Positions 1 through 64,000 of a stretch of 64,000 nucleotides of DNA are shown piece by piece. This DNA is from an uncultured Actinomycetota bacterium. Its GTDB lineage: Bacteria > Actinomycetota > Humimicrobiia > Humimicrobiales > Humimicrobiaceae. The translations under genes and the position numbers were made by a program. The DNA lies in the NCBI GenBank assembly GCA_964616545.1, contig CAZTUA010000012.1:18185-82184 (forward strand), given 5' to 3'. The notes under the pieces were generated by a model. The model was given only the letters and a program-made list of their open reading frames with translations, was not told the origin of the DNA and made no database searches. How positions within the stretch are numbered: position 1 is the stretch's first letter; the number at the start of each line of letters is the position of its first letter.

Positions 1-1
1 T

Positions 2-157
2 TATTTTTCTGAAAAAGTATATAAAACAATTATTCCAAGAAATGTGAGGCTTAGTGAAGCACCCAGTTACGGAAAACCCATAATGGAGTATGACCCGGCG
101 TGCAAGGGTGCGGAAGCTTATAATAATTTTACAAAGGAAGTGATAGAAAATGGCTAG
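2..157 (+). CDS. parA: ParA/Soj ATPase, C-terminal fragment
   Basis: Frame 2 reads ...[32 protein letters not shown]...ENG*, the Soj C-terminal motif; overlaps the parB start. Confidence 0.93.
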
Positions 158-1010
158 AAGGGGTTTAGGGAGAGGGTTGAGCGCATTAATACCAGCTGCA
201 GAAAAGCCTTCTGAAAATGAACTAAATGCAGTAGTGGAGCTGCCGTTAGAAAAAATTATCCCAAATAAAAACCAGCCAAGAAACAGATTTGATGAAGAGT
301 CACTGGCTGAGCTGGCAGAATCTATAAAGGAATTCGGTGTTATTCAACCTATAGTGGTAAGAAAAATTGATGATGTTGAAAAATATGAAATCGTTACCGG
401 GGAAAGAAGGTACCGGGCAACCAAAAAAATAGGTATCGGAACAATTCCCACAATTGTGGTAAGGGATGTTGACGATATTTCCTCTATTGAAATGGCCCTT
501 ATTGAGAACATTCACAGGGATAATCTAAGCCCCATGGAGAAAGCCCATACTTTCAAACATCTCATCGACGAGTTTAAAATCACACATGATAAGCTTTCAA
601 AAAAAATAGGAAAAAGCAGAACATCAATAACAAACTCTCTAAGATTACTTGCCCTTCCGATAGATATACAGAAACTGATAAATGACGAAAAGATAAGCGA
701 GGGCCACGCAAGAGCTATTCTTGCACTGGATAAAGAAAAAGACCAGATAAAATTTGCAGGCCTAATTATAAAAAATGATTTAAGTGTTAGAGACGCAGAA
801 AAAATTGTAAGCCGGAATAAAGAACAAGAATCAAAAGCAAAAACCCGGAAAGTTTTACAATTTAGCAAGTTTCCCAAAATATCAGATAAGCTATCCGAAT
901 TTCTTAATGCTCCGATTAAAATAACCATGAGCAAAAAAAAGGGAAAGATTTTAATAGAATTTGGCTCCGTTAATGATTTAGAAAGAATAGTGAATAAAAT
1001 TGTCCAATAA
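150..1010 (+). CDS. parB: ParB/Spo0J partition protein
   Basis: [13 protein letters not shown]-terminus, NQPR, GERRYRA CTP-binding motif, HTH region. Confidence 0.96.
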
Positions 1011-1896
1011 AAACCCGGATTGGCTCAAGAAAAGAGTAAGACTTAATAACTCAAAAGTTAATGAAATTAAATCTCTTATTGATAATCTGCAATTAAACAC
1101 AGTCTGCCAGAGCGCACAGTGTCCCAATATTTATGAGTGTTTTAGTAAAAAAACTGCAACTTTTATGCTTATGGGGGATATCTGTACCAGAAACTGCGGA
1201 TTCTGCGGGATAAAGACCGGAAAACCGGAGGCGCTTGATGAAGACGAACCACTAAAAATTGCCAGAGCCGTAAAAAAGCTGGGGCTAAAATATGTTGTTA
1301 TAACATCGGTAACAAGAGATGACCTCCCCGATGGGGGAAGTAATCATTTTGCACAAACTATAAGGGAGATAAAAAGGATAAATCAGGATATAGAAATAGA
1401 ATGTTTGATTCCGGATTTTAAAGGAAACATAAAGAATCTTGAAACAGTATTACGCCAGGAGCTGAGAGTATTAAACCACAATATTGAAACAACAAAAAAA
1501 AACTATAAAGAATTCAGAAATAAATCAAACTACGAACATTCACTTAAAATATTAAAATATGCAAAATTATTGAGGCCGGATATTTTTACAAAATCAGGAT
1601 TTATGCTCGGGCCCGGTGAAGATGAAAGAGAAATAATTGGACTGCTCTCTGATTTAAAGAAAGTAGATTGCGATATTGTTACAATAGGGCAGTATCTCAG
1701 ACCTTCAAGCCTGAATATACCGGTAAAAAAACTTTACAGTCCGGCAGAATTTAAAAAAATAGGAAAACTCGCGGAAAGTTATGGTTTTAAGGCGGTTGTC
1801 AGTGGAGTATTTGTAAGGTCTTCGTATAACGCGGCTGCTGTACTGGATGAGGTTTTTAACATCAGGAAAAATGCAGTTAAAAATAAAGATAAATAA
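1000..1896 (+). CDS. lipA: Lipoyl synthase
   Basis: CQSAQCPNIYEC and CTRNCGFC cluster motifs, C-terminal RSSY. Confidence 0.95.
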   Translation: MSNKNPDWLKKRVRLNNSKVNEIKSLIDNLQLNTVCQSAQCPNIYECFSKKTATFMLMGDICTRNCGFCGIKTGKPEALDEDEPLKIARAVKKLGLKYVVITSVTRDDLPDGGSNHFAQTIREIKRINQDIEIECLIPDFKGNIKNLETVLRQELRVLNHNIETTKKNYKEFRNKSNYEHSLKILKYAKLLRPDIFTKSGFMLGPGEDEREIIGLLSDLKKVDCDIVTIGQYLRPSSLNIPVKKLYSPAEFKKIGKLAESYGFKAVVSGVFVRSSYNAAAVLDEVFNIRKNAVKNKDK

Positions 1897-1962
1897 TGAA
1901 AGCCTGCTTATTTTAATAGATTTTATGTTTATTATATTATCAGAATTATATATAGTTTCTTA

Positions 1963-1991
1963 TTGACATTTTTAAATAAATTATTTAAACT
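1963..1991 (+). promoter_or_regulatory. sigma70-type promoter for the small HTH gene
   Basis: TTGACA (1963-1968), 17 bp spacer, TAAACT (1986-1991). Confidence 0.55.
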
Positions 1992-2020
1992 TTTTATAAC
2001 TTTCTATAACTTTTTAAAAC
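1981..2020 (+). repeat. Four 10-bp imperfect direct repeats
   Basis: TTATTTAAAC TTTTTATAAC TTTCTATAAC TTTTTAAAAC. Confidence 0.7.
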
Positions 2021-2040
2021 ATTTTTGCGGGGGAAGACAA

Positions 2041-2229
2041 TTGATATCAAATCTATATAAGGTACGGGAAGCGGCAAAAATATTAAAGGTTAAGCCAATA
2101 ACTATAAGAAGATGGTGTAAATCCGGAATGCTAAAAGCAAAAAAAATAGGGAAGAGCTGGTATATTCCAGAGGATGAGCTTATTCTCTTTAAAGATGAAA
2201 ATGTAAATGTTAAATTAGATAAAAGCTAA
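2041..2229 (+). CDS. Excisionase/BldC-like HTH_17 (MerR-like winged helix) DNA-binding protein
   Basis: YKVREAAKILKVKPITIRRWCKSGMLKAKKIGKSWYI; TTG at 2041 follows a GGGGGA SD, so the ORF-track start at 1963 is probably too long. Confidence 0.85.
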   Translation: MISNLYKVREAAKILKVKPITIRRWCKSGMLKAKKIGKSWYIPEDELILFKDENVNVKLDKS

Positions 2230-2344
2230 CTGCCTTAAAAAAATACAATTTATAAATCCCATATGTTAATATTATATTGTTTATTTAGTTGATAAATAAA
2301 CAGATATTTATTAGGTATTGTATATTTTAAAAACCAGGGTTTAA

Positions 2345-2950
2345 GTGAACAGAGTAAAAGATAGCTTTCTTTCTTATATAGAACGGATAAAAACATACAA
2401 TAGAATCGCCAGTATTTCTAAAATTGTAAGAAGATATTTTGCAATAAACGGTTTCGACGGAGTAATTACTATAATAGGTGTCCTGGTCGGGAACTATATT
2501 ATCGGAGTAAAAGATTACAAACATGTAATAATAGCCGGTGCAGCTGTATGCATATCTTTAGGAGTTTCTGGAGTGTGGAGTGCCTATAACAGTGAGGCCG
2601 CAGAAAGAAAAAAAGAAATATATGACCTCGAGAAATCTATTCTTCATAATTTAGATGAAACAATAATATCAAAAGCGCAAAAATTTGCCGTGGGTGTACT
2701 TGCTGCGGTAAACGGACTTTCACCGGTTATAACAGCATTTATACCCCTGGTTCCTTTTATTTTTGGAGGAATTCTCCCCATCAGCATATGTTATTACAGC
2801 GGATTTATTCTTGCATTCTTAATATTGTTCGGCATAGGTTTATTTCTGGGTAAAATTTCCAGAGGCAACCTTATTGTCAGTGGTATAAAAATGCTAATAG
2901 CAGGCGGTTTTTGCATCGGCCTGAGCCTGCTATTAACACTTATTGAGTGA
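2345..2950 (+). CDS. VIT1/CCC1-family membrane protein (archaeal-like type)
   Basis: RRYFAINGFDG, SGVWSAYNSEAAE motifs; about five hydrophobic segments. Confidence 0.75.
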   Translation: MNRVKDSFLSYIERIKTYNRIASISKIVRRYFAINGFDGVITIIGVLVGNYIIGVKDYKHVIIAGAAVCISLGVSGVWSAYNSEAAERKKEIYDLEKSILHNLDETIISKAQKFAVGVLAAVNGLSPVITAFIPLVPFIFGGILPISICYYSGFILAFLILFGIGLFLGKISRGNLIVSGIKMLIAGGFCIGLSLLLTLIE

Positions 2951-3024
2951 TATTAAAATATAAAAAAGCGGAACCTTTTAATTAACATCAAAAAAAATGA
3001 CAAATTTTTGAAAATTTATTAAGC

Positions 3025-4362
3025 CTATAAAAGGTGGAGATAAGAATCCAGCTCATATTTAGAAACATGGGTTCTATATCTATCCCACTCAATTTTTTTA
3101 TTTTCTATAAACTTATAAAAAATATGATCACCCAGGGTCTCTCTTACCAGGTCGCTTTTTTCCATGAATTTTAATGCTTCAAGGAGATTATCCGGAAGAG
3201 TCTCTATCCCCGCCTCTTCTCTCTTCTGAATATCCATTTCAAAGATATTTTCCTCAATTGGCTCTGGAAGAGGGTATTTGTTCTTTATGCCTTCAAGGCC
3301 CGCTGCGAGCATAACACTGAAGGCAAGATAAGGATTACAGGCAGGATCCGGGCACCTGAATTCAACCCTTGTTGATGTTTCTTTATCAGGTTTATATAGG
3401 GGGACCCTTACAAGTGTTGACCTGTTCCTTCTTGCCCATGAGATATAAACTGGTGCTTCAAATCCAGGTACCAGTCTTTTATAAGAGTTAACCCATTGAT
3501 TTGTGATTGCCACTATCTCTTTGCAGTGTTTGAGTATACCTGCAATATAATACTTGCCCGTATTAGATAGATGGTATTTATCGTCAGGATCATGAAAAGA
3601 ATTTTTGTCTCCCCTGAAAAGAGATTGATGCGTATGCATTCCACTTCCATTTTCCCCGAATAAAGGCTTGGGCATAAAAGTGGCGTATACACCCTTTTGT
3701 GTTGCAACCTCCTTCACAATAAGTCTGTATGTCATAGCATTATCAGCCATTGTAAGAGCATCGGCATATCTTAAATCTATTTCATGCTGTGAGGGGGCAA
3801 CTTCATGATGTGAGTATTCCACTCCTATGCCCATTGATTCTAAAAATAGTATTGTGGTCCTTCTTAACTCAGTTGCCACATCCAGGGTTGTCAGGTCGAA
3901 ATACCCCCCCCTGTCAAGTATCTCAGGGTTCCCGCTATCATCTTTAAAATAAAAGAATTCAAGCTCCGGGCCAACATAGAAAGTATAGCCCATATCTTTT
4001 GCTTTTTTTAACATTCTTTTAAGAACCCACCTCGGGTCGCCTTTAAAATTCGACCTGTCCGGCTCAAGTATGTCACAGAACATCCTCGCGACTCCATTCT
4101 CTTCCGGACTCCAGGGGAGTATCTGAAAGGTAGCCGGGTCGGGCATCGCAATAACATCGCTTTCCTCTATTCTGGAAAAACCTTCAATAGAAGAACCATC
4201 AAAACCCATACCTTCAGTTAATGCATTTTCAAGCTCCTCTACGGTAATTGCAAAGCTTTTTAAGAACCCCTGAACATCTGTAAACCAGAGTCTTATAAAC
4301 TTTATATCGTTGTCGTGGGCCTTTTTTAAGACGTATTGTTTCATCTCTTCGTTTTTATCCAT
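3025..4362 (-). CDS. glnA: Glutamine synthetase type I (alpha-like)
   Basis: FDGSSIEGF, HHEVAPSQHEID, FMPKP...NGSGMH, NSYKRL, RVEFRCPD; ATG at 4362 follows an AAGGGAG SD. Confidence 0.96.
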   Translation of the reverse strand: MDKNEEMKQYVLKKAHDNDIKFIRLWFTDVQGFLKSFAITVEELENALTEGMGFDGSSIEGFSRIEESDVIAMPDPATFQILPWSPEENGVARMFCDILEPDRSNFKGDPRWVLKRMLKKAKDMGYTFYVGPELEFFYFKDDSGNPEILDRGGYFDLTTLDVATELRRTTILFLESMGIGVEYSHHEVAPSQHEIDLRYADALTMADNAMTYRLIVKEVATQKGVYATFMPKPLFGENGSGMHTHQSLFRGDKNSFHDPDDKYHLSNTGKYYIAGILKHCKEIVAITNQWVNSYKRLVPGFEAPVYISWARRNRSTLVRVPLYKPDKETSTRVEFRCPDPACNPYLAFSVMLAAGLEGIKNKYPLPEPIEENIFEMDIQKREEAGIETLPDNLLEALKFMEKSDLVRETLGDHIFYKFIENKKIEWDRYRTHVSKYELDSYLHLL

Positions 4363-4486
4363 AATAATAGCTCCCTTCACTGTTTATAAAAATTAGCAAA
4401 TAATAATGAAACCTTCAGGTTGTTGACAGGTTTAAAAATTCCATAAAATTATAACTTAAATTTAAATAAAAATTTATATAAATCGT

Positions 4487-4502
4487 GTTAAATCTATGTT
4501 AA
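4487..4502 (-). promoter_or_regulatory. Putative GlnR box upstream of glnA
   Basis: Minus strand TTAAC-n6-TTAAC, the same 11-bp-period repeat as upstream of amtB. Confidence 0.5.
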
Positions 4503-4518
4503 ATCTTTAATTCTGCTG

Positions 4519-4860
4519 CTAACCTATTGCTTCCTTCCCTTCTTCGCCGGTCCTTATCCTAATGCATCTTGCAAGGTCGATAACAAAAATTTTTCCATCG
4601 CCGATATTACCTGTATATGCGCCTTTTTTTATTGCACTGATGGTGGGTTCCACGAATTTTTCATTTACCGCTATTTCAAGCCTTATTTTTTTAATAAGAT
4701 TAACTTCGTGTATAATCCCTCTGTATGTTTCTGTATAGCCCTTTTGCTGGCCGCATCCAAGCACATTGGTAACTGTCATCTTATATATCTCATTATCGAA
4801 TAATGCTTTTTTAACATCGGGTAATTTATGCGGCTGAATCATGGCAATGATTAATTTCAT
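4519..4860 (-). CDS. glnK: Nitrogen regulatory protein P-II
   Basis: GCGQQKG..ETYRG T-loop, [17 protein letters not shown]; directly downstream of amtB. Confidence 0.94.
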
Positions 4861-4892
4861 ATTTAATCTCCTTTCCTTTAAAAATTAATATT

Positions 4893-6155
4893 CTAGTCAT
4901 TCTGGAAAATCTGGAAGCCGCTGTAAGCTTCCATACCGTGTTCATCAATATCAAGTCCTTTTAACTCGGTATCTCTGGAAACCCTCAACCCTATCGTCTT
5001 TTTAATTGTAAAGAATACCAGAAGCATTATTCCAAAAGTCCAAGCAAACACGCTGACAGCACCGGTAAGCTGTGTGAGAAGCAGTCCCGGGCCGCCTCCG
5101 TAAAGAAGGCCATTTAAATTTTCAAACCCGGCGAGTTCTGAATATTCCGACTGTGCAAAAAAACCAACAAACAGAGTTCCAAAGAAACCGCAGACACCGT
5201 GAACAGATACAGCCCCCACGGGATCATCTATTCTGAATTTTTTATCAAGCAGTTCAACCGATATGCTTACAATTATTCCGCATAACAGCCCTATAATAAT
5301 GGCGCTGTACGGTGATACCACCGCACACCCCGCAGTAATGCCCACCAGCCCTGCCAGTGCTCCGTTTAATGTCATGGATGCATCCGGCTTTTTATACTTT
5401 ACCCATGTATAGAACATGGTTGCCAGTGCTCCGGCAGCAGCAGCAAGAGTGGTAGCAACGGCTATGGTAGCAATAGCCGGACTGCCTGCGGACAGAGTGC
5501 TTCCCGGATTAAAGCCGTACCAGCCAAACCATAAAATAAAAACACCGAGTGTCGCAAGCGGGATATTATGGCCGGGAATTGCGTTTGAGCTTCCATCGCT
5601 GTTATATTTGCCTAATCTCGGGCCAAGCACAATAGCACCGGCAAGACCTGCCCATCCTCCTACTGAATGAACAACAGTGGAACCGGCGAAATCAACCATA
5701 CCCATATCTGCCAGCCAGCCGCCTCCCCATATCCAGTGGCCTGCTACAGGATAGACAAGCCCGGTAATAAAAATAGAGTAAATAAGGTAATTTTTGAATT
5801 TGATTCTTTCTGCAACGGCTCCAGAAACAATTGTAGCTGCAGTGGCAGCGAATACAGCCTGAAAAATCCAGAATGCAAAGATTGAAGCAGAAGCCTCTCC
5901 GGTTATCTGGAGAGTGAAACCGCTGGTTCCGATAAAACCCCCTGCATCCCTGCCAAACATAAACCCGAAACCAATTAGAAGAAACAAAACACTTCCGATG
6001 CAAAAATCAATCAGGTTCTTCATGAGAATATTTACAGAGTTTTTTGCGCGGGTAAAACCGGTTTCAACCATTGCAAAACCAGCCTGCATAAAAAATACCA
6101 TAAATGCCGTGATAAGAATCCAGAGAGTATCAAGGTTAGTTGCGAGCTGTTCCAT
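4893..6155 (-). CDS. amtB: Ammonium transporter
   Basis: FMQAGFAMVETG, DFAGSTVVH, WFGWYGFNPGS, DDPVGAVSVHG. Confidence 0.96.
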   Translation of the reverse strand: MEQLATNLDTLWILITAFMVFFMQAGFAMVETGFTRAKNSVNILMKNLIDFCIGSVLFLLIGFGFMFGRDAGGFIGTSGFTLQITGEASASIFAFWIFQAVFAATAATIVSGAVAERIKFKNYLIYSIFITGLVYPVAGHWIWGGGWLADMGMVDFAGSTVVHSVGGWAGLAGAIVLGPRLGKYNSDGSSNAIPGHNIPLATLGVFILWFGWYGFNPGSTLSAGSPAIATIAVATTLAAAAGALATMFYTWVKYKKPDASMTLNGALAGLVGITAGCAVVSPYSAIIIGLLCGIIVSISVELLDKKFRIDDPVGAVSVHGVCGFFGTLFVGFFAQSEYSELAGFENLNGLLYGGGPGLLLTQLTGAVSVFAWTFGIMLLVFFTIKKTIGLRVSRDTELKGLDIDEHGMEAYSGFQIFQND

Positions 6156-6210
6156 TTTTCCTCCATACGTTTTCTGTTATAAATAATGAAGAAAATTGTA
6201 CCGCTTTAAC

Positions 6211-6248
6211 TTTACCTTCAGGTTACAGCTCTGTTAAAAGTTTGTTAA
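6211..6248 (-). promoter_or_regulatory. Putative GlnR box (four 11-bp-period repeats) upstream of amtB
   Basis: Minus strand TTAAC-n6-TTAAC-n6-GTAAC-n6-GTAAA; resembles the actinobacterial gTnAc-n6-GaAAc consensus. Confidence 0.65.
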
Positions 6249-6291
6249 ATATTAAAAGCCGGGGCGCATCTACCGTGGTATAAAACAGGCG

Positions 6292-6993
6292 CTAAAATTT
6301 ATCGGAGCTGGAATTACCGGGGGAGAACATATAGCCGACATTACGGATTGTTTTTAACATAAGACTGTACGGAGGCGGAATCTTGGAACGGAGTCTTCTA
6401 ATATGAACATCAACAGTTCTGCTGCCGCCATAAAAATCATATTCCCAGACTAATGAAAGAAGCTTTTTTCTCGTGAAAACCCTGTCGCGGTTCTTAAGAA
6501 GGAGCTTTAGAAGCTCAAACTCTTTAAAAGTCAGTTCAATTGGAGCGTCATTGACGGTTAGTTCATATTTATCAGGATTTAGTACAAGACCATTTACAAT
6601 AATAGCATTTACCGGAGGATAAATACCCCTTCTGATAAGAACAGCTTTTACTCTGATGGCAAGCTCTTTTCTAATATTTGAAATAAAGCAAAAATCATCA
6701 AATTTAATTCCATTTTCAAACAGGAGATCAGCGCAGCTAAAATCCAGCAATGCAATCTTTGCGATATCCGTTTTTCCTTTGCTTTTCAGTTCATTTTTGA
6801 TAGAAGCAATATCCGCAGTATTTTTTGCGGCAATATGTAAAACTACCAATCTTACACCTTTAAGGCCGGCAGCGAATTTTTCAGGGCTGTCCGGTATCTG
6901 TATATTGAAATTACCTGCATTTAGAGCATTTTTTATTACGCCCGCAAGCGCTCTGTCATCCGAAAAAAGAAGCGTTTTAATTGAATAAGCCAT
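6292..6993 (-). CDS. glnR: Orphan OmpR/PhoB-family regulator, GlnR-like, with atypical receiver domain
   Basis: LTFKEFELL and VWEYDFYGGSRTVDVHIRRLRSK winged helix typical of GlnR; no clear phospho-Asp; sits upstream of amtB-glnK-glnA. Confidence 0.75.
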   Translation of the reverse strand: MAYSIKTLLFSDDRALAGVIKNALNAGNFNIQIPDSPEKFAAGLKGVRLVVLHIAAKNTADIASIKNELKSKGKTDIAKIALLDFSCADLLFENGIKFDDFCFISNIRKELAIRVKAVLIRRGIYPPVNAIIVNGLVLNPDKYELTVNDAPIELTFKEFELLKLLLKNRDRVFTRKKLLSLVWEYDFYGGSRTVDVHIRRLRSKIPPPYSLMLKTIRNVGYMFSPGNSSSDKF

Positions 6994-7148
6994 ATTTAAA
7001 CCCGGTAAAAATTTAACAGAAATACAATTTTTATATTATAGAGTAATTTAATATATAGTAAAAGTAACAGGACCTGTCCGGATATATAAAAAATTATAAA
7101 AATAAAGGATTTTTATTTATTTTTTAAAACCATTATGTTAGTATTATA

Positions 7149-7165
7149 TTGCGCAAGCGCTTTCA
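7149..7165 (+). promoter_or_regulatory. LacI-type operator (autoregulatory)
   Basis: TTGCGCAAGCGCTTTCA with central CG, just upstream of the LacI gene. Confidence 0.6.
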
Positions 7166-7192
7166 TAATATTTTATAATTTTCAGTAAGTAC

Positions 7193-8197
7193 GTGATGGT
7201 AAACTATAATGATATAGCAAAACTGGCAAAAGTTTCCCCTACGACAGTATCACATGTAATCAATGAAACCAGGTTTGTCATGCCTGAAACAAAAGAAAGA
7301 GTTTTTAAGGCAATGAGGAAACTAAAGTACCAGCCCAATCTTCTTGCAAGAAGTCTTGCTACAGGCAAAACGCATACTGTTGGACTGGTTATTTCGGATA
7401 TAAGGAACCCATTCTATCCGGAGCTTATCCAGGGCGTGGAAGAACTCGCGGTAAAAAATGAGTATAACGTGTTCTTATGTAATACCGATTATGACATTGA
7501 CAAGGGATTAAAATCCATAGGGGCTTTAATAAAAAGAAAAATAGACGGCATAATTGTTGCCTCCAGCCAGGTGGACAGTTCTGTGATAGACCAGCTTGTT
7601 GATACTGATGTTAATTTTGTACTGGTAGACTGGTGTAAGAGAAATATAAAAGTGGACAGCCTCTACTTTGATTACAAGGTTGGAATAAAAGAAGCTATTT
7701 CTCATTTATATTCCCTCGGGCACAGAAATATTTTTTTTATAAGCGGCCCAAAAAAATTGAAAACAGCGGAAATAAGAATGAGAAATTTTATAGATACAGT
7801 AAAAAGCCATAAAAAGGAAAAAATAAAATATAAGATACTGGAAAGCAATCATAAAATAGACGGGGGTTATGAAGCTGCCGCTAAAATAATAAAAGAAAAG
7901 AAACTCCCCACAGCAATTATCTGCTCAAATGACCTTATGGCTTTAGGAGCCATGAAAGCTTTTCAGGCCAGGGGTATTAAAATTCCGGATGATATATCTA
8001 TTATCGGTCTGGATAATATAGCGCTGACTGAAATAGTTTCACCTGCGCTGACAACTATAGAGCTTGAGAGATATGAAATAGGTAAAACTGCGATGGAGAT
8101 GCTGCTAAACAGAATGAAGGAAAGAGAATTGCCCAAACAGACATGCATTTTTAAAACCAGATTAATTATAAGAGGAAGTACGGGAAGAGCAGGATAG
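7193..8197 (+). CDS. LacI-family transcriptional repressor
   Basis: DIAKLAKVSPTTVSHVIN HTH, YQPNLLARSL hinge helix, PALTTI. Confidence 0.95.
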   Translation: MMVNYNDIAKLAKVSPTTVSHVINETRFVMPETKERVFKAMRKLKYQPNLLARSLATGKTHTVGLVISDIRNPFYPELIQGVEELAVKNEYNVFLCNTDYDIDKGLKSIGALIKRKIDGIIVASSQVDSSVIDQLVDTDVNFVLVDWCKRNIKVDSLYFDYKVGIKEAISHLYSLGHRNIFFISGPKKLKTAEIRMRNFIDTVKSHKKEKIKYKILESNHKIDGGYEAAAKIIKEKKLPTAIICSNDLMALGAMKAFQARGIKIPDDISIIGLDNIALTEIVSPALTTIELERYEIGKTAMEMLLNRMKERELPKQTCIFKTRLIIRGSTGRAG

Positions 8198-8275
8198 CTC
8201 ATTAACAGACATGAAATTATTGAAAGTTTAGAACTTAATATTAAATTAATCTCGAGTAAATAGGAAAATGGAAAC

Positions 8276-8328
8276 TTGACAGGTAATTTAATTTTTTATA
8301 TTATAAAAAAGCACTTGCGCAAGTGCTT
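8276..8328 (+). promoter_or_regulatory. galK promoter with palindromic LacI-type operator
   Basis: TTGACA(8276)-17 bp-TATTAT(8299), then the perfect palindrome AAGCACTTGCGCAAGTGCTT (8309-8328). Confidence 0.75.
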
Positions 8329-8383
8329 GGTAATGGATTTCTTTGATTTTAAAATTTTAAAATAAGTATAAGAATAATATCCA

Positions 8384-9610
8384 ATGGAAAAATCAGAAAC
8401 TGATAATTATTTTAAAGAATTGCAGAATTTATATCTGGATAGGTTTGTAAGAAATAAGAAAGAAAGAACAGATATATTAAAAAATAAAAGCCCTGTAAAT
8501 ATTCTATCCCCTGGAAGAGTAAATATAATTGGAGAACATACAGATTATAATTTAGGCCTATCTATAAATGCAGCGATAGATAAACAGATATTTATAACAG
8601 GCTATAAAAACAATTCTAATTACATTGAAGTTTTTTCCAGATACTTAAATGATTCCGGCAGATTTTCTTTAGATAATATTGAATTTGATAAGAACAGGCA
8701 CTGGATAAACTATATAAAGGGTGTTTTAAAGGAATATATTCAAAAAGGTCACAAAATCTCCGGTTTCAACATAGTTATAGACAGTAACCTCCCGATAGGT
8801 GCCGGCATCAGCTCATCTGCCTCTCTTGAGGTCGGGGTTGCAAAATTCATTGAGGAGCTTTTTGATTTAAAAGTTACCAGGAAGACAATGGTAAAATTGT
8901 GCAACAGCGCAGAGAACGATTTCGTGGGAGTAAACTGCGGATTTATGGATCAGTTCTCGGTTGCATATGGAAAAAAGGATTGTGTAATTTTTCTAAATTT
9001 TAGAGACCTTTCCTATGAATATATCCCGTTTAACCTCGGGGATAACCTGATTTTAATTATTAACTCGAAAGAGGAGAGAAATCTTGCAGATACAGAATAC
9101 AATAAGAGAAGAAAAGAATGCAATGAAGCAGTTAAAATAATATCCAGCATGATAAAAGGGAAAAAGATCACGTCCCTATCAGATGTTAAACCGGAAATGC
9201 TTGGCAGGCTGGAAGGCTGGATACCTGAAAAACTTTTTAAAAGGGCAAGGCATGTAATAACAGAAAATAACAGGGTTCTACGGGCAAAAGAGAATATTCT
9301 TAAAGGCGATATTAAAAAGCTGGGCCAGATATTATTTGAATCACATAACAGTTTAAAAATTGATTATGAAGTATCAACAAAAAGACTTGATTACCTGGTA
9401 AATAAACTGGGAAAAATTAAAGGTGTCTACGGCGCAAGATTAATGGGGGCAGGTTTTGGCGGAAGCGTTATAAGCATTGTTAGTAAAGATAAAACTGATG
9501 ATATTACAGGAATAACAGGTAAAGGGTTCTCAAAAGAATTCGGTGTTGTTCCTGATTTTATAGAGTGCAAGTTATCGGACGGCACCGGTAGAGTAGTATC
9601 CAGAGATTAA
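8384..9610 (+). CDS. galK: Galactokinase
   Basis: PGRVNIIGEHTDYN, PIGAGISSSAS, CGFMDQ, GARLMGAGFGG. Confidence 0.95.
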   Translation: MEKSETDNYFKELQNLYLDRFVRNKKERTDILKNKSPVNILSPGRVNIIGEHTDYNLGLSINAAIDKQIFITGYKNNSNYIEVFSRYLNDSGRFSLDNIEFDKNRHWINYIKGVLKEYIQKGHKISGFNIVIDSNLPIGAGISSSASLEVGVAKFIEELFDLKVTRKTMVKLCNSAENDFVGVNCGFMDQFSVAYGKKDCVIFLNFRDLSYEYIPFNLGDNLILIINSKEERNLADTEYNKRRKECNEAVKIISSMIKGKKITSLSDVKPEMLGRLEGWIPEKLFKRARHVITENNRVLRAKENILKGDIKKLGQILFESHNSLKIDYEVSTKRLDYLVNKLGKIKGVYGARLMGAGFGGSVISIVSKDKTDDITGITGKGFSKEFGVVPDFIECKLSDGTGRVVSRD

Positions 9611-9695
9611 TAGAGAACAAGAGACAGGTAAAAATGCAAAAAAAGACTGGTTAGAGAGGTGGATCAAAAAAGCAAAAAAGGCCCTGGTCCTGGAG

Positions 9696-9748
9696 TTGAC
9701 AAAATTTTAATAGTTAGTTAAAATTATTAACAATAACATTGTTAATAA
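9696..9748 (+). promoter_or_regulatory. ABC operon promoter with inverted-repeat operator
   Basis: TTGACA(9696)-17 bp-TAAAAT(9719), then TTATTAACAAT-AAC-ATTGTTAATAA (9724-9748). Confidence 0.7.
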
Positions 9749-10010
9749 CTTCAAATCCAAAATTTTAATCAGGGATAAAATAATATTAATTATTTAGACA
9801 CTCAGAAAGCACCAGAAACAAAGACATTTATAGCGCTACACACATAGTCAGAGTCCGTAAGAAATATTAAAAAAAGACAGGAGGTGATGTGCCGGTTAAC
9901 AAAAAAAGGGGCTTGCATACAAGAAGAATAATCGCAGTTATCACAGGAAGCATGTCCCGAGGCAGTTTTACTAAAGAGTCCAGAAAAAATTAAAAAAGGA
10001 GTTGTAAAAA

Positions 10011-11045
10011 ATGAAAAAGATGTTTTTATTGCTGACAGTTATTGCTGTAAGTGTGATAATGGTTCTGTCATTATCACTGTATGGATGTGGACAGAAAGCG
10101 ACTCCGGCTGAAGGGGAAGAAGTTGCCGGAGGAAAACACTTTGAAGGAATAGACATATGGTTCTTCCCGGGTGGACCGGAAGGTGGTCCATTCGCAAGCG
10201 TTGTTTATAATGGAGCAAAGGCAGCGGAAAATGACCTGGGTCCTAACGTGACATATGTGTGGTCTGACTGGAATGTTGAAAAAATGATTTCTCAGTTTAA
10301 AGAAGCTGTTGCGGCACAGCCTGACGGCATTTGTGTTATGGGGCATCCGGGAGATGATGCATTTGGTCCGCTGATAGATGATGCCGTATCAAAAGGGATC
10401 ATAGTAACGAGCCAGAATACAGAACTTCCGGAGTCCGAGGCAAAATATGGTGCCAATGGTTTTGGTTATGTCGGTGCTTCTAATTATTCTGCTGGACTTG
10501 CTCTGGCAAGACAGGCAGTGATGGAATTTGGTCTTTCCGAAGGAGATAAAGCTTTAGTCTGGGGGCTTCTGGCACAGGAAACCCGCGGACTGAGGTCAGA
10601 GGGCTGTGTAGACGGCCTGGAAGAGGCAGGACTGGTAGTTGATTACATGGAAATAAGTGATGAAGTGAACGCAGATGCAACTCTCGGTACACCTGTAATA
10701 AGCGGGTATATATCTGCGAATCCGGACGTTAAGCTGATAATAACTGACCACGGAGCTCTCACTTCAACAGTTGCAACTTATGGCCAGGGCGCGGGACTTG
10801 AACCCGGCGAAGTGAATTTTGCAGGTTTTGACCTATCGGCAGCTTCTGTTGAAGCTATTAAGTCCGGATACCTGGGGCTTATAATTGACCAGCAGCCATG
10901 GCTGCAGGGGTATCTGCCGATTCTGCAGGTTTGCCTGACCAAGGAATACTATTTTGCAGGCCTTCATATTGATACCGGAAGCGGTTTTGTGAATGCGGAA
11001 AATGTGGACCTTCTGACGGAGCTTGCAGAGAAAGGAATCAGATAA
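10011..11045 (+). CDS. Sugar ABC transporter substrate-binding lipoprotein (RbsB-like fold)
   Basis: Signal peptide with LYGC lipobox; AGFDLS and IDQQPWLQGY motifs. Confidence 0.9.
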   Translation: MKKMFLLLTVIAVSVIMVLSLSLYGCGQKATPAEGEEVAGGKHFEGIDIWFFPGGPEGGPFASVVYNGAKAAENDLGPNVTYVWSDWNVEKMISQFKEAVAAQPDGICVMGHPGDDAFGPLIDDAVSKGIIVTSQNTELPESEAKYGANGFGYVGASNYSAGLALARQAVMEFGLSEGDKALVWGLLAQETRGLRSEGCVDGLEEAGLVVDYMEISDEVNADATLGTPVISGYISANPDVKLIITDHGALTSTVATYGQGAGLEPGEVNFAGFDLSAASVEAIKSGYLGLIIDQQPWLQGYLPILQVCLTKEYYFAGLHIDTGSGFVNAENVDLLTELAEKGIR

Positions 11046-11048
11046 CTT

Positions 11049-11852
11049 ATGGAAAATAACGCAGTAATTTCTCCAACACCATCTCCATCAGTAACTTCGC
11101 CTCTGGTGAAAATGGTAGACATACACAAATCCTATGGGGCAGTTACTGCGTTAAATGGAGTGGGTTTTACAGTTGGGAGAAATGAAATTGTAGGACTGAT
11201 AGGAGATAACGGTGCGGGCAAGTCTACCCTTATCAAGGTGCTGACAGGAGTGGAAAAACAGGACAGAGGGAAGATTTATTGGAAGGGTGAAGAAATAAAG
11301 AAGCACACAGTTGAAAATTCGCGTAATATAGGAATTGAAACTGTTTTTCAGGACAGAGCCCTTGCAGAGAAGCAGAATATATGGCGGAATCTTTTTATGG
11401 GGAGAGAATTAACCTATGGACGGTCAGGATTTATAAAAATTGGTAAATCGCAAAAGGAAGCAATTAATCTATTAAGGAAGATGGTTGGGCTCACCCAGTC
11501 GGGCCTCAGTCCAAATCTCGGTGTTATGGGGCTGTCCGGTGGAGAAAAACAGGGTATAGCCATCGCAAGAGCTCTTTATTTTGATGCCCAGTTAATCATT
11601 CTTGATGAACCCACCAATAACCTGTCGCTTTCCGAAACAAATAAAGTGCTGGAATTTGTTAGGTGGATAAAAAAGAATGGTAAGTCCTGTATTTTTATAA
11701 CTCATAGCATTTATCACGTTTACTCGGTGGCAGAAAGATTTGTGATTATGGACAGGGGCAATATCATAGGCGAATTTCTAAAGAAAGACCTGTCAATGGA
11801 CGAGCTTGTTGAGAAACTGGAATATGTGGCCAAACATGGAGCACTGGCTTAA
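11049..11852 (+). CDS. Sugar ABC transporter ATP-binding protein
   Basis: GDNGAGKST Walker A, LSGGEKQ signature, IILDEPT Walker B. Confidence 0.95.
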   Translation: MENNAVISPTPSPSVTSPLVKMVDIHKSYGAVTALNGVGFTVGRNEIVGLIGDNGAGKSTLIKVLTGVEKQDRGKIYWKGEEIKKHTVENSRNIGIETVFQDRALAEKQNIWRNLFMGRELTYGRSGFIKIGKSQKEAINLLRKMVGLTQSGLSPNLGVMGLSGGEKQGIAIARALYFDAQLIILDEPTNNLSLSETNKVLEFVRWIKKNGKSCIFITHSIYHVYSVAERFVIMDRGNIIGEFLKKDLSMDELVEKLEYVAKHGALA

Positions 11853-11871
11853 AATGATGGCTGCACCATAA

Positions 11872-11919
11872 AATGGAATTTGCCCTGGTATTAAAAAATT
11901 AAGCTGGGCAAATTTCATT
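11872..11919 (+). terminator. Intercistronic stem-loop between the ATPase and permease genes
   Basis: AATGGAATTTGCCC ... GGGCAAATTTCATT, 14-bp stem with one G-U pair and no strong U tract. Confidence 0.45.
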
Positions 11920-12019
11920 AGCATTTGAGTATAAAAATTTAAAGTTTTAATTTATGCTGTTTTGACTGAAAAGTACAGGAGGAAAAAAATAAAACTGTGA
12001 TAAAAGAGGAACGGAGGAA

Positions 12020-13042
12020 ATGCTAGAAAAAATAAAATTAAAGATAAGTGAGTCAAAGTTACAGTTAAGTATACTGGCAGTGCTTGTAATTGTATTTGTA
12101 ATATTTATTATCGGGAATCCAAGAACATTCCTCAGCTACAGAATATATTATGCATTTATGTCAACCATTCCATTTTCGGCAATTCTGGCTTTATCATTAA
12201 CACCCATTATTATTTTAGGAGAAATTGATCTTTCCTTCCCATCGGTGATGGGTTTTTCAGCCTGGGTATTTTCTGCTGTGTTTAATCAAACAAACAATAT
12301 TTATCTGGCATTTGTAACCTGCCTGGCTATGGGTATCTTTGCGGGTTACTTAAATAGCGTGCTGATAGTAAGAGTTGGGATACCATCACTGATATTAACC
12401 ATAGGAATGATGTTCCTCTGGCGGGGGCTTGTTTATGTGGCAAGCGGAGGCCATGGGCTGTCCCTTGTTGGTACTAAAGGAACACTTCTTTATAAGGCTC
12501 TTGTTGGAAGAATAGGAGGCGCGGTTCCTGCACAGACGATATGGGCTATTATAATTGCAGCGGTTTTTGCATTGATATTAAACCGCCACAGATTCGGAGC
12601 ACACATACTTTATACTGGTGACGACGAAGTAAGTGCAAAAATGATGGGTGTAAATGTGGCAAGGATAAAAACAATTGTTTTTATGCAGGTGGGAGTTTTT
12701 GCCGCATTCGTGGGAGTTCTTGCAACACTTGAAGTATTATACCTGTGGCCATCAACAGGAGAAGGCTATCTTATGAAATCGCTGGCATCAGTTTTTATAG
12801 GAGGCACCTCGGTTTTTGGCGGCGCAGGGACCATATTCGGAACCTTTATCGGAGCCATCATTATGGGGTCGCTGGAAGCCGGTATAGTTTCAGGAGGAAT
12901 TTCTGGATTCTGGACGCAGTTTGTTTTTGGGCTTGTAATAGTCCTATCCCTTGCAATTTATGCATGCATGAACAAAAGAATAAGCCTGGGCAGAAAAATA
13001 ATAGGAGCTATAAAAGGACTGGCTGGAAAAAAGAAAAAGTAG
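12020..13042 (+). CDS. Sugar ABC transporter permease (RbsC family)
   Basis: GEIDLS, GIPSLILTIG, IGGTSVFGGAGTIFGT motifs. Confidence 0.93.
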   Translation: MLEKIKLKISESKLQLSILAVLVIVFVIFIIGNPRTFLSYRIYYAFMSTIPFSAILALSLTPIIILGEIDLSFPSVMGFSAWVFSAVFNQTNNIYLAFVTCLAMGIFAGYLNSVLIVRVGIPSLILTIGMMFLWRGLVYVASGGHGLSLVGTKGTLLYKALVGRIGGAVPAQTIWAIIIAAVFALILNRHRFGAHILYTGDDEVSAKMMGVNVARIKTIVFMQVGVFAAFVGVLATLEVLYLWPSTGEGYLMKSLASVFIGGTSVFGGAGTIFGTFIGAIIMGSLEAGIVSGGISGFWTQFVFGLVIVLSLAIYACMNKRISLGRKIIGAIKGLAGKKKK

Positions 13043-13232
13043 ACCCCCTGTTGTCCGGAATAAAAAAAACTTAAAAATTGGGATTTATAAGATTAATGGC
13101 ATAAAATGTAGAAGATTCTAAAAGATTTAGTATTTATTCTGGTTTTTACAGCACATATATGTCCGGATAGCAAAAGTAAATTAAAGGTGATTGGTAAATT
13201 AGAGTTAATTATCTATGTAATCTATATAAGAG

Positions 13233-13427
13233 ATGAAAAGAGAGAAAGTGAAGTTAAATAAAAAAGTAACACAGGAAAAAATAATTAAAAGAAAAAGAAA
13301 TAATAAAAAAAACAATGCAGGCGAAAACCTGGATGAGAGGGAATTCAGGAAAGACTCTGGTCTTAAAAAGAAAATAGTGATAAAAGAAGACGGTAGATAC
13401 CTGATCTATTATGATTTTAATAAATGA
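13233..13427 (+). CDS. Small basic protein whose C-terminus resembles the actinobacterial GalT N-terminus
   Basis: 64-aa ORF ending KKIVIKEDGRYLIYYDFNK, directly upstream of galT. Confidence 0.6.
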   Translation: MKREKVKLNKKVTQEKIIKRKRNNKKNNAGENLDEREFRKDSGLKKKIVIKEDGRYLIYYDFNK

Positions 13428-13481
13428 TATTAAAATTAATAATCAATTGTAAAATTATAAAAAAAATAATGGGGGTAAAAA

Positions 13482-14483
13482 ATATTAGAATTAAGGTATG
13501 ATCCGGTTAAAAATAAGTGGGTCGCAATGGCGACCAAAAGGCAGGGAAGAACTTTTCTACCCCCAAAAGATTTCTGTCCCCTGTGTCCTACAAAAAATAA
13601 AAAAATAATTACCGAGATCCCGCAGAGCAGTTATGATATCGTAGTATTTGAGAATAAATTTCCAACATTTGAGAGAAAGCCGGATAAGCTTGATTTTTTT
13701 AATAACCCTGAAAATAAAGGTGATTTTTCTTATTCAAAAATGCAGTCCAGGGGAATCTGTGAAGTTGTCTGTTATACCCAGAAACATGATCTGTTCCTTG
13801 AGGATATGCCGGTAAAAAAAATAAATGATTTAATAAAGGTCTGGCAGGACAGGTATTTTAACCTGGGGAATAAAAGCTTTATAAAATATGTTTTTATTTT
13901 TGAAAATAAAGGGAAAGAGATAGGCGTTACCCTTTCCCATCCTCACGGCCAGATATATGCATTTCCCTATATACCGCCGGTTATTCTCGGGGAAATAAAA
14001 TCATCTGAAGAATTTTACAAAAAAAATAAAAAATGTCTCCACTGTGCCATAATAGAAAGGGAATTGAATGATAAGAGCCGGATTGTTATTAAAAATGATG
14101 ATTTTGCTGCATTTATCCCATTTTATGCCGGCTGGCCCTATGAAGTGCATATTTATTCCCTGAGGCACCTTGGCAGTATATGTGAGCTTGAAGATAGAGA
14201 AATTCATTCTCTCTCAAAAACAATCAGGCAACTGATAAACGGTTACAATAAACTTTTTAGCTTCAGGATGCCCTATGTAATGGTAATGCACCAGAGACCG
14301 ACTGACGGCAGAGAACACGGCTATTATCATTTTCATATTGAGTTTTACCCCCCGTACAGAACAGAGAACAAATTAAAGTATATGGCAGGATGTGAGCTTG
14401 GCGCGGGTACATTCATAAATGATACTTTACCAGAAGAAAAAGCTGCTGAATTAAGGAAAATATTGGAAAAACAGAAACAATAG
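13482..14483 (+). CDS. galT: Galactose-1-phosphate uridylyltransferase
   Basis: CPLCP, FENKG..IGVTLSHPHGQ active site. The conserved ELRYDP..KWV segment lies upstream of ATG 13527, so the start is placed at ATA 13482 (tentative). Confidence 0.92.
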   Translation: MLELRYDPVKNKWVAMATKRQGRTFLPPKDFCPLCPTKNKKIITEIPQSSYDIVVFENKFPTFERKPDKLDFFNNPENKGDFSYSKMQSRGICEVVCYTQKHDLFLEDMPVKKINDLIKVWQDRYFNLGNKSFIKYVFIFENKGKEIGVTLSHPHGQIYAFPYIPPVILGEIKSSEEFYKKNKKCLHCAIIERELNDKSRIVIKNDDFAAFIPFYAGWPYEVHIYSLRHLGSICELEDREIHSLSKTIRQLINGYNKLFSFRMPYVMVMHQRPTDGREHGYYHFHIEFYPPYRTENKLKYMAGCELGAGTFINDTLPEEKAAELRKILEKQKQ

Positions 14484-14568
14484 AGTATTATTAATATCTA
14501 TAAAATTCTGGCATTGATTGTATAAATTCATCCGGTAATTTTTAAACTTTAATATAAAAGGAATTAAT

Positions 14569-16032
14569 ATGGCAGATAAAAGTAAAAAGAAAAAATCCCG
14601 GTCCAGCATATCAGGCGAGATGAATACTCTCATGATGGAAGCACTGATGGACCACATTCCTGATAGTATTTATTTTAAGGACCTTGAAAGCAGGATTATA
14701 AGAGTAAATAAAGCCTGTGCGGAAATGGCTTATAAAATGAAATCTCCCGAAGAAGCGGCTGGCAAGACAGATTTTGATATTTTTTCAAAAGAGCATGCAA
14801 GCCAGGCGTACGCAGACGAGCAGCGTATAATAAAAGCCGGAAAGCCCATAGTAAACATTGAGGAAAAGGAAACATGGAGATTTGAGAAGGAACCCAGGTG
14901 GATATCAACAACAAAAATGCCCTTTTATGACAGAGAGGGCAATATAATAGGAACATTTGGTATTTCAAGGGATATTTCGGATAGAAAAAAGGCAGAAGAA
15001 AAAGTAGAATACCTCTCCTTCCATGATACCCTTACGGGCCTTTACAACAGGGCATATTTTGAAGAAGAGCTGAAAAGGCTTGATACCCCAAGGCAGCTCC
15101 CCCTTACAATAGTAATGGGAGACGTAAACGGCCTGAAGGTAATAAATGATGCATACGGTCACACAAAGGGAGACGAATTCCTGGTAAAGATAGCCGGTGT
15201 ACTTAAAGATGCCTTTAGAGATGAAGATATCCTGTCAAGATGGGGAGGAGACGAGTTTATAACAATTCTGCCCAGAACCACATACAGAGATGCACAGAAG
15301 ATTGTAAGAAGAATTAAAAGCTTATGCAAAAAAAAGGAGACAGAGGGTATACCCTTAAGCATTTCCCTTGGAATTGCAACGAAAAAAGAACCAGAAGAAA
15401 ACATAGAAGATGTAATTAAAAAAGCCGAGGACAAAATGTATAAATGCAAGGTAGCTGACAGCAAATCCGTCCATGAGAGTCTTGTGGAATCTCTTAAGGA
15501 AAACTTGAAAAAAGGAGATTCAAGAAACGATACACGCATAAAAAAGATGGAAGAGTACGCATTACTTCTTGGAGAGAAATTAAACCTGTCCTCTGCCAAG
15601 CTTGAGGAGCTGAAGCTTCTTATAAATCTTCATAACATAGGAAAGATTGCTCTGGTTGACGAGATAATGTCCAAGAGAGGAAGGCTTACAAAGGAAGAAT
15701 GGGGAATAATAAAGGAGCTGCCTTTGATAGGATACCGTATTGCAGAGTCCTCCCAGAAACTCAGACCCATAGCAGAGCCCATACTTGCTCACCATGAATG
15801 GTACAACGGAAGCGGATACCCGAGGGGCATAAAGGGTGAAGAAATACCGGTAATCTCAAGGATATCTGCTCTTATAAATGCCTATGAGGCCATGACATCC
15901 CCGAGGCCCTACAGAAGAAAAATGACAAAGAAAGAGGCAATAGCAGAGATTAAAAAATGCAGCGGCACACAGTTTGACCCTGCAATAGCGAAAATTTTTA
16001 CTGAAGCGCTAAAAAAGGAGAAAGAGAAATAA
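14569..16032 (+). CDS. PAS/PAC-GGDEF-HD-GYP signalling protein
   Basis: IPDSIYFKD PAS domain, DTLTGLYNR and RWGGDEF, HHEWYNGSGYPRG; the HD motif reads HN. Confidence 0.92.
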   Translation: MADKSKKKKSRSSISGEMNTLMMEALMDHIPDSIYFKDLESRIIRVNKACAEMAYKMKSPEEAAGKTDFDIFSKEHASQAYADEQRIIKAGKPIVNIEEKETWRFEKEPRWISTTKMPFYDREGNIIGTFGISRDISDRKKAEEKVEYLSFHDTLTGLYNRAYFEEELKRLDTPRQLPLTIVMGDVNGLKVINDAYGHTKGDEFLVKIAGVLKDAFRDEDILSRWGGDEFITILPRTTYRDAQKIVRRIKSLCKKKETEGIPLSISLGIATKKEPEENIEDVIKKAEDKMYKCKVADSKSVHESLVESLKENLKKGDSRNDTRIKKMEEYALLLGEKLNLSSAKLEELKLLINLHNIGKIALVDEIMSKRGRLTKEEWGIIKELPLIGYRIAESSQKLRPIAEPILAHHEWYNGSGYPRGIKGEEIPVISRISALINAYEAMTSPRPYRRKMTKKEAIAEIKKCSGTQFDPAIAKIFTEALKKEKEK

Positions 16033-17790
16033 TTACAGTCTATAATTATTGGTAATGGGATATCTTCTGTCTTTCCCAAATGCACGGGGTGTTATTTTAA
16101 TACCGGGAGAGCCCTGCCTTCTTTTATACTCACTGGAATCTACCATATTAATTATGTTTTTAACTATTTTCTTATCAAAGCCCTTCTTTATGATTGAATG
16201 AAAATCCAGATTTTCCTCGATATATTCTTTAAGCACAGGGTCCAGCACTTTATAAGGAGGAAGGCTGTCTTCGTCCTTCTGTCCGGGTTTAAGCTCGGCC
16301 GATGGAACTTTAGTAAGTATATTTTCAGGAATTACATCTGAGTATTTTTTATTGATAAAACTACATATACGGTAAACCATAGTCTTATATACATCCTTAA
16401 TTGGTGAAAAGCCGCCGGCCATATCACCGTAAAGGGTACAGTACCCCACGCTTATTTCACTTTTATTTCCAGTTGATAATACAAGATAGCTATTTTCATT
16501 TGCCACGGCCATTATAATATTTCCCCTTATACGCGCCTGTATGTTTTCTTTCGTGATATTTATCCCGGTATCTTTAAATATAGAGCTCAAACTTTTAAGA
16601 TAGCTTTTGTATATCGTTGAAATTGGTATTGTAATATATTTAACGCCGAGGTTACGGCACAGATCTTCAGAGTCTTTAATGCTTCCGGGAGAAGAGTAAA
16701 GGGACGGCATCAGCACTCCGGTGACATTGTCTTTTCCCAGAGCGAGCGAGGCTATTACTATGGTAAGGGCGGAGTCTATGCCGCCGCTTAAAGCTATGAC
16801 AACTTTTTTAAAATTATTTTTTCTTACATAATCCCCTGTACCAAGAATCAGGGCTTCAAGTATTTCTTCTTCACGGCAGGAGATTTTATATTTGTTTTTA
16901 TTACTATTATCATTTTTAAATCGCGCTGCTCTGCCTTTTTTCTTTGCGGGAAAGTATTTTAAATCAACAACAGGCAGAGATCTGCGGCCATCTATAAATT
17001 TACCGTCTGTTTTTAGCTGTTCTCTGTTTATGAGTTGTGAAGGCGATGCTCCCGGAGCTTTATAGTCATATATTAAAACATCTTCTGCAAATGATTTTGC
17101 ACTGGCAAGGACTCTGCCTTTTTTATTAAGAATTAAACTGTTGCCGTCAAATACCAGCTCATCCTGACCGCCAATCATGTTTAGATAGACTATATTTAAA
17201 TTGTTTTCTATTGCTGCCCTGGATAAAATATCCATTCTTTCTTTAATTTTATCGGTGTGATACGGGGATGCGGAAATATTTATTGAAAGCTCTGCTCCTC
17301 CGGCGAGAGCCTGGGTCCTGACCGGGCCTTCCGGATGGAATATGTCCTCGCATATGTTAATTCCTATAAAGGTGCCTGCTACTTTAAGGACAAAATTTTT
17401 GCTGCCTTTTTTAAAATACCTTTCCTCGTCAAAAACGGAATAATTTGGAAGAAAATGTTTATTATATACGGCATGTATACGGTTATTATAAATTACTGCT
17501 GCCGAGTTATATATTCCGTCCTTCTCGCTGTTAACGAAACCGGTAACTGTGATTATATCTGGAGCCAGCTCTTTTAGCCTGTGTGTGTATTTTATATTTT
17601 CATCAATAAAGATGCTTTTTAGAAGTAAATCTTCCGGCGGATAACCTGTGATACAGAGTTCCGGAAATACTGCCATATCAGCCCCCGCTGCTGCTGCTTT
17701 CTCAATATGGCCGGCAATGAGCTCATAGTTTCCCTTAAGGTCGCCTACGGCGGGATTTATCTGTGCTAGATATAATCTTAAAATAGAAAT
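16033..17790 (-). CDS. nadE: Glutamine-dependent NAD+ synthetase
   Basis: Nitrilase domain (FPEL, ICEDI) plus ALSGGIDS, NIQARIR, TGNKSE, KRRQ. The conserved LAQINP.VGDLKGN N-terminus extends to ATT 17790 behind AGGAG. Confidence 0.94.
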   Translation of the reverse strand: MSILRLYLAQINPAVGDLKGNYELIAGHIEKAAAAGADMAVFPELCITGYPPEDLLLKSIFIDENIKYTHRLKELAPDIITVTGFVNSEKDGIYNSAAVIYNNRIHAVYNKHFLPNYSVFDEERYFKKGSKNFVLKVAGTFIGINICEDIFHPEGPVRTQALAGGAELSINISASPYHTDKIKERMDILSRAAIENNLNIVYLNMIGGQDELVFDGNSLILNKKGRVLASAKSFAEDVLIYDYKAPGASPSQLINREQLKTDGKFIDGRRSLPVVDLKYFPAKKKGRAARFKNDNSNKNKYKISCREEEILEALILGTGDYVRKNNFKKVVIALSGGIDSALTIVIASLALGKDNVTGVLMPSLYSSPGSIKDSEDLCRNLGVKYITIPISTIYKSYLKSLSSIFKDTGINITKENIQARIRGNIIMAVANENSYLVLSTGNKSEISVGYCTLYGDMAGGFSPIKDVYKTMVYRICSFINKKYSDVIPENILTKVPSAELKPGQKDEDSLPPYKVLDPVLKEYIEENLDFHSIIKKGFDKKIVKNIINMVDSSEYKRRQGSPGIKITPRAFGKDRRYPITNNYRL

Positions 17791-17884
17791 TTTTGCTCCT
17801 TTTATAAAAAGTTATTAGATATTAATTTAATTATTTCTGATTTAGATAAACTGATTTAATTATAATACTTTTTAACAATTAAAT

Positions 17885-19057
17885 TTACTTCCGGTACAGA
17901 GGAGACATCATTCTTAGGTCTGATACAACTTTCGGTATTACTTCCAGGAAATAATCCACTTCTTCTTTTGTGTTTTCAAAACCCAGTGTGATTCTTAAGG
18001 AGCCATGAGCTTCTTCAGCGGTCAGGCCCATTGCAATTAGAGTGTGTGACGGTTTTAAAGATGAAGAAGAGCAGGCAGAACCGCTTGAAGAAGCAATACC
18101 TGCATGGTCAAGTCTCAGAACTATTGATTCACCCTCTATATATTTAAAGGAAAAGTTGCAGTTTCCCGGAAGCCTTTTTACAGGATGACCGTTAAGCCTG
18201 ACGTCGTCAATTTTACCCGGGAGCTCTTTTATGAGATATTCTCTTAGTTCTGTAATATATGCTATCTTTTTTGAGAGTTTTTTCTGATTTATTTCCGAAG
18301 CTTTTGCCAGACCGGCTATTCCGGGAATATTTTCTGTGCCCGACCTTATTCCCCTTTCATGTCCCCCGCCAAGTATCTGAGGCGTTATTTTTGTCCCCTT
18401 TCTTATGTAAAGAGCTCCTACTCCCTTGGGACCGTATATTTTATGTCCGGAAAGAGACAAAAGGTCAACGTTTAAGCGGTTAACATCCGTTTCTATACTG
18501 GAAAAGCTCTGAACTGCATCAGTGTGGAAAATAATATTATGCTCCTTTAATATTTTTCCTATTTCTTCAACAGGCTGAATTGTCCCAACAATATTATTTG
18601 CATGCATAATGGTTGCCATTATGGTCTTCGGGGTTATAGCCTTTTTTATATCTTCCGGGTCTACAAGACCTGAACTGTCAACAGGGATATAAGTTATACT
18701 GAAACCCTGTCTTGATAATTTCTTCAAAGGCATATGAACTGCAGGGTGTTCAATTTCAGATGTGATAATATGGTTGCCCTTCTTCCTGTAAGATTCTGCT
18801 ACTCCTGCTATTGCAAGATTATCGCTCTCGGTACCGCAGCCTGTAAAAATTATTTCTTCGGGGCCGGCTCCAAGCGATTTTGCAATCACACTTCTTGAGT
18901 GCTCGAGTATTTCCCTGGCCCTCAGGCCGGGAGAGTGAGGTTCAGAAGCATTGCCGTAATAAACCGTGAAGCATTTATTAATTTCATCAACCACTTCAGG
19001 TAAAACAGGAGTGGTTGCGCTGTGGTCAAAGTATATATATTTAAGTTTTTTATTCAT
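17885..19057 (-). CDS. iscS: Cysteine desulfurase (IscS/NifS)
   Basis: YFDHSATTP, HTDAVQ, SGHKIYGPKG (PLP Lys), SSGSACSS (catalytic Cys). Confidence 0.95.
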   Translation of the reverse strand: MNKKLKYIYFDHSATTPVLPEVVDEINKCFTVYYGNASEPHSPGLRAREILEHSRSVIAKSLGAGPEEIIFTGCGTESDNLAIAGVAESYRKKGNHIITSEIEHPAVHMPLKKLSRQGFSITYIPVDSSGLVDPEDIKKAITPKTIMATIMHANNIVGTIQPVEEIGKILKEHNIIFHTDAVQSFSSIETDVNRLNVDLLSLSGHKIYGPKGVGALYIRKGTKITPQILGGGHERGIRSGTENIPGIAGLAKASEINQKKLSKKIAYITELREYLIKELPGKIDDVRLNGHPVKRLPGNCNFSFKYIEGESIVLRLDHAGIASSSGSACSSSSLKPSHTLIAMGLTAEEAHGSLRITLGFENTKEEVDYFLEVIPKVVSDLRMMSPLYRK

Positions 19058-19317
19058 ATTCATATTCTCCTTTTTAAAACAATGTGAGAAAAAACTATCA
19101 CTGATTTTTAATGCTGTCAATTATTTATATAATACCAGATAAACCCGGAATGAAATAATATATTCGCAGGCAGCCGCTAATAATATTTACTATGGACTAA
19201 TATTACAATTTGATATATTAAAATAGTTGATTTATTTGTCAAAGTTAATTAAAATTATTAAAATTATAATCTGTAAAATTTTTAGATATTGTTGTTTTGA
19301 TATGCAGGCAGGATAAA

Positions 19318-20163
19318 ATGCTTAAAAATATATTGCCCTATGTAGATAAAATTCTTAGATATACAAATGAAATATTTATAATCAAGGATAATGAAAATAA
19401 TATTCTTTTTATAAATGATAAGATAAAGGATTACGGCTACCAGCCCGAAAGCCTGACAGGCAAAAATTATTTAACGCTGCTTTCCCCAAAACACAAGGGG
19501 AAAAGATTTAAAGAAATTGTCAATAACAAAAAAGCCTTAAATTATGAGGTAGAATTTCTTAAAAAGAATGGCGGTATTGTCAATGCACTTGCAACTAATT
19601 CCCCGGTCTCAGATAATGATGGGAAAATTTTGTTTGTAGTTTCCACACTTACTGATATAACTTCTTATAAACAGTTGCAAAAAAAACTTACTGAATCGAC
19701 ATATATGGATTATTTAACAGGCCTTTACAATATAAGATATTTATACAAAAGATTGAGCGAAGAGTTAAACAGGGGGAAGAGAAAGAAAGAAGATATTGCC
19801 ATAATAATGTTTGATATTGATAATTTTAAAAAATTTAATGACAGCTACGGGCATGAAAAAGGAAATAGTCTGCTTAAAAGACTGGGCGCCATTATACGCA
19901 AAAACATAAGAAGGGGAGTGGACTTAGGGTTCAGGTTTGGCGGGGATGAATTTCTGATAATTGTGAATCAGGCCGGGGATAATATTGCCTATGAAATTGC
20001 CTCCAGGATAAGAGAAAGCTTTCTAAATCTAGATTATAAAAATCTGGATATTAGTATGGGGATAGAGTATTATTTTAATAATTCTGGTATTAAAAATTTA
20101 ATAGCCAGGGCTGATAAAAAAGTCTATATGGCAAAAAAATCTAATGAGAAAATAGTAAAATAA
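19318..20163 (+). CDS. PAS-domain diguanylate cyclase
   Basis: PAS/PAC region, DYLTGLYN, DIDNFK..ND.YGH, RGVD I-site, RFGGDEF. Confidence 0.9.
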   Translation: MLKNILPYVDKILRYTNEIFIIKDNENNILFINDKIKDYGYQPESLTGKNYLTLLSPKHKGKRFKEIVNNKKALNYEVEFLKKNGGIVNALATNSPVSDNDGKILFVVSTLTDITSYKQLQKKLTESTYMDYLTGLYNIRYLYKRLSEELNRGKRKKEDIAIIMFDIDNFKKFNDSYGHEKGNSLLKRLGAIIRKNIRRGVDLGFRFGGDEFLIIVNQAGDNIAYEIASRIRESFLNLDYKNLDISMGIEYYFNNSGIKNLIARADKKVYMAKKSNEKIVK

Positions 20164-20272
20164 ATACGATAAAATAAATAATTAAGTAAGTCTGTTAAAA
20201 TATAGTTCATTTTAATATAATATGCTCTTAATATTAAAAGAGTTTTTTATTTTGCAAGGAAGATTATCAAAT

Positions 20273-20890
20273 ATGAAGACAGGAGAAAATAATAATTCGA
20301 TAAACAGGGCAGCAAGAATAATATCATATATTTTTGACGGCTCGTTTATTTCGATTCCCATTATACTGACTATATGCTTAATTATTATAGATAATAAGAT
20401 AGAAGCAATAAGCTGGGCTTTTGTATGCCTGCTGTTCGGTACTGTAATACCCTATCTATATATATGTTTCCTTTTCAGGAAAAAAGTAATAAAGGATATG
20501 CATATACCCGTTAAGGAGGATAGAACAAAGCCGCTGCTCCTATCATGTGCAAGCTATGCAGTTTGTCTTGGTGTACTGTATGTCCTGGACGCTCCCCTGT
20601 TTTTAAAATCTTTATTTACGGTGATTGTTGCATCAGCCATTATTTATACAATAATAACTTATTTCTGGAAAATCAGCCTTCACAGCAGCTGGATAACTTT
20701 TATTGTAATTACATTCAATATCCTTTTTGGAAGATGGATGCTGCTTATGATCCCGCTTATTCCCGTAGTGGGGTGGGCACGTGTGAGAATAAAGAAACAT
20801 ACGATGAATCAGGTGATACTCGGAGCAGGTATATCGAGCGTGACAAGTTTTTTAATTTATTACAGCTACGGTTTTATCAGTTTATTCTAA
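20273..20890 (+). CDS. PAP2-like membrane protein
   Basis: WKISLH and WARVRIKKHT..QV..G motifs; multiple TM helices. Confidence 0.7.
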   Translation: MKTGENNNSINRAARIISYIFDGSFISIPIILTICLIIIDNKIEAISWAFVCLLFGTVIPYLYICFLFRKKVIKDMHIPVKEDRTKPLLLSCASYAVCLGVLYVLDAPLFLKSLFTVIVASAIIYTIITYFWKISLHSSWITFIVITFNILFGRWMLLMIPLIPVVGWARVRIKKHTMNQVILGAGISSVTSFLIYYSYGFISLF

Positions 20891-20985
20891 ACAGCAGGCA
20901 GTTTCTGGACAGCGCAAACAATAATTTTTTAAGATTCTCCGTTTCTTTTCTATCCAGTTTTATTATATGTAAATAAGAATATGGC

Positions 20986-21675
20986 TCATAAAAGCTCAAG
21001 AGCTTTATGGGACCAGTAAAAAGCAAATAACTCTATAAATGAAAGCGCCGCAGCTATTATGGAGGGCAGTACCAGATATCCGGACAAAAGCCCGGTTGCT
21101 TTTTTGGAAAAGCATGGAATCAGCAGTATAACCGATAGATTAATAAAATAAAAAGTAAACAGTATTGAAAGAGCAGTTAAATAGAAATAAAAATATCCAA
21201 GAAAGCTAAATCTTGACAGTGTTATCAGAATGAAAAATGTCATAAGCAGAATGCAGGCCATAAATTTAAACGGACTCTTAAAAATTTTTTCAGGTGACGG
21301 ATTTTTATAGTACTGAAATATAAATACCGGGTAGAGTATAATTATAATAGATGACCCGCAAAGCGTGCCTGTTACAAATCTGAGATTATTATTGGTATTA
21401 TAAAGCCCGAAATTTGATGCAATTCCGTCAATGATAAATGACAATAAAAAAAAGGCAAGAATTATAAGGATATAGGCCGGAGGCAGATCGCTTTCTCTCT
21501 TTCTGAACATTATAAATAGAATGATTGCTGTAATAAAGAAACCTGTATAAAAGCCGCAGCATCTGGCGCAGACAGGAAGAATTAAATTTCCAAAAAGGAG
21601 GCTTCTCATAGGAATTTGATGACAGACAGAAAAGCCTATGGTCTCTATTAAAAAACTAATCAACGGTATTTTCAA
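20986..21675 (-). CDS. DUF2085-family membrane protein
   Basis: VCHQIPMRS...PVCARCCGFYTG, NNLRFVTG. Confidence 0.8.
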   Translation of the reverse strand: MKIPLISFLIETIGFSVCHQIPMRSLLFGNLILPVCARCCGFYTGFFITAIILFIMFRKRESDLPPAYILIILAFFLLSFIIDGIASNFGLYNTNNNLRFVTGTLCGSSIIIILYPVFIFQYYKNPSPEKIFKSPFKFMACILLMTFFILITLSRFSFLGYFYFYLTALSILFTFYFINLSVILLIPCFSKKATGLLSGYLVLPSIIAAALSFIELFAFYWSHKALELL

Positions 21676-21860
21676 CCCTTTCCGTATTTAAGGTCACAAT
21701 TAACTTTTAATTTTATTTAAATATTATTACAGATATCAATATGTGCTTTATTAGTATAACTTTTAAATAAAATTATAGTTTTATACCGGCAATATTGGTA
21801 GAATTAATAATATTATTTTTTTATTAACAGGTATTTAAAAAACCAGGGAAAGGTTATTCC

Positions 21861-22520
21861 ATGGTGTATGATTTTCATACTCATACCTTTTTTTCCGATG
21901 GTGTACACAGCCCTATTGAGCTTGTAAGGTTCGCAGTTGCGCAGGGCTACTGCTGTATTGCAATTACCGATCATGGAAGCTATTCAAATCTTGATTTTAT
22001 AATATCCCGGATAAAAAAGGACTGTGAACTGGCAGAAAAATACTGGGATATAAAGGTGATTCCCGGCGTAGAACTAACAAACGTTCCTTCTAAGAGTATA
22101 AATAAAATGGCCAGAGAGGCAAAAGAGCTTGGAGCAAAAATAGTTGTGGTTCACGGCGAAAGCATTATAGAGAGTGTAGAGCCCGGAACCAATTTAGAAG
22201 CGGTTAAATCAGAATACACAGATATCCTGGCTCATCCGGGAATTCTAAAATCAGAGGAAGCAGAGCTGGCTGCAAAAAACAATGTTTTTATAGAAATTTC
22301 ATCCAGAGCCGGCCACAGCCTGACAAACGGGTTGGTGGTTAATGCAGGCAGAGAAGCTGGAGCAAAGTTTTTAATAAACACCGATGCGCACAGCTGCACA
22401 GATTTATTCAGGCCCGGTATGCAGGAAAAAATAGGCCTTGGAGCCGGACTTAAAAAGGATGAAGTAAAAGAGATTTTTGATAAAAATTGCCACGAACTTC
22501 TAAACAAGATAAATTATTAA
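21861..22520 (+). CDS. PHP-family phosphoesterase
   Basis: DFHTHTFFSDG, AITDH, VHGE, LAHPG, NTDAH. Confidence 0.9.
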   Translation: MVYDFHTHTFFSDGVHSPIELVRFAVAQGYCCIAITDHGSYSNLDFIISRIKKDCELAEKYWDIKVIPGVELTNVPSKSINKMAREAKELGAKIVVVHGESIIESVEPGTNLEAVKSEYTDILAHPGILKSEEAELAAKNNVFIEISSRAGHSLTNGLVVNAGREAGAKFLINTDAHSCTDLFRPGMQEKIGLGAGLKKDEVKEIFDKNCHELLNKINY

Positions 22521-22596
22521 ACGGCTCCGGATATAATTGAATTTACTGGTTAATTTTGCCTGTATTTATAGCTCTTTTCTTTATACCAGGCCATTT

Positions 22597-23400
22597 TTAT
22601 AATAAAAACTCATCCATACTTCCCGGCCTGTAACCTTCAAGGTCCAGGCAGATATATTTAAACCCGATATTTTTTAATTTTTTTACAACCTTTACCCTCA
22701 TATTAGGATCAATCATCATAGGCAGTTCTTCTCTGTCCACTTCTATTCTCGCAACAGAGTGATGACATCTCACTCTTACCTGTTTAAAACCGGCTGCACG
22801 GAGAAAAATTTCAGCCTTTTTGATTTTATTTAAAACAGATTCAGAAATTATCGTATCATAGGGCAATCTGGACAGAAGACATGATAAGGAAGGCTTATTC
22901 CAGGTAGGGAGACTCAACTGCTTTGAAAAACTTCTTATCTCTTCTCCGGTCATGCCGGCATCTGCAAGAGGGCTTTTAACTCCCAGTTCCCTTAAGGCTT
23001 TAATACCGGGACGGAAAGTACTGAGGTCATCGTAATTGGTCCCGTCAATGACATAATTAAAGTTAAATTTATTCTTTAGCCGGATTAATTCAATGAAAAG
23101 ATTCTTCTTGCAGTAATAACATCTGTTTTTCGGGTTGTTTTTTAGTTCATTTATTTCAAGCTGATTAAAATTTATAACTATGTGCCTGCACCCCAGATTC
23201 TTTGATATTTTCATTGAATCTTTAAGTTCACTTTCAGGGAATGCGGGAAACCTGGCGGTGACGGCAATAACTTTTACCCCGGGTTCGTTTTTTGCGATAT
23301 TAAGGAGAAAAGTGCTGTCAACACCGCCCGAAAAAGCTAAAACAACGGACTCCATCTTTTTAAGCAGTGTTTTAAGTTTATTAATCTTTTTACCGGTCAC
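22597..23400 (-). CDS. larE: ATP-dependent sulfur transferase LarE
   Basis: AFSGGVDS PP-loop, RCYYCK, DGTNYDD..RPG, SCLLSRLPY, GYRPGSM. Confidence 0.92.
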   Translation of the reverse strand: MTGKKINKLKTLLKKMESVVLAFSGGVDSTFLLNIAKNEPGVKVIAVTARFPAFPESELKDSMKISKNLGCRHIVINFNQLEINELKNNPKNRCYYCKKNLFIELIRLKNKFNFNYVIDGTNYDDLSTFRPGIKALRELGVKSPLADAGMTGEEIRSFSKQLSLPTWNKPSLSCLLSRLPYDTIISESVLNKIKKAEIFLRAAGFKQVRVRCHHSVARIEVDREELPMMIDPNMRVKVVKKLKNIGFKYICLDLEGYRPGSMDEFLL

Positions 23401-23595
23401 AGGATTAAATATTATGTTTTTTATAATCTGTAAAAAGGACTTTTCTTAAAAATATATAAATTGGCCTCTTTTTGCAATAGTATAAGTAAAATGATATTTT
23501 TAAGTTAAAATATAGTTAGCCCGGAATTCATGCAGGAATGTGTTCCGGGGGTTAAAAAATTTTAGATTTCTGACGGTAAAACGGGAGAAAGGAAT

Positions 23596-24771
23596 ATGAA
23601 AAAAGCTTTATATATTGATTGTTTTTCAGGAATAAGCGGTGATATGATGGTAGGCGCACTTCTTGACCTCGGGATTGATATTATTTTTTTAAGGAATGAA
23701 TTAAAAAAAATTGATATTACCGGATACAGCATAACATGCAGAGAAGTAAAAGCCGGACCTATAAAAGCGAAAAAGTTTAATGTGGAAGTAACTGCGTCCC
23801 AGCCGGATAGAAATTACGAAAATATCAAAAAAATAATCGGGGAAAGCAAGTTAAAAACGGCTATTAAGAAAATGTCACTAAATATTTTCAGGCTGATTGC
23901 AGAAGCAGAATCGGCGGTACATGACTGTGAAGCAGACAGGGTGCATTTTCACGAAGTAGGAGCGGTAGATTCCATTATCGATATTGTAAGCACCGCCGTT
24001 TGTATAAATAAATTAAAGATTGAATCCTTTTACAGCAGTAAAATTCCGGTTGGAAGCGGATTTGTAGATAGCTCGCATGGAAGATTACCCGTACCGGCAC
24101 CTGCAACTGTTGAAATTTTAAAGGATGTACCGGTCTATGGGGGCGGCTTTGATTTTGAAGTGACAACTCCCACGGGCGCGGCAATAGTAAAAACTTTTAC
24201 GAAAAGTTTTAGCGGCCTTCCTTATATGGAGATTGATAAGACCGGATATGGAGCAGGGAATAATAGAGGGGGAGAAACTCCCAATGTTTTAAGACTTTTA
24301 GGGGGAATTATTGACGATGAATATGGCCTGAGAGAAGAGAAACTTATAATGCTTTCTGCAAATATTGATGACAGCACTCCTGAGATTATAGGTTATCTTA
24401 TGGAAAGACTATTTAAAAAAGGTGTCCTGGATGCATGGGTAGAATCTATCTATATGAAAAAAAACAGGCCCGCTTTTAAGGTAAGTGCGCTCTGCAGTGA
24501 AGAGTCGGAAAAGGACATAGTAAATATAATTTTGCTCGAATCGACAACGCTCGGCATAAGACGCGAAAAAGTAGAAAGATATTCGATAGAAAGAAAATTA
24601 AAAACTGTCCGGCTGCCTTACGGAGAGGTTAAAGTAAAAGTTGGCATCCTGAAAGGCAGAGAAGTAAACATTGCGCCTGAATTTGGGTCCTGCAGAAAGG
24701 TGGCAGAGGCGACGGGGAAGACACTTAAGGAAGTATATCACGACACTTTTTTATTTTTTTCAAAAAGATAG
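23596..24771 (+). CDS. larC: Nickel pincer cofactor Ni insertase LarC
   Basis: DCFSGISGDM, HFHEVGAVDSI, HGRLPVPAPAT, TPTGAA, MKKNRP. Confidence 0.94.
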   Translation: MKKALYIDCFSGISGDMMVGALLDLGIDIIFLRNELKKIDITGYSITCREVKAGPIKAKKFNVEVTASQPDRNYENIKKIIGESKLKTAIKKMSLNIFRLIAEAESAVHDCEADRVHFHEVGAVDSIIDIVSTAVCINKLKIESFYSSKIPVGSGFVDSSHGRLPVPAPATVEILKDVPVYGGGFDFEVTTPTGAAIVKTFTKSFSGLPYMEIDKTGYGAGNNRGGETPNVLRLLGGIIDDEYGLREEKLIMLSANIDDSTPEIIGYLMERLFKKGVLDAWVESIYMKKNRPAFKVSALCSEESEKDIVNIILLESTTLGIRREKVERYSIERKLKTVRLPYGEVKVKVGILKGREVNIAPEFGSCRKVAEATGKTLKEVYHDTFLFFSKR

Positions 24772-25841
24772 TATTTTAATATTTCCTGCAGTACGGCAAC
24801 GGTTGGTACAGCAATCAAAAGTCCCCAGAAACCAAGTAATACACTGCCTACCATTAAAGAAAAAATTGTAACTCCGGGGTGCACTCCTATCTGATACTTC
24901 AGGATATTTGGGGAAATCAAATAAGCGTCCAGCCATTGAATGGCTATGAAGAACACGATTACAAGTAAAGCTGTAAGGGGTGAAATAAAAAGCGCGGCAA
25001 GTGCAGCCGGTATTGCCCCTATTACAGGACCTACAATAGGAATAATATCAAATATTCCAGCCGCAAAGCCAAGAAGTATTGCAAGATCTACTTTCAATAT
25101 GAGCAGTACGATTGTGCACAGTATTCCCACAACAATTGCTATTAATATTCTTACCCTGAGATACTTCCCGACAATTTTATTGATTATATCCAGTATAATA
25201 TTGGCATGAGTTTTGCATTTCCCGGGTAAAGCTTTTAAAAATATATTTCTAATTTTATCCGCGTGCATAAGGATGTATACACCCAGGAGCGGCACAACTA
25301 TAAAGTAGAGGACAACGTTGACTACCGAACGGCCAAATGTAGTTGCTCTCTGGAAAAAATCAATTTCTCCAAGGTTAAGCCTTCCTATAATAAACTGGGT
25401 GATACCATTAGCGTCTATCGGCATGATTTTTTTGCCGATTACATTTTCAATACTTTTGACAATAGGGCTCCTGCTTAAAAAGTCATTTACAACAACGATA
25501 AAATTGCTCATGTATGACGGTAATTTATTTATGAATATCCTGAACTGGTCAAAAACTATGGGTATGATAAAGAAGAGCATTACAAAAATAATTCCCAGAA
25601 AAATTATATAAACTATGGCAACCGCAAAAATTTTACGCATTTTTTTCTGCAGGAGAGCCACAAAGGGGCTCAGGAGATAGGCAATAATTATGGATATAAT
25701 AAGAGGGATAATAGCCGACCTTATCGTATATATGGTGTAAAAGAAAAGTGCAATGATTAAAAGTAAGCCGATTATTGACCAGCAGAATATCCCGATATTT
25801 TTTATTTTGCTATTGCCATTTAATAATTTTTTAAGTCTCAT
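24738..25841 (-). CDS. AI-2E family transporter (PerM-like)
   Basis: AYLLSP, IPIVGPVIG, IQWLD.YLISP, GVHP, GLLIAVP. Confidence 0.88.
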   Translation of the reverse strand: MRLKKLLNGNSKIKNIGIFCWSIIGLLLIIALFFYTIYTIRSAIIPLIISIIIAYLLSPFVALLQKKMRKIFAVAIVYIIFLGIIFVMLFFIIPIVFDQFRIFINKLPSYMSNFIVVVNDFLSRSPIVKSIENVIGKKIMPIDANGITQFIIGRLNLGEIDFFQRATTFGRSVVNVVLYFIVVPLLGVYILMHADKIRNIFLKALPGKCKTHANIILDIINKIVGKYLRVRILIAIVVGILCTIVLLILKVDLAILLGFAAGIFDIIPIVGPVIGAIPAALAALFISPLTALLVIVFFIAIQWLDAYLISPNILKYQIGVHPGVTIFSLMVGSVLLGFWGLLIAVPTVAVLQEILKYYLFEKNKKVS

Positions 25842-26094
25842 CTTGACTCATTATAATATATTTTTTAAAAAATTATAATTTATTAGGTCAACTAAACGCC
25901 ACTAATTTAAAAATTAAATTGCACAGGAACTTAAATCTAAAATAGCAGCAGAACCGGCAAAAATACACACCTTCTGAATCCTTAAACCTTAAGACGTTGA
26001 TTTTGACTTATTGGTTTATTTAAAATAAAATATTTATTCTCTGGAGTATTTATCTTTTATAAAAATCAACCAGCCGGAAAGGGGCGGAACACCT

Positions 26095-28506
26095 ATGAAG
26101 TATGGTTATTTTAATGACAGAGATAAGGAGTATGTTATTACAAATCCCAGAACACCGGTTAAGTGGATTAATTACATTGGAACCCTGGATTTTGGCGGTT
26201 TTGTGGACCATACAGGCGGCGCATTAATCTGTAAAGGTGACCCGACCTTAAACCGTATTGTAAAATATATACAGCAGATGCCATCCTCGGAATTTAAAGG
26301 TGAGACTCTATACCTGCGGTTCAGGCAGGAGGATGGTTATAAAGTGTTTTCGCCTTTCTTTGTTCCCACACTGGATCCATATGATTTGTATGAATGTCAT
26401 GTAGGTCTTGGTTATAGTCGCATAATATCAGAATTTTACGGACTACGGACAGAGTGCACAATATTTGTCCCCATAAATGACGGAATAGAAATACGCGAGG
26501 TAAAAATAACCAATAAGACAGGAAAAGAGCTGGATATTGATGCAATATGTGTCGTTGAGTATTCACACTTTAATGCCGTGAGACAGTTTGATAATGCTGA
26601 CTGGGCCCCCCAGACGATGCAATCCGAATGCATAAGAGAAAAAGACGGGCTGCTGACCCTGACGCAATATGCTTTTATGCGAAGAGAAACCAATATAAAT
26701 TTTCTAACATCCAATCATCCGGTCTCTTCTTTTGAATCGGACAGGAAACGATTTCTCGGAGACAATGAATACGGAAGCTGGGCAAACCCGCTCTCACTCC
26801 AGAAGGATGAGCTGGAAAGTTATGAAGCACGCAGGGGTGATAATGTAGGCATACTGATGCACCATCTCGGGAACTTTAAGCCGGGAGAAGAAAAAAGTTT
26901 CATTGCTCAGCTGGGGCAGGAGCAGAGTTTTAAAAAGGCATATCCTGTTATTGAAAAATATAGAAAACCTGAATCTATAAAAAGTGCGCTGGGTGAAATT
27001 AAAAGTTTCTGGGATGAATTTTTATCTATAATGCAGGTACAAACACCGGACCCGAATATGAACAGTATGTTAAATATCCAGAATCCCAGGCAGTGTTTTA
27101 TCACCAAGAACTGGTCACGCTATCTTTCATATTACCAGCTTGGACTGGGTACCCGCGGCATTGGTACCCGCGACACTTCGCAGGATATTATGGGGGTAAT
27201 AAGTCACATCCCCCGGGATGCAAAGGAACTGTTAAAAAAGCTTATGATGGTTCAGAGAAAAAATGGGAGTGCCATGCACGGCTTTAATCCTTTAAGCATG
27301 GAAGCATCAACAGGAGAGACTTATGAAATGCCGGACCGCCCGCAGTATTATGGAGATGACCATCTCTGGATCGTTCTTGCAGTAACTGCATATTTAAAAG
27401 AAACGGGAAATATGGATTTTCTAAATGAAGAGATTCCCTATTACGAGAAGAACAGGGAAGGGAAACCCGAAGAGAGCGGGACGGTAATGGATCACATGAA
27501 GAGAGCACTTGATTTTACTAAAAATGATAAAGGAAATCATGGCCTGCCGCTTCTGGGTTTTGCAGACTGGAACGATACTGTTAATTTAAGGACAGGAGCG
27601 GAATCATTATTTAATACACACCTTTATGGAAAAGGGCTTCTTGAGATGATTGAACTCTGTAAATATGCAGGTGATGAAGAATTGGCCGGGGTTTATCAGC
27701 AAGAATATAACAGTGTAAAAGAGGTGTTTAACCGGATATGCTGGGATGGCGAATGGTATATCCGGTATTTTGATTCCGACGGCACCCCGCTCGGTTCACA
27801 AAAAAATGAGCAGGGAAAAATATACTTGAATGCCCAATCCTGGGCAGTAATATCGCGGATGGCTACCGGTAATAGGGCAGAAAAAGCACTGGATTCCGTG
27901 AACAGGTTACTAAACACTTCCAGGGGGATAAAAATTAGCTGGCCCGGTTTCAATGGCTATGACCCTACAAAAGGCGGCATTACCACTTACCCTCCAGGAA
28001 CCAAGGAGAACGGCGGAATATTTTTGCATACCAATCCCTGGGCAGTAATTGCCGAAACCATAATGGGGAATGGCGACCGTGCATACGAGTATTATAATCA
28101 GATAAATCCGGCTGCAAAAAATGATATTATATACGAGTATGAATGCGAGCCCTATGTTTATGCCCAGAATATACTCAGTGACGAGCATCCTCAGTTTGGC
28201 CTCGGGAGAAATAGCTGGTTAACAGGTGCAGCTTCATGGATGTACCAGGCGGGAACAGAGTTCGTGCTGGGTATACGGCCTGCATACCGCGGTCTTGAAA
28301 TCGACCCCTGTATTCCCGGAGAATGGAGCGGTTTTAAAGTCATGCGGAAGTTTAGAAATGCGGTGTATGATATAGAAGTAAAGAACCCGCAGAATGTTAA
28401 CAGGGGAATATCAGTCATTAAAGTGGACGGCGGGGAAATAACCGGCAACATAGTTCCTGTTTTTAAAGACGGCGGCACCCACTCAGTGGAAGTGGTAATG
28501 GGCTAG
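26095..28506 (+). CDS. GH94 glycoside phosphorylase (cellobiose/chitobiose phosphorylase family)
   Basis: MKYGYF..REYVI-type N-terminus, GTRDTSQD, ADWND catalytic motif, ENGGIF, SWLTGAA. Confidence 0.92.
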   Translation: MKYGYFNDRDKEYVITNPRTPVKWINYIGTLDFGGFVDHTGGALICKGDPTLNRIVKYIQQMPSSEFKGETLYLRFRQEDGYKVFSPFFVPTLDPYDLYECHVGLGYSRIISEFYGLRTECTIFVPINDGIEIREVKITNKTGKELDIDAICVVEYSHFNAVRQFDNADWAPQTMQSECIREKDGLLTLTQYAFMRRETNINFLTSNHPVSSFESDRKRFLGDNEYGSWANPLSLQKDELESYEARRGDNVGILMHHLGNFKPGEEKSFIAQLGQEQSFKKAYPVIEKYRKPESIKSALGEIKSFWDEFLSIMQVQTPDPNMNSMLNIQNPRQCFITKNWSRYLSYYQLGLGTRGIGTRDTSQDIMGVISHIPRDAKELLKKLMMVQRKNGSAMHGFNPLSMEASTGETYEMPDRPQYYGDDHLWIVLAVTAYLKETGNMDFLNEEIPYYEKNREGKPEESGTVMDHMKRALDFTKNDKGNHGLPLLGFADWNDTVNLRTGAESLFNTHLYGKGLLEMIELCKYAGDEELAGVYQQEYNSVKEVFNRICWDGEWYIRYFDSDGTPLGSQKNEQGKIYLNAQSWAVISRMATGNRAEKALDSVNRLLNTSRGIKISWPGFNGYDPTKGGITTYPPGTKENGGIFLHTNPWAVIAETIMGNGDRAYEYYNQINPAAKNDIIYEYECEPYVYAQNILSDEHPQFGLGRNSWLTGAASWMYQAGTEFVLGIRPAYRGLEIDPCIPGEWSGFKVMRKFRNAVYDIEVKNPQNVNRGISVIKVDGGEITGNIVPVFKDGGTHSVEVVMG

Positions 28507-28745
28507 CTGCTAATTTGCCGCAATGTGATTCATTTATAAAATTATATACCGCACCTATATTTTATATTCCTGAATCGGGCCTTCAGGTTTAAAACCGGGA
28601 AGGAAAGGTAAAATACATAAGATGCACCGAATTCCCGCCAGGGTGGATATAACGCATCTACGTATTGATTGAAGTGGCATAATAATTGTGATAAAGTTTA
28701 AACTCAAAAATAAAAAACAGGAAAGTATATAAACAGGAAATTATA

Positions 28746-29153
28746 ATGCCGGAAGAATCTATAGCTGCTTATTTTAATAACATCTTGGCTCTTACAACTT
28801 TTATTCTGGTTCTGGCATTTATATTTTCCCTGATATTTCTTATATCACGTATATTAACGGGCCGGAAAAAGCCCGGAAGTGGTAATTTCGGCGGTATTGA
28901 GGTAGAAGAAGCTGCACGGTTTGATAAACGGAATGTCATATCTGATTATAAAGAGGATCCCAACCGGCAGAAAAATATTTTTATTCTGGCAATTATTTTT
29001 ATAATAATAATTTATTTTATATTGCTTGCTCTCTGTATTTTTAATTTTAGCAGAAATCCTTCGGCAAATTTAAATCTATTTTTAATTGTTGGAATAATAT
29101 TTCACCTTATATTAATTACAATATACGTTATCAGATCTAAAATTATAGGTTAG
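28746..29153 (+). CDS. NuoA-like subunit (highly diverged)
   Basis: Three TM helices with a long first loop; first gene before nuoB; YECG loop motif absent. Confidence 0.65.
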   Translation: MPEESIAAYFNNILALTTFILVLAFIFSLIFLISRILTGRKKPGSGNFGGIEVEEAARFDKRNVISDYKEDPNRQKNIFILAIIFIIIIYFILLALCIFNFSRNPSANLNLFLIVGIIFHLILITIYVIRSKIIG

Positions 29154-29164
29154 GGGTTAATTGA

Positions 29165-29560
29165 ATGCCTTTTAATAACAGGAGCAATTTAAATATAATG
29201 GTTACGGGGTTTGGCTGCTGTAAACAGGAAATATTTGCGGCACAGGGAGCACTTTATGATATCCAGAGGTTTGGTATAAATTTTGTCAGTACACCTGAAG
29301 ATGCTGACCTGCTGGTCGTTCAGGGCTTCTATAATAAAGAGGGTATAATCAGGGTTATAAATATTTATGAAAAGATGAACCACCCAAAAGGAATAATTGC
29401 AGTAGGAAGCTGTGTTTTAAACCGGAACTTACTTGATCCAAAAAGTGAATTAATGGACAGATTCAGAGACAGCGTAAAAATAATCATGCATGTACCGGGA
29501 TGTCCGCCACGGCCCGAAGCATTTATGTATGCAGTGTTAAGAATTCTAAATGAAAATTAA
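29165..29560 (+). CDS. nuoB: NuoB-like Fe-S (N2) subunit
   Basis: GCC tandem Cys, DIQRFG, ADLLVVQG, AVGSC, VPGCPPRPEA. Confidence 0.88.
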   Translation: MPFNNRSNLNIMVTGFGCCKQEIFAAQGALYDIQRFGINFVSTPEDADLLVVQGFYNKEGIIRVINIYEKMNHPKGIIAVGSCVLNRNLLDPKSELMDRFRDSVKIIMHVPGCPPRPEAFMYAVLRILNEN

Positions 29561-29605
29561 AGGCAGCATAATAGGAACAAAAATGAAATTTAAATATTAA
29601 TAAAA

Positions 29606-31105
29606 ATGATTGATGATATTTATAATAAAATCTATCCTTCATCCAGGTCTGTATATGGGGAAGAAATAGAAAGGAACCTGGAGTATATTCTGAGGGATGA
29701 GATAAAAAAAATTTCCCGAATAGGCTTCGATTTACTGGTAGAGATATCGCCGGAGAGACTTTATACGGTTATAGAGAAGCTGAAAGAAAACTCACAGCTT
29801 GAGATAAATAATTTTCATGGAATTAATACTTATAAAAATGAAAAAGGACGTTTTTTGCTGATTAACCTGAAATCAGCTACGGGCGATATATCTGTTCTGT
29901 TAAAAATGGAAGTGTCGGATGAAGAGCCGGGAAAAAACTATAAAGAATCCATAGACATCTTAAAAAAATTTTATAAGGCTTCAGCTTTTTATGGACCTGT
30001 GGAGAAAATAGCCACCGGTAATTACAATATCAGAATTACACCCGGGATCCTTGACGGCCTGGACTGTTTTGACCTGAATATTTATGCGGAAGAGGATGAA
30101 GTTAAAGATGCCCATATTAATACAGGTATAAGCAGGATTGCGGATGATGAATTTTATAAGGATATGAGCATTCATAATCTTATAGCTTATATAAGCAGAT
30201 TTGACTGGAAGGCCGGCGTGTTTCCTGAAGTCTGCCTTTGCAGTGCCTTTGAAAAATTACTGCAATTGAAGTTGCCCGGGAAAGCTCAGTACACAAGGAT
30301 GCTCCTCTGCGAATTATATAGAGTATCTAACCATATTTATTTTATTTCAAATATATGCAATATTCTACAGTATGATATTGCATATAATCTCTGCCTTCTG
30401 GAGAGAGAAAAGATTCTAAGAATTATAGAAACAATTACAGGCTCCAGAGTTGCCCCTAATTTTATAAGAATAGGTGGAGTGCGCAGGGATATAGAAGGAG
30501 AGGTAATATCAGGAATAAGGAAAAAACTTCCGCTTATATTTAAAAATATAAACAGGATAGAAAAAATAATGATGAATGACCCCCTTGTAATCGAGAGACT
30601 GAAGGATACAGGAACAGTACCTAAAGAAATTGCTCTGGAGTATGGAGTAACCGGGCCCAATCTCAGGGCTTCTGGAATCAGGTATGACCTGCGGAAAGAT
30701 AAAGACTTTATTTCATATAAAGACCTGTCATTTCTTGTACCTGTGGGAAGAGTGGGAGATTGCCTGGACAGGGTTCTTGTCAGGTTTATTGAAATTTTCC
30801 AGTCTCTTAAATTAATAAACCAGATTACCAGTAACTTTCCGCGGGGAGCACATATAAAAAAAATAAACCTGTCTAATCTGGAGTTCCGGCCGGAAATAAT
30901 TTCTCAGGATATTGAATGCCCGCATGGAATTTTTAAAATTTACATGGAAGTGGGCAAAAGAAACATAGAGTCGCTTGTGATAAAAGGTCCGTCTATAAGC
31001 AGTCTTATCCTTGGAGAAGAAATAATTAAAGGCAGCAGCATAGAAGATGTTGAATTGATTTTAATGAGCCTTGATATAAGCCCGGGAGAAATAATAAGTA
31101 CATAA
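29606..31105 (+). CDS. NuoC/NuoD-like fusion (diverged, no NiFe motifs)
   Basis: ELYRVSNH, ITGSR...IRIGGV, YGVTGPNLRASG..YDLRK, GDCLDR, SLDISPGE; short NuoC-like N-terminus. Confidence 0.85.
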   Translation: MIDDIYNKIYPSSRSVYGEEIERNLEYILRDEIKKISRIGFDLLVEISPERLYTVIEKLKENSQLEINNFHGINTYKNEKGRFLLINLKSATGDISVLLKMEVSDEEPGKNYKESIDILKKFYKASAFYGPVEKIATGNYNIRITPGILDGLDCFDLNIYAEEDEVKDAHINTGISRIADDEFYKDMSIHNLIAYISRFDWKAGVFPEVCLCSAFEKLLQLKLPGKAQYTRMLLCELYRVSNHIYFISNICNILQYDIAYNLCLLEREKILRIIETITGSRVAPNFIRIGGVRRDIEGEVISGIRKKLPLIFKNINRIEKIMMNDPLVIERLKDTGTVPKEIALEYGVTGPNLRASGIRYDLRKDKDFISYKDLSFLVPVGRVGDCLDRVLVRFIEIFQSLKLINQITSNFPRGAHIKKINLSNLEFRPEIISQDIECPHGIFKIYMEVGKRNIESLVIKGPSISSLILGEEIIKGSSIEDVELILMSLDISPGEIIST

Positions 31106-31115
31106 AAGGATACCA

Positions 31116-32051
31116 GTGTTAATTATATTAAGAAAAATTATTTATATTTTAATAATATTAGCCCTGAATTTGTATTTGTACGAGTATATAAGCAACAAAT
31201 TCACTGCCCGGATGGAGCTGAGAAGGGGCTACAGGGTAACAAGAGCAGCAGGTATAGGATTTCCGATGATTAGATTTTTTAAATTCATTTCTACTGACAG
31301 CAAAATCACCGCATGGACGTTTTTTATCTTTTTGCTTTCTTTTCTTATGTGGAGTACTGTTCCGCTGACTCCGAACCTGATTCTGGTTGAAAGCGATAGC
31401 AGCCTTTTAATTGCAGTTTCTTTGTATATAGGGCTTACAAGTGTATTGATTTTTAATTCAGCGGGGTCTTCTTACAGGATAATCTTCAGTGAAACAGTTA
31501 AAAAATTGATGATTATATTATCCTTTATGGTTCCCTTATTGCTGGGTATTGTAAGTATTGTTCTGGTAAATAAAACATTGAGCTTAAGGGAGATTGTAGA
31601 CTCCCAGTATAAATACTGGAACATAATATTGCAGCCGCTGGGGTTCTTTACGGTTTTTGCATCAACATTATTTCAATTGAAGCTTCTGGGCATGAGCAGG
31701 AAAAATTATATATCAACCGGAGCTTATACAGGCAGGGAAGGGAAAGGATTTGTTAAAGCAATTGAAAAACTTCCGGCTTATATGATTGTTTTTTTCTTAA
31801 TTATAATTATGAATATTCTTTATCTTGGAGGATGGCAGGACCTTTATATAATACGGGGCGAGATAATGCTTGCGGTAAAATTTTATTTTATCTTTTTTAT
31901 ATTATTATTGATGGATAAAATTATCTGCAGAATTGATAATTATAAAATGCTGGTAAAAATTAACTGGAAATTTTTAATTCCGGTTTCACTTGTAAATTTT
32001 ATAATAACACTCGGGTTTTTCGTGATGAGAGACATTTATAATTTAGTTTAA
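31116..32051 (+). CDS. NuoH-like membrane subunit (diverged)
   Basis: KFTARMELRRG, LSLREIVDSQ..WNIILQPLGF, YLGGW, WKFLIPVSLVN. Confidence 0.82.
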   Translation: MLIILRKIIYILIILALNLYLYEYISNKFTARMELRRGYRVTRAAGIGFPMIRFFKFISTDSKITAWTFFIFLLSFLMWSTVPLTPNLILVESDSSLLIAVSLYIGLTSVLIFNSAGSSYRIIFSETVKKLMIILSFMVPLLLGIVSIVLVNKTLSLREIVDSQYKYWNIILQPLGFFTVFASTLFQLKLLGMSRKNYISTGAYTGREGKGFVKAIEKLPAYMIVFFLIIIMNILYLGGWQDLYIIRGEIMLAVKFYFIFFILLLMDKIICRIDNYKMLVKINWKFLIPVSLVNFIITLGFFVMRDIYNLV

Positions 32052-32078
32052 ATTTTATTATCAGGGTATCTATTAAAA

Positions 32079-32501
32079 ATGTTAAGGATTATAAAAAACT
32101 TTTTTATTGTTCTGGGGAATATGTTCAGGAAACCCAGAACCGTCGTTTACCCAAAAGAAAAAATAATAATTCCTGAAGGAAGCAGAGGGGTAATACATTT
32201 AAAACTGGACCCCGACTCGCTGGATATTATTTGCAATGCATGCGGGCTCTGCAGTAAAATTTGTCCACAGAATTGCATAGAGGTTAAGAAGAGGGTGGAG
32301 AGAAGCGGCAAAGTAATTCTTGAAGATTTTATTCTGGATTTAAACAAATGTATTTTTTGCGGCAATTGTGTTGAATTTTGTGATTTTAATGCAATAGATA
32401 TGTCATACCAGTACCAGCTGGCAGACTTCAGGAGGAAAAATTTAAAATTGGGGAAAAATGAATTAATAAAACCATCAAGCACGATAAGAGATTTCTGGTA
32501 A
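32079..32501 (+). CDS. nuoI: NuoI-like 2x[4Fe-4S] subunit
   Basis: TVVYP, CNACGLCSKICP and CIFCGNCVEFC. Confidence 0.9.
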   Translation: MLRIIKNFFIVLGNMFRKPRTVVYPKEKIIIPEGSRGVIHLKLDPDSLDIICNACGLCSKICPQNCIEVKKRVERSGKVILEDFILDLNKCIFCGNCVEFCDFNAIDMSYQYQLADFRRKNLKLGKNELIKPSSTIRDFW

Positions 32502-32508
32502 AATAAAT

Positions 32509-33051
32509 ATGTCATACGGAAGTCAGTTGACAACAATAATAATACACTATACAGGCATTACAGGCTTGATGCTGTGCAGTCTGCTCTCCCTTTTTCTGGC
32601 CAATAAAAAAAAGAAAATGCTGTTTTTGTTCCTTTCATTTATATTCGGGGGAATACTGTATTTCGTAAATTACTCCGGTATCCTGGTTTTTATAATTGGG
32701 ATTATAATGATATTCTTTTTTATATTGCTATATTTGTTTGTTTTCCAGCTGGAGCTTTTCGGAAATGATATAGAGGCTGGAACCGATAATAAGCCAGATC
32801 AATCAAAAAAGAAGGAAATCATTACCATAATTACAGCCCTTTTATTTTGTTCGGCTATCGGGTATTTCCTATATGTATACACATCCAGATTTTTAAGAGA
32901 TGCAGCAATAAACGAGAGTATCCTGATTACCACTCTGAGTGATATTAGCAGTCAGTTATCTGTTGATTACAGCCTGGTTATAATAATTCTGGCTGCTTCA
33001 TTATTTATATCATCTATATGGTTAATTATTATTAAAATGGAGAAAAAATGA
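32509..33051 (+). CDS. NuoJ-like membrane subunit (diverged)
   Basis: Five TM segments, position between nuoI and nuoK, ILLYLFVFQL segment. Confidence 0.65.
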   Translation: MSYGSQLTTIIIHYTGITGLMLCSLLSLFLANKKKKMLFLFLSFIFGGILYFVNYSGILVFIIGIIMIFFFILLYLFVFQLELFGNDIEAGTDNKPDQSKKKEIITIITALLFCSAIGYFLYVYTSRFLRDAAINESILITTLSDISSQLSVDYSLVIIILAASLFISSIWLIIIKMEKK

Positions 33052-33395
33052 ATTTTCAGTTAATTATATATATTAATCTTTTATTTTTTTTAATGGGAAT
33101 TTTCGGACTCCTGTATAGCAGGAATATTATATCAGTATTTGTTTCCCTGCAATTTATTATAATTTCAGCCATCCTGAATTTTTTAAGTTTTTCAAGGTTT
33201 CTCTACCAGCGGTTGTTATGGGATAAGATATTTATAATTGTAGGAGTTACGGTTATATATTTTATAATGTTTTGCCTTATTTATTATATTTATTCAAAAA
33301 GGGATCTCCCGGACAGGAAAATTTTTTACAGAGACTTTAAAATATTCAGAATGACAGTAAGCGATTGGTGGGGCGAGGACAGGGATAATTTTTAA
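33048..33395 (+). CDS. NuoK-like membrane subunit (diverged)
   Basis: GIFGLLYSRNIISVFVSLQ...LNFLSFSRF; ATGA overlap with the upstream gene. Confidence 0.75.
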   Translation: MNFQLIIYINLLFFLMGIFGLLYSRNIISVFVSLQFIIISAILNFLSFSRFLYQRLLWDKIFIIVGVTVIYFIMFCLIYYIYSKRDLPDRKIFYRDFKIFRMTVSDWWGEDRDNF

Positions 33396-33396
33396 A

Positions 33397-34887
33397 ATGG
33401 ACTTTCTATTATATATTAATGAAAAAATAAACCCTTTTCAGAGCATAGCTATATTAGCAATTGCAATTCTTATTCTGTCATTTTTTGCGATTTCTAAAAG
33501 CAGAACCGTAAAAATATGTCTTATAACGATGGTTTCGCTTTTACTTGCGCTGGCCTTTTTCCTGAATATCTATGCTTATATTTCCCGCGGTAATTTTTCT
33601 AATTTCCTCCTGTTTTTTGGGAATGTCCAGATGGTAATGGCAGGTATCATGATATTCTGTGCATTGAATCTGTTATTTTTTATCTACATTTATCATAAAG
33701 ATAATGATAATTTTATTAAAATACTAATGATTTTTATATTTTCTGTTATCTGTGCTTTATTTGTAATTATAAGCAGAAATTTTCTTTTGATATTTACGAG
33801 TCTTTCTCTATTTATATTAACTGTATTCCAGCTGGTGTCGGCTTTTAATTCAAAGAATGATAAAACCGGTATATATGTACTTGAATATTTTCTGAGGCCG
33901 TTAATAACTATTATCTTATTTTTTTTCGCTTTTTCATTGCTTCTGGGCGCAACCGATTTCAAGGATTTCAACCAGATTTTACAGTCAGAATATATTACAA
34001 ACCCGCTGACTGTTTTGAGCCTGGTTGTTTTTGGAGTTGCTCTTTATCAGTATTTTTTCCTGTTCCCCTTTCAGGGTCCGTATATAAAAATGCTTAAAAG
34101 AAGCGACCCTGCAGCCAATGCAGCTGTATGGTTCTTATATTTCCCTGTCGGCATATTTATGTTTCTGAAACTGAGTAGCGTATATAATTATTTTACAGAA
34201 AAAAGCAATGCATACCTCTCAGTTTTTTTAATAATTATAACCTTCGTCTGCCTGGCTGCAGGAAATATCGGGGCAATTAAAACGAAAAGTGTGAGAAGAA
34301 TAATATCATTTTTATTTTTATTTTTTATTGGCTTCTTTTTACTCAATGTTTCAATGTTTTCTGCCGGAATTATAACCAGGTTTTTAATGGATTTATTTAA
34401 TTTTATAAATATCTTTCTGATATTGTTCAGTTTTATGCCTTTATACAGTATTTTTAGCACTATCGAAAAACAAACGGGGACTGATCATATAAGAGGAATA
34501 AAAGGGCTGGGAAGGATTAATAAATATGCAGGTGTAAACTTAATAATAATATTTATACCGTGGACTGTATTTATTTATCATATAGAACCTTTTATAAAAT
34601 ATTTTAATGCTGATTTTTTACAGATGGGAGCATTGAATATGGCTTTATTGATACTAATAATGGCTGCCCTGATATTTCTCTTATTGAATATAACCAGGAT
34701 TATTATACAGATTTTTAAAAAACCGGCAGCAGAGACTGTGCAAAAAGCAGTTCTTCCCAGGTTTTTATATATTTACATTACTTTTTATTCCTTTATTATA
34801 ATAGTTGCCGTAGTTCTGGGTATCCTTAGAATAATAAATATTGATGTACCTTTTACCGGTTTTATGATAGAAGAGTTTAATTTTTAA
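33397..34887 (+). CDS. NuoN-like antiporter-type subunit (diverged)
   Basis: 496 aa, about 14 TM segments, LLLGATDF, FPFQ, GNIGAIKTKSVRRIISF, IKGLGR. Confidence 0.78.
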   Translation: MDFLLYINEKINPFQSIAILAIAILILSFFAISKSRTVKICLITMVSLLLALAFFLNIYAYISRGNFSNFLLFFGNVQMVMAGIMIFCALNLLFFIYIYHKDNDNFIKILMIFIFSVICALFVIISRNFLLIFTSLSLFILTVFQLVSAFNSKNDKTGIYVLEYFLRPLITIILFFFAFSLLLGATDFKDFNQILQSEYITNPLTVLSLVVFGVALYQYFFLFPFQGPYIKMLKRSDPAANAAVWFLYFPVGIFMFLKLSSVYNYFTEKSNAYLSVFLIIITFVCLAAGNIGAIKTKSVRRIISFLFLFFIGFFLLNVSMFSAGIITRFLMDLFNFINIFLILFSFMPLYSIFSTIEKQTGTDHIRGIKGLGRINKYAGVNLIIIFIPWTVFIYHIEPFIKYFNADFLQMGALNMALLILIMAALIFLLLNITRIIIQIFKKPAAETVQKAVLPRFLYIYITFYSFIIIVAVVLGILRIINIDVPFTGFMIEEFNF

Positions 34888-34916
34888 AATATCTTCCTTT
34901 TTACTTCTTTATAACT

Positions 34917-35696
34917 TTGGAAAACTTAGAAGACAATAAAAAAAGATTTAATATCAAGCACTTCCTGATAATTATACTGGTCCTTATTATCATAATGGCA
35001 ATTGTTATAAGCATAAATGAATTTTCCTTTAAAAAAGAATACAGGCCTGCTACTGCGCTAGCGGAAGAGCTTCCGAGGTTCAGGCTGATTGATATGGATA
35101 ACACGGGTATCACCGGGGATATGGACAGAGACGGAATAAATGACCAGAAAGATATTTTACTGGGTGCCAGGAAGCAGCTTGAGAAACCTGCCAGAAATAT
35201 AATTCTGGAGGAAAATGAAACAAATTATTACCTGGGAGGGGACCCTCCCGAAGAGCTGGCCATAAGCACAGATATTATAGCCAGGGCTTTTATGGAAGCA
35301 GGTTTTGATTTAAGGGAGCTTTTGTATGAAGACTTAAAAGAGAACTTTGACCAGTATCCGGTAAAAAAAATATGGGGGCAGACTGTTTGCGACCCGGATA
35401 TAGATTACAGGAGAATCCAGAATCTGGAAGTCTTTTTTATGAGGAACGCAAAACACCTGGATATTATATTTAAGGATTCGGATATCAGCAATCTGGAAAA
35501 ATGGCTTCCGGGGGATGTTGTTTTTTTCGACATGAGCGGTGACGGATATACCGATAATGCCGGGATTGTTTCGGACAGCACAACAAGGGACGGCGTTCCC
35601 AGGGTAATTTATAACTATATTGATCCCGGGTATACGGTTGAGAGAGATATCCTGAGAGACGAAATCATAACGGGCCATTACAGGTTTCCGCGGTAA
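34917..35696 (+). CDS. DUF1287 (YijF-like) membrane-anchored protein
   Basis: N-terminal TM; YYLGGDPP...STDIIARA, DIDYRRIQNL..F, WLPGDVVFF, GHYRF. Confidence 0.75.
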   Translation: MENLEDNKKRFNIKHFLIIILVLIIIMAIVISINEFSFKKEYRPATALAEELPRFRLIDMDNTGITGDMDRDGINDQKDILLGARKQLEKPARNIILEENETNYYLGGDPPEELAISTDIIARAFMEAGFDLRELLYEDLKENFDQYPVKKIWGQTVCDPDIDYRRIQNLEVFFMRNAKHLDIIFKDSDISNLEKWLPGDVVFFDMSGDGYTDNAGIVSDSTTRDGVPRVIYNYIDPGYTVERDILRDEIITGHYRFPR

Positions 35697-35935
35697 ATTC
35701 AGCTGTCATTTATTTGTTCAATAAGAAAGCAGCGTATCCAGAAATCAGAATTACACAAGTCTATGGTTTATGCAATGCTGTCTGAAGATAATGCAGAATT
35801 AATTAATTCTATAAAAATATGAATAAATGTATTAAAATATCTGATTAACAGGAATACCAGGCGCTGGTTCTGACGATTATTTTAATTATTTATAGAAAAC
35901 TGGAAACTAAATTGTAATAAATATATAGAATAAAA

Positions 35936-36937
35936 ATGTCAAAAGAACTAAAAATAAGTCTTTACAAAAAGGCAATAATTATAATTATTGCCTTTTTAAT
36001 CTTAATCTCATCTCCGGTTATTTTACCAGGGAAAGTGCATGCTATAACCTTAAAAGAGCTTGGTAATTCAATCGCGCGGTTGAGCCAGGATGAAGAAAAT
36101 TTACTGGAAGAAATACTTGCCTCTGAAGCCGAAGTTGAAAATAAAAGGAACAAACTCCAGTCATTAAACGAGGAGTTTCAGATACTTGAGATAGAGCTTA
36201 ATAAGCTTAATGAAATCAGGGAAGAATTGATGGTAAGTATTGAGAGTAAAAAGGATGACCTCAGGGAAAAAATTATTTTTTCATACAAGTATGCAAATGA
36301 TGACATTGCAAATCTTATAATTACTGCCGGGAATTTGAATGAAGTTATAAACAATCTCTATATTTTTAAAAGTATCATGGAAAGCCAGGCGGACCTGATT
36401 GAGCAGCTACGTTTTGAAAAAGAAGAATATGACAGAATCTCCCGGAAATCTGAGGAAAAGAAGAAAGAAATTGAAGAGACCAGAGATATAATTGAGGAAG
36501 AGGAAAAGCTGCTTCTAAAGAGCATTGAGGAAAACAAAATTCTTCTTGAAAGGGTAAAAAGCGAAAAAGGGGAGATTCAGGGGCTCTTAAGCGAAATAAA
36601 AAAAAGAATAGCAATGGTTCAGCCCCCCGGGCTTACCCTGACGGGAGAATGGGATATGGTTGCTACGGCATACTATGCTCACGGAAAGGGCGGCAATGAT
36701 ATAAATGGCAACGGTATAACGGCGATAGGACTTAGAGCGAGAAAAGGAATAGTTGCCGTTGACCCCAGGGTTATTCCTCTGGGAACAAAACTTTATATAC
36801 CCGGTTATGGAGAAGCGCTGGCAGCAGATACCGGCGGGTGGATAAAGGGAAATAGGATTGACCTATGTTTTGAAACTCTGCCGGAATGTTACAGATATGG
36901 CAGAAGGAAGATAAAAATATATCTTGTTGAAAAATAA
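35936..36937 (+). CDS. Secreted coiled-coil + 3D-domain peptidoglycan-associated protein
   Basis: Signal peptide, long coiled coil, ATAY...VAVDPRVIPLGT...AADTGG.IKGNRIDL. Confidence 0.9.
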   Translation: MSKELKISLYKKAIIIIIAFLILISSPVILPGKVHAITLKELGNSIARLSQDEENLLEEILASEAEVENKRNKLQSLNEEFQILEIELNKLNEIREELMVSIESKKDDLREKIIFSYKYANDDIANLIITAGNLNEVINNLYIFKSIMESQADLIEQLRFEKEEYDRISRKSEEKKKEIEETRDIIEEEEKLLLKSIEENKILLERVKSEKGEIQGLLSEIKKRIAMVQPPGLTLTGEWDMVATAYYAHGKGGNDINGNGITAIGLRARKGIVAVDPRVIPLGTKLYIPGYGEALAADTGGWIKGNRIDLCFETLPECYRYGRRKIKIYLVEK

Positions 36938-36968
36938 CATCTGCAGATAACTGTGATACCTGCCGGGG

Positions 36969-37604
36969 TCAGACCATTTTTAAAAATTTAGAAAGAGATT
37001 CAAAATCATTTAAAAATTTTTCTTCACTTATGGCATTACTTACAGCAATATCCTGCGGGTCATAGAATGGAACCAGCTTGAAGGATGGATTTTCAAATAT
37101 CTTCATATGTAATTTTTTTATATCCCTGTATTTCTTTTCTACTGAAAAATATTTCTCAAGGATAATATTTGATGAATCAAGACCCATGGAAACAATTATA
37201 TGGGGTGTGATTATTGAAATTTCTTCGGTCAGGTATGTAATGCAATTGTTAATATGTTTTTTCAGGGGTTTTTTTTCAACTTTGGATGGTTTCTTACCTT
37301 CTTTTGATGATATTCCGGGTGAGCATTTGATAAGAGAAGTAATATAGGTATCCCTGACAAGAGATAATCCTGTTCTCTCAAATATTTTTATTATAAGCTC
37401 ACTCTGATTAAAAACTCCCGGGGAAGCCTTTTTGCCTCCAGGCTTATTCATAAGCGGAAAAGTGCTGACAATCATTATGTTAGCTTTGGACGCACCTTTA
37501 CCCGAAACGGGCCTGCTTCCGGCTTTTACCAGATCCAGGCACTTTTTACAGCTAATAACTTCCCTGTCTAGTTTATTTAAGCTCTCTCTGGCACTTATTG
37601 GCAT
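36969..37604 (-). CDS. Uracil-DNA glycosylase family 4/5-like Fe-S protein, catalytic motifs degenerate
   Basis: CKKC, IKCSP and NNC cysteines plus the UDG fold pattern; GEAPG reads STFP and HP reads DP. Confidence 0.75.
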   Translation of the reverse strand: MPISARESLNKLDREVISCKKCLDLVKAGSRPVSGKGASKANIMIVSTFPLMNKPGGKKASPGVFNQSELIIKIFERTGLSLVRDTYITSLIKCSPGISSKEGKKPSKVEKKPLKKHINNCITYLTEEISIITPHIIVSMGLDSSNIILEKYFSVEKKYRDIKKLHMKIFENPSFKLVPFYDPQDIAVSNAISEEKFLNDFESLSKFLKMV

Positions 37605-37732
37605 TTATAAATAAAAAATTTTTACTATAAAACCCGGTCATTAATTTTTAAATAAATTTCTAATTTATCAGTATTTTAAAAGTATACAACATAAAAAATT
37701 CTGAGTAAATAAAAATTAACCTGTTATCTGTT

Positions 37733-38200
37733 TTAAGATTTTATTTCTCTGAATAAGTTTGCCATTTCAATAGCACTCAGCGCTGCTTCCCAGCCTTTAT
37801 TACCTCTTCTTGTCCCCGCTCTTTCAATCGCCTGTTCCAGGCTGTCAGGCGTTATGACTCCAAAGGCAACCGGGATATTTACATCCAGACTGATTTTAGC
37901 AGCCCCCTTAATGGTTTCGCTGGCGATATAATGGTTATGCGAGGACTCTCCTTTAATAACTGCGCCCAGGCATATAATGGCATCATATTTTTTTGACTCG
38001 GCCATAATTTTTACTGCCGGAGGTATTTCAAATGCTCCCGGCACCCATGCTGTTTCTATATTGCCATCTTCACATCCGTGCCTTATAAGGCAGTCCAGAG
38101 CGCCATCCAGTAATTTTGATGATATAAAATCGTTATACCTGCTGATTACTATCCCGAATTTTAATTCTCCTGCATTAAGCTTGCCTTCATATTTTTTCAT
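37733..38200 (-). CDS. ribH: 6,7-dimethyl-8-ribityllumazine synthase
   Basis: [28 protein letters not shown]. Confidence 0.95.
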
Positions 38201-38222
38201 GGTTCTTCCTTTCTACTCTCTT

Positions 38223-39443
38223 TCATAACATATGATTTAATTTATTTTTTTTTGTGGACAGGTATCTTTTATTATTTTTATTGGGCGGGATTGTCAGAGG
38301 TATTCTTTTTGTTATTTTAAGTCCGTAACCTTCAAGACCCACTATTTTTCTCGGGTTATTGGTCATAAGGTGTATCGTAGAGAGGCCGAGGTCAGAGAGA
38401 ATCTGGGCACCTGTGCCGTAATCCCTCAAATCAGCCTCAAACCCGAGATATAAATTTGCCTCAACTGTATCCAGCCCCTTTTCCTGAAGCTCATAAGCCT
38501 TCATTTTATTACATAGCCCTATTCCTCTTCCTTCCTGGGACATATAGAGTAAAACCCCTGAGCCCTTCTTATTTATTTTCTTAAATGCCCTGTCCAGCTG
38601 CTCGCCGCAGTCACATCTTGTTGAGCCAAATGTATCACCGGTAAGACACTGTGAATGGACCCTTACCAGCACATCCTTTTTCCCTTTTATTTCTCCTCTG
38701 ACAAAAGCGATATGAAACTCGGATTGTATGGTTGACCGGTAAGTAATGGCTTTAAATTCACCCCATTTTGTGGGAAGGTTTATTTCGGCCACCTTCTCAA
38801 TAAGCTTCTCTTTTCTTTTTCTGAATCTTATTAATTCTTCTATTGTTATTATCTTTAAGCTGAATTTTTTTGATATCTTTATCAGGTCAGGAAGGAGCGC
38901 AGCCTCGCCGTCTTCTCTTATAACTTCACATATAATCCCGGCGGGATATAGACCGGCTATTTTTGAAAGATCTACCGCGGCCTCTGTATGGCCGGCCCTG
39001 ATAAGAATACCTCCGCTATGTGCACAGAGGGGGAATATATGCCCGGGTACGGATATGTCTCCGGGACCTGTTGAAGAACTAATAAAAGCTTTTATGGTTT
39101 TTACCCTGTCACTGGCAGATATTCCGCTGCCGGTTACCGATTTTGCATTTATAGAAACAGCCAGTGTTCCGGCATTGCTGGAAGAAGGTTCTTCATCACG
39201 TCTAATTATGGGGATCTTTAATTGCTTTAATCTTTCCCTTTCGCAGGGGAGAAAGATTAATCCCCTGGCATGGGTTATAAAAAAATTAATTGAAGCCGGT
39301 ATTACTTTTTCGGCTGCCTGAAAGAACACACCCTCATTATTGGGCGACCTATCATCAACAATAATTATTATTTCCCCCTTTTTTATATCATCTATTACAT
39401 TATCTACGGGGTGAAAATATTTATTTTTATTCTGTGAATCCAT
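38223..39443 (-). CDS. ribBA: RibBA fusion: DHBP synthase domain (degenerate) plus GTP cyclohydrolase II
   Basis: GISASDR, PGHIFPL, RAGHTEA; RVHSQCLTGD, RCDCG, QEGRGIG, TNNPRK. Confidence 0.92.
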   Translation of the reverse strand: MDSQNKNKYFHPVDNVIDDIKKGEIIIIVDDRSPNNEGVFFQAAEKVIPASINFFITHARGLIFLPCERERLKQLKIPIIRRDEEPSSSNAGTLAVSINAKSVTGSGISASDRVKTIKAFISSSTGPGDISVPGHIFPLCAHSGGILIRAGHTEAAVDLSKIAGLYPAGIICEVIREDGEAALLPDLIKISKKFSLKIITIEELIRFRKRKEKLIEKVAEINLPTKWGEFKAITYRSTIQSEFHIAFVRGEIKGKKDVLVRVHSQCLTGDTFGSTRCDCGEQLDRAFKKINKKGSGVLLYMSQEGRGIGLCNKMKAYELQEKGLDTVEANLYLGFEADLRDYGTGAQILSDLGLSTIHLMTNNPRKIVGLEGYGLKITKRIPLTIPPNKNNKRYLSTKKNKLNHML

Positions 39444-40095
39444 ATTCTTTTAATTTCTGCCTGAGTATTTTATCTTTAAATTGTTGTAAATTTATATTTG
39501 AGGCCCTTCCGGATTTCAGAAAATTTACTGCATAACGGGCAAGCATGTCAGCTTCAATGTTTACAATATCGCCACTATGCTTTTCTGAAAGATTTGTATT
39601 TTCAAAGGTATAGGGTATTATTACAACGATGAAATAATCTTTTTGGACCTCCGATATTGTAAGGCTTATGCCGTCAACGGCCACTGAACCGTTAGGAACT
39701 ATGAAATCCTGTATATCCGGAGGAAGCTCCATTTTTATTACATAAGATCTGCCGATTCTGGATACTTGTAAAATTTTTGCCGTACAGTCCACATGACCAT
39801 GTACAAAATGACCACCAAGCTTATCAGAAGCGGCCAGCGAACTCTCCAGATTAACTGTATTACCGGCTCCAGAGTGCCTCAGAGAGGTGTTGTTCAGAGT
39901 GTTAAAAGAAGCATCACAGGAAAAACTATGGCTGTATATATCCTTAACCGTAAGGCACACGCCACTTACAGCTATGGAGTCGCCTTTATGCAGATCTTTT
40001 AAAACTTTCTGGCAGCCGATCTCTAATTCCCTGTCATATGTTTTGTCCTTAATTTCAATTATTCTGCCTGTTTCCTTTATTATTCCAGTAAACAT
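39427..40095 (-). CDS. ribE: Riboflavin synthase
   Basis: MFTGII N-terminus, GVCLT, GGHFVHGHVD, DGISLT. Confidence 0.94.
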   Translation of the reverse strand: MFTGIIKETGRIIEIKDKTYDRELEIGCQKVLKDLHKGDSIAVSGVCLTVKDIYSHSFSCDASFNTLNNTSLRHSGAGNTVNLESSLAASDKLGGHFVHGHVDCTAKILQVSRIGRSYVIKMELPPDIQDFIVPNGSVAVDGISLTISEVQKDYFIVVIIPYTFENTNLSEKHSGDIVNIEADMLARYAVNFLKSGRASNINLQQFKDKILRQKLKEYGFTE

Positions 40096-40109
40096 ATCTC
40101 ATATACCTT

Positions 40110-41279
40110 TTATATATTTTTTTTGAAGGGGTAAGCAATAACAGCAATATCGCTTCCTATCCTTTTTACACTTTCAAATCTTAGATTTATACATTCCTTT
40201 ATTTTGTTTACATTCATATCACCAAACATATCATAGCTGCCATCTCCTCCTATGATTTTAGGAGCAAGGAAAAAAATATACTTATCAATTAGATTTCTCT
40301 TTAAAAAGGAGCCGGTAAGAGCCGGTCCGCTCTCCAGAAGCACAGATGCTATCTGGTATTTATCATGGAGAATTTTAAGAACGCTGAGTATATCAAGACC
40401 TCTTTCTGTCACAGGATCATCTTTTACCGGAATAGTATCAATATCATTGTTCTGAAGTCTTTTTATTTTACCTTTAAGCTCCGGTGCGCTTTTTTTGTTT
40501 ATAAAAATTATCGTCTTTGCCAGACTGGAGGTTTTTACAATATTGGAATCCATGCTAATTCCAAGATTACTGTCAAGAATAACCCTGTAGTATTTTCTGC
40601 CGTGCGGCATATTTATTTCTTTTACGGGACCATCCAGATTTCTTCTGGGCAGAAGATACGGGTTATCATTCCGGATAGTATTTATCCCGGTCAGGATGCA
40701 ACCGTATTCACTGCGCATTTTCTGAACATGGATCCTTGATTTTTCTGATGTTATCCATTTTGAATCGGAAGTTTTTGTGGCTAATTTCCCATCAATACTG
40801 GAAGCTATTTTACAGCAGACAAAGGGGATTCCGGTTTTTATTTGCTTGAAAAAAACTTCATTCTGGCGTTCTATCCTATCTTTTAGAAGACCAGTCTTTA
40901 CGATAAGACCCGCTTTCTTTAAAACCCTGATTCCTTTTCCGTTTACAAGAGGATTCGGGTCAATACAGCCAATAATTATTTCTTTAAAATTATGCTTTAA
41001 TATCTCTTCTGTGCAGGGAGGTGTTTTACCCTGAAAATTGCACGGCTCAAGTGTTACATACATTTTTGAATTATCAATGGGCTGTTTGCAATTATTTATA
41101 GCCTCTATTTCAGCATGGGGAAGCCCGGCCATACGATGATGCCCGGATGATATAATTTTACCGTTTTTTACAATAACAGTACCAACCATGGGATTTGGAT
41201 TGGTCTTCCCTCTTCCTTTTTCGGCAAGCCTTATGGCCTTCTTCATGTAATATATGTCTTCTCTGCTAAAATTATCCAT
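40110..41279 (-). CDS. ribD: Riboflavin deaminase/reductase
   Basis: PNPMVG, HAE, TLEPC..TPPC, SKWIT, reductase domain. Confidence 0.95.
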   Translation of the reverse strand: MDNFSREDIYYMKKAIRLAEKGRGKTNPNPMVGTVIVKNGKIISSGHHRMAGLPHAEIEAINNCKQPIDNSKMYVTLEPCNFQGKTPPCTEEILKHNFKEIIIGCIDPNPLVNGKGIRVLKKAGLIVKTGLLKDRIERQNEVFFKQIKTGIPFVCCKIASSIDGKLATKTSDSKWITSEKSRIHVQKMRSEYGCILTGINTIRNDNPYLLPRRNLDGPVKEINMPHGRKYYRVILDSNLGISMDSNIVKTSSLAKTIIFINKKSAPELKGKIKRLQNNDIDTIPVKDDPVTERGLDILSVLKILHDKYQIASVLLESGPALTGSFLKRNLIDKYIFFLAPKIIGGDGSYDMFGDMNVNKIKECINLRFESVKRIGSDIAVIAYPFKKNI

Positions 41280-41311
41280 TGTTAAAAATAATATCCTTTA
41301 AAACACCGGTT

Positions 41312-41343
41312 AAATAAAAAGCCATGGAGAAAATCCATGGCTT
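41312..41343 (-). terminator. Intrinsic terminator of the FMN riboswitch expression platform
   Basis: Minus strand AAGCCATGGA-TTTTC-TCCATGGCTT followed by TTTATTT, between the aptamer and ribD. Confidence 0.8.
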
Positions 41344-41360
41344 AATATTAAAAGTCATAA

Positions 41361-41480
41361 ATTTCCTCCCATCCAGACTATAACTGTCGGTCTTAGAATT
41401 ACACTAAGTCAGCCTGCCTGATGCTGGCAGGGTTGCGGACTTTTACCGCCGGTAAGGAATTTCACCTGTCCCCGAAAATT
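41361..41480 (-). ncRNA. FMN riboswitch (RFN element)
   Basis: Minus strand TTCGGGGACAGGTGAAATTCCTTACCGGCGGT...GACCGACAGTTATAGTCTGGATGGGAGGAAA, upstream of ribD. Confidence 0.95.
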
Positions 41481-41677
41481 TACTAATAAATTTTAAATTT
41501 TCAAACAACTTAAAAAATTGTATATAGAATATACTAAAAATATAACAAAATGCAAGTTTTTTCCGGGTATAATGTAAAATTTACCAGGCACATATAAAAT
41601 GTAAGTTTCTAAAAACATAAATTCACTTTAATTTTATGCTATAATCCATATTGAAATTAAAGAAGGGATAAAAGATT

Positions 41678-42385
41678 ATGGGAAATAAAGATAATTCAAT
41701 AAAAATTTCTACCTCTATTTTAAACAGCAACCTTGCAAACATAGCCAGCGAAATTAAAAAAATAGAGAATACAGGAGCAGAAATGCTTCACATAGATGTC
41801 ATGGATGGGAGCTTTGTACCAAACCTGACTATCGGCCCGCCTGTTATAAAGTGCATAAGAAAAGAAACCAGGCTTTTTATGGATGTGCACCTTATGATTA
41901 AAGAACCCGACAGACTGCTTGACAGCTTCATTGAAAGCGGAGCCGACCTTCTGAATGTACAGGCAGAAGAATGCCCCCATCTTGACCGCACGCTTAATTA
42001 CATAAAACAGGCTGGGAAAAAAGCGGCAGTAGCTTTAAACCCGTCAACCCCCCTGTGCTATATAGAAAATGTACTGCACCTTGCAGACATGGTACTGATT
42101 ATGACAGTCAATCCGGGGTTCGGGGGCCAGAAATTTATACCCGGTATGGTTTATAAGATAGAAAAACTAAAAAAAATGATTGAAGATTACAAAAAATATT
42201 CTCCAAATCCGGAAAAGAATATTGATATAGAAGTTGACGGCGGAATCAATATTGATACAGCACCGGTTGTTGCGCGAGCAGGGGCCAGCGTTCTTGTTAT
42301 AGGAAAAGCATTATTTGATTCAAAAAACCCGTCTGAGTATATAAGCAGGGTAAGAGAAAAAGTATCAGATACCATAAGGGCATAA
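41678..42385 (+). CDS. rpe: Ribulose-phosphate 3-epimerase
   Basis: HIDVMDG.FVPN, DVHLM, MTVNPGFGGQ, EVDGG. Confidence 0.95.
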   Translation: MGNKDNSIKISTSILNSNLANIASEIKKIENTGAEMLHIDVMDGSFVPNLTIGPPVIKCIRKETRLFMDVHLMIKEPDRLLDSFIESGADLLNVQAEECPHLDRTLNYIKQAGKKAAVALNPSTPLCYIENVLHLADMVLIMTVNPGFGGQKFIPGMVYKIEKLKKMIEDYKKYSPNPEKNIDIEVDGGINIDTAPVVARAGASVLVIGKALFDSKNPSEYISRVREKVSDTIRA

Positions 42386-42470
42386 TCCTAAATTTTTTTT
42401 ATCAGGTAAAAATATCTAAGAATATAATCAAAAATAAAGTTTTATAAAAATTTGAGTGGAGGCGATATCA

Positions 42471-42551
42471 ATGAAAAGGTTTCTGGTATTTATGCTGGCA
42501 ACTGGTATAGCTTTTTCATTTTTACTGCTCAACTTTTTGCTTTTACAGTAG
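42471..42551 (+). other. 26-aa hydrophobic small ORF or signal peptide of a decayed gene
   Basis: GGAGG SD, then MKRFLVFMLATGIAFSFLLLNFLLLQ*; the frame continues through several stops. Confidence 0.4.
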
Positions 42552-42737
42552 ATGGCGGGGATACAGTTAAGTGTAACAGCAGATATTAAAGATGATTTAA
42601 TTATTGCAGAGGGTAAATAATCAGGTGCGCCAGCCCGGTAATCGGCAGAGGCCTCGTTATGGGAGGTATCATTCAGTTATAATGATAATGACCCGTATAT
42701 GGATTGCATAAATTTATAAAAAAACTATAAAAATGTG

Positions 42738-42780
42738 AAAAAAAATAGCCCAGTATTTTAAAAAAAGGGCTATTTTTTTT
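42738..42780. terminator. Bidirectional intrinsic terminator
   Basis: AAAAAAAATAGCCC...GGGCTATTTTTTTT just past the ferredoxin stop. Confidence 0.7.
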
Positions 42781-42801
42781 ATTTAATGTTTATGGCGAAA
42801 G

Positions 42802-42993
42802 TTAGTCTGCAGATATAGCTTCGGTCGGGCAGCTCTCTATAGCTTCTTCGATGCATTCTTCGTCATTCTCGTCATAGTCAGTTTTTATAACCTCTGCAAT
42901 ATCTTCATCTTCGTTTAATTTAAAGATGTCGGGACATGTTTCTTCACATAATCCGCATCCGGTACAGAGCTCTTTATCTATTTTTACTTCCAT
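42802..42993 (-). CDS. Single-cluster ferredoxin
   Basis: CTGCGLCEETCP...SCPTEAI; acidic, 63 aa from ATG 42993. Confidence 0.92.
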   Translation of the reverse strand: MEVKIDKELCTGCGLCEETCPDIFKLNEDEDIAEVIKTDYDENDEECIEEAIESCPTEAISAD

Positions 42994-43220
42994 TGAGTTC
43001 CTTTCTATTTTTTTCATTGCAATATTGTTATGTAATATACAAAATTTTTATTACCATTTCAATAAAAAAGTTTTTATTAAAATTAAAGGAACAGTTATCG
43101 TTTAAAACATTGAGTTTATTGACTACCGGATAGAGGATTGTTATTATTTTCTGGTTAAACAGGAGACTTATATTTAAATATATGTCAAAAACATAATGAG
43201 CTGGAATAATCTTTTGACGC

Positions 43221-43844
43221 ATGGAAGATATATTAAAAATTTCACTGCCAGGAGAGTTTTATAATAGAGATACTTCAGAAGTAGCAGCGGGCCTGCTCGG
43301 AAAAGCTCTGGTTAAATATTCGGGCCGGGAAATAGTGGGAGGTTTAATCGTAGAAACAGAGGCTTATTACGGACAGGAAGACCCTGCCAGCCATGCTTAC
43401 GGCGGGAAGACACCCAGAAGTGGAATAATGTTCGGAAAACCCGGGATAGCCTATGTCTATTTATGCTATGGAATGTACTATCTGTTGAATATTGTTACAG
43501 AAAGTGAAGGAAACCCGGGAGCAGTTTTAATAAGAGCGCTGGAACCGGTATGGGGCATTGATATTATGAAACGGAGAAGAAAAAAAGCCTGCAGCCTTGC
43601 TGATGGACCGGGGAGGCTAACGATGGCGCTGGGTATAGATAAAAATGATAACGGGGCCGATATTGTAAATGGTGAAAAGGGATTATATGTGTTTGAGTCC
43701 AGCAAAGAGAAAAATTCTGGAAAAGAATATAATGCAATAGAATATAATAATCATGAAGTTATCAGGACTTCAAGGATTGGAATAAAGAAGGGCAGTGAAA
43801 TGCCGCTTAGATTTCTGCTTCATAAAAAAAGAAATTATAATTGA
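43221..43844 (+). CDS. mpg: 3-methyladenine DNA glycosylase (Mpg/AAG family)
   Basis: IVETEAY...DPASH, YVYLCYGM, AVLIRALEP, GPGRL, RIGI. Confidence 0.92.
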   Translation: MEDILKISLPGEFYNRDTSEVAAGLLGKALVKYSGREIVGGLIVETEAYYGQEDPASHAYGGKTPRSGIMFGKPGIAYVYLCYGMYYLLNIVTESEGNPGAVLIRALEPVWGIDIMKRRRKKACSLADGPGRLTMALGIDKNDNGADIVNGEKGLYVFESSKEKNSGKEYNAIEYNNHEVIRTSRIGIKKGSEMPLRFLLHKKRNYN

Positions 43845-43990
43845 AGAAATAATTTTAAAAATTTAAAAAATCTGTTACTAACTAAAAAAAATGCTTTATA
43901 ATTGTTTGATAGCGGCTGATTTTTCTAAAAAGCTATAAATTTTAAATGACTATGCTAAAACAAAGAGCCTGTTTAAAGGGAGCGGAGATT

Positions 43991-44419
43991 ATGAATACAA
44001 TAAACTTTAAAAAAATAAATAGGATGCCTTATATTACCAGAAGGATGTATATTATTAAGAAAGTATGCGAATTAGAGAAAATTGACCTGGAATATTTATT
44101 TGGCCTTTTTAATCTATATAATAAAAGAAATAGCGGAAGGTGGTTCTGGCAGAAGGCAACTTTCACAGGGGCGCTTAAAGAAAGCTATGATAGTTTTAAT
44201 GCAGAGATAGACAAAATTGTAAAAGACTTAAAAAAGGAAGATGAAGAAAAGACAGAAGAACAGATAAAAGCCGCTTCTGCAGTACTGGACAGGCTCCTGG
44301 TTAATATGGAAACCAACTGCAATGTTGATAGAATAAAAGATCTAAATATGGTTAAAGAAAATCTGGGGGAAAATTTTAAGCAGTTGATCGATGACAGTTT
44401 ATACAGGAAATTAAGATAA
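43991..44419 (+). CDS. Hypothetical helical protein
   Basis: 142-aa ORF after a GGAG SD; no family recognised. Confidence 0.7.
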   Translation: MNTINFKKINRMPYITRRMYIIKKVCELEKIDLEYLFGLFNLYNKRNSGRWFWQKATFTGALKESYDSFNAEIDKIVKDLKKEDEEKTEEQIKAASAVLDRLLVNMETNCNVDRIKDLNMVKENLGENFKQLIDDSLYRKLR

Positions 44420-44445
44420 TACTTAATAAATATAAATCAGGGCTT

Positions 44446-45852
44446 TTAATTATTAACTATAGAGTATTCAAATAAATACCCCTGCTCTTCTTCAAATACA
44501 ATATCTCCATAATAGGGAAGAATATCCACATTGCCGGACTCCAGTGCTATCTCATATTTTCCAGAATTAATTTCTATCTCACCGGCAGAATTTTTTTCCA
44601 GCTCTTCTGTTCTGTATTCAGAACCTTTTAAATATATGGTTAAATCAAATTCTGTATTATTCTCTATTACAAGCATGCTCCTTTCAGGCCCCCGGAAACT
44701 GCGTGAAGGAGCGGGTTGTTCAAATAAATTATAATCGGAAGAAGAAATTAATTTTAGCTTCGAGTCAATCAAAAGAGGGTTTATTTCCCCTTCCATCCCG
44801 GGGTTCTTTTCGGTAATTATCTCACAGACAAATACAGATTTTTTGTATTCACCGCTATTATATTTTTCCCTGGCAATTCTTTTAAGGACATCAGTGGAAA
44901 TATTTGAAAATATTAACAATTTATGATGGTCATTAACGCTGCCATAATCATAATTAAGAGCATCTATATCCAGAACTTTTAAGAACTCTTCCACACCCTC
45001 AATGTAATTGCAGGCCTGTATTAATTCTTTGGATTTGTTGATATATGTATGCGAAAGAAGAAAACTGGCATCAAGAAAATATTTACTTTCATTGTAATCA
45101 CTAACAATTATTTCAAGACATTCTATAGACCTGTCCCAGTTTTCGACTTTATTGAAACTCAACGCCGCTTTATAAAGATACTCGGGGATTTTATGTATGG
45201 AAATAAAAGCCTCATTGGTATCTGGAAAATTATTCTTAATATCTTCAAGCACATTAACGGCCTTAAAATAATTATCGGCAGAATAATCGTATGCATCATT
45301 TGTATAGTATTCTTCAGCTAATTTTACATGGCACTCTTCGAGGGCTTTTTTTATTTCAAGGTCATCATCGCTAAGTAGCCCCATTTCTATTGCCTCATTA
45401 AAACTGCTGATGGCTTCTTTATAATCTCTGTTATAAAAATAGGCAAAAGAAATATTTTCAAGAGCGGGACCTGCATAGCGGCTGTTAGGGTAATTATCAA
45501 GGAGATCTCTGTAATGATTTATGGACTGTTCGTAATTTTTATTATCAAAACTTTCTTCCGCATAGCGGCTTAATGCAGAAGGACCGAAAAAATTGAACAG
45601 TATCAGCCCTGTAACAGAAAGCAAAAAAAATAAGATAAAGAAAAAGCTTCCTTTTGTCCTCCTCGCGAAGTTAACGATTATGAATATAAGACTTATTACT
45701 GTTGCCGGTATGCAGATAAAAGGTAAAAAATCCCAGAACTTTCCCCTGTCCGCATAAGAAAGATATACGACTCCTGCGGAAGCAAGCATAAAGAGAATTA
45801 TAAAAAAAATTGAACCTGCATCAATTCTGGATTTTTTTCTATATATATACAT
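44446..45852 (-). CDS. Membrane-anchored TPR protein
   Basis: Three N-terminal TM helices, TPR-like repeats (YEQSINHYRDLLDNYPNSRY), C-terminal beta-rich domain. Confidence 0.8.
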   Translation of the reverse strand: MYIYRKKSRIDAGSIFFIILFMLASAGVVYLSYADRGKFWDFLPFICIPATVISLIFIIVNFARRTKGSFFFILFFLLSVTGLILFNFFGPSALSRYAEESFDNKNYEQSINHYRDLLDNYPNSRYAGPALENISFAYFYNRDYKEAISSFNEAIEMGLLSDDDLEIKKALEECHVKLAEEYYTNDAYDYSADNYFKAVNVLEDIKNNFPDTNEAFISIHKIPEYLYKAALSFNKVENWDRSIECLEIIVSDYNESKYFLDASFLLSHTYINKSKELIQACNYIEGVEEFLKVLDIDALNYDYGSVNDHHKLLIFSNISTDVLKRIAREKYNSGEYKKSVFVCEIITEKNPGMEGEINPLLIDSKLKLISSSDYNLFEQPAPSRSFRGPERSMLVIENNTEFDLTIYLKGSEYRTEELEKNSAGEIEINSGKYEIALESGNVDILPYYGDIVFEEEQGYLFEYSIVNN

Positions 45853-46028
45853 AAAATTAAATTTATGATGTTAGTTCTAAAAAATATTAACATAAAAATA
45901 ATATATTGAAAGTGAAAACTCAATATATTTGTTTAATATTAATAAATTATCGGTAAGAAGTACATAGAGCACGATTATATGTACGGACTTAATCCGGGCA
46001 AATATGCTTGTTTAAAAAGATCTGGTGG

Positions 46029-46583
46029 TCAGGCCTTTTCAAGCTGCATTAAAAGGGTATCCCAGTATTTTCCGTTATAAAAATGATTTTTACTTTCAAA
46101 CCCCGTCAATTTAAATCCGCATTTCCTATATGCTTTTATTGCCCGGCGGTTATACCTGTAAACATTTAAATGAATGCTTTTAAGATTTAGTTTATGAAAT
46201 GCAAATTCTGCAATGGTTTTTACCACATCGGAACCATAACCTTTGTTCCAGTAGTTCTTATCGCCAATTACAATACCCATTTCGCATTTCTTTTTTTCCC
46301 AGTCAATTTTATGCAGTGCGCAGTTGCCAATGTATTGTCTGGAACCTTTATCTTCAATAGCAAATACGACATCATTGCTGGAGTTCTGGACAAATTCAAA
46401 CCACTTTAGCTCCTGTTCTTCAGTATAGTCGCGGAAGTTATGACTGAGATACATATTAACAGAAGGGTCTTTTAACCACATCAGAGACTTTTTAAGGTCT
46501 TTTTCTGCCAGTGCTCTCAGGTTAGTCTTTGCGCCGTAAATTTTTGATATGTATAAATTATTTAAAAACTTTTTACCTGACAA
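46029..46583 (-). CDS. GNAT N-acetyltransferase (RimJ/RimL family)
   Basis: YWNKGYGS acetyl-CoA motif, NRRAIKAYRKCGF. Confidence 0.9.
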   Translation of the reverse strand: MSGKKFLNNLYISKIYGAKTNLRALAEKDLKKSLMWLKDPSVNMYLSHNFRDYTEEQELKWFEFVQNSSNDVVFAIEDKGSRQYIGNCALHKIDWEKKKCEMGIVIGDKNYWNKGYGSDVVKTIAEFAFHKLNLKSIHLNVYRYNRRAIKAYRKCGFKLTGFESKNHFYNGKYWDTLLMQLEKA

Positions 46584-46613
46584 TATTGCATTCCGCTCTT
46601 TATTTTTTTATTT

Positions 46614-47375
46614 CTATTTGCCAAGCCTGTCCATGAAAGTCTCAATAAGATCAACCGGAACAGGGAATACGATGGTGGAATTCTGCTCGGCTGCTATTTC
46701 CTTTAAAGTCTGGAGAAATCTTAGTTGCACAGATACGGGATATTTACTCAATATCTTTGCTGCTTCAGATAGTCTTTCAGAAGCCTGGAATTCTCCCTCG
46801 GCATTGATTATTTTTGCTCTTCTTTCTCTTTCGGCTTCGGCCTGTCTTGCGAATGCTCTCTGTATTGACTGCGGCAGCTCAACATCTTTAATTTCAACAG
46901 TAGAAACTTTTACTCCCCAGGGGTCCGTTTGTTCATCTATTATTTTTTGCAGTTCCTGATTAATTTTATCCCTTCTGGCAAGAAGGTCATCCAGTTCGGC
47001 CTGTCCGAGTATGCTTCTTAGTGTGGTCTGTGCTATCTGTGATGTAGCAACCATATATCTTTCTATCTTAACCACGCTTTTAGCAGGGTCCATGACCCTG
47101 AAATATACCACGGCATTTACTTTTACCGGGACATTATCTTTTGTTATTATATCCTGCGGCGGTACATCCATGGTAATGGTTCTGAGGTCTACTCTGACCA
47201 TTTTATCCACAAAAGGAATTATTATTATTATGCCAGGCCCCTTGACCCCTCTTAATCTTCCAAATCTGAATATTACTCCTCTTTCATATTCCTTTAAAAT
47301 CTTAATAGCCGAGATCAGCAGTATCAGCACAATTAATATGCCGAATATTACCGGTATTAATGAACCTACTGTCAT
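46614..47375 (-). CDS. SPFH/slipin (stomatin-like) protein
   Basis: [38 protein letters not shown]. Confidence 0.95.
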
Positions 47376-47376
47376 G

Positions 47377-48771
47377 TTAGCCTCCCTTTTTATTTTTTTG
47401 TTTATTATTTATTAATAAGTTTACCTTCAGGGTTAAACCTTCTAAAGATATTATTTTAACTGTCTGCCCCTTTTTAATTTTACTTCCGTCAGCTGATACC
47501 GCCTTCCAGATTTCTCCCGATACCTTAACCAGGCCTTCAGGGTCTAAATCTTTTAAAACCGCTGCTGTTTCCCCGATGATCCCTTCCTCGCCGGTGGCTG
47601 GTTTCATTCTATGGACTCTATAGACAGCTCTGATTATAATAATCAGGAAACCGGAAACGACAATAGAAGCAGCTATTATAAGGCTTCTGGCTATCCTGAG
47701 ATAAGGAGCGCCCGTATCAATCAGTAGAAAAGACCCTATAATAAGCGAACTTACACCTGCTATTGACAGTATACCACCAAGACCCAGTGCAATATCAAGT
47801 ATAAATAAAATTATGGCCAGTATTATAAGAGCCAGCCCTGCGTAATTTATCGGAAGAATACTGAATGAATAAAACGCAAGAATAAGAAGTAGAACACCCA
47901 CGGCCCCCGAAACCCCCAGTCCCGGCTGGGAAAATTCATAAATTATCCCAAATATTCCTAAGATAAATAATATATAGGCAATATTCGGATTGACGATAAT
48001 ATGGAGAAACTGTGTAATAAAATTCATTTCAATTTCTTCAGCGGTACCTGCACCGGTATTAATAAAGAAACTCTTATCTGATTTTTTTATTGTCATGCCA
48101 TTTATTTCTTTAAGAAGCTCCTCTATATTTTGAACACTGAGGTCGATTACTCCCAGCCTGAGAGCTTCTTCTGCTGTAATGGAAACACTTTCTCTTACTG
48201 CCATTTCGGCCCACTCAGCATTACGTCCTCTGGAAACTGCCAGGTTTTTAATATAGGAAATGGAATCATTTGTTACCTTATCAAGCATATCCCCTGATGA
48301 TTGTCCTTCCCCCCCCAGGTTTACGGGATGTGCGGCTCCAATTGTGGTAAATGGTGCCATAACAGCCAGGTCGGATGCATAAGTTATAAATGTACCGGCA
48401 GAAGCTGCTCTTGCACCTTCGGGATAGACAAATACTATAACAGGGATATCTGTATTAAGAATATCAGTTATAATTTCTCTCATGGATGCTTCAAGCCCGC
48501 CCGGGGTATCCATTAATATAATAAGGCCGTAACCGGAATCAGAAGATTTTTCAAGGCAACGGGCTATAAAGTTTGAAATAGGGGGACTTATTATTCCCTC
48601 AATTGTGCTGATATAAAAATTATTTATTTCTAAAGAAATTCCAATGTCACTATCATTGCCCATGCCGGTGTTGCCCGTGTCCTCCGGAAAGATTTCCCCT
48701 GCGGGCATAATTACAAGAAGTAATGTGATAAATATCAGTATAATTAAATATTTAGTGATATTCTTTTGCAT
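47377..48771 (-). CDS. nfeD: NfeD-family membrane serine protease
   Basis: DTPGG, AASAG, IGAAHPV, C-terminal OB domain (GEIWKA); adjacent to the slipin gene. Confidence 0.9.
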
Positions 48772-48923
48772 AAGATACAGCCATTTGATTAATTTAGTTG
48801 TATTGAAAATATTTTTACAATATCATTATACTATAAAGTGCCTGAAGGTTAGAGTATTTCATAAAAAAGAAGAATAATTTTATACGATAACTTATTATTC
48901 ACTGATTAAACCGGAGGATAAAA

Positions 48924-49088
48924 ATGGAAAAATGGGAATGTCAGGTCTGCGGCTATATTTATGACCCTGAAAAAGGTGACCCTGAAAATGAAATAAAACC
49001 CGGCACAAAATTTGAAGATTTACCTGATGACTGGGTTTGTCCCGAGTGCGGTGCCTCAAAGGATGAATTTGAAGTATATAAGGAATAA
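48924..49088 (+). CDS. Rubredoxin (absent from the ORF track)
   Basis: GGAGG SD; [54 protein letters not shown]. Confidence 0.96.
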
Positions 49089-49144
49089 GAGTTGTTAATT
49101 TAACCGGGCTGAGCTGTATTATGACAGGATTTAACCAGTTACGG

Positions 49145-49552
49145 TTAAATATGCACCCTGATGGCGGAAACAGGGCAGCAGTTCAGGCATAACTCACACA
49201 GGATACATTTATCCTTGTTGAATTTTAACTTACGGCTTTTTTCATCAAGGGTCAATGACTGTGTAATGCATATTGACGTGCACACCCCGCAGTCTATGCA
49301 GAGATTTTTATCTATTACTATATCTTTTGCTGCTTCCTGAACCGTAACACCGGTATTTGTAAGATATTTAACCGCTTCATCAATCTGTGTTTTGTCCCCT
49401 TTTAATTCAAGGAGCATTTTTCCTTCCATATCAGGTGTTATCTCGGCTCTGAGTATGTTAAATTCAAGATTAAATTCTTTAACCAGTTTATATGTAATAG
49501 GCTTGGTTACAATATTTTCCGGAAAACTCAGTACCAGCTTTCTTTTCGTCAT
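49145..49552 (-). CDS. NIL-domain ferredoxin (MA1822-like)
   Basis: KPITYKLVKEFNLEFNILRA NIL domain plus CIDCGVC and CILCELC. Confidence 0.88.
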   Translation of the reverse strand: MTKRKLVLSFPENIVTKPITYKLVKEFNLEFNILRAEITPDMEGKMLLELKGDKTQIDEAVKYLTNTGVTVQEAAKDIVIDKNLCIDCGVCTSICITQSLTLDEKSRKLKFNKDKCILCELCLNCCPVSAIRVHI

Positions 49553-50718
49553 CAGAGTTCCTCCCTGCTTAATATATCAAGGTTTCTGTGTTCCTGTTCC
49601 AGCGGCAGCGGAGAGACAAAATTGGTAAGATAAAATTTACCGTCTTCAATATCTTTTTTTAAAATATTAGATATCTCCAGGGCCTTAAAATAACTGGAGA
49701 TTGAACCTGTTTGAACGGTTTTTCCGCTGAGTGTTATTTTTCCGCTTCTCAGCTGCCTGTAATTCACTTTTCCGCAGGATGGTTTGTTTCTTCTCTGAAC
49801 GGAATAATCGGTAATTTCTGTGTATAAATCTTCATCACTGACTTTTAAAAATTCAACCATTTCTTCATCTATTACAGGAACTGGAATGCCTATCCCAATA
49901 AATATGGAAACTCCGTAGCCATGAAAGATACATGCTCTTAAATATCTGGTTGTCATCTCTTTAAGATTGCCCACTACGGCAATGGTTCCTGCACCACCGC
50001 ATGGCGTGCCATTTGAAAGTCTCTCTTTACCTGGATTATGCTGGGTTCCATACCAGGAAATGTAACCCTGGCTACCTGCAAGGAATATCCTGGTTCCTAT
50101 GCCTGTGGTTCTGAAATACGGATCATTTAAAAGCGGGCTTAACTGTCCGGCGCTGGAGTATGTTACATTACCAAAATTGGGCAGCAATTTCCCCATATAG
50201 GTGTATATGGTTCTGTTGGAGGAATTGGTTGCTGCCGGATAATTCTGGTAGGCATTTCTGGGATTAAACAAATATGCCTGATTTATGGTATCCGCAGTTA
50301 TATAAGTTTCAATTTCTCTTCTCGGGTAACAATCTGTACCATATCCGGTTGCTTTTAGTTTCACAGGTTTTCCGGAAATTAAATCTTCTATTACGTGTGC
50401 TCCCCCGTATTTTATCCCCACCGTTTCTGAAAGTTCTGCAGCACCAATATATGCATCCACGGCTGCTATTCCTGTATAAGCCGGAACATCATTCAGCCAT
50501 ACTTTAGTCATTTTTATGGGAGGGTCCGAGTGGCCGAAATTTATAAATGCCCCTGAAGAGCACATCGGGCTAAAAGTTGCTGTTGTAACCACATCTACTT
50601 CTTTTGCAGTTTTCTTTACTCCTCTTTCTTTTGCATATTCAATTATCTCTTCTGCATTGAGGACGACAGCCTTCCCGTTTTTAATTTTTTCATTTATTTC
50701 TTCAATGGTCTTTGCCAT
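49552..50718 (-). CDS. Homocysteine biosynthesis protein, DUF39 (aspartate-semialdehyde sulfurtransferase, MA1821-like)
   Basis: KTIEEINEKI, VDVVTTATFSPMCSSGA, TDCYPR, NPRNAYQNY, GQLSPLLNDP. Confidence 0.9.
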   Translation of the reverse strand: MAKTIEEINEKIKNGKAVVLNAEEIIEYAKERGVKKTAKEVDVVTTATFSPMCSSGAFINFGHSDPPIKMTKVWLNDVPAYTGIAAVDAYIGAAELSETVGIKYGGAHVIEDLISGKPVKLKATGYGTDCYPRREIETYITADTINQAYLFNPRNAYQNYPAATNSSNRTIYTYMGKLLPNFGNVTYSSAGQLSPLLNDPYFRTTGIGTRIFLAGSQGYISWYGTQHNPGKERLSNGTPCGGAGTIAVVGNLKEMTTRYLRACIFHGYGVSIFIGIGIPVPVIDEEMVEFLKVSDEDLYTEITDYSVQRRNKPSCGKVNYRQLRSGKITLSGKTVQTGSISSYFKALEISNILKKDIEDGKFYLTNFVSPLPLEQEHRNLDILSREEL

Positions 50719-50888
50719 GACAGATTTAACTCCTGACTTTAATTTAGTAAAATATAATACTCCAATATTGATTTTTTTCCAATAATCAGTCTATCCTGGA
50801 ATGGATTTTTACCCTGCCGTGTAATATACTTTTTTTAAATTAAACAAATCCGCGGGGATAATTAATTGAAAATAAAATTTATAAAAAT

Positions 50889-51662
50889 ATGGTGAGCAGT
50901 GAAAATGTAAATATAAAAGAAATATTTGCCGGTGAAACCGGTATAGATAAAAGAATATATAGAGACAGCATAAGATTTAAAGAAAAACACAACTGGAGAA
51001 TTATATATAAATATAGCGATCTCATGGTCAGCTGCGACAGGGATGTGAGCCTTAAAATCGGGAGATTGATTAAAGAAATCTATGATTTACTTGAATCTTT
51101 TATAAAAAAAGAACAGTCTTTCCAGAAGAGCCTGTCACCGGTAAAAATAGAACAGCATTTTCCTGATATAATAAAAAAAATGTGCCTTAAATCAGCTATT
51201 TTTAATGTAGGACCGATGGCTGCGGTTGCCGGTGCGGTCTGTGAATATATTGCTGCCGGTCTGGACAGACACTGCCGCAGGCTGATAATAGAAAATGGGG
51301 GCGATGTCTATATAAAGAGCAATAAAGACGTGGATATTGAAGTGTTTTTAAAGAATGTAAATTTTAAAGATAGGATATATTTAAAAATAAAAGCAAAAGA
51401 TACGCCCTGCGGTGTCTGCTCTTCGTCAGGCAGTTTTGGCCATTCGCTGAGCATGGGCAAAAGCGATCTTGTGGCAGTATTATCAAAATCAACAATCAGT
51501 GCAGACGCAGCGGCAACGGCAATTGGGAATAAAATTATAAAACCTTCCGATATAGATGAAAATATTGAGCATTATAAAACAATAAAAGATATAAGCGGTA
51601 TCTTAATCATCAAAGACGAAAGAATAGGCATCTGGGGTAATATTGAACTTGTAAATATTTAA
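50889..51662 (+). CDS. UPF0280/ApbE-like protein (COG2122)
   Basis: VGPMAAVAGA, IENGGD, CSSSGSFGHSLSMG, ADAAAT. Confidence 0.9.
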   Translation: MVSSENVNIKEIFAGETGIDKRIYRDSIRFKEKHNWRIIYKYSDLMVSCDRDVSLKIGRLIKEIYDLLESFIKKEQSFQKSLSPVKIEQHFPDIIKKMCLKSAIFNVGPMAAVAGAVCEYIAAGLDRHCRRLIIENGGDVYIKSNKDVDIEVFLKNVNFKDRIYLKIKAKDTPCGVCSSSGSFGHSLSMGKSDLVAVLSKSTISADAAATAIGNKIIKPSDIDENIEHYKTIKDISGILIIKDERIGIWGNIELVNI

Positions 51663-52087
51663 TCTTTTTTAAATTTCTGAGGAGAATCCCCGGTATCTTT
51701 TTTTGTGTCTTCCTGTTTAAAAACTTCAGAGCCAGAGTTTACAGTGCTCTCACCCTTAAAAAGTCCGCCTTTGGATATAGTAAGCAGTGCATCTTTCTGT
51801 GTAAGATTTCCGATAAATTTTCCGGTTGAAGTTACCTCAACTTCCCCGGTGGCTGCCATATCTCCTTTATATGTTCCGGCAATTATAGCATTTGTCGTTT
51901 TAATACTGGCCTCTACGCTGCCCTCTTTTCCAATTGTAGTATCTTTGCCTGTTATAATTTCGCCCTTAACTGAACCGTCTATTCTTAAAGAACCCGGGCA
52001 GTTAATCTTGCCGTTTACTTCTACTCCTTCTGCAATAACAGTAAGGTTTTTTGTACCCTTAACTTCGGTATTTCTTCTCGATAACAT
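51659..52087 (-). CDS. Bactofilin (polymer-forming cytoskeletal protein)
   Basis: TVIAEG..VNGKI...LRIDGSVKGEI beta-helix repeats. Confidence 0.9.
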   Translation of the reverse strand: MLSRRNTEVKGTKNLTVIAEGVEVNGKINCPGSLRIDGSVKGEIITGKDTTIGKEGSVEASIKTTNAIIAGTYKGDMAATGEVEVTSTGKFIGNLTQKDALLTISKGGLFKGESTVNSGSEVFKQEDTKKDTGDSPQKFKKD

Positions 52088-52334
52088 GTCTACTCTTCCT
52101 TTCTTTAAAAGATAACTCTATAAATTCTATATTTATGGATAATTTTTGCAAGCTATTATAACACTTTTTGGATAAAATTTATTGTATCGTGCAGTATTGA
52201 TTGGCTGAGAAATTTTTAATACTTCAAATTATGCATTTTAAAATGTAAAATTGTTTAAATAACGACAAGATTCCAGAAATACTAAAACAATTAAAAAGTA
52301 ATCAAATAATAAACTATATAATTATGTAAATGCA

Positions 52335-54092
52335 ATGAAAGAAAAAAAATCATTTACTTCTATATCCACAATAATCTTAATTTTTATCTTTACAGCAGCA
52401 GTGTGCCTATCATGCAATATTAATCTTTCCCCCGTAAAAATAATTCCGGAATCAGGGGAGGAGGAGAATACCGGCGGGACAGGTGAGACGGCAGAAGACA
52501 TTGAACACGATAGTGTGGAGAAAGGGGAAGAAATTACTGCTTTAAATATATGGACAGAGGATATTGTACCCTCAGATATAAGCATAAGGATAAGAAACAG
52601 GCTGATGGAAGCTTTTGGCGAAATAAGAATTGTGGACAGAAAAGAGGATTCCGATATACAGGTTGAAATTAATACAGACCGGGAGAAATCAACAGTAACC
52701 TGGTTTCTGGTGCCGGTAGTTTCTTTTTTCAGGACATTTGATGATATATATTATGATGATTTTAAGAATTTCTGGGAGGGAGATACGGAATCACTGGAAT
52801 ATATATCAGTCGACGGTTCCGGACCCGGGCTTGTTTTAACAGAAGACATTTATAAAGTTCTGGAAAGGATTATGGGGCAAAGCGGAAATGAAAAAATAAA
52901 AATTGTAAGCGGTGAAGAACTTACCAGCAGCATTGAGGATAATGGCAGTTTTTCAATTATCCCCTTTGACAGCATAAAGAAAGAATACAAAGTGCTCAAT
53001 GTGGATAACGCGTCAGCTCTTGATAGGAATCTGGATACAGGCAATTATCCTCTTGGGATAGGTATAAGTGTTAAGAGTGACAATCCTGAAATTGAGGGTA
53101 TTATAAACGGATGCCTGGAGGGAATTTATATAACAAACAGGGATATTGAGAAAATGGCCTCTGTTATTATGACCGGCGTTACCGCACTCGCACGCGGCAA
53201 AACAATTGGAAGAAAAATGGATGAGCTCGGGGTCCTTTACCCTGCAGAAAAAATCGCAGATGTGCTTCTGGATGCCGATATTACCCATATAAGCAATGAA
53301 ATATGTTTTGTAGAGGGCTGTAGCAGTGAAAACAGGTTTCCCTATCTGTGCAGCAGTCCTGAGTATATAGAACTACTCAGGTATGTGGGCACGGATGTAA
53401 TTGAGCTTACCGGAAATCATATGAATGATTACGGCCCTGAATGGATGCTTAAGACTCTGGAAATGTATGATGAGGAAGGCTGGCTATACTTTGGCGGAGG
53501 AAGGAACCTGGAAGAATCTTACCGGCCCGCTCTTTTTGAGGTAAAAGGCAATAAAATTGCCTTTATGGGGGTAAATGCTTACGGGCTGGCCAACATAAAT
53601 GAATGGGCACGGGAGGATTCACCCGGAGCTGCACGGCTGAATGTCTGGGATGAAGCAGAAAAGGAGAAAGATTTTGAAAAAGTGGAAGGCATAATCAGGG
53701 AATTAAAAAGCCAGGGTTATACAGTTATCTTCACTTTCCAGTATCAGGAATCGGAACGATACAGCCCTACAGAAGACCAGATAGCTGATTTTAGAAGAAT
53801 AATAGATGCGGGAGCAGACATAGTTAGCGGGAGCCAGTCACACTGGCCCATGGGTGTTGAATTCAGAGAAAATGGTTTTATAAATTACGGTCTGGGAAAT
53901 ATTTTTTACAATATGCGGGATATACCGGGACTGAAGCAGGGGATTATAGCAAAACATATCTTTTATGAGGAAAGGCATATAAATACCATTATGATAACTA
54001 CAATGCTTGAAGACCTGAGCCAGCCAAGGCTTACTACCCCGGAGGAAAGAGAAGAACTTCTAAAGTCTATTTTTGACGGCAGCATAAGATAA
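52335..54092 (+). CDS. CapA-family (PGA_cap) metallophosphoesterase, exported
   Basis: Signal peptide; LTGNHMNDYG, AGADIVSGSQSH, YGLGN. Confidence 0.85.
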   Translation: MKEKKSFTSISTIILIFIFTAAVCLSCNINLSPVKIIPESGEEENTGGTGETAEDIEHDSVEKGEEITALNIWTEDIVPSDISIRIRNRLMEAFGEIRIVDRKEDSDIQVEINTDREKSTVTWFLVPVVSFFRTFDDIYYDDFKNFWEGDTESLEYISVDGSGPGLVLTEDIYKVLERIMGQSGNEKIKIVSGEELTSSIEDNGSFSIIPFDSIKKEYKVLNVDNASALDRNLDTGNYPLGIGISVKSDNPEIEGIINGCLEGIYITNRDIEKMASVIMTGVTALARGKTIGRKMDELGVLYPAEKIADVLLDADITHISNEICFVEGCSSENRFPYLCSSPEYIELLRYVGTDVIELTGNHMNDYGPEWMLKTLEMYDEEGWLYFGGGRNLEESYRPALFEVKGNKIAFMGVNAYGLANINEWAREDSPGAARLNVWDEAEKEKDFEKVEGIIRELKSQGYTVIFTFQYQESERYSPTEDQIADFRRIIDAGADIVSGSQSHWPMGVEFRENGFINYGLGNIFYNMRDIPGLKQGIIAKHIFYEERHINTIMITTMLEDLSQPRLTTPEEREELLKSIFDGSIR

Positions 54093-54158
54093 TCACTGTA
54101 TATATACCATTAAAATTAATACAGGGTAAACCTTTCTCTGTGCTCTGTAATACGCTGT

Positions 54159-54902
54159 CTATTCCCATTTAAAAAACTTAATTGAGAGGCCGAGACTTAC
54201 AATAATCCAGCCGCCTATAATCAGGAGCTCTTTATACATTGAGGAAATGCCCGCTCCTTCGATTGCCACCATTCTCAATATGTCATTCAGGTGCGTGCTG
54301 GGAAGAATATTTGAAATTACTTTAAGAAAATCCGGCATTAGATTTAAGGGAAAGAAAATCCCGCCCAGAAAAAGCAGTATAAAAAATACAATCATGCAAA
54401 CAGGAGTGGCAGCCCTGGCATTTTTAACAAAGGAAACCAGGAAAAAACCGATGCTTAAAAAACAGATAGCGCCCAGTGTAATTACAAACCATAACAGGAA
54501 ATAATTTCCGGAGATATTAACATTAAACAACAGGATGCCTATAATTATTATTATAAAAGTCTGGATAAGCATTATCATGTAGCGGTTAATAATCTGGCTC
54601 AATATTATGATATATTTTTTTAACGGGGTAACAGATAGTCTGCGGTATATGCCTTTCTGTCTGTCTTCTATGAAACCCGTTGCAGATGCCATAATACCGG
54701 TTACCATCAGAGCCATGATTATTATCCCGGGCATAATGTAGTCTATGGCTTTCATACTGTAATCCTGCCACATGGTATCCTTATATATAAAACCATACAG
54801 CAATATAAAGAAAAGCGGGAAAATCATTGTCCAGAAAAGATCATCCATGTTTCTTAAAAATAATTTATTTTCCAGCGCCAGCTGTTTTAATAAAATTTTC
54901 AT
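54159..54902 (-). CDS. ABC-2 type exporter permease
   Basis: FWTMIFP, PGIII, GIYRRLSVTP, LGGIFFP. Confidence 0.9.
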   Translation of the reverse strand: MKILLKQLALENKLFLRNMDDLFWTMIFPLFFILLYGFIYKDTMWQDYSMKAIDYIMPGIIIMALMVTGIMASATGFIEDRQKGIYRRLSVTPLKKYIIILSQIINRYMIMLIQTFIIIIIGILLFNVNISGNYFLLWFVITLGAICFLSIGFFLVSFVKNARAATPVCMIVFFILLFLGGIFFPLNLMPDFLKVISNILPSTHLNDILRMVAIEGAGISSMYKELLIIGGWIIVSLGLSIKFFKWE

Positions 54903-54905
54903 CTT

Positions 54906-55826
54906 CTATTCCCTTAAATTCCTTCCTGTCATGGAAATAAAAACATCTTCAAGAGTTGCTCTTCTTGTATTGATATGTTCAATATTTATATTATTTTTTT
55001 CAGCGAGACTGGATATCTCTTTTAGGGCCTGAGAAGGTTTTCTGGTATAGATTATGAATCTGCCATCGCTATCTTTTACAATTTTTCCAAGTGGCGAAAG
55101 CTCGCTTATTATTTGTTCTTCCTTGAATCCGGTTGCCTCAAATTCAACGGTTGAATCAATACCAGAACCTTTTACAAGATTAGCCGGGGTATTGATTGCA
55201 ATTATCCTGCCATTATCTATTATTGCAACCCTGTGGCAGAGCCTTTCAGCTTCCTCCATATAATGAGTTGTAAGAATAACAGTTTTTTCCTGTTTCTTTA
55301 AGTTTTCGATAATATCCCATACATTTCTTCTTGCCTGGGGATCCAGACCTGTAGTAGGTTCATCAAGAAAAAGAACCGCAGGATCGTTTACAAGCGCCAG
55401 CCCGAGAGCAAGACGCTGTTTCTGCCCGCCTGAAAGAGTTGCATAATATGCATTTTTCTTCTCTTTTAATGATACAAGTTCAAGTATTTCAGATGGAGGT
55501 AAAGATTTCTTATAATAACTGCCAAAAAGCTCAATTGCTTCTATTACCCTGATTTTATTATAAAGAGCAGTGGTCTGGAGCTGTACCCCTATAAGCTCTT
55601 TAATTGCGGAGGAGCTGGACAGTGCGTCTATTGAACAAATATTGATAGAACCCCTGTCGGGTTTTCTCAGACCTACTATCATTTCAACGGTGGTTGTCTT
55701 CCCTGCCCCGTTGGGTCCCAGCAGGCCAAATATTTCGCCTCTTTCTATTGAAAAACTAACCCCGTCTACCGCTTTTATACTGCCGTAATGTCTGGTTAAA
55801 TCTTTGACTTCCAGGCTATAGGCCAA
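54906..55826 (-). CDS. ABC exporter ATP-binding protein
   Basis: GPNGAGKTT, LSGGQKQR, LDEPTTGLDP, TTHYMEEAE. Confidence 0.95.
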   Translation of the reverse strand: MAYSLEVKDLTRHYGSIKAVDGVSFSIERGEIFGLLGPNGAGKTTTVEMIVGLRKPDRGSINICSIDALSSSSAIKELIGVQLQTTALYNKIRVIEAIELFGSYYKKSLPPSEILELVSLKEKKNAYYATLSGGQKQRLALGLALVNDPAVLFLDEPTTGLDPQARRNVWDIIENLKKQEKTVILTTHYMEEAERLCHRVAIIDNGRIIAINTPANLVKGSGIDSTVEFEATGFKEEQIISELSPLGKIVKDSDGRFIIYTRKPSQALKEISSLAEKNNINIEHINTRRATLEDVFISMTGRNLRE

Positions 55827-55895
55827 ATTATTCTCCTGTTTAAAAATTTTAATCCTCCGAGAAATATGTGTAATTATATAATAAAAAATGCAATT

Positions 55896-56468
55896 TTATA
55901 AGCCAAGCTCACTGCTTATATTCTGCATTGATTTAAGGACTATGCCAATAAAATCCGGCAAGGTAATGCCCAGTTTCTCCTCACACAGCGCAATGTCTTC
56001 TCTGCGGGTTCCGCCGGCAAAGGATTTTTCCTTAAATTTCTTAAGTACAGACTTCACAGTTACAGAAGATAATTTTTTATCAGGCCTTACAAGGGCACAG
56101 GCAACAATAAGGCCGGTAAGACTGTCACCGCAGAATAAAGACCAGTCCATGGGACTTCTGGGTTCTACACCGGTATTTTGCCAGTTATGTGCGGCCATGG
56201 CATAAGCGACGTTGTCAGGGATTTCAAAACCCTTCTCCTTCAGAATTTTTGTTACCTCAATGCCCTGTTTCTCTTCCGGGACGCTGTCATTGTAATCACC
56301 GTCATGCAGGAGACCGGCTATGCCCCACTCTTCTACATTGCCGTTAAATTTTTTAGCCAGCTCTTTCATCATTGCTTCTGTTGCCAGCATATGTTTGATG
56401 ATATTCCTGCTGGTAATATGCTGATTTAAAAAGTCCAGAGCCTGTTCTCTGTTAATCATTTTACCCAC
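55896..56468 (-). CDS. HD-domain (HDIG) predicted hydrolase
   Basis: IKHMLA, GLLHDGD, AHN, DSLTGLIVACALVRP. Confidence 0.88.
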   Translation of the reverse strand: MGKMINREQALDFLNQHITSRNIIKHMLATEAMMKELAKKFNGNVEEWGIAGLLHDGDYNDSVPEEKQGIEVTKILKEKGFEIPDNVAYAMAAHNWQNTGVEPRSPMDWSLFCGDSLTGLIVACALVRPDKKLSSVTVKSVLKKFKEKSFAGGTRREDIALCEEKLGITLPDFIGIVLKSMQNISSELGL

Positions 56469-56835
56469 TTTCGTATTTGATAAATATTATTGTCTTATAT
56501 CAGGTTAATTAGTTATCAGTAACTGACTATTTAAACATAAATATTATCATTAAATTATGATTAAGTTAAAAAAACAATAGCGACTTCAATAATTTTCGCA
56601 AAGAAAGGTCTCTGCCTTCACCCACCTGCAGCTGCAGAAATAGAAAATTCATAAAAAAATCAATATAATACTGGCTTAAAGTGCGATGTGATAATAGAAT
56701 GTTAAAAAAAGATACAGCAGACCTGGAAGCAGGAAAAAAAATAAGGATTATCTACCTGTGCCTTAATAACATTGAAACAATTGTGTAATATATGATCAAC
56801 AGGGAATGCAATTGACGAAATAAGAAAGCAGAAAA

Positions 56836-57732
56836 GTGGGGGAAACCCCGGAAGGATTAAAAGATTATGCTCTTGTTACGGATAGCGCTTCGGACATTCC
56901 GGAAGAGCTTGTTGAAAAATATAAAATAAATGTTATTCCTATTTATATACATTATAACGGCAGAGAATACAGGGATGGAATAGATATTAGTTCTAATGAG
57001 ATTTATTCTCTCCAGAAAAAAGAGAAAGTTATTTTCACATCATCTTCCCCGTCACCCCGGGATTTTTTAATGATTTATAAGAAGCTGCTCGGAGAATACA
57101 GGAAAATATTTTCAATTCATATAAGTTCAAAGCTATCTGCGGTTATAAAGTCGGCAAACATTGCCAGGGAGCTTCTTAAAGCAGAAAAAAGAATAGAAAT
57201 ATTTGATTCATTATCCGGTGCTATGGGCACTGGCTTTATGGTTATAATTGCTGCCAGAGCAATAGCAAAGAAATATACCGGCGAAAAAATAATGCGAATC
57301 CTGCATTTTTTAAGAGGCAATATTAAATTATACGGAACTATTGATACCCTGAAATATTTAAGAAGAAGCGGCAGGGTCCCGGCTGCTGCCAGCCTCATAT
57401 CAGGGATTTTTAAAATAAAACCGCTTCTGGGAATAAAAAATGGAACAGTGGGCATGATAGGTGTAGCTGTCACCAGATATGGCTCAATAATAGAGATAAC
57501 GAGGAGGGTATTAAGGGATTTTAAAAAAGAAAAATGGGTTATAGTATCGATAATTCATACCCTTTCATTTAAAGAATCAAAAAGGATTATGACAAAACTT
57601 CAGTCTTCCCTGAATTGCGTTGATACCATGATTACTGAATGTACGCCTGTTATCGGTGCACATACGGGGCCTGGCCTGATAGGCATTATTATAACCAGGC
57701 TGGATAGAGGGATTATAGATTTATTTACCTGA
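56836..57732 (+). CDS. DegV-family fatty acid-binding protein
   Basis: VTDSASDIP, SIHISSKLS, LKYLRRSGR, IGAHTGPG. Confidence 0.92.
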   Translation: MGETPEGLKDYALVTDSASDIPEELVEKYKINVIPIYIHYNGREYRDGIDISSNEIYSLQKKEKVIFTSSSPSPRDFLMIYKKLLGEYRKIFSIHISSKLSAVIKSANIARELLKAEKRIEIFDSLSGAMGTGFMVIIAARAIAKKYTGEKIMRILHFLRGNIKLYGTIDTLKYLRRSGRVPAAASLISGIFKIKPLLGIKNGTVGMIGVAVTRYGSIIEITRRVLRDFKKEKWVIVSIIHTLSFKESKRIMTKLQSSLNCVDTMITECTPVIGAHTGPGLIGIIITRLDRGIIDLFT

Positions 57733-57752
57733 AGGTTTATCCAGTTTTATCT

Positions 57753-58322
57753 TTATACGGTCTCAAAATCTTTTTCACCAAAAACAATAGCCGAAAAAAT
57801 AAAAATTTTTGTGGCTTTTTCCCTGTAACAATTTTTTCCAAGGCCTGCTTTATAACAGGTTTGCTCTAGAAATTGAGTCCTGCTCCATTTATAATCAGTC
57901 GCAACCTGCGGTAGAAGCAAGCCCTGGTAAAAACCATTTTTTATAAGCAGGCCATGTTTTCCGACATCAATCTCTCTGGTGTCTTTTATCTTTTTAAGAG
58001 GGGAAAGAACCGAGATTTCAATATCAACCTTATTAAATTCACCGGGAGTGAGGGGGTAAAACCTCGGGTCTTTTAAAGCAGATTCTTCTGCCATGTTCAT
58101 AACTGTTTCCCAGAGTGGAGTTTCTGCAGTTATATTGCCGATGCACCCTCTTAAATTACCATCGATATGTAATGTAACAAAGGCTCCGCATTTGATGTTT
58201 AACACTGCATTATCAATTTTGTATTCAGGCGGCTTTTTACCGTGAACAGCGCTGGCAATAGATTCTCTGGCTATTTTTAGAAGTGTTTTTTTATGTCTGG
58301 AAGTAAGTTCAATATTCTGCAT
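57753..58322 (-). CDS. AMMECR1-domain protein (AmmeMemoRadiSam protein A)
   Basis: GAFVTL...LRGCIG, DPRF, EISVLS, GLLLPQV. Confidence 0.93.
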   Translation of the reverse strand: MQNIELTSRHKKTLLKIARESIASAVHGKKPPEYKIDNAVLNIKCGAFVTLHIDGNLRGCIGNITAETPLWETVMNMAEESALKDPRFYPLTPGEFNKVDIEISVLSPLKKIKDTREIDVGKHGLLIKNGFYQGLLLPQVATDYKWSRTQFLEQTCYKAGLGKNCYREKATKIFIFSAIVFGEKDFETV

Positions 58323-58443
58323 ATCTTAATATTATATAATGTTTTTTTAAAAACTTATAAACGATAAATGTTATCCCTAATTATTTTTACCTGCACCTTT
58401 TGCCTTTATTGTTAAGAATAAAATACTAGTGGAAAAATATTAA

Positions 58444-59274
58444 TTATTTTTTGTAAAAAACAGCTGACACATAACCAACTACAGCACTTTTATCGCCGGT
58501 AACATCTCCGGAATTTTTGTAATCCAGGATTTTTGAGCTGTCTGCTCCCATAATTTTTGAAGCAATCATTGCAGAAGCCACAGGGCCGCCGCCGCACATT
58601 TCTATATTGTTATTAAGAAATTCTGCTTTTAAATTTTTGGTATCGAAGCTGCCGATAAGCTCTATTGCTCTCCTGTCCAGAGAAGCCGCCTCATCATAAG
58701 TGTAATAATGCGACAGGTCTGTACTTGCAATAATTAAAATTTTATCCTCTTTAAAAAGAGAACCGATCGTTTCTCCAAGCTCGTCTATGTTGCGTTTGTT
58801 CTGCTGTCCCATTACGATTGGAACTATTTTTATATCTTCAAATAAAACCTGAAGGAACGGAAGCTGCACCTCAAGGCTGTGTTCGTTCAGGTGCCCGTGA
58901 TGGGATAATTTTATGTACGGACTTTTGCCGGCAAGCGCTTGTGCTCTTTCCCTGTCAGTATCTACCAGTCCCAGCGGGGTTCTGTAAGCGTCGCCATCAA
59001 ATACTGAAATAAAATCAAAATACTCTGAATGGGATGGTGCTATTATAAATATGCTGTCAAATTTTTTACCGGATATCTGCTTATAAGAATATGCGGCAAC
59101 CTGTCCGGAATATATATATCCTGCATGAGGACAGACAATTGACCTGATGCCTTTTATATCCTGTAACTTTATGTTATTTAAAAATTCTTCTATCTGCCTG
59201 CGTAGAGCACCCGGATTTCCGGGATAAAAACTGCCGGCTGCTATGGGTTCTCTTATATTCTTATGCTGTACCAT
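58444..59274 (-). CDS. MEMO1-family protein (AmmeMemoRadiSam protein B)
   Basis: AGSFYP, PHAGYIYSG, EHSLEVQLPFLQ, STDLSHY, MCGGGP. Confidence 0.93.
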   Translation of the reverse strand: MVQHKNIREPIAAGSFYPGNPGALRRQIEEFLNNIKLQDIKGIRSIVCPHAGYIYSGQVAAYSYKQISGKKFDSIFIIAPSHSEYFDFISVFDGDAYRTPLGLVDTDRERAQALAGKSPYIKLSHHGHLNEHSLEVQLPFLQVLFEDIKIVPIVMGQQNKRNIDELGETIGSLFKEDKILIIASTDLSHYYTYDEAASLDRRAIELIGSFDTKNLKAEFLNNNIEMCGGGPVASAMIASKIMGADSSKILDYKNSGDVTGDKSAVVGYVSAVFYKK

Positions 59275-59291
59275 AAAAGCATCACCCTGAC

Positions 59292-59525
59292 CTATATTTT
59301 AATAAAGAACCTTAAAACTATATTTAGGATTACTGTGATAACTATACTCATAATTATGCATGTAGTAACAGGAAAATAAAAGGTAAAATTGTCCTTCTCT
59401 ATACTAATATCTCCGGGTAATTTCCCTGCAAAAGGAATTCTTGAAAACAGCCACAGCAATCCGCCCAGAATAATTATACCCGGACCGATAAGAATTAAAA
59501 TTTTTCCTGCGGTGCCAGAATTCAT
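59292..59525 (-). CDS. DUF2905 small membrane protein
   Basis: GKLPGDI...FYFPVTTCIIMS. Confidence 0.85.
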   Translation of the reverse strand: MNSGTAGKILILIGPGIIILGGLLWLFSRIPFAGKLPGDISIEKDNFTFYFPVTTCIIMSIVITVILNIVLRFFIKI

Positions 59526-59711
59526 TACTAATATTATTATATTTAAATTATATTTTTTTAAAAGCGGCGCTTATTTATCCCGGTGAAAATAAATATGTAC
59601 AGGTTAATCTGTATAAAAAATAAGCTATAAAGATTATTTTTTTTATAATTTTTATAAGTATAATAGTAATAAGTTAAATTCTGTAAAATGATTATATATC
59701 GGGAGTAATAG

Positions 59712-60659
59712 ATGGAGTATATCGTTGGAGTTGACGGTGGAGGTTCCAAAACGGATGTTCTGATAGCAGACCTTTCAGGCAATGAAGTTTCCCGTGCAGT
59801 TTCCGGTGCAAGCAGCTATAAAAGTATCGGGAAAAATACGGCAATAGAAAATCTAAATAAAGGAATTATCAGTGCCCTGGGTAGTTTAAAAATTTCTGAT
59901 GATGTCTATTTTAAGAGTTCCTGTTTTGGGTTTGCAGGCAATGATGCAGGAGAAGATTTCAAAGTTTACAGGGAAATAGTTTTTAATAAAATGCTTGAGA
60001 AACATCTCAACCCGGAAAAAACCATAATATGCAATGATACCAGAATTGGAATAGAAGCAGGCAGTGATAGTAAAAATAAAATAATAATTATAGCCGGAAC
60101 TGGTTCAAACTGCTTTGGTGTTAATGAAAAGGGCGAACATGCAGGAGCGAGCGGCTGGGATTATATTCTTGCGGATGAGGGAAGCGGGTACGGGGTTGGT
60201 CTCAGAGCCCTAAAAGCAGTTATGAGAGCCTATGATGGCAGGGGTGAAAAAACTCTGCTTTCACAGACGATAATAAAGGAATTAAAACTAAAAGAAGCAC
60301 TGGATTTAACAGGATGGGCTTACAGGGGTACTTTTTCCAAGGCAAAAATCAGCACACTGGCAAAGACGGTATGTATGACCGCAGGTATGGGAGACAGAAA
60401 AAGTATAAGCATACTGGAAGAGGAAGCTGAAGAAGCGGCGCTAACTGTCAGCACTGTGGCAAGAAAACTTAAACTTGAAAATAAAAGCTTTGACCTTATC
60501 TTTGTCGGGGGATTGTTTAAATGTGAAAAATATTTTAAAAATATTCTCATAGATAAATTAAAAAAGCAGTTTTTGCGGATTAATTTTATACCGCTTCTAA
60601 CTGATCCTGTTGAAGGAGCTGTGAAATTAGCTTTTAAAAATCTAAAGGGGCAGATTTAG
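59712..60659 (+). CDS. BadF/BadG/BcrA/BcrD-type ATPase (N-acetylglucosamine kinase-like)
   Basis: GVDGGGSKT, ICND, IAGTGS, GWDYILADEGSG. Confidence 0.9.
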   Translation: MEYIVGVDGGGSKTDVLIADLSGNEVSRAVSGASSYKSIGKNTAIENLNKGIISALGSLKISDDVYFKSSCFGFAGNDAGEDFKVYREIVFNKMLEKHLNPEKTIICNDTRIGIEAGSDSKNKIIIIAGTGSNCFGVNEKGEHAGASGWDYILADEGSGYGVGLRALKAVMRAYDGRGEKTLLSQTIIKELKLKEALDLTGWAYRGTFSKAKISTLAKTVCMTAGMGDRKSISILEEEAEEAALTVSTVARKLKLENKSFDLIFVGGLFKCEKYFKNILIDKLKKQFLRINFIPLLTDPVEGAVKLAFKNLKGQI

Positions 60660-60752
60660 TAAATAAAATTGCTCTACCCGTCGAGTGTTAAATGATTGTT
60701 ATACCTTGACATTATCAGGGTGTATGATAATAATAATTAGGCGAATTAGATT

Positions 60753-60828
60753 GCCGGTGTAGCTCAACTGGTAGAGCAGCTGATTTGTAATCAGCAGGTT
60801 GTCCGTTCAAGTCGGATCGCCGGCTCCA
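60753..60828 (+). tRNA. tRNA-Thr(TGT)
   Basis: Cloverleaf; GCTGA-TTTGTAA-TCAGC anticodon arm; GTTCAAGTC T-arm; encoded CCA. Confidence 0.96.
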
Positions 60829-60832
60829 TAGT

Positions 60833-60918
60833 GGAGGGATGCCCGAGTGGTTAAAGGGAGCAGACTGTAAATCTGCCGGCGAATGCCTACAGAGGTTCAA
60901 ATCCTCTTCCCTCCACCA
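60833..60918 (+). tRNA. tRNA-Tyr(GTA)
   Basis: GCAGA-CTGTAAA-TCTGC arm, long variable arm, encoded CCA. Confidence 0.96.
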
Positions 60919-60989
60919 TAATTTTTTTAAAGTTCTGTAATTATAAATGTCACAGGTATTTTTTACGGACCGGCCCGGGTATCAGTCAT

Positions 60990-61065
60990 GCCCGTGTAGC
61001 TCAGATGGTAGAGCATTTCCTCGGTAAGGAAAAGGTCATCGGTTCAAATCCGATCGCGGGCTCCA
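60990..61065 (+). tRNA. tRNA-Thr(GGT) with C at position 33
   Basis: TTTCC-TCGGTAA-GGAAA anticodon arm, ATCGG-TTCAAAT-CCGAT T-arm, encoded CCA. Confidence 0.9.
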
Positions 61066-61187
61066 GTTCAAAATAGTGCAATCTTATCCCAGGCTCAATA
61101 ACTATCAATCATCTGATCCCGGAAGTTTAAGAAATGATAGGAAAAATTCCCGGGAAAAATTTTAAAAAATATATCTGGAGGAGAGCA

Positions 61188-62246
61188 ATGCCGGTAATAA
61201 GGGACGGAGAAAAAGCACGTGAGATAATCGAAAATATTAAAAAAACAGGTAATAGCCTGCCATGCTTTTGCACAGAAAATGTCCTGACAACAGAAGCAAT
61301 CTTTATTGGAGCAAAGAAATTCAAACAATCCAAAAAAATAAGGGGGCACCTGCCTCTTATTATTGCTTTTACGGCAGCCTATCATCAGAGGCAGCAGCTG
61401 AAAAATTATTCCGGGCTGGGAGATTTTAAAGAGGGGATGCTGGCGGTAAGAAATGATATTGAAAGAGTCGCGAGAGCTGGAGGGAAATTTGATGATATTG
61501 ATGTTATAGTCCATCTGGATCATGCTCAACCGGGTGAGGATGACTGGATACTTAAGGAAAATAAAGACTTTATATCCTCTGTTATGTATGATTGCAGCAG
61601 TTATGCGCTTAAAGAAAATACTGAAATTGTGGAAAGTTTTGTAAAAAAAAATAAAAGGGATTTTATTGTAGAAGGCTGTTTTGAAGAAATAGCAAGTTAC
61701 GGTAAACAAAGCTCTGAAAAATCCGGGGCGGAAGAAATAGCTGTACGGGCAGACAAAGTTGAGGTTTATTTTAAGGAAACCGGGGTTGACCTTGTGGTTG
61801 TAAACCTGGGCACTGAACACAGGAGAACGGAACATACTCTGGGGGAATATCGCAGGGATATAGCCAGGAGAGTCAGGGATAAAATAGGGCGGCAGATAGT
61901 GCTTCACGGCGCCTCGAGCTTAAGCGGTACAGAACTTAAAAACCTGCCGCTGGATGGAGTTGTAAAAGTTAATATATGGACGGCGCTGGAAGCAGGTGCC
62001 GGAAGAGCTCTGGCCATTAAAATAATAGAGAATATAGATAGAATATTATTAAAAGAAAATATTGAAAAACTGGCTGAAGGAAATTTTCTGGATAAAAAAG
62101 TATTAACTAAAAAAATAAGGCCCTCCCTTGCTTTCCTGACAGAAAAGTACAGAAGAGATGAGATCTTTATTCCGGTTATCGCCGGGCAGGTTAAAAATTA
62201 TTATGAAAATCTTTATACAGAGTACCCGGCAGATGGCAGTAGATAG
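61188..62246 (+). CDS. Class II fructose/tagatose-bisphosphate aldolase-like protein (diverged)
   Basis: VHLDHA, VMYDCS, LGTEH, VLHGAS, KVNIWT; ATG 61188 follows GGAGGAG. Confidence 0.8.
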   Translation: MPVIRDGEKAREIIENIKKTGNSLPCFCTENVLTTEAIFIGAKKFKQSKKIRGHLPLIIAFTAAYHQRQQLKNYSGLGDFKEGMLAVRNDIERVARAGGKFDDIDVIVHLDHAQPGEDDWILKENKDFISSVMYDCSSYALKENTEIVESFVKKNKRDFIVEGCFEEIASYGKQSSEKSGAEEIAVRADKVEVYFKETGVDLVVVNLGTEHRRTEHTLGEYRRDIARRVRDKIGRQIVLHGASSLSGTELKNLPLDGVVKVNIWTALEAGAGRALAIKIIENIDRILLKENIEKLAEGNFLDKKVLTKKIRPSLAFLTEKYRRDEIFIPVIAGQVKNYYENLYTEYPADGSR

Positions 62247-62372
62247 AGAAGCTTGCATGACCGGCAGTAAATCAATAGAAAAAAAATCAAAAACTTTACT
62301 CCATTAAACTTTATGATATTATTTACATATTTCTTTTTATACATAAATTATTAACAGGAGATAAACAGATTT

Positions 62373-63875
62373 ATGAGTCTTTTAGGCATTGATATTGGAA
62401 CAACCGGGATAAAAGCGATAGCATTTAATGAGGAAGGAAAGAAGCTGGCAGACTCCTATAGAGAGTACGAGCTGGTCTATCCCCGGCCTTACGCTGTCGA
62501 ATTTGATACAATTCCAATGTGGGATAATATTTTTGATGCGATAAGAGAAATTAATTCCTCAAATGCAGTTAAAAAGGATCCGGTAGCTGCAATATCAGCA
62601 TCAACCATTGGTGAGTCTTTTACCCCGCTGGATGAAAGAGGAAATATAATACACAATACAATTTACTCAACTGATTCAAGAAGCAGAGCCGAGCTTGATT
62701 TTATTTTTACAAAAATTCCATCAAGAAGTCTATATTCTTATACAGGCCTTCCGCCCCAGGCAGCCTGTGCCCTTAACAAAATATTGTGGTTAAAAAATAA
62801 TCTGCCCGGGATATATAAAAAAACCAGAAAAATTTTATTTACCGAAGATCTGCTACAGCATAAACTTGGAATTTCAAATACAAAAATAAGCTATGCGCTC
62901 TCATCAACGACTTTATTCTTTGATATCAGAAAAAAAATATGGCAGGATGAAATTTTAAACACATTTGATATAGATAAAAACTTATTTTCTGCACCATCGC
63001 CTTCCGGTGAAGTAGCCGGAATTGTAAGAAGTGATATAGCGGAAAACCTGGGATTTAAAAATAATGTTTATGTTGTTACCGGAGGCCATGACCAGCAGTG
63101 TGCAGCGCTGGGGGTCGGTTCTATTGAAGGAGGGCTGGCTGCAGATGGAATGGGTACTGTTGAATGTGTAACAACAACACTTGATGAGTTGATAGTAAAT
63201 GACTTGATGCATGAAAATAACTTTTCAACAAGAGCACATGTCATTCCCGATAAATTTGTTACATTTGCCTATAATTTTACTTCAGGGAGCCTCCTTGAAT
63301 GGTTTATTAAAATTTTTGCAGAGAAAGAAAAAGTACTGGCGGCAAAAGAAAACATCAATGTAATTAAATATTTTTTTAAAAATTTTGATTATGACCCTTC
63401 TGGATTATTTGTTCTTCCCTATTTTTCACAATCGGGGACTCCGTATCATGACCCCATCCCCAGGGGGACTATTACCGGCCTGAATTTAGCCACCGGGAAA
63501 GAAGAGATATTTAAGGCAATAATAGAAGGCCTGATTTTTGAGATAGCTTTTAATATTGAACTTATAGAAAAATCGGGAATTAAGATTACAGAGCTCAGAG
63601 CAGTCGGCGGGGGTTCCAGGTCAGATAAAGAGCTTGCCCTTAAATCATCAATTCTGGGAAAGCCAATAAAGAGAATGAAAACAGCAGAGGCGGGATGTCT
63701 TGCAGCAATGATGCTTGCAGGCAGCGCGGTAAATAAATTTACCATAGGGCAGGCAATTTCAAATTTTATAGAGGTGGATAAAGAATTTTATCCTGATGAT
63801 AAAGTAAGAGAGAAATATTCAGGAAGTTTTAAAAGCTATAAAAAAATTTATAATCTTGTAAAAGATATTTGCTGA
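62373..63875 (+). CDS. FGGY-family carbohydrate kinase (xylulokinase-like)
   Basis: GIDIGTTGIK, GGHDQQCAALG, GMGTVE, AVGGGSRS. Confidence 0.92.
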   Translation: MSLLGIDIGTTGIKAIAFNEEGKKLADSYREYELVYPRPYAVEFDTIPMWDNIFDAIREINSSNAVKKDPVAAISASTIGESFTPLDERGNIIHNTIYSTDSRSRAELDFIFTKIPSRSLYSYTGLPPQAACALNKILWLKNNLPGIYKKTRKILFTEDLLQHKLGISNTKISYALSSTTLFFDIRKKIWQDEILNTFDIDKNLFSAPSPSGEVAGIVRSDIAENLGFKNNVYVVTGGHDQQCAALGVGSIEGGLAADGMGTVECVTTTLDELIVNDLMHENNFSTRAHVIPDKFVTFAYNFTSGSLLEWFIKIFAEKEKVLAAKENINVIKYFFKNFDYDPSGLFVLPYFSQSGTPYHDPIPRGTITGLNLATGKEEIFKAIIEGLIFEIAFNIELIEKSGIKITELRAVGGGSRSDKELALKSSILGKPIKRMKTAEAGCLAAMMLAGSAVNKFTIGQAISNFIEVDKEFYPDDKVREKYSGSFKSYKKIYNLVKDIC

Positions 63876-64000
63876 TTTTTAAGTTAAGTTTGATATCTGC
63901 GCTTTAACCCCGGCAGGCTGATAGAAAAGTGTTTACCTCATTTAACCGGAAAAATCTGGTATATCAACTAATAAAATAATAAAGAGAAAACTGGAATTAA

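Follow-up and report, generated by a model that had tools for sequence, protein, structure and literature searches.

Eight intact, uninterrupted, and closely spaced ORFs occupy positions 28746 to 34887 of the forward strand in the window, meaning the whole 64,000-nucleotide stretch of DNA analyzed here (Table 1). They encode about 2000 residues in total and follow the order of a nuo operon, with the J and K genes overlapping at ATGA and a gap of 1 nt between K and N; nuoE/F/G and nuoL/M are not found in the operon. An earlier sequence-only reading had claimed eight contiguous ORFs in nuo order, the same overlap and gap, and the absence of nuoE/F/G, L, and M; the coordinates match, and the missing genes are indeed missing from the operon.

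Table 1. Genes of the nuo-like operon and its downstream neighbor, with positions in the window
Feature	Position	Strand	Basis of assignment
NuoA-like membrane subunit, 135 aa	28746..29153	+	hhalign vs canonical NuoA
NuoB, 131 aa	29165..29560	+	PF01058, NF005012
Fused truncated NuoC/NuoD	29606..31105	+	PF00346; hhalign (NuoC part)
NuoH, 311 aa	31116..32051	+	PF00146
NuoI, 140 aa	32079..32501	+	TIGR01971
NuoJ-like membrane subunit, 180 aa	32509..33051	+	hhalign vs NuoJ; position between I and K
NuoK, 115 aa	33048..33395	+	PF00420
Single antiporter-like subunit, NuoN/ND2 type, 496 aa	33397..34887	+	TIGR01770; profile vs PDB; predicted fold
DUF1287 protein, membrane-anchored, 259 aa, downstream neighbor	34917..35696	+	PF06940

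The best family matches of B, D, H, I, and K in Pfam and NCBIfam are Nuo models, and Pfam domain cut-offs are reached by these five only; every NCBIfam match in the operon scores under its curated cut-off (e.g., NuoD, 236 versus 360; NuoN, 34.9 versus 332.6). PF00374 has no match in the operon, and alignment of D with an in-family NiFe large subunit finds CxxC at neither NiFe motif. HMM assignment, one of the checks proposed in the sequence-only reading, thus returns a Nuo-type set without PF00374 or NiFe cysteines. The flanks contain no maturation protease or hyp genes, and a true group 4 hydrogenase cluster in another genome (G013) carries HycI. No Rfam family lies within or adjoining the operon. 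Promoter-like sites number 43 against 35.6 expected and terminator-like sites number 8 against 4.4 expected, counts that carry little information in such AT-rich DNA.

Peripheral and membrane arms

NuoB (PF01058, 60.6 bits; NF005012, 100 bits versus a cut-off of 116) has an N terminus about 25 residues shorter than that of canonical NuoB and retains the cluster N2 ligands C18, C19, C83, and C113. NuoI (TIGR01971, 108.9 bits versus a cut-off of 113) contains two full CxxCxxCxxxC motifs, C52/55/58/62 and C91/94/97/101, together with a clade-specific C-terminal extension and a C-terminal motif specific to this mini type, (I/L)R(D/K/E)FW. In alignments, all 4 NuoB and 8 NuoI cysteines are conserved throughout the family of the window's genome (f1) and its two sister families (f2 and f3), as the sequence-only reading had held for the window itself. 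The fused CD protein consists of a truncated NuoC (about residues 1 to 135) and NuoD (about residues 137 to 499; PF00346, 185.6 bits). Its N-terminal 150 residues resemble the first half of NuoC (hhalign probability 96.3, E = 1.7e-9, 85 columns), an assignment made by profile-profile comparison only; it lacks NuoC's conserved C-terminal half, and a CD profile searched against the PDB left the N-terminal 120 residues unaligned. The AF2 model of CD (pLDDT 81.3) matches 49-kDa/NuoD chains with a Z score of 41 and an rmsd of 2.1 Å over 353 residues.

The N2-side motifs of D are invariant in the alignments. At the quinone site, for which we assume the NuoD numbering H38/Y87, the β1-β2 loop His is missing in every mini-type D subunit of f1, f2, and f3. 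The Tyr87-equivalent residue of the window's D is W201; most f1 members have Tyr there, and f2 and f3 have Ala, Thr, or Ser. The Trp is a trait of the window's own genus and its closest relatives. Instead of the usual E-A-P-K/R-G, D carries a clade-specific E437-C438-P439-H440-G441, whose Cys-Pro-His presumably sits at the former active site, in the position of the "PRG" arginine of hydrogenases, given homology with the NiFe enzymes.

In the membrane arm, where residue losses were judged against a canonical nuo operon from the same class, NuoH (PF00146, 81.6 bits) retains the LGGW motif and has substitutions at the TM5 Glu, in the acidic TM5-6 loop, and at the "EF.N" Glu. The NuoA-like subunit, without a match in Pfam or NCBIfam, is a remote homolog of canonical NuoA (hhalign probability 94.9, E = 4e-8) that has neither the YECG nor the FDVE motif. 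The NuoJ-like subunit, with nothing above cut-off in Pfam/NCBIfam, is weakly NuoJ-like (hhalign probability 60, E = 8e-5, 162 columns), and its gene keeps its position between I and K in family loci. NuoK (PF00420, 28.5 bits) has an invariant Gln35 in place of the TM2 Glu, no TM3 Glu, and a family-specific C-terminal tail ending in SDWWGED. The N-like subunit is a true NuoN/ND2 homolog: its profile matches PDB 8e9g_N with E = 3e-17 and it matches TIGR01770 with E = 8.8e-9 (PF00361 gives no match), and its model (pLDDT 76.6) reaches TM scores of 0.72 to 0.76 with NdhB/NuoN by Foldseek. Its TM5 Glu, TM7 Lys, and TM8 Lys are replaced by Ser137, Tyr219, and Phe249, respectively, and the TM12 segment G-x-x-G-x-x-G-F is deleted in its own genus; the broken-helix Pro in TM7 is invariant. 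Most replacements of pump residues are polar and uncharged (Gln, Ser/Thr, Tyr), and others are hydrophobic. With polar substitutes this frequent, ions or protons may still be conducted to some extent. The claim that catalytic residues are gone holds by alignment for the His, for the Tyr of the window's own D, and for the charges of K, H, A, and N; most family members do have the Tyr.

Multimer prediction, also proposed in the sequence-only reading, gave a score of 0.73 for the complex of K and N, compared with 0.00 for the best control. Of 80 solved complexes, 58 attained this mark, as did 2 of 110 mismatched pairs. Model runs agreed with one another in no fewer than 92% of contacts, the partners had pLDDT values of 77 or higher, and the modeled interface involves NuoK tail residues 99 to 111. 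Because NuoK-NuoN interfaces have already been solved, the result may reflect likeness to known structures.

Conservation and relationship to known complexes

Purifying selection acts on the operon, which is intact. The eight-gene order is complete in 9 of 11 family loci, and all eight genes are intact in 10 of 12 genus-level loci, the remaining two in each case being interrupted by contig ends; frames are intact in 17/17 family genera at 27 to 74% protein identity, and CD is an open frame in 24/24 other family genomes. Of 79 other family genomes, 73 carry the N-like gene, and the 6 without it are 77 to 84% complete. In one family member (G041) this gene is read in two frames, so it may be dispensable there, or this may be an assembly error. 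NG86 pairwise dN/dS is 0.09 to 0.33 for B, CD, H, I, and N at dS of 0.1 to 1.2 (B, 0.12 to 0.22; H, 0.11 to 0.17; I, 0.09 to 0.22), and values for A, J, and K rise to 0.55, in the closest pair (A, 0.21 to 0.55). The sequence-only reading had argued for selection over decay, and dN/dS of about 0.1 to 0.3 with intact frames in relatives agrees with it. The flanking DUF1287 gene (PF06940, 118.7 bits) has a comparable dN/dS of 0.10 to 0.19 and adjoins the 3' end of the N-like gene in 8 of 9 complete family loci. It is unlikely to encode a subunit of the complex: its translation starts with a hydrophobic anchor, the domain is probably extracellular, no PDB sequence match was found, and in f3 two unrelated genes lie between it and the operon.

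The single-antiporter architecture is common to all three families searched in the Ca. Humimicrobiales class. The f2 and f3 versions are less degenerate than that of f1, with some pump residues still present: their single N subunit retains the TM5 Glu and TM7 Lys/Arg, and f2 also retains the TM2 Glu of K, whereas in f1 the carboxylates and lysines of K, H, A, and N are all substituted. In a tree rooted on the NiFe large subunit, mini-type NuoD forms a separate clade inside the NuoD radiation. Its sister clade (support 96) consists of divergent 11-subunit nuo paralogs on metagenome contigs (loci L130-L169), a placement that may suffer from long-branch attraction because the mini clade sits on long branches. 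Like the mini type, these paralogs lack the H38-equivalent His of D in all alignable sequences (0/25 have it), have the Tyr in only 7/26, and carry Gln in place of both NuoK Glu residues and of the N TM5 Glu and TM7 Lys. Unlike the mini operon, they possess L, M, and N, an unfused C, and S-P-R-G rather than C-P-H-G in D, and they lie directly upstream of a canonical nuo operon. In loci from Verrucomicrobiota, Bdellovibrionota, and elsewhere, tblastn with sister-clade L/M/N detected no such operon upstream of their canonical nuoD.

Among respiratory pumps, complex I is both the largest and the least understood, and its coupling mechanism is still debated from mutants in which single charges are neutralized. 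Compared with its canonical 11- or 14-subunit forms, the mini operon lacks L and M, has a truncated C, and has lost the quinone-site His and the buried Glu/Lys chain that runs through K, H, A, and the antiporter-like subunits; it shares with them the ligands of N2 (NuoB) and N6a/N6b (NuoI). Ech-type group 4 [NiFe] hydrogenases are ferredoxin linked and combine a single antiporter-like subunit with NuoH-, B-, D-, and I-like subunits, much as here, but have NiFe CxxC motifs and no NuoA/J/K. The MBS/Mbx complexes of Thermococcales are complex I relatives that lost NiFe and in which ferredoxin reduces a nonquinone acceptor; chain 6u8y, which we take to be of this type, is among the PDB matches of the operon subunit profiles. 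Their retained Mrp-type ion-translocating module and hydrogenase-type subunits set them apart from the mini operon by description. Ehr complexes resemble it as complex I superfamily membrane complexes with a large subunit without NiFe ligands, no assigned function, and anaerobic hosts without full quinone pathways. They are described, in the part of the source available, as related to group 4 hydrogenases and having several Mrp antiporter-like subunits (PMC6349859), whereas the mini operon is all Nuo type, including A, J, and K, with one degenerate antiporter-like subunit, a distinction drawn from the description of Ehr only. The closest in layout is the Desulfitobacterium hafniense complex, which, as far as the available text reports, shares Nuo-type subunits and gene order without the N-module, three Fe-S clusters in I and B, and a donor that is ferredoxin or unassigned (PMC11238625). 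From that account, the mini operon differs in having no L/M, a truncated C fused to D, no quinone-site His, neutralized pump residues, sub-cut-off NCBIfam scores, and a host without a detected quinone prenyltransferase.

Judged by the literature accounts of each, the description of the operon as unlike canonical Nuo/Fpo, Ech/Mbh, and Ehr is thus supported. The sequence-only reading was right on this point for gene content and residues; it is not a one-off, however, since all three searched families share the form. A complete Nuo occurs in another member of the class, according to the accessible part of PMC7325909. Searches of the literature, covering text outside supplements, returned no description of a nuo operon that naturally lacks L and M or of a mini operon in the Humimicrobiales lineage.

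Possible function of the mini complex

The host is predicted to be a small anaerobic actinobacterium living by fermentation. Its genome (93.7% complete) encodes PFOR, Rnf, FeFe hydrogenase, and NiFe hydrogenases, and neither a UbiA-type prenyltransferase (PF01040), the quinone biosynthesis gene looked for, nor cytochrome bd was found in it. Likewise, PF00361 antiporter-like genes have 0 matches in the whole genome and PF00346 occurs at this locus only, which answers the suggestion that nuoL/M or a second nuo operon be sought elsewhere; among the genus's 11 other genomes, only 3 contain other antiporter-like genes. No gene for a donor or acceptor partner was found beside the operon.

Since the complex lacks two of the three pump subunits and has lost the residues that bind quinone along with almost every charged residue of the pump, its job probably differs from that of respiratory complex I. 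We tentatively favor, at somewhat less than even confidence, a ferredoxin-fed membrane Fe-S oxidoreductase with a remodeled pocket and a nonquinone acceptor that works without canonical pumping. Such a mini complex I would derive from an 11-subunit Nuo-type enzyme. NuoI, NuoB, and the fused C/D would form a peripheral part carrying [4Fe-4S] clusters N6a, N6b, and N2, and H, A, J, K, and one N-like subunit would form a folded and assembled membrane anchor. The donor docking at NuoI would be ferredoxin reduced by PFOR in a quinone-less fermenter, or another low-potential donor. In Fpo and the ferredoxin-dependent 11-subunit complexes, F420H2 or ferredoxin fills this role; for the mini complex, the PFOR gene and the C-terminal extension of NuoI bear on it only indirectly. 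Electrons would run from NuoI to N2 in NuoB and on to the remodeled pocket at the B/D/H junction, where the quinone ligands are gone and the clade-specific Cys-Pro-His may take part, and would be passed to something other than a quinone. Canonical charge-relay ion pumping appears unlikely because K, H, A, and N have other residues in place of their buried Glu/Lys and because L/M are absent.

It is less likely that the complex still conserves energy, as a ferredoxin:quinone (or lipophilic acceptor) oxidoreductase moving a smaller number of ions for each electron pair by way of H/A/J/K and the N-like subunit, perhaps much like Ech-type hydrogenases with their one antiporter-like subunit. That NuoH ranks among the genes under the strongest constraint would be in keeping with a substrate tunnel still in place, and the invariant TM7 Pro and the residues kept in f2 and f3 point the same way. 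Most family members have the Tyr and 47 of 80 family genomes carry a UbiA-family gene; therefore, some members may use quinones. Yet the operon is found in 73/79 family genomes regardless of the UbiA gene, which, like cytochrome bd, is undetected in the host genome itself, and the β1-β2 His is gone from all mini-type D subunits, just as the relay residues are replaced throughout f1 and the TM12 segment is deleted in the window's genus. The sequence-only reading preferred a nonpumping, membrane-anchored Fe-S wire, redox sensor, or docking platform. A reading of this type, in which the complex has no turnover of its own and is an Fe-S scaffold in the membrane that senses redox state or docks hydrogenases, PFOR, or other soluble redox enzymes, we rate slightly lower still. 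The lost quinone-site and pump residues, the want of a nameable acceptor, and the soluble hydrogenases of NiFe and FeFe type that the genome encodes at other loci would suit it, but neither the operon nor its conserved flanks encode a signaling domain, a regulator, or a partner; eight constrained subunits, NuoH included, are not obviously needed for sensing; and the conserved new Cys-Pro-His motif looks more like a site that performs chemistry. Far less probable than any of these is a nuo remnant heading for loss. Very low scores against curated families, the loss of L and M, and the split N-like gene of G041 might suggest one, and we reject it given the intact frames in all 17 genera, the low dN/dS of every gene, the N-like gene in 73/79 other family genomes, new motifs conserved inside the clade, and conserved gene order and translational coupling.

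The ferredoxin-fed, nonpumping oxidoreductase that we favor might extend beyond this operon. With lower confidence than for the mini complex alone, we suggest that the mini form, as the extreme member, and the 11-subunit paralogs found in tandem with canonical nuo operons of other bacteria may belong to one previously unrecognized functional class of complex I descendants, with new chemistry at the NiFe/quinone pocket, in which charge-relay residues and quinone ligands would be systematically replaced, often Glu/Lys by Gln, and the Fe-S chain, all folds, and subunit interfaces retained.

Genomes of this kind would be scored by automatic pipelines as "partial complex I / NADH dehydrogenase," probably a mislabeling in the case of a fermenter without detected quinone biosynthesis. 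The operon represents a stably maintained natural enzyme with two of three pump modules deleted, essentially all relay charges neutralized, and the electron wire preserved. If expressible, it would offer a small and tractable system for the stand-alone role of the peripheral-arm/heel module and could show chemistry at the N2 pocket beyond quinone or proton reduction.

Layout and subunit identity of the mini operon

The eight ORFs of the mini operon are tightly packed on one strand (see the table), and the J/K ATGA overlap and 1-nt K/N gap claimed in the sequence-only reading are both seen in the sequence. Pfam and NCBIfam assigned five of the eight proteins (B, the 499-aa protein, H, I, and K), with all NCBIfam scores of operon proteins under the curated cut-offs; neither database gave a family match for A or J, and Pfam gave none for the last gene. 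By hhalign, A matches canonical NuoA (probability 94.9, E 4e-8) and J matches NuoJ at a probability of only 60 (E 8e-5). At its N-terminal end (~135 residues), the 499-aa protein matches NuoC (probability 96.3, E 1.7e-9) over only 85 columns, since it lacks NuoC's conserved C-terminal half, and the profile of the last gene matches NuoN in the PDB (8e9g_N, E 3e-17). The modelled D part (pLDDT 81.3) superposes on 49-kDa/NuoD chains with Z 41 and an rmsd of 2.1 A over 353 residues; the N-like model (pLDDT 76.6, pTM 0.80) reaches TM scores of 0.72-0.76 to NdhB, NuoN, and MrpD at 12-15% identity. Since family assignments, profile comparisons, and structure models agree, the earlier gene-order label A-B-CD-H-I-J-K-N is right, with the qualification that C is truncated and J weakly supported.

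A two-chain prediction for K and the N-like subunit, run on alignments built for this analysis, scored 0.73 versus 0.00 for the best control; 58 of 80 solved complexes attained that mark, as did 2 of 110 mismatched pairs. Contact agreement was at least 92% and partner pLDDT at least 77 across the runs. In the model, K contacts N residues 129-184 and residues 223-234 through its TM2 and TM3, and loops of the N-like subunit through its tail (residues 99-111). Because NuoK-NuoN interfaces have already been solved, this pass may reflect likeness to known structures and is not proof of binding by these copies.

Coordinates and assignments of features in the window and in related loci
Feature	Location	Remark
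Mini operon, eight ORFs	window 28746-34887 (+)	intergenic gaps -4 to 45 nt
B		Oxidored_q6/NuoB (Pfam, NCBIfam)
499-aa protein		Complex1_49kDa/NuoD (Pfam, NCBIfam)
H		NADHdh/NuoH (Pfam, NCBIfam)
I		NuoI (family assignment)
K		Oxidored_q2/NuoK (Pfam, NCBIfam)
NuoI C-terminal motif (I/L)R(D/K/E)FW	window 32480-32498	in all mini types, clade-specific
NuoK C-terminal tail SDWWGED	window 33340-33392	specific to Humimicrobiaceae
GH94 gene	window 26095-28506	cellobiose/cellodextrin phosphorylase-type
3D-domain cell-wall-binding-like protein	window 35936-36937	coiled-coil N-terminus
Family 4 uracil-DNA glycosylase	window 36969-37604 (-)
FMN riboswitch	window 41357-41483 (-)	Rfam, 110 bits
Three tRNA genes	window 60753-61062 (+)	Rfam
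Canonical nuoA-N followed by mini operon	L029:208-13555; L028:267-9567	sister family f2 (G027, G025)
Group 4 NiFe hydrogenase cluster	L032:12784-19476	G013
N-like gene in two frames	L129:7498-9031	G041
Divergent 11-subunit nuo operons directly upstream of canonical nuoA-B-C-D	e.g. L144:8629-20010; L157:8667-21039	sister group of mini-type D

Distribution and selection

In each of 24 other Humimicrobiaceae genomes searched, CD is encoded by an open frame (38-74% identity), and 38 of 41 relatives overall gave a match, a tally that takes in one unpublished genome (G032) used for no other result. Within or near the genus, 10 of 12 loci hold all eight genes intact and two end at contig ends; outside the genus, 9 of 11 family loci hold all eight in order and the other two likewise run off their contigs. 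The gene following the operon encodes DUF1287 in eight of the nine complete loci from outside the genus. A GH94 gene lies directly upstream, with synteny kept within the genus loci. An apparent break in the operon of one relative (G006) is a 100-N scaffold gap. A profile search recovered the N-like subunit in 73 of 79 other family genomes, with every one of the 17 genera represented; completeness of the six genomes lacking a match is 77-84%. In the 7-contig assembly G041, the N-like gene reads in two frames, shifting beside T-runs at about residue 206/207 and with a further problem close to its start; genes A to K and DUF1287 are uninterrupted. This copy is either a pseudogene or a product of assembly indels.

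Nei-Gojobori dN/dS was computed from codon alignments that held 11-13 orthologs for each gene, using pairs with dS of ~0.1-1.2. Values were 0.12-0.22 for B, 0.12-0.19 for CD, 0.11-0.17 for H, 0.09-0.22 for I, and 0.19-0.26 for N. Ranges were wider for A (0.21-0.55), J (0.21-0.49), and K (0.15-0.48); the top values come from the closest pair, where substitutions are very few. The flanking genes gave 0.10-0.19 (DUF1287) and 0.07-0.46 (GH94 fragments). The combination of dN/dS near 1 and frameshifts, named earlier as the mark of decay, was not found, and the operon is not decaying.

Remodelled residues and origin among nuo paralogs

Residues were compared in alignments of the window proteins, four other family members, the versions from the sister families f2 and f3, a canonical 11-subunit operon of the family (G019, L031), and a group 4 NiFe hydrogenase cluster of G013 (L032), with canonical residues in their conventional numbering (e.g., H38, Tyr87). 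The Fe-S wire is kept: NuoB retains C18, C19, C83, and C113, NuoI retains C52/55/58/62 and C91/94/97/101, and D retains the N2-side motifs. The His of the D beta1-beta2 loop is missing from all three families. At the Tyr87-equivalent position, the window protein and its nearest relatives have Trp (W201 in the window), most of the family has Tyr, and f2 and f3 have Ala, Thr, or Ser. A lacks the YECG and FDVE motifs, and H in Humimicrobiaceae lacks the acidic TM5-6 loop and two Glu, that of TM5 and that of 'EF.N'. In K, the TM2 Glu is replaced by Gln35, invariant in the family (Glu in f2, Ser in f3), and the TM3 Glu is lost throughout the mini type. The N-like subunit carries Ser137 for the TM5 Glu, Tyr219 for the TM7 Lys, and Phe249 for the TM8 Lys, and its TM12 segment is deleted in the genus; the single N of f2 and f3 retains the TM5 Glu and a TM7 Lys/Arg. 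The substituting residues are mainly polar and uncharged. New motifs occur as well (see the table), including E-C-P-H-G in D (E437-G441), which is conserved across the clade and invariant save for the nearly invariant His; canonical NuoD has E-A-P-K-G at this position, and hydrogenases have P-R-G.

The single-antiporter architecture is also present in f2 and f3. The f3 operon is A-B-D-H-I-J-K plus one N (PF00361, 72 bits), and the f2 operon is A-B-C-D-H-I-J-K plus one N (PF00361, 68 bits). In f2 it directly follows, in the same orientation, a complete canonical nuoA-N operon, a position that suggests that the mini operon arose when a tandem duplicate lost L and M. A canonical 11-subunit operon is found elsewhere in some Humimicrobiaceae genomes (e.g., G019 and G013). 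In G013, the canonical nuo operon has as its neighbour on the contig a group 4 NiFe hydrogenase cluster with Nuo-like membrane genes, ordered N-J-K-A-B-C-D(NiFe)-H-I-HycI.

In a D tree of 82 rows, in which the program warned that long branches meet, mini-type D of the three families forms one clade (SH-aLRT 98), apart from the canonical D of the class Humimicrobiia/UBA1414, which groups with Dehalococcoidia and Acidimicrobiia. Two genomes of the same phylum (G039 and G034; L033 and L034) each carry two NuoD-like genes ~15 kb apart on one contig, one of each pair falling in a separate deep branch of the D tree (99 support). A mini-type D profile searched against 1.84 billion representative proteins gave 11,295 matches (E <= 1e-3), of which about nine at the top were set apart by score (346-520 bits versus 324 and below). 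A FastTree phylogeny of 171 rows placed 14 sequences of this analysis and 9 representatives in the mini clade, whose sister is a group of 26 unfused NuoD-like proteins of ~365-380 aa (local support 96); the H38-equivalent His occurs in none of 25 alignable sister sequences, and Tyr in only 7 of 26. A metagenome scan yielded 40 loci of this sister group (L130-L169). In all seven long loci inspected the gene sits within an 11-gene A-to-N array, followed in five by a second nuoA-B-C(-D) set as judged by ORF sizes; Pfam scores on two loci, weak or absent for the first operon and strong for the second, confirmed the tandem arrangement there. The divergent operons give weak or no Pfam matches for A, K, and L. 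Their K has Gln in place of both Glu, and their N has TM5 Glu to Gln, TM7 Lys to Gln, and TM8 Lys to Arg, with the TM12 Lys retained. The mini operon thus represents the furthest-reduced lineage within a broader group of nuo paralogs whose membrane arms are neutralised and whose active sites are altered.

The mini operon is a Nuo-derived member of the complex I superfamily that lies outside canonical Nuo, Ech, and Ehr as those are defined. In the available sections of the respective sources, 11-subunit complex I-like enzymes retain L, M, and N and produce menaquinol (PMC11238625), Ehr complexes are related to hydrogenases and have several Mrp-like subunits (PMC6349859; bioRxiv 10.1101/765248), and the catalogued NUO11-14 variants include none without L and M (PMC4758237). 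The available part of the sole genomic study of the class discussing Nuo reports it as complete in another lineage (PMC7325909). No description of this operon type was found in full-text searches of open-access papers.

Host gene content and possible function

The host genome (G000; 1.75 Mb, 57 contigs, 0.61% contamination) is 93.7% complete, so that absence there is not proof; it gave no PF00361 match, no UbiA-family prenyltransferase, and no cytochrome bd, and its sole PF00346 match is the mini operon locus. PF00361 matches are missing from 8 of 11 other genomes of the genus and UbiA matches from 9 of 11, the remaining two being one below the cut-off and one fragmentary. The pattern seen in the host recurs across the genus. 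The host encodes PFOR (1179 aa), Rnf, an FeFe hydrogenase, and two NiFe large subunits.

The simplest reading, held tentatively and at somewhat less than even confidence, is that the operon encodes a ferredoxin-fed membrane oxidoreductase. Its Fe-S wire and its folds have all been preserved. The quinone ligands have been lost and no quinone supply is in place, the charge relay has disappeared, and of three pump modules only one is left. A weakly pumping reductase of quinone or another lipophilic acceptor is rather unlikely. The non-catalytic scaffold or sensor proposed in the sequence-only reading is unlikely too. That the operon is a decaying relic of nuo, to which the two-frame N-like gene of G041 might speak, is highly improbable beside the open frames and low dN/dS elsewhere. 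The host already has Rnf for ion-coupled ferredoxin oxidation. Under the oxidoreductase reading, reduced ferredoxin made by the host would feed the mini complex, which would reduce a non-quinone acceptor at the remodelled pocket at the membrane, with no ion pumping by the canonical mechanism.

What the first reader, a model, noticed from the sequence alone, without database searches (positions are those of the whole stretch)
29165..31105. N2 cluster retained but quinone site and NiFe site both absent
Seen: NuoB keeps CC..C..C (tandem Cys, complex I type). In the D domain GPQHPSTHG reads TPGILDGLD, GYLHRG reads GISRIA, RLDY reads RFDW and the C-terminus is SLDISPGEIIST with no DPCxxC; the NuoC W.ERE..D.FG motif is missing. 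Established: Thermus Nqo4 His38 and Tyr87 bind the quinone head group; hydrogenases need two CxxC motifs. Inference: electrons reaching N2 have no known acceptor, so a different small molecule or partner protein is implied. Extra cysteines (LDCF, EVCLC, ECPHG) deserve a look as a new metal or thiol site.
Basis: partly seen in the sequence, partly recalled or inferred. Interest (0 to 1): 0.75.

Follow-up and report, generated by a model that had tools for sequence, protein, structure and literature searches.

The report
Quinone-less, pump-stripped complex I relative
An uncultured anaerobic actinobacterium keeps an eight-gene relative of respiratory complex I whose iron-sulfur electron wire is intact but whose quinone site, hydrogenase metal site and textbook proton-pump residues are all gone, so it must pass electrons to something still unknown.

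Summary
The NuoB-like protein keeps all four N2 cysteines. The NuoCD-like protein lacks the quinone residues (Thermus His38, Tyr87, Asp139 read Leu152, Trp201, Ile253) and all four [NiFe] cysteine positions. Its NuoC part is truncated before the W.ERE motif.

Corrections:
- The Tyr87 position is Tyr in 41 of 91 family members.
- The LDCF cysteine is not conserved.
- Cys212 also occurs in ordinary NuoD.
- The real clade signature is ECPHG (Cys438/His440) replacing EAPRG/ENPRG, plus an acidic LDGLDxFD loop.

The context widens the finding. The operon is A?-B-CD-H-I-J-K-N-like, followed by DUF1287, and the fused CD gene is found in 24 of 24 genomes of the taxonomic family. NuoL, M, E, F and G are absent from the operon. 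The NuoH loop acids, the NuoK glutamates and the antiporter Lys/Glu are lost. The genome (93.7% complete) has no UbiA-type prenyltransferase, but it has PFOR, Rnf and hydrogenases.

Best reading: a complex-I-derived, Ehr-type, ferredoxin-linked electron-transfer complex that is quinone- and H2-independent and not a canonical pump. Its acceptor is unknown, and the Cys438/His440 pocket is the candidate site.

The general class (Ehr; natural NuoD without His38/Tyr87) is in print. This scan has already met the same family on other DNA (e1-1419616). I could not measure distances in the model.

The parts
28746..29153 (+). Small 3-TM protein in the NuoA position (135 aa). Homology to NuoA is not shown.
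   Evidence: No Pfam or NCBIfam hit. A family profile finds no NuoA in the PDB. The Atlas gives only unnamed clusters. It was found at this position in 5 of 8 f1 loci by tblastn. It has no acidic residue in TM2.
29165..29560 (+). NuoB-like subunit carrying cluster N2. The ligand codons are Cys18-Cys19 at 29216-29221, Cys83 at 29411-29413 and Cys113 at 29501-29503. The N-terminus is short.
   Evidence: PF01058 E=1.6e-16. The alignment to Nqo6 covers all four Cys, which are invariant in 11 of 11. It scores under all NCBIfam cut-offs.
29606..31105 (+). Fused NuoC(truncated)-NuoD-like subunit (499 aa). The C-like domain is about aa 1-140. The D domain has neither a quinone site nor a NiFe site.
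   Evidence: PF00346 E=1.3e-54. The AF2 model has pLDDT 88 and pTM 0.90. Foldseek gives TMq 0.85 to E. coli NuoCD and to HycE. hhalign to a NuoC gives E=6.6e-5.
30038..30070 (+). Beta1-beta2 loop TPGILDGLDCF, replacing GPQHPSTHGVL. His38 is Leu152. Asp150, Asp153 and Asp156 are conserved.
   Evidence: In one search, position 150 is D/E in 87 of 91, D153 is kept in 90 of 91 and D156 in 89 of 91.
30197..30241 (+). RFDW...PEVCLC. Asp200 is at the NiFe Cys1 position, Trp201 at Tyr87, and Ala203 at the NiFe Cys2 position. Cys210 and Cys212 follow.
30914..30928 (+). ECPHG motif (Cys438, His440). It replaces EAPRG of hydrogenases and ENPRG/EAPRG of NuoD, and is the clade signature.
   Evidence: In one search, C438 is kept in 89 of 91 and H440 in 87 of 91. 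The motif is shared by f2 (P0102) and f3 (L027).
31067..31090 (+). C-terminal SLDISPGE. The NiFe Cys3 and Cys4 positions read Ser492 and Glu495. The terminal DR of NuoD is absent.
31116..32051 (+). NuoH-like subunit. The acidic TMH5-6 loop motif (R.PFD.PEAE.EL..G..EYSG) is lost.
   Evidence: PF00146 E=8.4e-23. The profile against E. coli NuoH gives E=1.7e-39 with the alignment shown. Family alignment.
32079..32501 (+). NuoI-like 2x[4Fe-4S] ferredoxin subunit. The CxxCxxCxxxC motifs are at 32232-32264 and 32349-32381.
   Evidence: TIGR01971 E=1.1e-31, just under the cut-off. Both motifs are intact in 11 of 11.
32509..33051 (+). NuoJ-like membrane subunit. The homology is weak.
   Evidence: No Pfam family. 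The best PDB hits of the family profile are NuoJ, E=0.005.
33048..33395 (+). NuoK-like subunit. The Glu36 position reads Gln35, and TM3 has no acidic residue.
   Evidence: PF00420 E=1.2e-6. Gln at this column in 8 of 8 f1 sequences, and Glu only in the f2 relative.
33397..34887 (+). Single antiporter-like (NuoN-type) subunit stripped of its key charges.
   Evidence: TIGR01770 E=8.8e-9. No PF00361 match anywhere in the genome. The profile against NdhB/NuoN gives E=7.6e-60 (the profile includes 3 non-f1 rows). TM5 Glu, TM7 Lys and TM8 Lys are absent in 7 of 7 f1 sequences. The TM12 Lys region is deleted in 4, reads Arg in 2 and Lys in 1.
34917..35696 (+). Membrane-anchored DUF1287 protein, 29 bases downstream on the same strand. 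It is linked by conserved synteny only.
   Evidence: PF06940 E=2.8e-34. It lies directly after the N-like gene in all 7 f1 loci that reach past it, and three genes further on in f3. The CTD motif cysteine is variable.

Best explanation
This is the redox core of a complex-I-derived, Ehr-type membrane complex with the gene order A?-B-CD-H-I-J-K-N-like. It no longer uses quinone and never makes or uses H2.

Shown:
- The three-cluster wire is fully conserved (two [4Fe-4S] in the NuoI-like subunit, and N2 on four Cys with the tandem-CC signature of complex I).
- The D domain folds like NuoD.
- His38 and Asp139 are absent from every member. The Tyr87 position is Trp here and alternates between Tyr and Trp in the family. 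All four NiFe cysteine positions are non-Cys.
- The operon holds no NADH module and no NuoL or NuoM.
- The canonical coupling and pump residues of NuoH, NuoK and the single NuoN-like subunit are replaced by neutral residues.

Inferred:
- Reduced ferredoxin enters at the NuoI-like subunit. PFOR is present, and this is how the NuoEFG-less relatives NDH-1 and MBH/MBS are fed.
- Electrons run to N2 and leave to a non-quinone acceptor in the remodelled pocket. That pocket is lined by the clade-specific Cys438/His440 pair, which sits where the pendant Arg of [NiFe] hydrogenases lies. It is also lined by the acidic LDGLDxFD loop, Asp200 and Glu495.
- The membrane subunits act mainly as an anchor or conduit, not as the textbook proton pump.
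- The chemical identity of the acceptor is not known. Candidates are sulfane sulfur or a disulfide, a bound metal ion, or a partner protein.
For: FeS ligands:
- The four NuoB Cys are invariant in 11 of 11 and align to Nqo6.
- The NuoI motifs are intact in 11 of 11.

D domain:
- Alignments, with family counts: His at position 152 in 0 of 91, Asp at 253 in 0 of 91, Cys at 200/203/495 in 0 of 91, and Cys at 492 in 3 of 91.
- ECPHG is kept: Cys438 in 89 of 91 and His440 in 87 of 91.
- The fold is confirmed.

Complex I ancestry:
- The only NCBIfam hits are NuoD, NdhH and FpoD models, all under their cut-offs, with no hydrogenase model.
- NuoB has tandem CC.
- The gene order is that of nuo.

Pump loss. 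No PF00361 match in the genome.

Quinone independence:
- No PF01040 match in the own genome, which is 93.7% complete.
- No PF01040 match in 9 of 11 genus-mates, nor in 13 of 24 family genomes, although 24 of 24 carry the CD gene.

Selection:
- Intact fused ORFs in 24 of 24 family genomes.
- 27 invariant columns in 91 sequences that go down to 35% identity.
- Some family genomes also carry a canonical NuoD and a group 4 hydrogenase, so this is a distinct paralogue.

Donor plausibility: PFOR, Rnf and an FeFe hydrogenase are present.

Precedent for a complex of this type with neither a quinone nor a NiFe site: MBS (PMC7684303, passages read).
Against: - No activity, expression or cofactor data exist, and no RNA run was listed.
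- The acceptor is unassigned.
- I could not measure whether Cys438/His440 face N2 or a cavity, because the model gives no coordinates. Their placement rests on motif homology to the hydrogenase EAPRG arginine, and that link is recalled, not tested.
- Tyr stands at the Tyr87 position in 41 of 91 members, and 11 of 24 family genomes have a UbiA-family gene. A lipophilic aromatic acceptor in some members is therefore not excluded.
- Loss of canonical charges does not prove loss of all ion translocation.
- Ferredoxin as the donor is an analogy.
- The tree is unrooted. Whether the clade lost the quinone residues or never had them is open.
Confidence: 0.6

Rival explanations
1. MBS-like sulfane-sulfur or polysulfide (or other S-S) reductase. 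Electrons from ferredoxin reduce a sulfur compound at or next to the proximal cluster, with Cys438/His440 helping substrate handling.
For: MBS shows that a complex I relative with neither a NiFe nor a quinone site can reduce polysulfide at the proximal cluster (PMC7684303). MbsL (6u8y_L) is the only one of the three PDB alignments shown in which a single stretch runs through the C-terminal half (query 193-496, E=3.4e-40). The clade has a conserved Cys/His pair at the former active site.
Against: The defining feature of MBS is a shortened MbsJ loop that leaves the proximal cluster with only three Cys. That feature is absent here: the tandem CC and all four Cys keep complex-I spacing. There is no Mrp-type module and no PF00361 match. 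In MBS the residual MbsL cysteines are not catalytic. No sulfur-metabolism gene lies beside the operon.
Confidence: 0.13
2. It still reduces a membrane quinone or quinone-like carrier at a non-canonical, Fpo-like site (aromatic residue at position 201, no His38/Asp139).
For: Position 201 is Tyr, Trp or Phe in 83 of 91 members. Fpo has Tyr87 but lacks His38 and Asp139, and still reduces methanophenazine (PMC4758237, passages read). 11 of 24 family genomes have a UbiA-family match.
Against: No UbiA-family gene was found in the own genome (93.7% complete) or in 9 of 11 genus-mates that keep the complex. Alternation between Tyr and Trp argues against an essential hydroxyl. The NuoH loop and the pump residues that couple quinone chemistry are gone.
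Confidence: 0.1
3. Redox-silent relic. The FeS clusters are kept only for folding, and the complex serves as a membrane scaffold or in another non-redox role, possibly together with the DUF1287 protein.
For: The catalytic and pump residues are lost wholesale. The scan's notes describe other degenerate Ehr-like modules (unchecked). DUF1287 synteny is tight.
Against: All 12 cluster-ligating Cys are invariant in 11 of 11. New clade-specific residues are conserved at the former active site. Cofactor-less relics usually lose the cysteines.
Confidence: 0.1
4. A re-invented metal site (Asp200, Glu495, His440, Cys438) at the old NiFe position that catalyses proton reduction or another small-molecule reaction.
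For: These four residues are at least 94% conserved. By alignment, Asp200 and Glu495 occupy the NiFe Cys1 and Cys4 positions and His440 the pendant-Arg position. The pocket is very acidic (D150, D153, D156).
Against: Asp and Glu at these two positions are also standard in ordinary NuoD, so only Cys438 and His440 are new. No maturation genes are linked. The geometry was not measured.
Confidence: 0.07

Closest known systems
[quoted passage not shown] 2013 is recalled, not read)
   Same: A membrane complex related to complex I and to group 4 hydrogenases. Its large subunit lacks the NiFe-binding cysteines and its function is unknown.
   Different: The published Ehr examples are placed next to group 4f hydrogenases. 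This clade scores only with NuoD, NdhH and FpoD models. It also has tandem-CC NuoB, nuo gene order with J- and K-like subunits, a fused and truncated C-D subunit, a single charge-stripped antiporter-like subunit, and the ECPHG motif.
NuoEFG-less 11-subunit complex I relatives (bacterial Nuo11, NDH-1, Fpo)
   Same: The gene order, the tandem-CC N2 site, the NuoI wire and presumed ferredoxin input are shared. NdhH and Nqo4 are among the best PDB matches.
   Different: This complex has no NuoL or NuoM and no His38 or Asp139. The Tyr87 position is Trp here. The NuoH acidic loop, the NuoK glutamates and the NuoN Lys/Glu are gone. All subunits score under the NCBIfam cut-offs.
Natural NuoD variants without His38/Tyr87/Asp139 (Sulfolobus, Nautiliales, Desulfurobacteriales; PMC4758237)
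   Same: The quinone-binding triad is replaced by residues that cannot hydrogen-bond.
   Different: Those variants belong to otherwise complete Nuo complexes. Degeneration of the membrane arm, the CD truncation and the ECPHG motif are not described in the passages I read.
MBS (membrane-bound sulfane sulfur reductase) of Pyrococcus furiosus, PDB 6U8Y
   Same: It is ferredoxin-fed, has three [4Fe-4S] clusters, and has no NiFe and no quinone. Its C-terminus (SLDNCPPDI) resembles SLDISPGEI.
   Different: MBS has a three-Cys proximal cluster, a full Mrp module and two antiporter-like pumps with conserved charges. Here N2 has four Cys and the pump residues are lost.
Group 4 [NiFe] hydrogenases (Ech/Mbh/Hyc)
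   Same: The large-subunit fold is shared: HycE TMq 0.85, MbhL E=1e-28.
   Different: This protein has neither RxCGxC nor DPCxxC. A true group 4 enzyme from a genus-mate shows both motifs in the same alignment.

Membership tests
Respiratory complex I (NADH:quinone oxidoreductase) | NuoB cluster N2 on CC...C...CP | tested here: met
   Cys18/19/83/113 align to Nqo6 Cys45/46/111/140. Invariant in 11 of 11.
Respiratory complex I (NADH:quinone oxidoreductase) | NuoD quinone headgroup residues His38, Tyr87, Asp139 (Thermus numbering) | tested here: not met
   They read Leu152, Trp201 and Ile253. Family counts: His 0 of 91, Tyr 41 of 91, Asp 0 of 91.
Respiratory complex I (NADH:quinone oxidoreductase) | Three antiporter-like subunits (L, M, N) with conserved TM5 Glu and TM7/TM8/TM12 Lys | tested here: not met
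   There is one N-like gene only, and no PF00361 match in the genome. TM5 Glu, TM7 Lys and TM8 Lys are absent in 7 of 7.
Respiratory complex I (NADH:quinone oxidoreductase) | Coupling elements: NuoH TMH5-6 acidic loop, NuoK Glu36/Glu72 | tested here: not met
   The loop motif is absent against E. coli NuoH. NuoK reads Gln in 8 of 8 f1 sequences and has no TM3 acid.
Respiratory complex I (NADH:quinone oxidoreductase) | NADH module NuoEFG in or with the operon | tested here: not met
   It is not in the operon. The four NuoF-like genes lie on other contigs. One is about 2 kb from the Rnf genes and one about 1.3 kb from the FeFe hydrogenase gene.
Respiratory complex I (NADH:quinone oxidoreductase) | Scores above the NCBIfam Nuo model cut-offs | tested here: not met
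   All eight proteins are under every cut-off, for example NuoD at 236 against 360 bits.
Group 4 [NiFe] hydrogenase | Large-subunit RxCGxC and DPCxxC NiFe ligands | tested here: not met
   The positions read Asp200, Ala203, Ser492 and Glu495 in the alignment with a genus-mate's group 4 enzyme.
Group 4 [NiFe] hydrogenase | Small subunit with spaced CxxC at the proximal cluster | tested here: not met
   Tandem CC is found here, against C..C (PCNNCD) in the genus-mate's hydrogenase small subunit.
Ehr complexes | Large-subunit homologue without NiFe cysteines, in a membrane complex with NuoB/H and antiporter-like subunits | tested here: met
   Definition as given in PMC6349859 and PMC10284858.
Ehr complexes | Phylogenetic placement beside group 4 (4f) hydrogenases | tested here: inconclusive
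   The clan f1+f3+f2 is split from canonical NuoD, group 4 hydrogenases and another Ehr-like protein at 99/99 support. The root and the inner order are unresolved, and no named Ehr reference sequences were available.
MBS/Mbx | Proximal cluster with three Cys (shortened MbsJ loop) | tested here: not met
   Four Cys at complex-I spacing. Feature as described in PMC7684303.
MBS/Mbx | Mrp-derived Na+/H+ module | tested here: not met
   No PF00361 match in the genome.
Fpo-like complex working with HdrD | An HdrD/CCG-domain partner in the genome | tested here: not met
   No PF02754 match in the own genome, which is 93.7% complete.

The most novel reading that the evidence does not exclude
The clade has rebuilt the old NiFe/quinone pocket into a new catalytic site. 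The site would be Cys438/His440, with Asp200, Glu495 and the triple-Asp loop, and it would work either as a thiol/His dyad or as a mononuclear metal site. It would take electrons from N2 and reduce a soluble, non-quinone substrate. The complex would then be a new type of membrane-anchored ferredoxin-dependent reductase whose complex I membrane arm has been retired from proton pumping.
Probability: 0.2. Interest if true: 0.75.

Novelty: new variant of a known kind. Interest (0 to 1): 0.5.

Why it matters
These genes are annotated as 'NADH-quinone oxidoreductase subunit D' in public data. For the related Hakuba actinobacterium they are read as an H+-translocating NADH-quinone oxidoreductase in a metabolic reconstruction (PMC7325909). 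For this family that reading is almost certainly wrong, so energy budgets drawn for these widespread sediment and subsurface Actinomycetota need revising.

For complex I research it offers a natural minimal system of eight genes and one antiporter-like subunit. The electron wire is conserved while the quinone site and the charged pump residues are gone. That makes it a useful contrast for asking what the wire and the NuoH/A/J/K scaffold do on their own. It is also a tractable entry to the open question of what Ehr-type complexes reduce.

Tried and rejected
- Expression: the look-up of sequencing runs listed 8 DNA holders and no RNA holder, so I laid no reads.
- The promoter and terminator scan was uninformative in this AT-rich DNA: 46 sites found against 38.7 expected.
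- A-position protein: no Pfam or NCBIfam hit, no NuoA in a profile-to-PDB search, and only unnamed Atlas clusters.
- DUF1287: no solved relative by sequence.
- hhalign of the family against the NuoC-like gene of a genus-mate's group 4 hydrogenase gave nothing. The Hakubella-type NuoC did match.
- 'Fpo-like plus HdrD' was rejected for this genome: no CCG domain.
- 'Three Cys plus one His extra FeS cluster from Cys210/212/438/His440' was rejected. Cys210 is Ala in the f2 and f3 relatives. Cys212 also occurs in ordinary NuoD. Cys210 and Cys212 lie two residues apart in one predicted helix.
- Literature: the first 'Ehr' search was swamped by health-record papers. 'Hakubella' gave one nomenclature list. 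No paper describing this family's motifs turned up in the searches.
- A first look-up of earlier findings failed because the machine was busy. It was repeated later.
- dN/dS was not attempted, because the nearest orthologue is only about 74% identical.
- Complex prediction was not used. B-CD binding is a textbook pair, and the tool would not give distances.
Full report
**What is there.**
Window 28746-34887 (+ strand) holds eight tightly packed genes:
- a small 3-TM protein in the NuoA position
- a NuoB-like protein (131 aa)
- a NuoCD-like fusion (499 aa)
- NuoH-like, NuoI-like, NuoJ-like and NuoK-like proteins
- one NuoN-like protein (496 aa)

A membrane-anchored DUF1287 gene follows 29 bases later.

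Pfam recognises B, D, H, I and K. NCBIfam matches only Nuo, Ndh and Fpo models for B, D, H, K and N, and every protein scores under the curated cut-offs. The finding's coordinates cover the B and CD genes.

**Checking the observation: NuoB.**
Cys18, Cys19, Cys83 and Cys113 align without shift to Thermus Nqo6 Cys45/46/111/140. They are invariant in 11 of 11 orthologues.

**Checking the observation: NuoCD.**
I aligned the CD protein with canonical NuoD sequences and with a true group 4 [NiFe] hydrogenase large subunit from a genus-mate genome (coordinates verified). The result:
- GPQHPSTHG is TPGILDGLD, so His34 is Ile148 and His38 is Leu152.
- GYLHRG is GISRIA.
- RLDY is RFDW, so Tyr87 is Trp201.
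- The hydrogenase cysteines of RxCGxC fall on Asp200 and Ala203.
- The cysteines of DPCxxC fall on Ser492 and Glu495.

The ungapped phmmer alignment to Thermus Nqo4 adds two more changes: Asp139 is Ile253 and His169 is Ala283.

**The N-terminal domain.**
The first 140 residues or so get no Pfam hit. Even so, an AlphaFold model (pLDDT 88, pTM 0.90) superposes over its whole length on the fused NuoCD of E. coli and on HycE (TMq 0.85). The model was built on cluster representative P0001, which differs from the window protein at 2 of 499 residues.

A profile comparison with the separate NuoC of a class-level relative aligns residues 24-131 (E=6.6e-5). It ends exactly where ADWYERE should be; the window protein reads FYKASAFYGP there. 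The domain is therefore a NuoC truncated before its signature motif.

**Corrections from orthologues.**
About 100 full-length homologues exist, down to roughly 35% identity. They come from metagenomes, and those with names are labelled Actinobacteria or Actinomycetota MAGs. In 91 of them:

| Position | Count in 91 members |
|---|---|
| 152 (His38) | His in 0 |
| 253 (Asp139) | Asp in 0 |
| 201 (Tyr87) | Tyr 41, Trp 39, other 11 |
| 154 (LDCF Cys) | Cys in 44 |
| 210 | Cys in 86 |
| 212 | Cys in 91 |
| 438 | Cys in 89 |
| 440 | His in 87 |
| 150 | Asp or Glu in 87 |
| 153 | Asp in 90 |
| 156 | Asp in 89 |

What these counts mean:
- Loss of the tyrosine is not a family trait.
- The LDCF cysteine is not conserved.
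- Cys210 is Ala in the two class-level relatives.
- Cys212 is also Cys in the ordinary NuoD sequences P0104 and P0113. Cys210 and Cys212 lie two residues apart in one predicted helix.
- Cys438 and His440 (ECPHG) replace the Ala/Asn and Arg of EAPRG/ENPRG. They are shared by the class-level relatives.
- The beta1-beta2 loop carries three conserved acids, Asp150, Asp153 and Asp156.

So ECPHG and LDGLDxFD are the real signatures of this clade.

**Context beyond the finding.**
The fused CD gene is present in 24 of 24 searched genomes of the same taxonomic family (14 genera). A separate D gene with ECPHG is found in two sister families of the class. One of these carries the protein that NCBI names NuoD of Candidatus Hakubella thermalkaliphila.

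The order B-CD-H-I-J-K-N-DUF1287 is kept in all 7 family loci that have enough DNA. The A-position gene was detected in 5 of 8 loci.

The membrane arm has lost its textbook functional residues:
- The NuoH TMH5-6 loop motif (R.PFD.PEAE.EL...EYSG in E. coli) is absent.
- The NuoK Glu36 position is Gln in 8 of 8 family sequences, and TM3 has no acid.
- The N-like subunit is clearly homologous to NuoN/NdhB. The profile gives E=7.6e-60, but that profile includes three non-family rows.
- The N-like subunit lacks the TM5 Glu, TM7 Lys and TM8 Lys in 7 of 7. The TM12 Lys segment is deleted in 4 of 7.
- No other antiporter-like gene (PF00361) exists in the genome.

By contrast, both CxxCxxCxxxC motifs of NuoI are intact in 11 of 11.

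**The organism.**
The genome is 1.75 Mb and 93.7% complete. What the searches found:
- only this one PF00346 locus
- no UbiA-family prenyltransferase (the control search rings in 14 of 14 reference genomes)
- no CCG/HdrD-type protein
- PFOR, Rnf, an [FeFe] hydrogenase and two other [NiFe] hydrogenase loci

Among relatives that all carry the complex, 9 of 11 genus-mates and 13 of 24 family genomes have no UbiA-family match. Many of those are more than 90% complete, but absence from draft genomes is not proof.

Some family genomes also encode a canonical NuoD with GPHHPSTHG and RLDY, a group 4 hydrogenase, or another Ehr-like D subunit. The complex is therefore a distinct paralogue, not a decayed copy of the only Nuo.

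**Phylogeny and breadth.**
In a maximum-likelihood tree of 28 D domains, the family plus the two sister families form a clan. The clan is separated at 99/99 support from canonical NuoD, group 4 hydrogenases and the other Ehr-like protein. The root and the inner order of the other side are unresolved.

I ran a profile search of 1.84 billion cluster representatives and read motifs on an added alignment. The regex count covers 150 rows: the 148 new representatives plus P0018 and P0098. The alignment tally covers the 148 new representatives:
- 9 of the 150 rows carry ECPHG, all among the top scorers.
- 17 of the 148 new representatives were partial and were set aside.
- 32 of the 148 lack the His38 and Tyr87 equivalents and every NiFe cysteine.
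- 56 of the 148 have both quinone residues.

Large subunits with neither a quinone nor a NiFe site are thus common in metagenomes. The ECPHG clade is one small branch of them.

**How it most likely works.**
Shown: a complete three-cluster wire under strong conservation, a NuoD fold, no quinone headgroup site, no NiFe site, no NADH module in the operon, and no canonical pump residues.

Inferred:
- Reduced ferredoxin from PFOR docks at the NuoI-like subunit, as in other NuoEFG-less relatives.
- Electrons reach N2. Here N2 lacks the neighbouring His169, which is His in only 6 of 91 members.
- Electrons leave to a non-quinone acceptor in the remodelled pocket.
- By motif alignment, His440 takes the place of the arginine of EAPRG. 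In [NiFe] hydrogenases a strictly conserved pendant arginine sits directly above the metals (abstract of PMC10430524, seen in the listing). That this arginine is the one in EAPRG is my recollection, not a tested fact.
- Cys438/His440 together with Asp200, Glu495 and the Asp-rich loop form the best candidate reactive site.

I could not test the geometry, because the model tool gives no coordinates. The acceptor is unknown. I rank the options as follows: sulfane sulfur or a disulfide by analogy with MBS, a lipophilic aromatic carrier in some members, a redox-silent scaffold, and a re-invented metal site.

**Comparison with what is known.**
- The concept of Ehr complexes is in print (PMC6349859, passages; PMC10284858, passage). 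These are relatives of complex I and group 4 hydrogenases that lack NiFe ligands and have no known function.
- Natural NuoD proteins lacking His38, Tyr87 and Asp139 are described for Sulfolobus, Nautiliales and Desulfurobacteriales. Fpo is described as having Tyr87 without His38 and Asp139 (PMC4758237, passages).
- MBS shows that such a complex can be catalytic through its proximal cluster. Its defining three-Cys cluster and Mrp module are absent here (PMC7684303, passages).
- The only paper I found on the related Hakuba actinobacterium treats its genes as an H+-translocating NADH-quinone oxidoreductase (PMC7325909, passages).
- I found no paper describing this family's features in the searches. 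Marreiros et al. 2013 is not in the library and may bear on this.
- The scan itself has met the same family on another genome (note e1-1419616). Its follow-up reached essentially the same reading, and my calls reproduce that reading independently.

**Verdict.**
This is a new, well-conserved variant within the known Ehr/complex I-like class, mis-annotated in public data as NADH-quinone oxidoreductase. It is of moderate interest.

Noticed in passing
window 34917-35696 (+); also L019-L021 and L023-L027: A membrane-anchored DUF1287 protein follows the operon directly in all 7 family loci that reach that far. It lies three genes downstream in a sister family. At 56-75% identity to the window's copy within the family, it is better conserved than most complex subunits. 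The Cys of its CTD motif is variable (S/C/A/N). It has no solved relative by sequence.
   Followed up: partly
window 35936-36937 (+): A 333-aa protein with a signal or anchor, a long coiled coil and a C-terminal part that looks like a 3D (cell-wall-binding or lytic) domain by eye. I ran no family search on it.
   Followed up: no
window 26095-28506 (+): A GH94 cellobiose/chitobiose phosphorylase (PF17167, E=1e-130) lies 240 bases upstream of the operon. It is kept at this place in one genus-mate locus (L025, 80% identity) and was not seen in the other loci.
   Followed up: partly
L031:3405-4508 (genus-mate G008): A second, different D-like protein (367 aa) with GPQH...GYLHRG but neither RxDY nor CxxC (reads CRINVVEP, SLYIVAPEIDR). 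It belongs to another Ehr/Mbx-like complex in the same genus and is absent from the window's genome.
   Followed up: partly
L028:1750-3168 and 8122-9567 (sister family, Hakubella-like): The sister-family operon is preceded by a fully canonical NuoN gene. It keeps a separate NuoC with the W.ERE motif, the NuoK Glu and the TM5 Glu of its N-like subunit, while its D subunit already lacks His38 and Tyr87 and has ECPHG. It looks like an intermediate stage of the degeneration.
   Followed up: partly
L027:4918-5964 (sister family f3): This D subunit has no NuoC partner at all in the locus. Its C-terminus SFDICVCEVDK has a Cys at the NiFe Cys3 position, as in MbsL.
   Followed up: no
P0001 against window 29606-31105: The cluster representative returned as the window's own protein differs from the window's translation at residues 303 (G/E) and 326 (P/F). 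The structure model is of the representative.
   Followed up: yes

Follow-up and report, generated by a model that had tools for sequence, protein, structure and literature searches.

A family-wide nuo operon of Candidatus Humimicrobiia that may encode a redox-active, non-pumping relative of complex I

In the 64,000-nucleotide stretch of DNA from an uncultured, anaerobic Actinomycetota bacterium analyzed here (the window), an eight-gene nuo operon on the forward strand (positions 28746-34887) encodes a complex I relative in which the residues for ion pumping and quinone reduction are nearly all gone and the iron-sulfur wire is intact, so that electrons are probably passed on without ion pumping. 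Judged from the sequences, it appears somewhat likely that the product is a redox-active, non-pumping and membrane-anchored module, which would probably be fed by ferredoxin, would serve an acceptor other than a quinone and would use its membrane arm as a scaffold. As a paralogue, the operon is restricted to Ca. Humimicrobiia. It is under purifying selection across the whole family and is not decaying.

Gene content and conservation of the operon

Through the fusion of C and D, the eight genes cover the equivalents of nine canonical subunits, namely A, B, C, D, H, I, J, K and N. They stand in nuo order and are assigned to the complex I superfamily by profile or fold matches, of which that of NuoA is weak (hhalign 45%). 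The NuoA-like protein (135 aa, 28746-29153), encoded by the first operon gene in 17 of 17 loci, has no Pfam or NCBIfam match. It is followed by a NuoB-like protein (131 aa, 29165-29560; PF01058, 60.6 bits; NCBIfam NF005012, 100.1 bits against a cut-off of 116) and by a NuoC-NuoD fusion (499 aa, 29606-31105; PF00346, 185.6 bits), in which a truncated NuoC domain (approximately residues 1-135; hhalign 91.6%) precedes the NuoD domain. Positions 31116-34887, the part covered by a preliminary description of this DNA, hold the remaining genes. These encode a NuoH-like protein (311 aa, 31116-32051; PF00146, 81.6 bits; hhalign 99.9%; NCBIfam score 85.6 against a cut-off of 305), a NuoI-like 2x[4Fe-4S] ferredoxin subunit (140 aa, 32079-32501; TIGR01971, 108.9 bits against 113.05), a NuoJ-like protein (180 aa, 32509-33051; no Pfam or NCBIfam match; hhalign 92.2% against the canonical NuoJ profile), a NuoK-like protein (115 aa, 33048-33395; PF00420, 28.5 bits; hhalign 92%) and a NuoN-like antiporter-fold subunit (496 aa, 33397-34887; no Pfam match; TIGR01770, 34.9 bits against 332.6). 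All eight proteins stay under the curated NCBIfam cut-offs, and three are without a Pfam match. By open reading frames and profiles, neither NuoL, NuoM nor NuoEFG is found among the operon genes; a single N-like gene follows K, where complex I has three antiporter-like subunits (L/M/N).

The synteny of all eight genes is preserved with intact frames in each of the 17 relatives' loci read, which come from different genera. In locus L012, the CD gene is broken solely by a run of N. The N-like gene was found in all 24 genomes examined from the host's family, with full-length matches of 29-76% identity. In the three divergent pairs, dN/dS ranges from 0.06 to 0.35 overall. The constraint is strongest on B and I, the genes of the electron wire (0.06-0.09), followed by CD, H and K (0.09-0.17), and N, J and A show values of 0.14-0.35.

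Loss of charged residues from the membrane arm

From an alignment by eye, the preliminary description had proposed that the charged proton-translocation axis is erased across H, J, K and N. Profile alignments to canonical subunits and solved chains bear this out. In the NuoK-like protein, the SLQF stretch singled out there corresponds to S[IL]ELL in NdhE/NuoK chains of solved structure, and Glu36 is replaced by Gln35; across the family, this column holds Q in 17 and H in one of 18 rows. Glu72 has no counterpart either, as TM3 contains no acidic residue in the window protein and neither D nor E in any of the 18 family rows. The canonical controls carry E36 in 32/32 and E72 in 31/32 sequences. 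Conserved polar transmembrane residues of the NuoK-like protein are S33, Q35, S40, N44 and Y71, and its C-terminal extension ends in a conserved W..GE/D motif.

The three substitutions reported for the NuoN-like protein were all recovered: E. coli E133 aligns to Ser137 in FTSLSL, K217 and H224 correspond to Tyr219 and Gln226 in the YQYFFLFP stretch, and K247 falls into the uncharged stretch WFLYFPVG. Moreover, the K395 (TM12) motif is deleted in the clade of the window, and basal family members retain a basic residue at this position. The TM5 Glu, TM7 Lys and TM8 Lys are each found in 0 of 27 family rows, compared to 13 of 15 non-family matches in the same residue table that retain all four antiporter charges. 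The old axis positions are variable or aromatic rather than conserved polar; conserved polar transmembrane residues are N128, N338, S388 and N431. The overall architecture is nevertheless that of NuoN. The family profile matches NuoN chains at 7.9e-16 and 1.8e-13, and the AF2 model has a full NuoN/NdhB fold (pLDDT 87.9, pTM 0.89), with E. coli NuoN and NdhB as top Foldseek matches (TM 0.73-0.80) and with the broken TM7 helix retained (break at residues 220-226).

In the NuoH-like protein, R209, D213 and the E.E.EL loop are gone, as had been noted for the acidic loop, and E157 (SYE) is replaced by Met138. E36 is also missing, and the Glu of EYSG (E208) is the only one left of all the E-channel and antiporter-axis charges tested in the operon. 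In canonical NuoH, the lost positions are conserved in 41-42 of 42 controls. The structural motifs said to persist are indeed present, namely YLGGW (H 236-240), WKFLIP (H 284-289) and, in the N-like protein, GNIGA (N 288-292); VNSQ..WN..QP.GF is retained in NuoH as well. New conserved charges have appeared at K189 and D/E267-K268; the conserved charges near the membrane, kept or gained, are K189, K255, D/E267-K268 and E208.

The VYAGA motif is absent from the NuoJ-like protein, as described before, and Tyr59, present in 35/35 canonical controls, aligns near Met67, with low confidence at this place (hhalign 92% overall). Five helices are predicted, the invariant positions are just Y154 and W171, and AF2 models the protein with low confidence (pLDDT 62.6). 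The losses extend beyond those listed earlier, to the rewired quinone site, the missing NuoL and NuoM, and NuoA. The NuoA-like protein has three hydrophobic segments, and in an alignment of low confidence (hhalign 45% against the canonical NuoA profile) its TM2 holds no acidic residue at E. coli Asp79/Glu81; the canonical controls have D79 in 21/22 and E81 in 22/22.

That these residues are needed for coupled pumping is established in passages of PMC10212512; one current model presented there proposes NuoL as the sole proton exit. Compensating buried charges were sought, and none that is at least 80% conserved and lies more than three residues deep was found in the hydrophobic segments of A, J, K and N, burial being judged from hydropathy, not from a three-dimensional model of the whole assembly. 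The preliminary description left the membrane arm as either an anchor or a conductor of something else. Because there is no deep conserved charge in A/J/K/N and the N axis positions are variable or aromatic, the anchor appears to fit better than the conduction of another ion.

Electron wire, quinone site and a less degenerate relative

All 12 Fe-S cysteines are conserved, comprising the ligands of cluster N2 in NuoB (4/4) and of N6a and N6b in NuoI (8/8). In the NuoB-like protein, the N-terminus of which is shortened (dN/dS 0.07-0.08), C19, C83 and C113 are invariant in the family alignment and C18 is at least 90% conserved. C52, C55, C58, C62, C91, C94, C97 and C101 of the NuoI-like protein are invariant in 18 family rows and E. 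coli. The D domain retains R239 and H243 of the ELxRIxxH motif, and residues around N2 are strictly conserved.

The quinone site itself is rewired. In the NuoD domain of the window, the His is replaced by Leu152 (in LDGLD), the Tyr by Trp201 and the Asp by Ile; in 9 of 9 family rows the three columns read L/F/M, W/Y and I/V/A. As a control, 116, 116 and 117 of 120 matches to the D2 protein of Candidatus Hakubella thermalkaliphila keep His, Tyr and Asp, respectively. Basal family members retain the Tyr (8/17 rows). The β1-β2 loop carrying LDGLD is rich in Asp. At the old active-site loop of NuoD, ECPHG stands in place of E-x-x-(K/R)-G, with E437, C438, P439 and G441 invariant and H440 at least 90% conserved. 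NiFe cysteines are absent as well: neither the β1-β2 loop (ITPGILDGLDCFD) nor the C-terminus (SLDISPGEIIST) contains a CxxC. Among PDB entries, the D profile matches NdhH (1.6e-60), MbsL (8.2e-56) and Mbh (9.3e-45) best, HycE of FHL being far weaker (7.6e-29).

Ca. Hakubella thermalkaliphila (locus L030) has a second nuo cluster, A2-B2-C2-D2-H2-I2-J2-K2-N2, directly behind the canonical nuoH..N. In the NuoD tree, a split with an SH-aLRT of 99 separates the family and Hakubella D2 from 50 canonical NuoD sequences. The cluster shares with the window the gene order, the single N-type subunit after K, ECPHG and the NuoK C-terminal extension, and it has likewise lost the quinone-site His, Tyr and Asp, K-Glu72 and the TM8 and TM12 Lys of N. 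However, its C and D are not fused, its N2 is still recognised by PF00361, and K-Glu36, the TM5 Glu and TM7 Lys of N, NuoH Glu36/Arg and the canonical NuoH Arg286 are retained, all of which the window's family has lost. The Hakubella cluster thus is a less degenerate, graded intermediate, and together with the basal family members it forms a graded series showing the order in which coupling elements can go. The earlier proposal that coordinated loss reflects a change of function is strengthened by this intermediate, by the family-wide occurrence of the losses and by purifying selection.

Possible functions and relation to known systems

In the reading we favor, reduced ferredoxin, which could be made via PFOR, would feed the NuoI end, by analogy with other complexes without NuoEFG. 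Electrons would then run along N6a-N6b-N2 and leave at the rebuilt NuoD pocket, with its Asp-rich β1-β2 loop, Trp/Tyr201 and Cys-Pro-His motif, to an acceptor other than a self-made prenylquinone, and the A/J/K/N membrane arm would act mainly as scaffold or anchor. The host genome has PFOR, RnfD (Rnf), A/V-type ATPase subunits, FeFe hydrogenase and NiFe hydrogenases and a single NuoD-type gene. The four PF01512 matches (NADH module) of the genome all lie outside the operon; one shares a stretch of contig C27 with rnfD, and another, on contig C44, sits immediately upstream of the FeFe hydrogenase. In this 93.7% complete MAG, in which absences are not proof, the canonical antiporter-like subunit (PF00361) gave no match, the control of the same search being positive in 13 of 14 genomes, and UbiA prenyltransferase, cytochrome bd and NrfD gave none either. 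Literature searches found no description of such a complex. Some observations sit against the main reading: the conserved NuoH-like charges (K189, K255, D/E267-K268, E208) could support some proton transfer, and in basal members with the quinone-site Tyr, the TM12 basic residue and a UbiA-family gene, which 28 of 41 genomes hold, some quinone-linked activity is possible.

A bolder proposal, which we regard as rather unlikely, is that the NiFe/quinone pocket was rebuilt as a new catalytic site from the Glu-Cys-Pro-(His)-Gly loop, the LDGLD loop, an aromatic residue at the Tyr position and an unchanged N2. It would then serve a non-quinone acceptor or a new metal or cofactor behind an electrically silent membrane arm, joining H+, sulfane sulfur and quinone as a fourth chemistry of the superfamily. 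Unlikely, too, is an uncoupled, non-electrogenic ferredoxin:quinone oxidoreductase, in which a menaquinone-type carrier, made or taken up, would be reduced in a remnant of the Q-pocket without pumping. The persisting NuoH tunnel motifs (YLGGW, WKFLIP, VNSQ..WN..QP.GF) and the basal Tyr would suit such an enzyme, as would the UbiA-family gene carried by 7 of the 8 Tyr-type genomes for which both data sets exist, a link confounded by phylogeny. However, neither Hakubella D2 nor any of the family rows examined has the His/Asp pair, Tyr is Trp in the window's clade, UbiA was not found in any of the four genomes of the genus searched, host included, MqnA gave weak matches alone (3/41 genomes), and the host genome shows neither of the quinol users cytochrome bd and NrfD.

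We consider it improbable that ions are translocated by a non-canonical route, e.g. via NuoH K189 and D/E267-K268 together with polar Gln/Asn/Ser/Tyr residues in K and N. The conservation of these polar residues, the broken TM7 helix kept in the N model and dN/dS values of K and N well below 1 would agree with it, but the four antiporter charges and both NuoK glutamates are gone, the N columns are variable or aromatic, the TM12 element is deleted in the clade and the assembled genome lacks NuoL. It is similarly doubtful that the complex is no turnover enzyme at all and has a redox-sensing, assembly or structural role, its Fe-S clusters being kept for stability or signalling. Neither a donor module nor an acceptor site is recognisable and the NiFe and quinone catalytic residues are absent, as such a role would predict; yet B and I are the most constrained genes, and the strictly conserved ECPHG at the old active-site loop resembles a maintained catalytic pocket. 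The low profile scores might finally be taken as signs of decay or of an error in assembly or annotation, which is very improbable given the intact loci, the N-like gene in all 24 family genomes, dN/dS below 0.36 for every gene in the divergent pairs and the confident N fold.

The operon is a natural counterpart, kept by selection, of hand-built complex I mutants, with every carboxylate and lysine of the coupling axis neutralised, two pump subunits removed and the Fe-S wire untouched. The purified complex could tell what a charge-less A/H/J/K/N scaffold does and whether the pocket takes further chemistry. The annotation of this nuo cluster as an H+-pumping NADH:quinone oxidoreductase, the ordinary H+-translocating enzyme as which nuo is treated in passages of a paper on the Hakubella lineage (PMC7325909), is probably wrong, and metabolic reconstructions of these anaerobic Actinomycetota would have to be corrected for the window-type cluster. 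As a proton-pumping NADH:quinone oxidoreductase the operon was rejected: it lacks L/M, EFG, the quinone residues and the E-channel and axis charges and keeps the Fe-S ligands.

Group 4 [NiFe] hydrogenases (Ech, Mbh, FHL) were also considered and rejected, as the NiFe Cys ligands are absent from the window NuoD. The Ech/FHL-type enzymes resemble the window in their single antiporter-like subunit but have the NiFe site, and they are not known to have NuoA/J/K-type subunits. The Ehr (energy-converting hydrogenase related) complexes, reportedly described by Marreiros et al. in 2013, are said to be complex-I/hydrogenase relatives of unknown function, with a group-4-hydrogenase-like set that lacks the NiFe and quinone-site residues; both the subunits and the best matches of the window operon are those of a nuo cluster. 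The MBS (membrane-bound sulfane sulfur reductase) and MBH of Pyrococcus belong to the same superfamily, have a non-quinone acceptor and include, with MbsL, one of the PDB entries that the D profile matches best; MBS is evidence, in passages of PMC8165549, that the superfamily pocket can switch chemistry. They carry, however, Mrp-type ion-translocating modules and vestigial or full NiFe cysteines, whereas the NuoD C-terminus of the window is of the complex-I type (SLDISPGE). An MBS/Mbx sulfane reductase was rejected, as the genome yields no PF00361 protein and the small membrane subunits are just A, J, K and N. The NDH-1 of cyanobacteria and chloroplasts and the bacterial Nuo11 with its 11 subunits have no NADH module, like the window operon, and NdhH, NdhA and NdhE are the best solved-structure matches of its D, H and K, and the folds closest to N include NdhB. 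The donor of NDH-1 is ferredoxin. In contrast to the single charge-less N and the rewired site of the window, however, NDH-1 and Nuo11 retain L/M/N-type pumps, E-channel carboxylates and the quinone-site His/Tyr.

Subunits and surroundings of the operon

Eight closely packed open reading frames on the plus strand span positions 28746-34887 of the window. The B (131 aa), H (311 aa) and I (140 aa) genes and the D domain of a C/D fusion gene (499 aa) are recognised by Pfam, the K gene (115 aa) barely so (28.5 bits at a cut-off of 26.1), and the A-like (135 aa), J-like (180 aa) and N-like (496 aa) genes gave no Pfam match at E <= 0.001. All operon matches to NCBIfam models lie under the curated cut-offs (e.g. 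NuoN 34.9 against 332.6, NuoH 85.6 against 305, NuoI 108.9 against 113.05). Comparison by hhalign with canonical subunit profiles built in the same analysis gave 99.9% for H, 92.2% for the J-like protein, 92.0% for K and only 45% for the A-like protein; the first 135 residues of the fusion protein correspond to a truncated NuoC (91.6%). Profiles of the family, i.e. the homologous operons of Ca. Humimicrobiia relatives, were also matched to solved chains, with values of 1.6e-60 for D (NdhH/49-kDa), down to 5.8e-22 for H (NuoH/NdhA) and 7.9e-16 and 1.8e-13 for the N-like protein (NuoN). AlphaFold modelled the N-like protein with confidence (pLDDT 87.9, pTM 0.89), and among known structures the model is matched best, along its whole length, by E. 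coli NuoN and cyanobacterial NdhB (TM 0.73-0.80, 13-15% identity). The AF2 model of the J-like protein contains five helices and is of low confidence (pLDDT 62.6, pTM 0.43). On the basis of the profiles, hhalign and the N-like model, the complex I homology of most operon subunits is secure despite the scores below cut-off. A PF00361 profile search of the organism's own 93.7%-complete assembly found no NuoL or NuoM, and a single NuoD-type gene is present there.

Scans of positions 28400-36100 for promoter-like sites (43 against 35.6 +/- 6.1 in shuffles) and terminator-like sites (8 against 4.4 +/- 2.2) were uninformative in this AT-rich DNA. A DUF1287 gene (34917-35696, plus strand; 259 aa, with a membrane anchor at the N-terminus) begins 29 bases past the N-like gene. 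In 16 of 17 loci it is found downstream in the same orientation, and the remaining locus is cut off by its contig edge; the gene may belong to the operon as a ninth member or merely reflect inherited synteny. In most basal genera the operon is preceded by a gene for LarC (nickel-pincer cofactor insertase) and one, in divergent orientation, for an AI-2E family transporter, and in the genus of the window and in locus L029 a GH94 cellobiose-phosphorylase-type gene is placed between these and the operon (neighbourhood at 23596-28506 of the window; loci L014 and L019-L027). In locus L017 the GH94 gene has shrunk to a 240-aa fragment.

Membrane-arm charges, quinone site and Fe-S chain

The preliminary description had claimed that charged proton-translocation residues are lost in H, J, K and N, and all residue losses that it listed are present in the sequence. 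In K, the SLQF segment aligns to S[IL]ELL, so that Glu36 is replaced by Gln35 (Gln in 17 of 18 family sequences, His in one), and TM3 is free of acidic residues in all 18 (no Glu72). In the N-like protein, the counterpart of E. coli E133 is Ser137 of FTSLSL, those of K217 and H224 are Tyr219 and Gln226 of YQYFFLFPFQ, and K247 falls in the uncharged WFLYFPVG; in addition, the TM12 Lys motif is deleted. Among 27 N-like sequences (7 from the loci and 20 full-length database representatives) the TM5 Glu, TM7 Lys and TM8 Lys are each found in none; at the TM12 position 16 have Arg or Lys, two have Gly or Glu, and nine have a deletion. All four charges are kept in 13 of the 15 next-best N-type matches from outside the family. 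The reported absence of the acidic loop of NuoH was borne out, as Arg209, Asp213 and the E.E.EL loop have disappeared and the Glu of EYSG (E208) is the sole survivor; Glu36 and Glu157 (SYE) are replaced by Ser26 and Met138. NuoJ does lack the VYAGA motif, with Tyr59 aligning, weakly, near Met67. The TM2 carboxylates of NuoA, which the preliminary description had missed, are absent as well. The structural motifs said to persist (YLGGW, WKFLIP and GNIGA) are present and conserved.

In control operons of the canonical type from many phyla these residues are nearly invariant: K E36 in 32/32 and E72 in 31/32; J Y59 in 35/35; H E36, E157, R209, D213, E218 and R286 each in 41/42, and E228 and E241 in 42/42; A D79 in 21/22 and E81 in 22/22. 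The lone K and H exceptions are most likely the Hakubella paralogue.

Further features of the membrane subunits were observed. The K-like protein is extended at its C-terminus by about 25 residues (33330-33392), among them the invariant W107 and G109 and, at 110-111, an E/D-D/E pair; the extension has no counterpart in canonical NuoK, occurs in degenerate form in K2 of Hakubella, and may be a new docking element. The NuoH of genome G021 (L026:4845-5777) has a Glu at the Glu157 position (SFEIP), which is hydrophobic in the other 17 members; this is either retention or reversion. Low-complexity loop insertions (Asn/Ser-rich, or of about 90 residues) bring the N-like proteins of two basal genera (L026:7277-9229 and L024:7350-9275) to about 640-650 aa.

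At the quinone site, the NuoD beta1-beta2 loop is without its His (ITPGILDGLDCFD), and family members have Ile, Val or Ala in place of the Asp partner. The window's clade, which also has an 11-residue deletion at TM12, has Trp201 instead of the catalytic Tyr; the basal genera, which have Arg or Lys at the TM12 position, keep the Tyr. The NuoD loop E-x-x-(K/R)-G is replaced by ECPHG, with E437, C438, P439 and G441 invariant and H440 conserved to at least 90%. Among 120 database matches to D2, the second NuoD of Hakubella, the His is kept in 116, the Tyr in 116 and the Asp in 117; ECPHG occurs in just three, all without His, Tyr and Asp. As judged from the sequences, the quinone site is rewired. 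In contrast, the electron wire is left intact: the four B cysteines of the N2 cluster, all eight cysteines of the I subunit and the R..H motif of D are conserved.

Distribution, selection and relatives

The operon is carried by uncultured Actinomycetota of Ca. Humimicrobiaceae / Ca. Hydromicrobium. Genomes of its own GTDB family carried the N-like gene in 24 of 24 cases, with 29-76% identity where the match is full-length; a second family gave just weak canonical-type matches (21% identity; 2/2 genomes), and the gene was found in none of 14 genomes from ten further families sampled. When 1.84 billion representatives were searched exhaustively with a profile, 34 proteins were returned at E <= 1e-30. 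Scores then drop from 113.8 to at most 99 bits, and the full-length matches checked below this gap carry canonical charges; thus, the family is small and sharply bounded.

Each of the 17 operon-covering loci contains the eight genes in unchanged order and with open frames. According to dN/dS (Nei-Gojobori, three divergent pairs), B and I are at 0.06-0.09, CD, H and K at 0.09-0.17, N at 0.19-0.21, J at 0.14-0.27 and A at 0.24-0.35; values from the near-identical pair L015-L017 are noisier (up to 0.55 for A). The operon is therefore maintained and not decaying.

The closest relative of the complex is the second cluster of Hakubella. One sister-family genome has a canonical nuoH-I-J-K-L-M-N series with A2-B2-C2-D2-H2-I2-J2-K2-N2 directly behind it, and a protein 90% identical to the N2 protein carries the name Ca. 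Hakubella thermalkaliphila. Like the family, this second set carries ECPHG and the NuoK extension, has lost His, Tyr and Asp at the quinone site, and is missing K-Glu72 and the TM8 and TM12 Lys of N. Unlike the family, it retains K-Glu36, the TM5 Glu and TM7 Lys of N, the NuoH Glu-Arg and the canonical NuoH Arg, and by its residues is an intermediate between canonical nuo and the family. A quick IQ-TREE search of NuoD separates the family plus Hakubella D2 from 50 canonical sequences (SH-aLRT 99), the placement of D2 being provisional because of long branches; the canonical NuoD of family genome G020 falls in the canonical group. Two further NuoD proteins on short contigs (P0235 and P0236), 45-46% identical to D2, carry the ECPHG signature and represent a third lineage that has it. 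Outside the family, Gln replaces the TM5 Glu in the NuoN-type representatives P0043 and P0048, the former also being without the Lys residues. Therefore, other partly neutralised complex I relatives may exist.

Possible function and comparison with known systems

According to the accessible part of a published account (PMC10212512), the E-channel glutamates of ND1, ND3, ND6 and ND4L and the GluTM5, LysTM7, LysTM8 and LysTM12 of the antiporter-like subunits make up the central charged axis, substrate protons come from the NuoCD His-Asp pair, and in one current model NuoL is the exit for all protons. Every tested element (charged axis, His-Asp pair, NuoL) is absent from the complex, with the exception of the EYSG Glu of NuoH. 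The own genome encodes PFOR, RnfD, A/V-type ATPase subunits and NiFe hydrogenase large subunits, and a FeFe hydrogenase adjoins a NuoF-like gene; UbiA, cytochrome bd and NrfD were not found in it. Within the limits of the 93.7%-complete assembly, the host metabolism is ferredoxin-centred and fermentative, with no sign of a quinone pool. The complex would still carry electrons; their donor would probably be ferredoxin, as for other EFG-less relatives, and they would leave at the rebuilt pocket to an acceptor other than a self-made prenylquinone; it would not pump, and the membrane arm would be retained as a scaffold. We regard this ferredoxin-fed, non-pumping electron transfer as moderately probable.

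That the complex is an uncoupled quinone reductase is unlikely. A UbiA-family gene is present in 7 of 8 Tyr-type genomes with data and absent in 5 of 6 Trp-type genomes with data, a link that is suggestive only, since both groups are clades; a survey for MqnA (futalosine pathway) gave only weak matches, in 3 of 41 genomes. A non-canonical pump seems to us quite improbable. The preliminary description had held that compensating buried charges would speak against its claim; a test based on hydropathy, not on a three-dimensional complex, found in A, J, K and N no position at least 80% acidic or basic and more than 3 residues inside a hydrophobic segment, and the H subunit holds K189, K255 and a new D/E267-K/R268 pair. 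A non-catalytic role is given similarly little weight; within the complex, it is the Fe-S chain that is under the strongest constraint. Decay or artefact is highly improbable: the CD gene of L012, left out of the CD alignment, is broken by a run of N alone, and a pseudogene was rejected given the N-like gene in 24 of 24 family genomes, the intact loci and the low dN/dS.

As for PF00361 proteins in the same lineage, 13 of 41 family genomes sampled have strong PF00361 matches (E below 1e-50), which in G020 represent a complete canonical nuo operon (L031). In genome G041 (C1:34363-35187) a canonical NuoN-type frame contains four stops (3 TGA, 1 TAA); here the divergent complex may be outlasting a canonical one in decay. 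A genome of the window's own genus without UbiA (G008:C2:144327-146662) encodes two strong PF00361 proteins of 494 and 628 aa, which may be of the Mrp, hydrogenase or nuo type.

No description of the complex was found in the literature searched, a result on which supplementary tables could still bear. The accessible part of the Hakubella-lineage paper lists nuo as a H+-translocating NADH-quinone oxidoreductase and gives no separate treatment to the second cluster (PMC7325909). Membership tests for NiFe hydrogenases and for MBS came out negative, and a NiFe hydrogenase identity was rejected because the C/D fusion is without the NiFe cysteine motifs. From the proton-pumping Nuo, the complex differs in subunit set, Q-site, E-channel, antiporter axis and sub-cut-off curated scores. 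Overall, it would work like a stripped-down EFG-less complex I.
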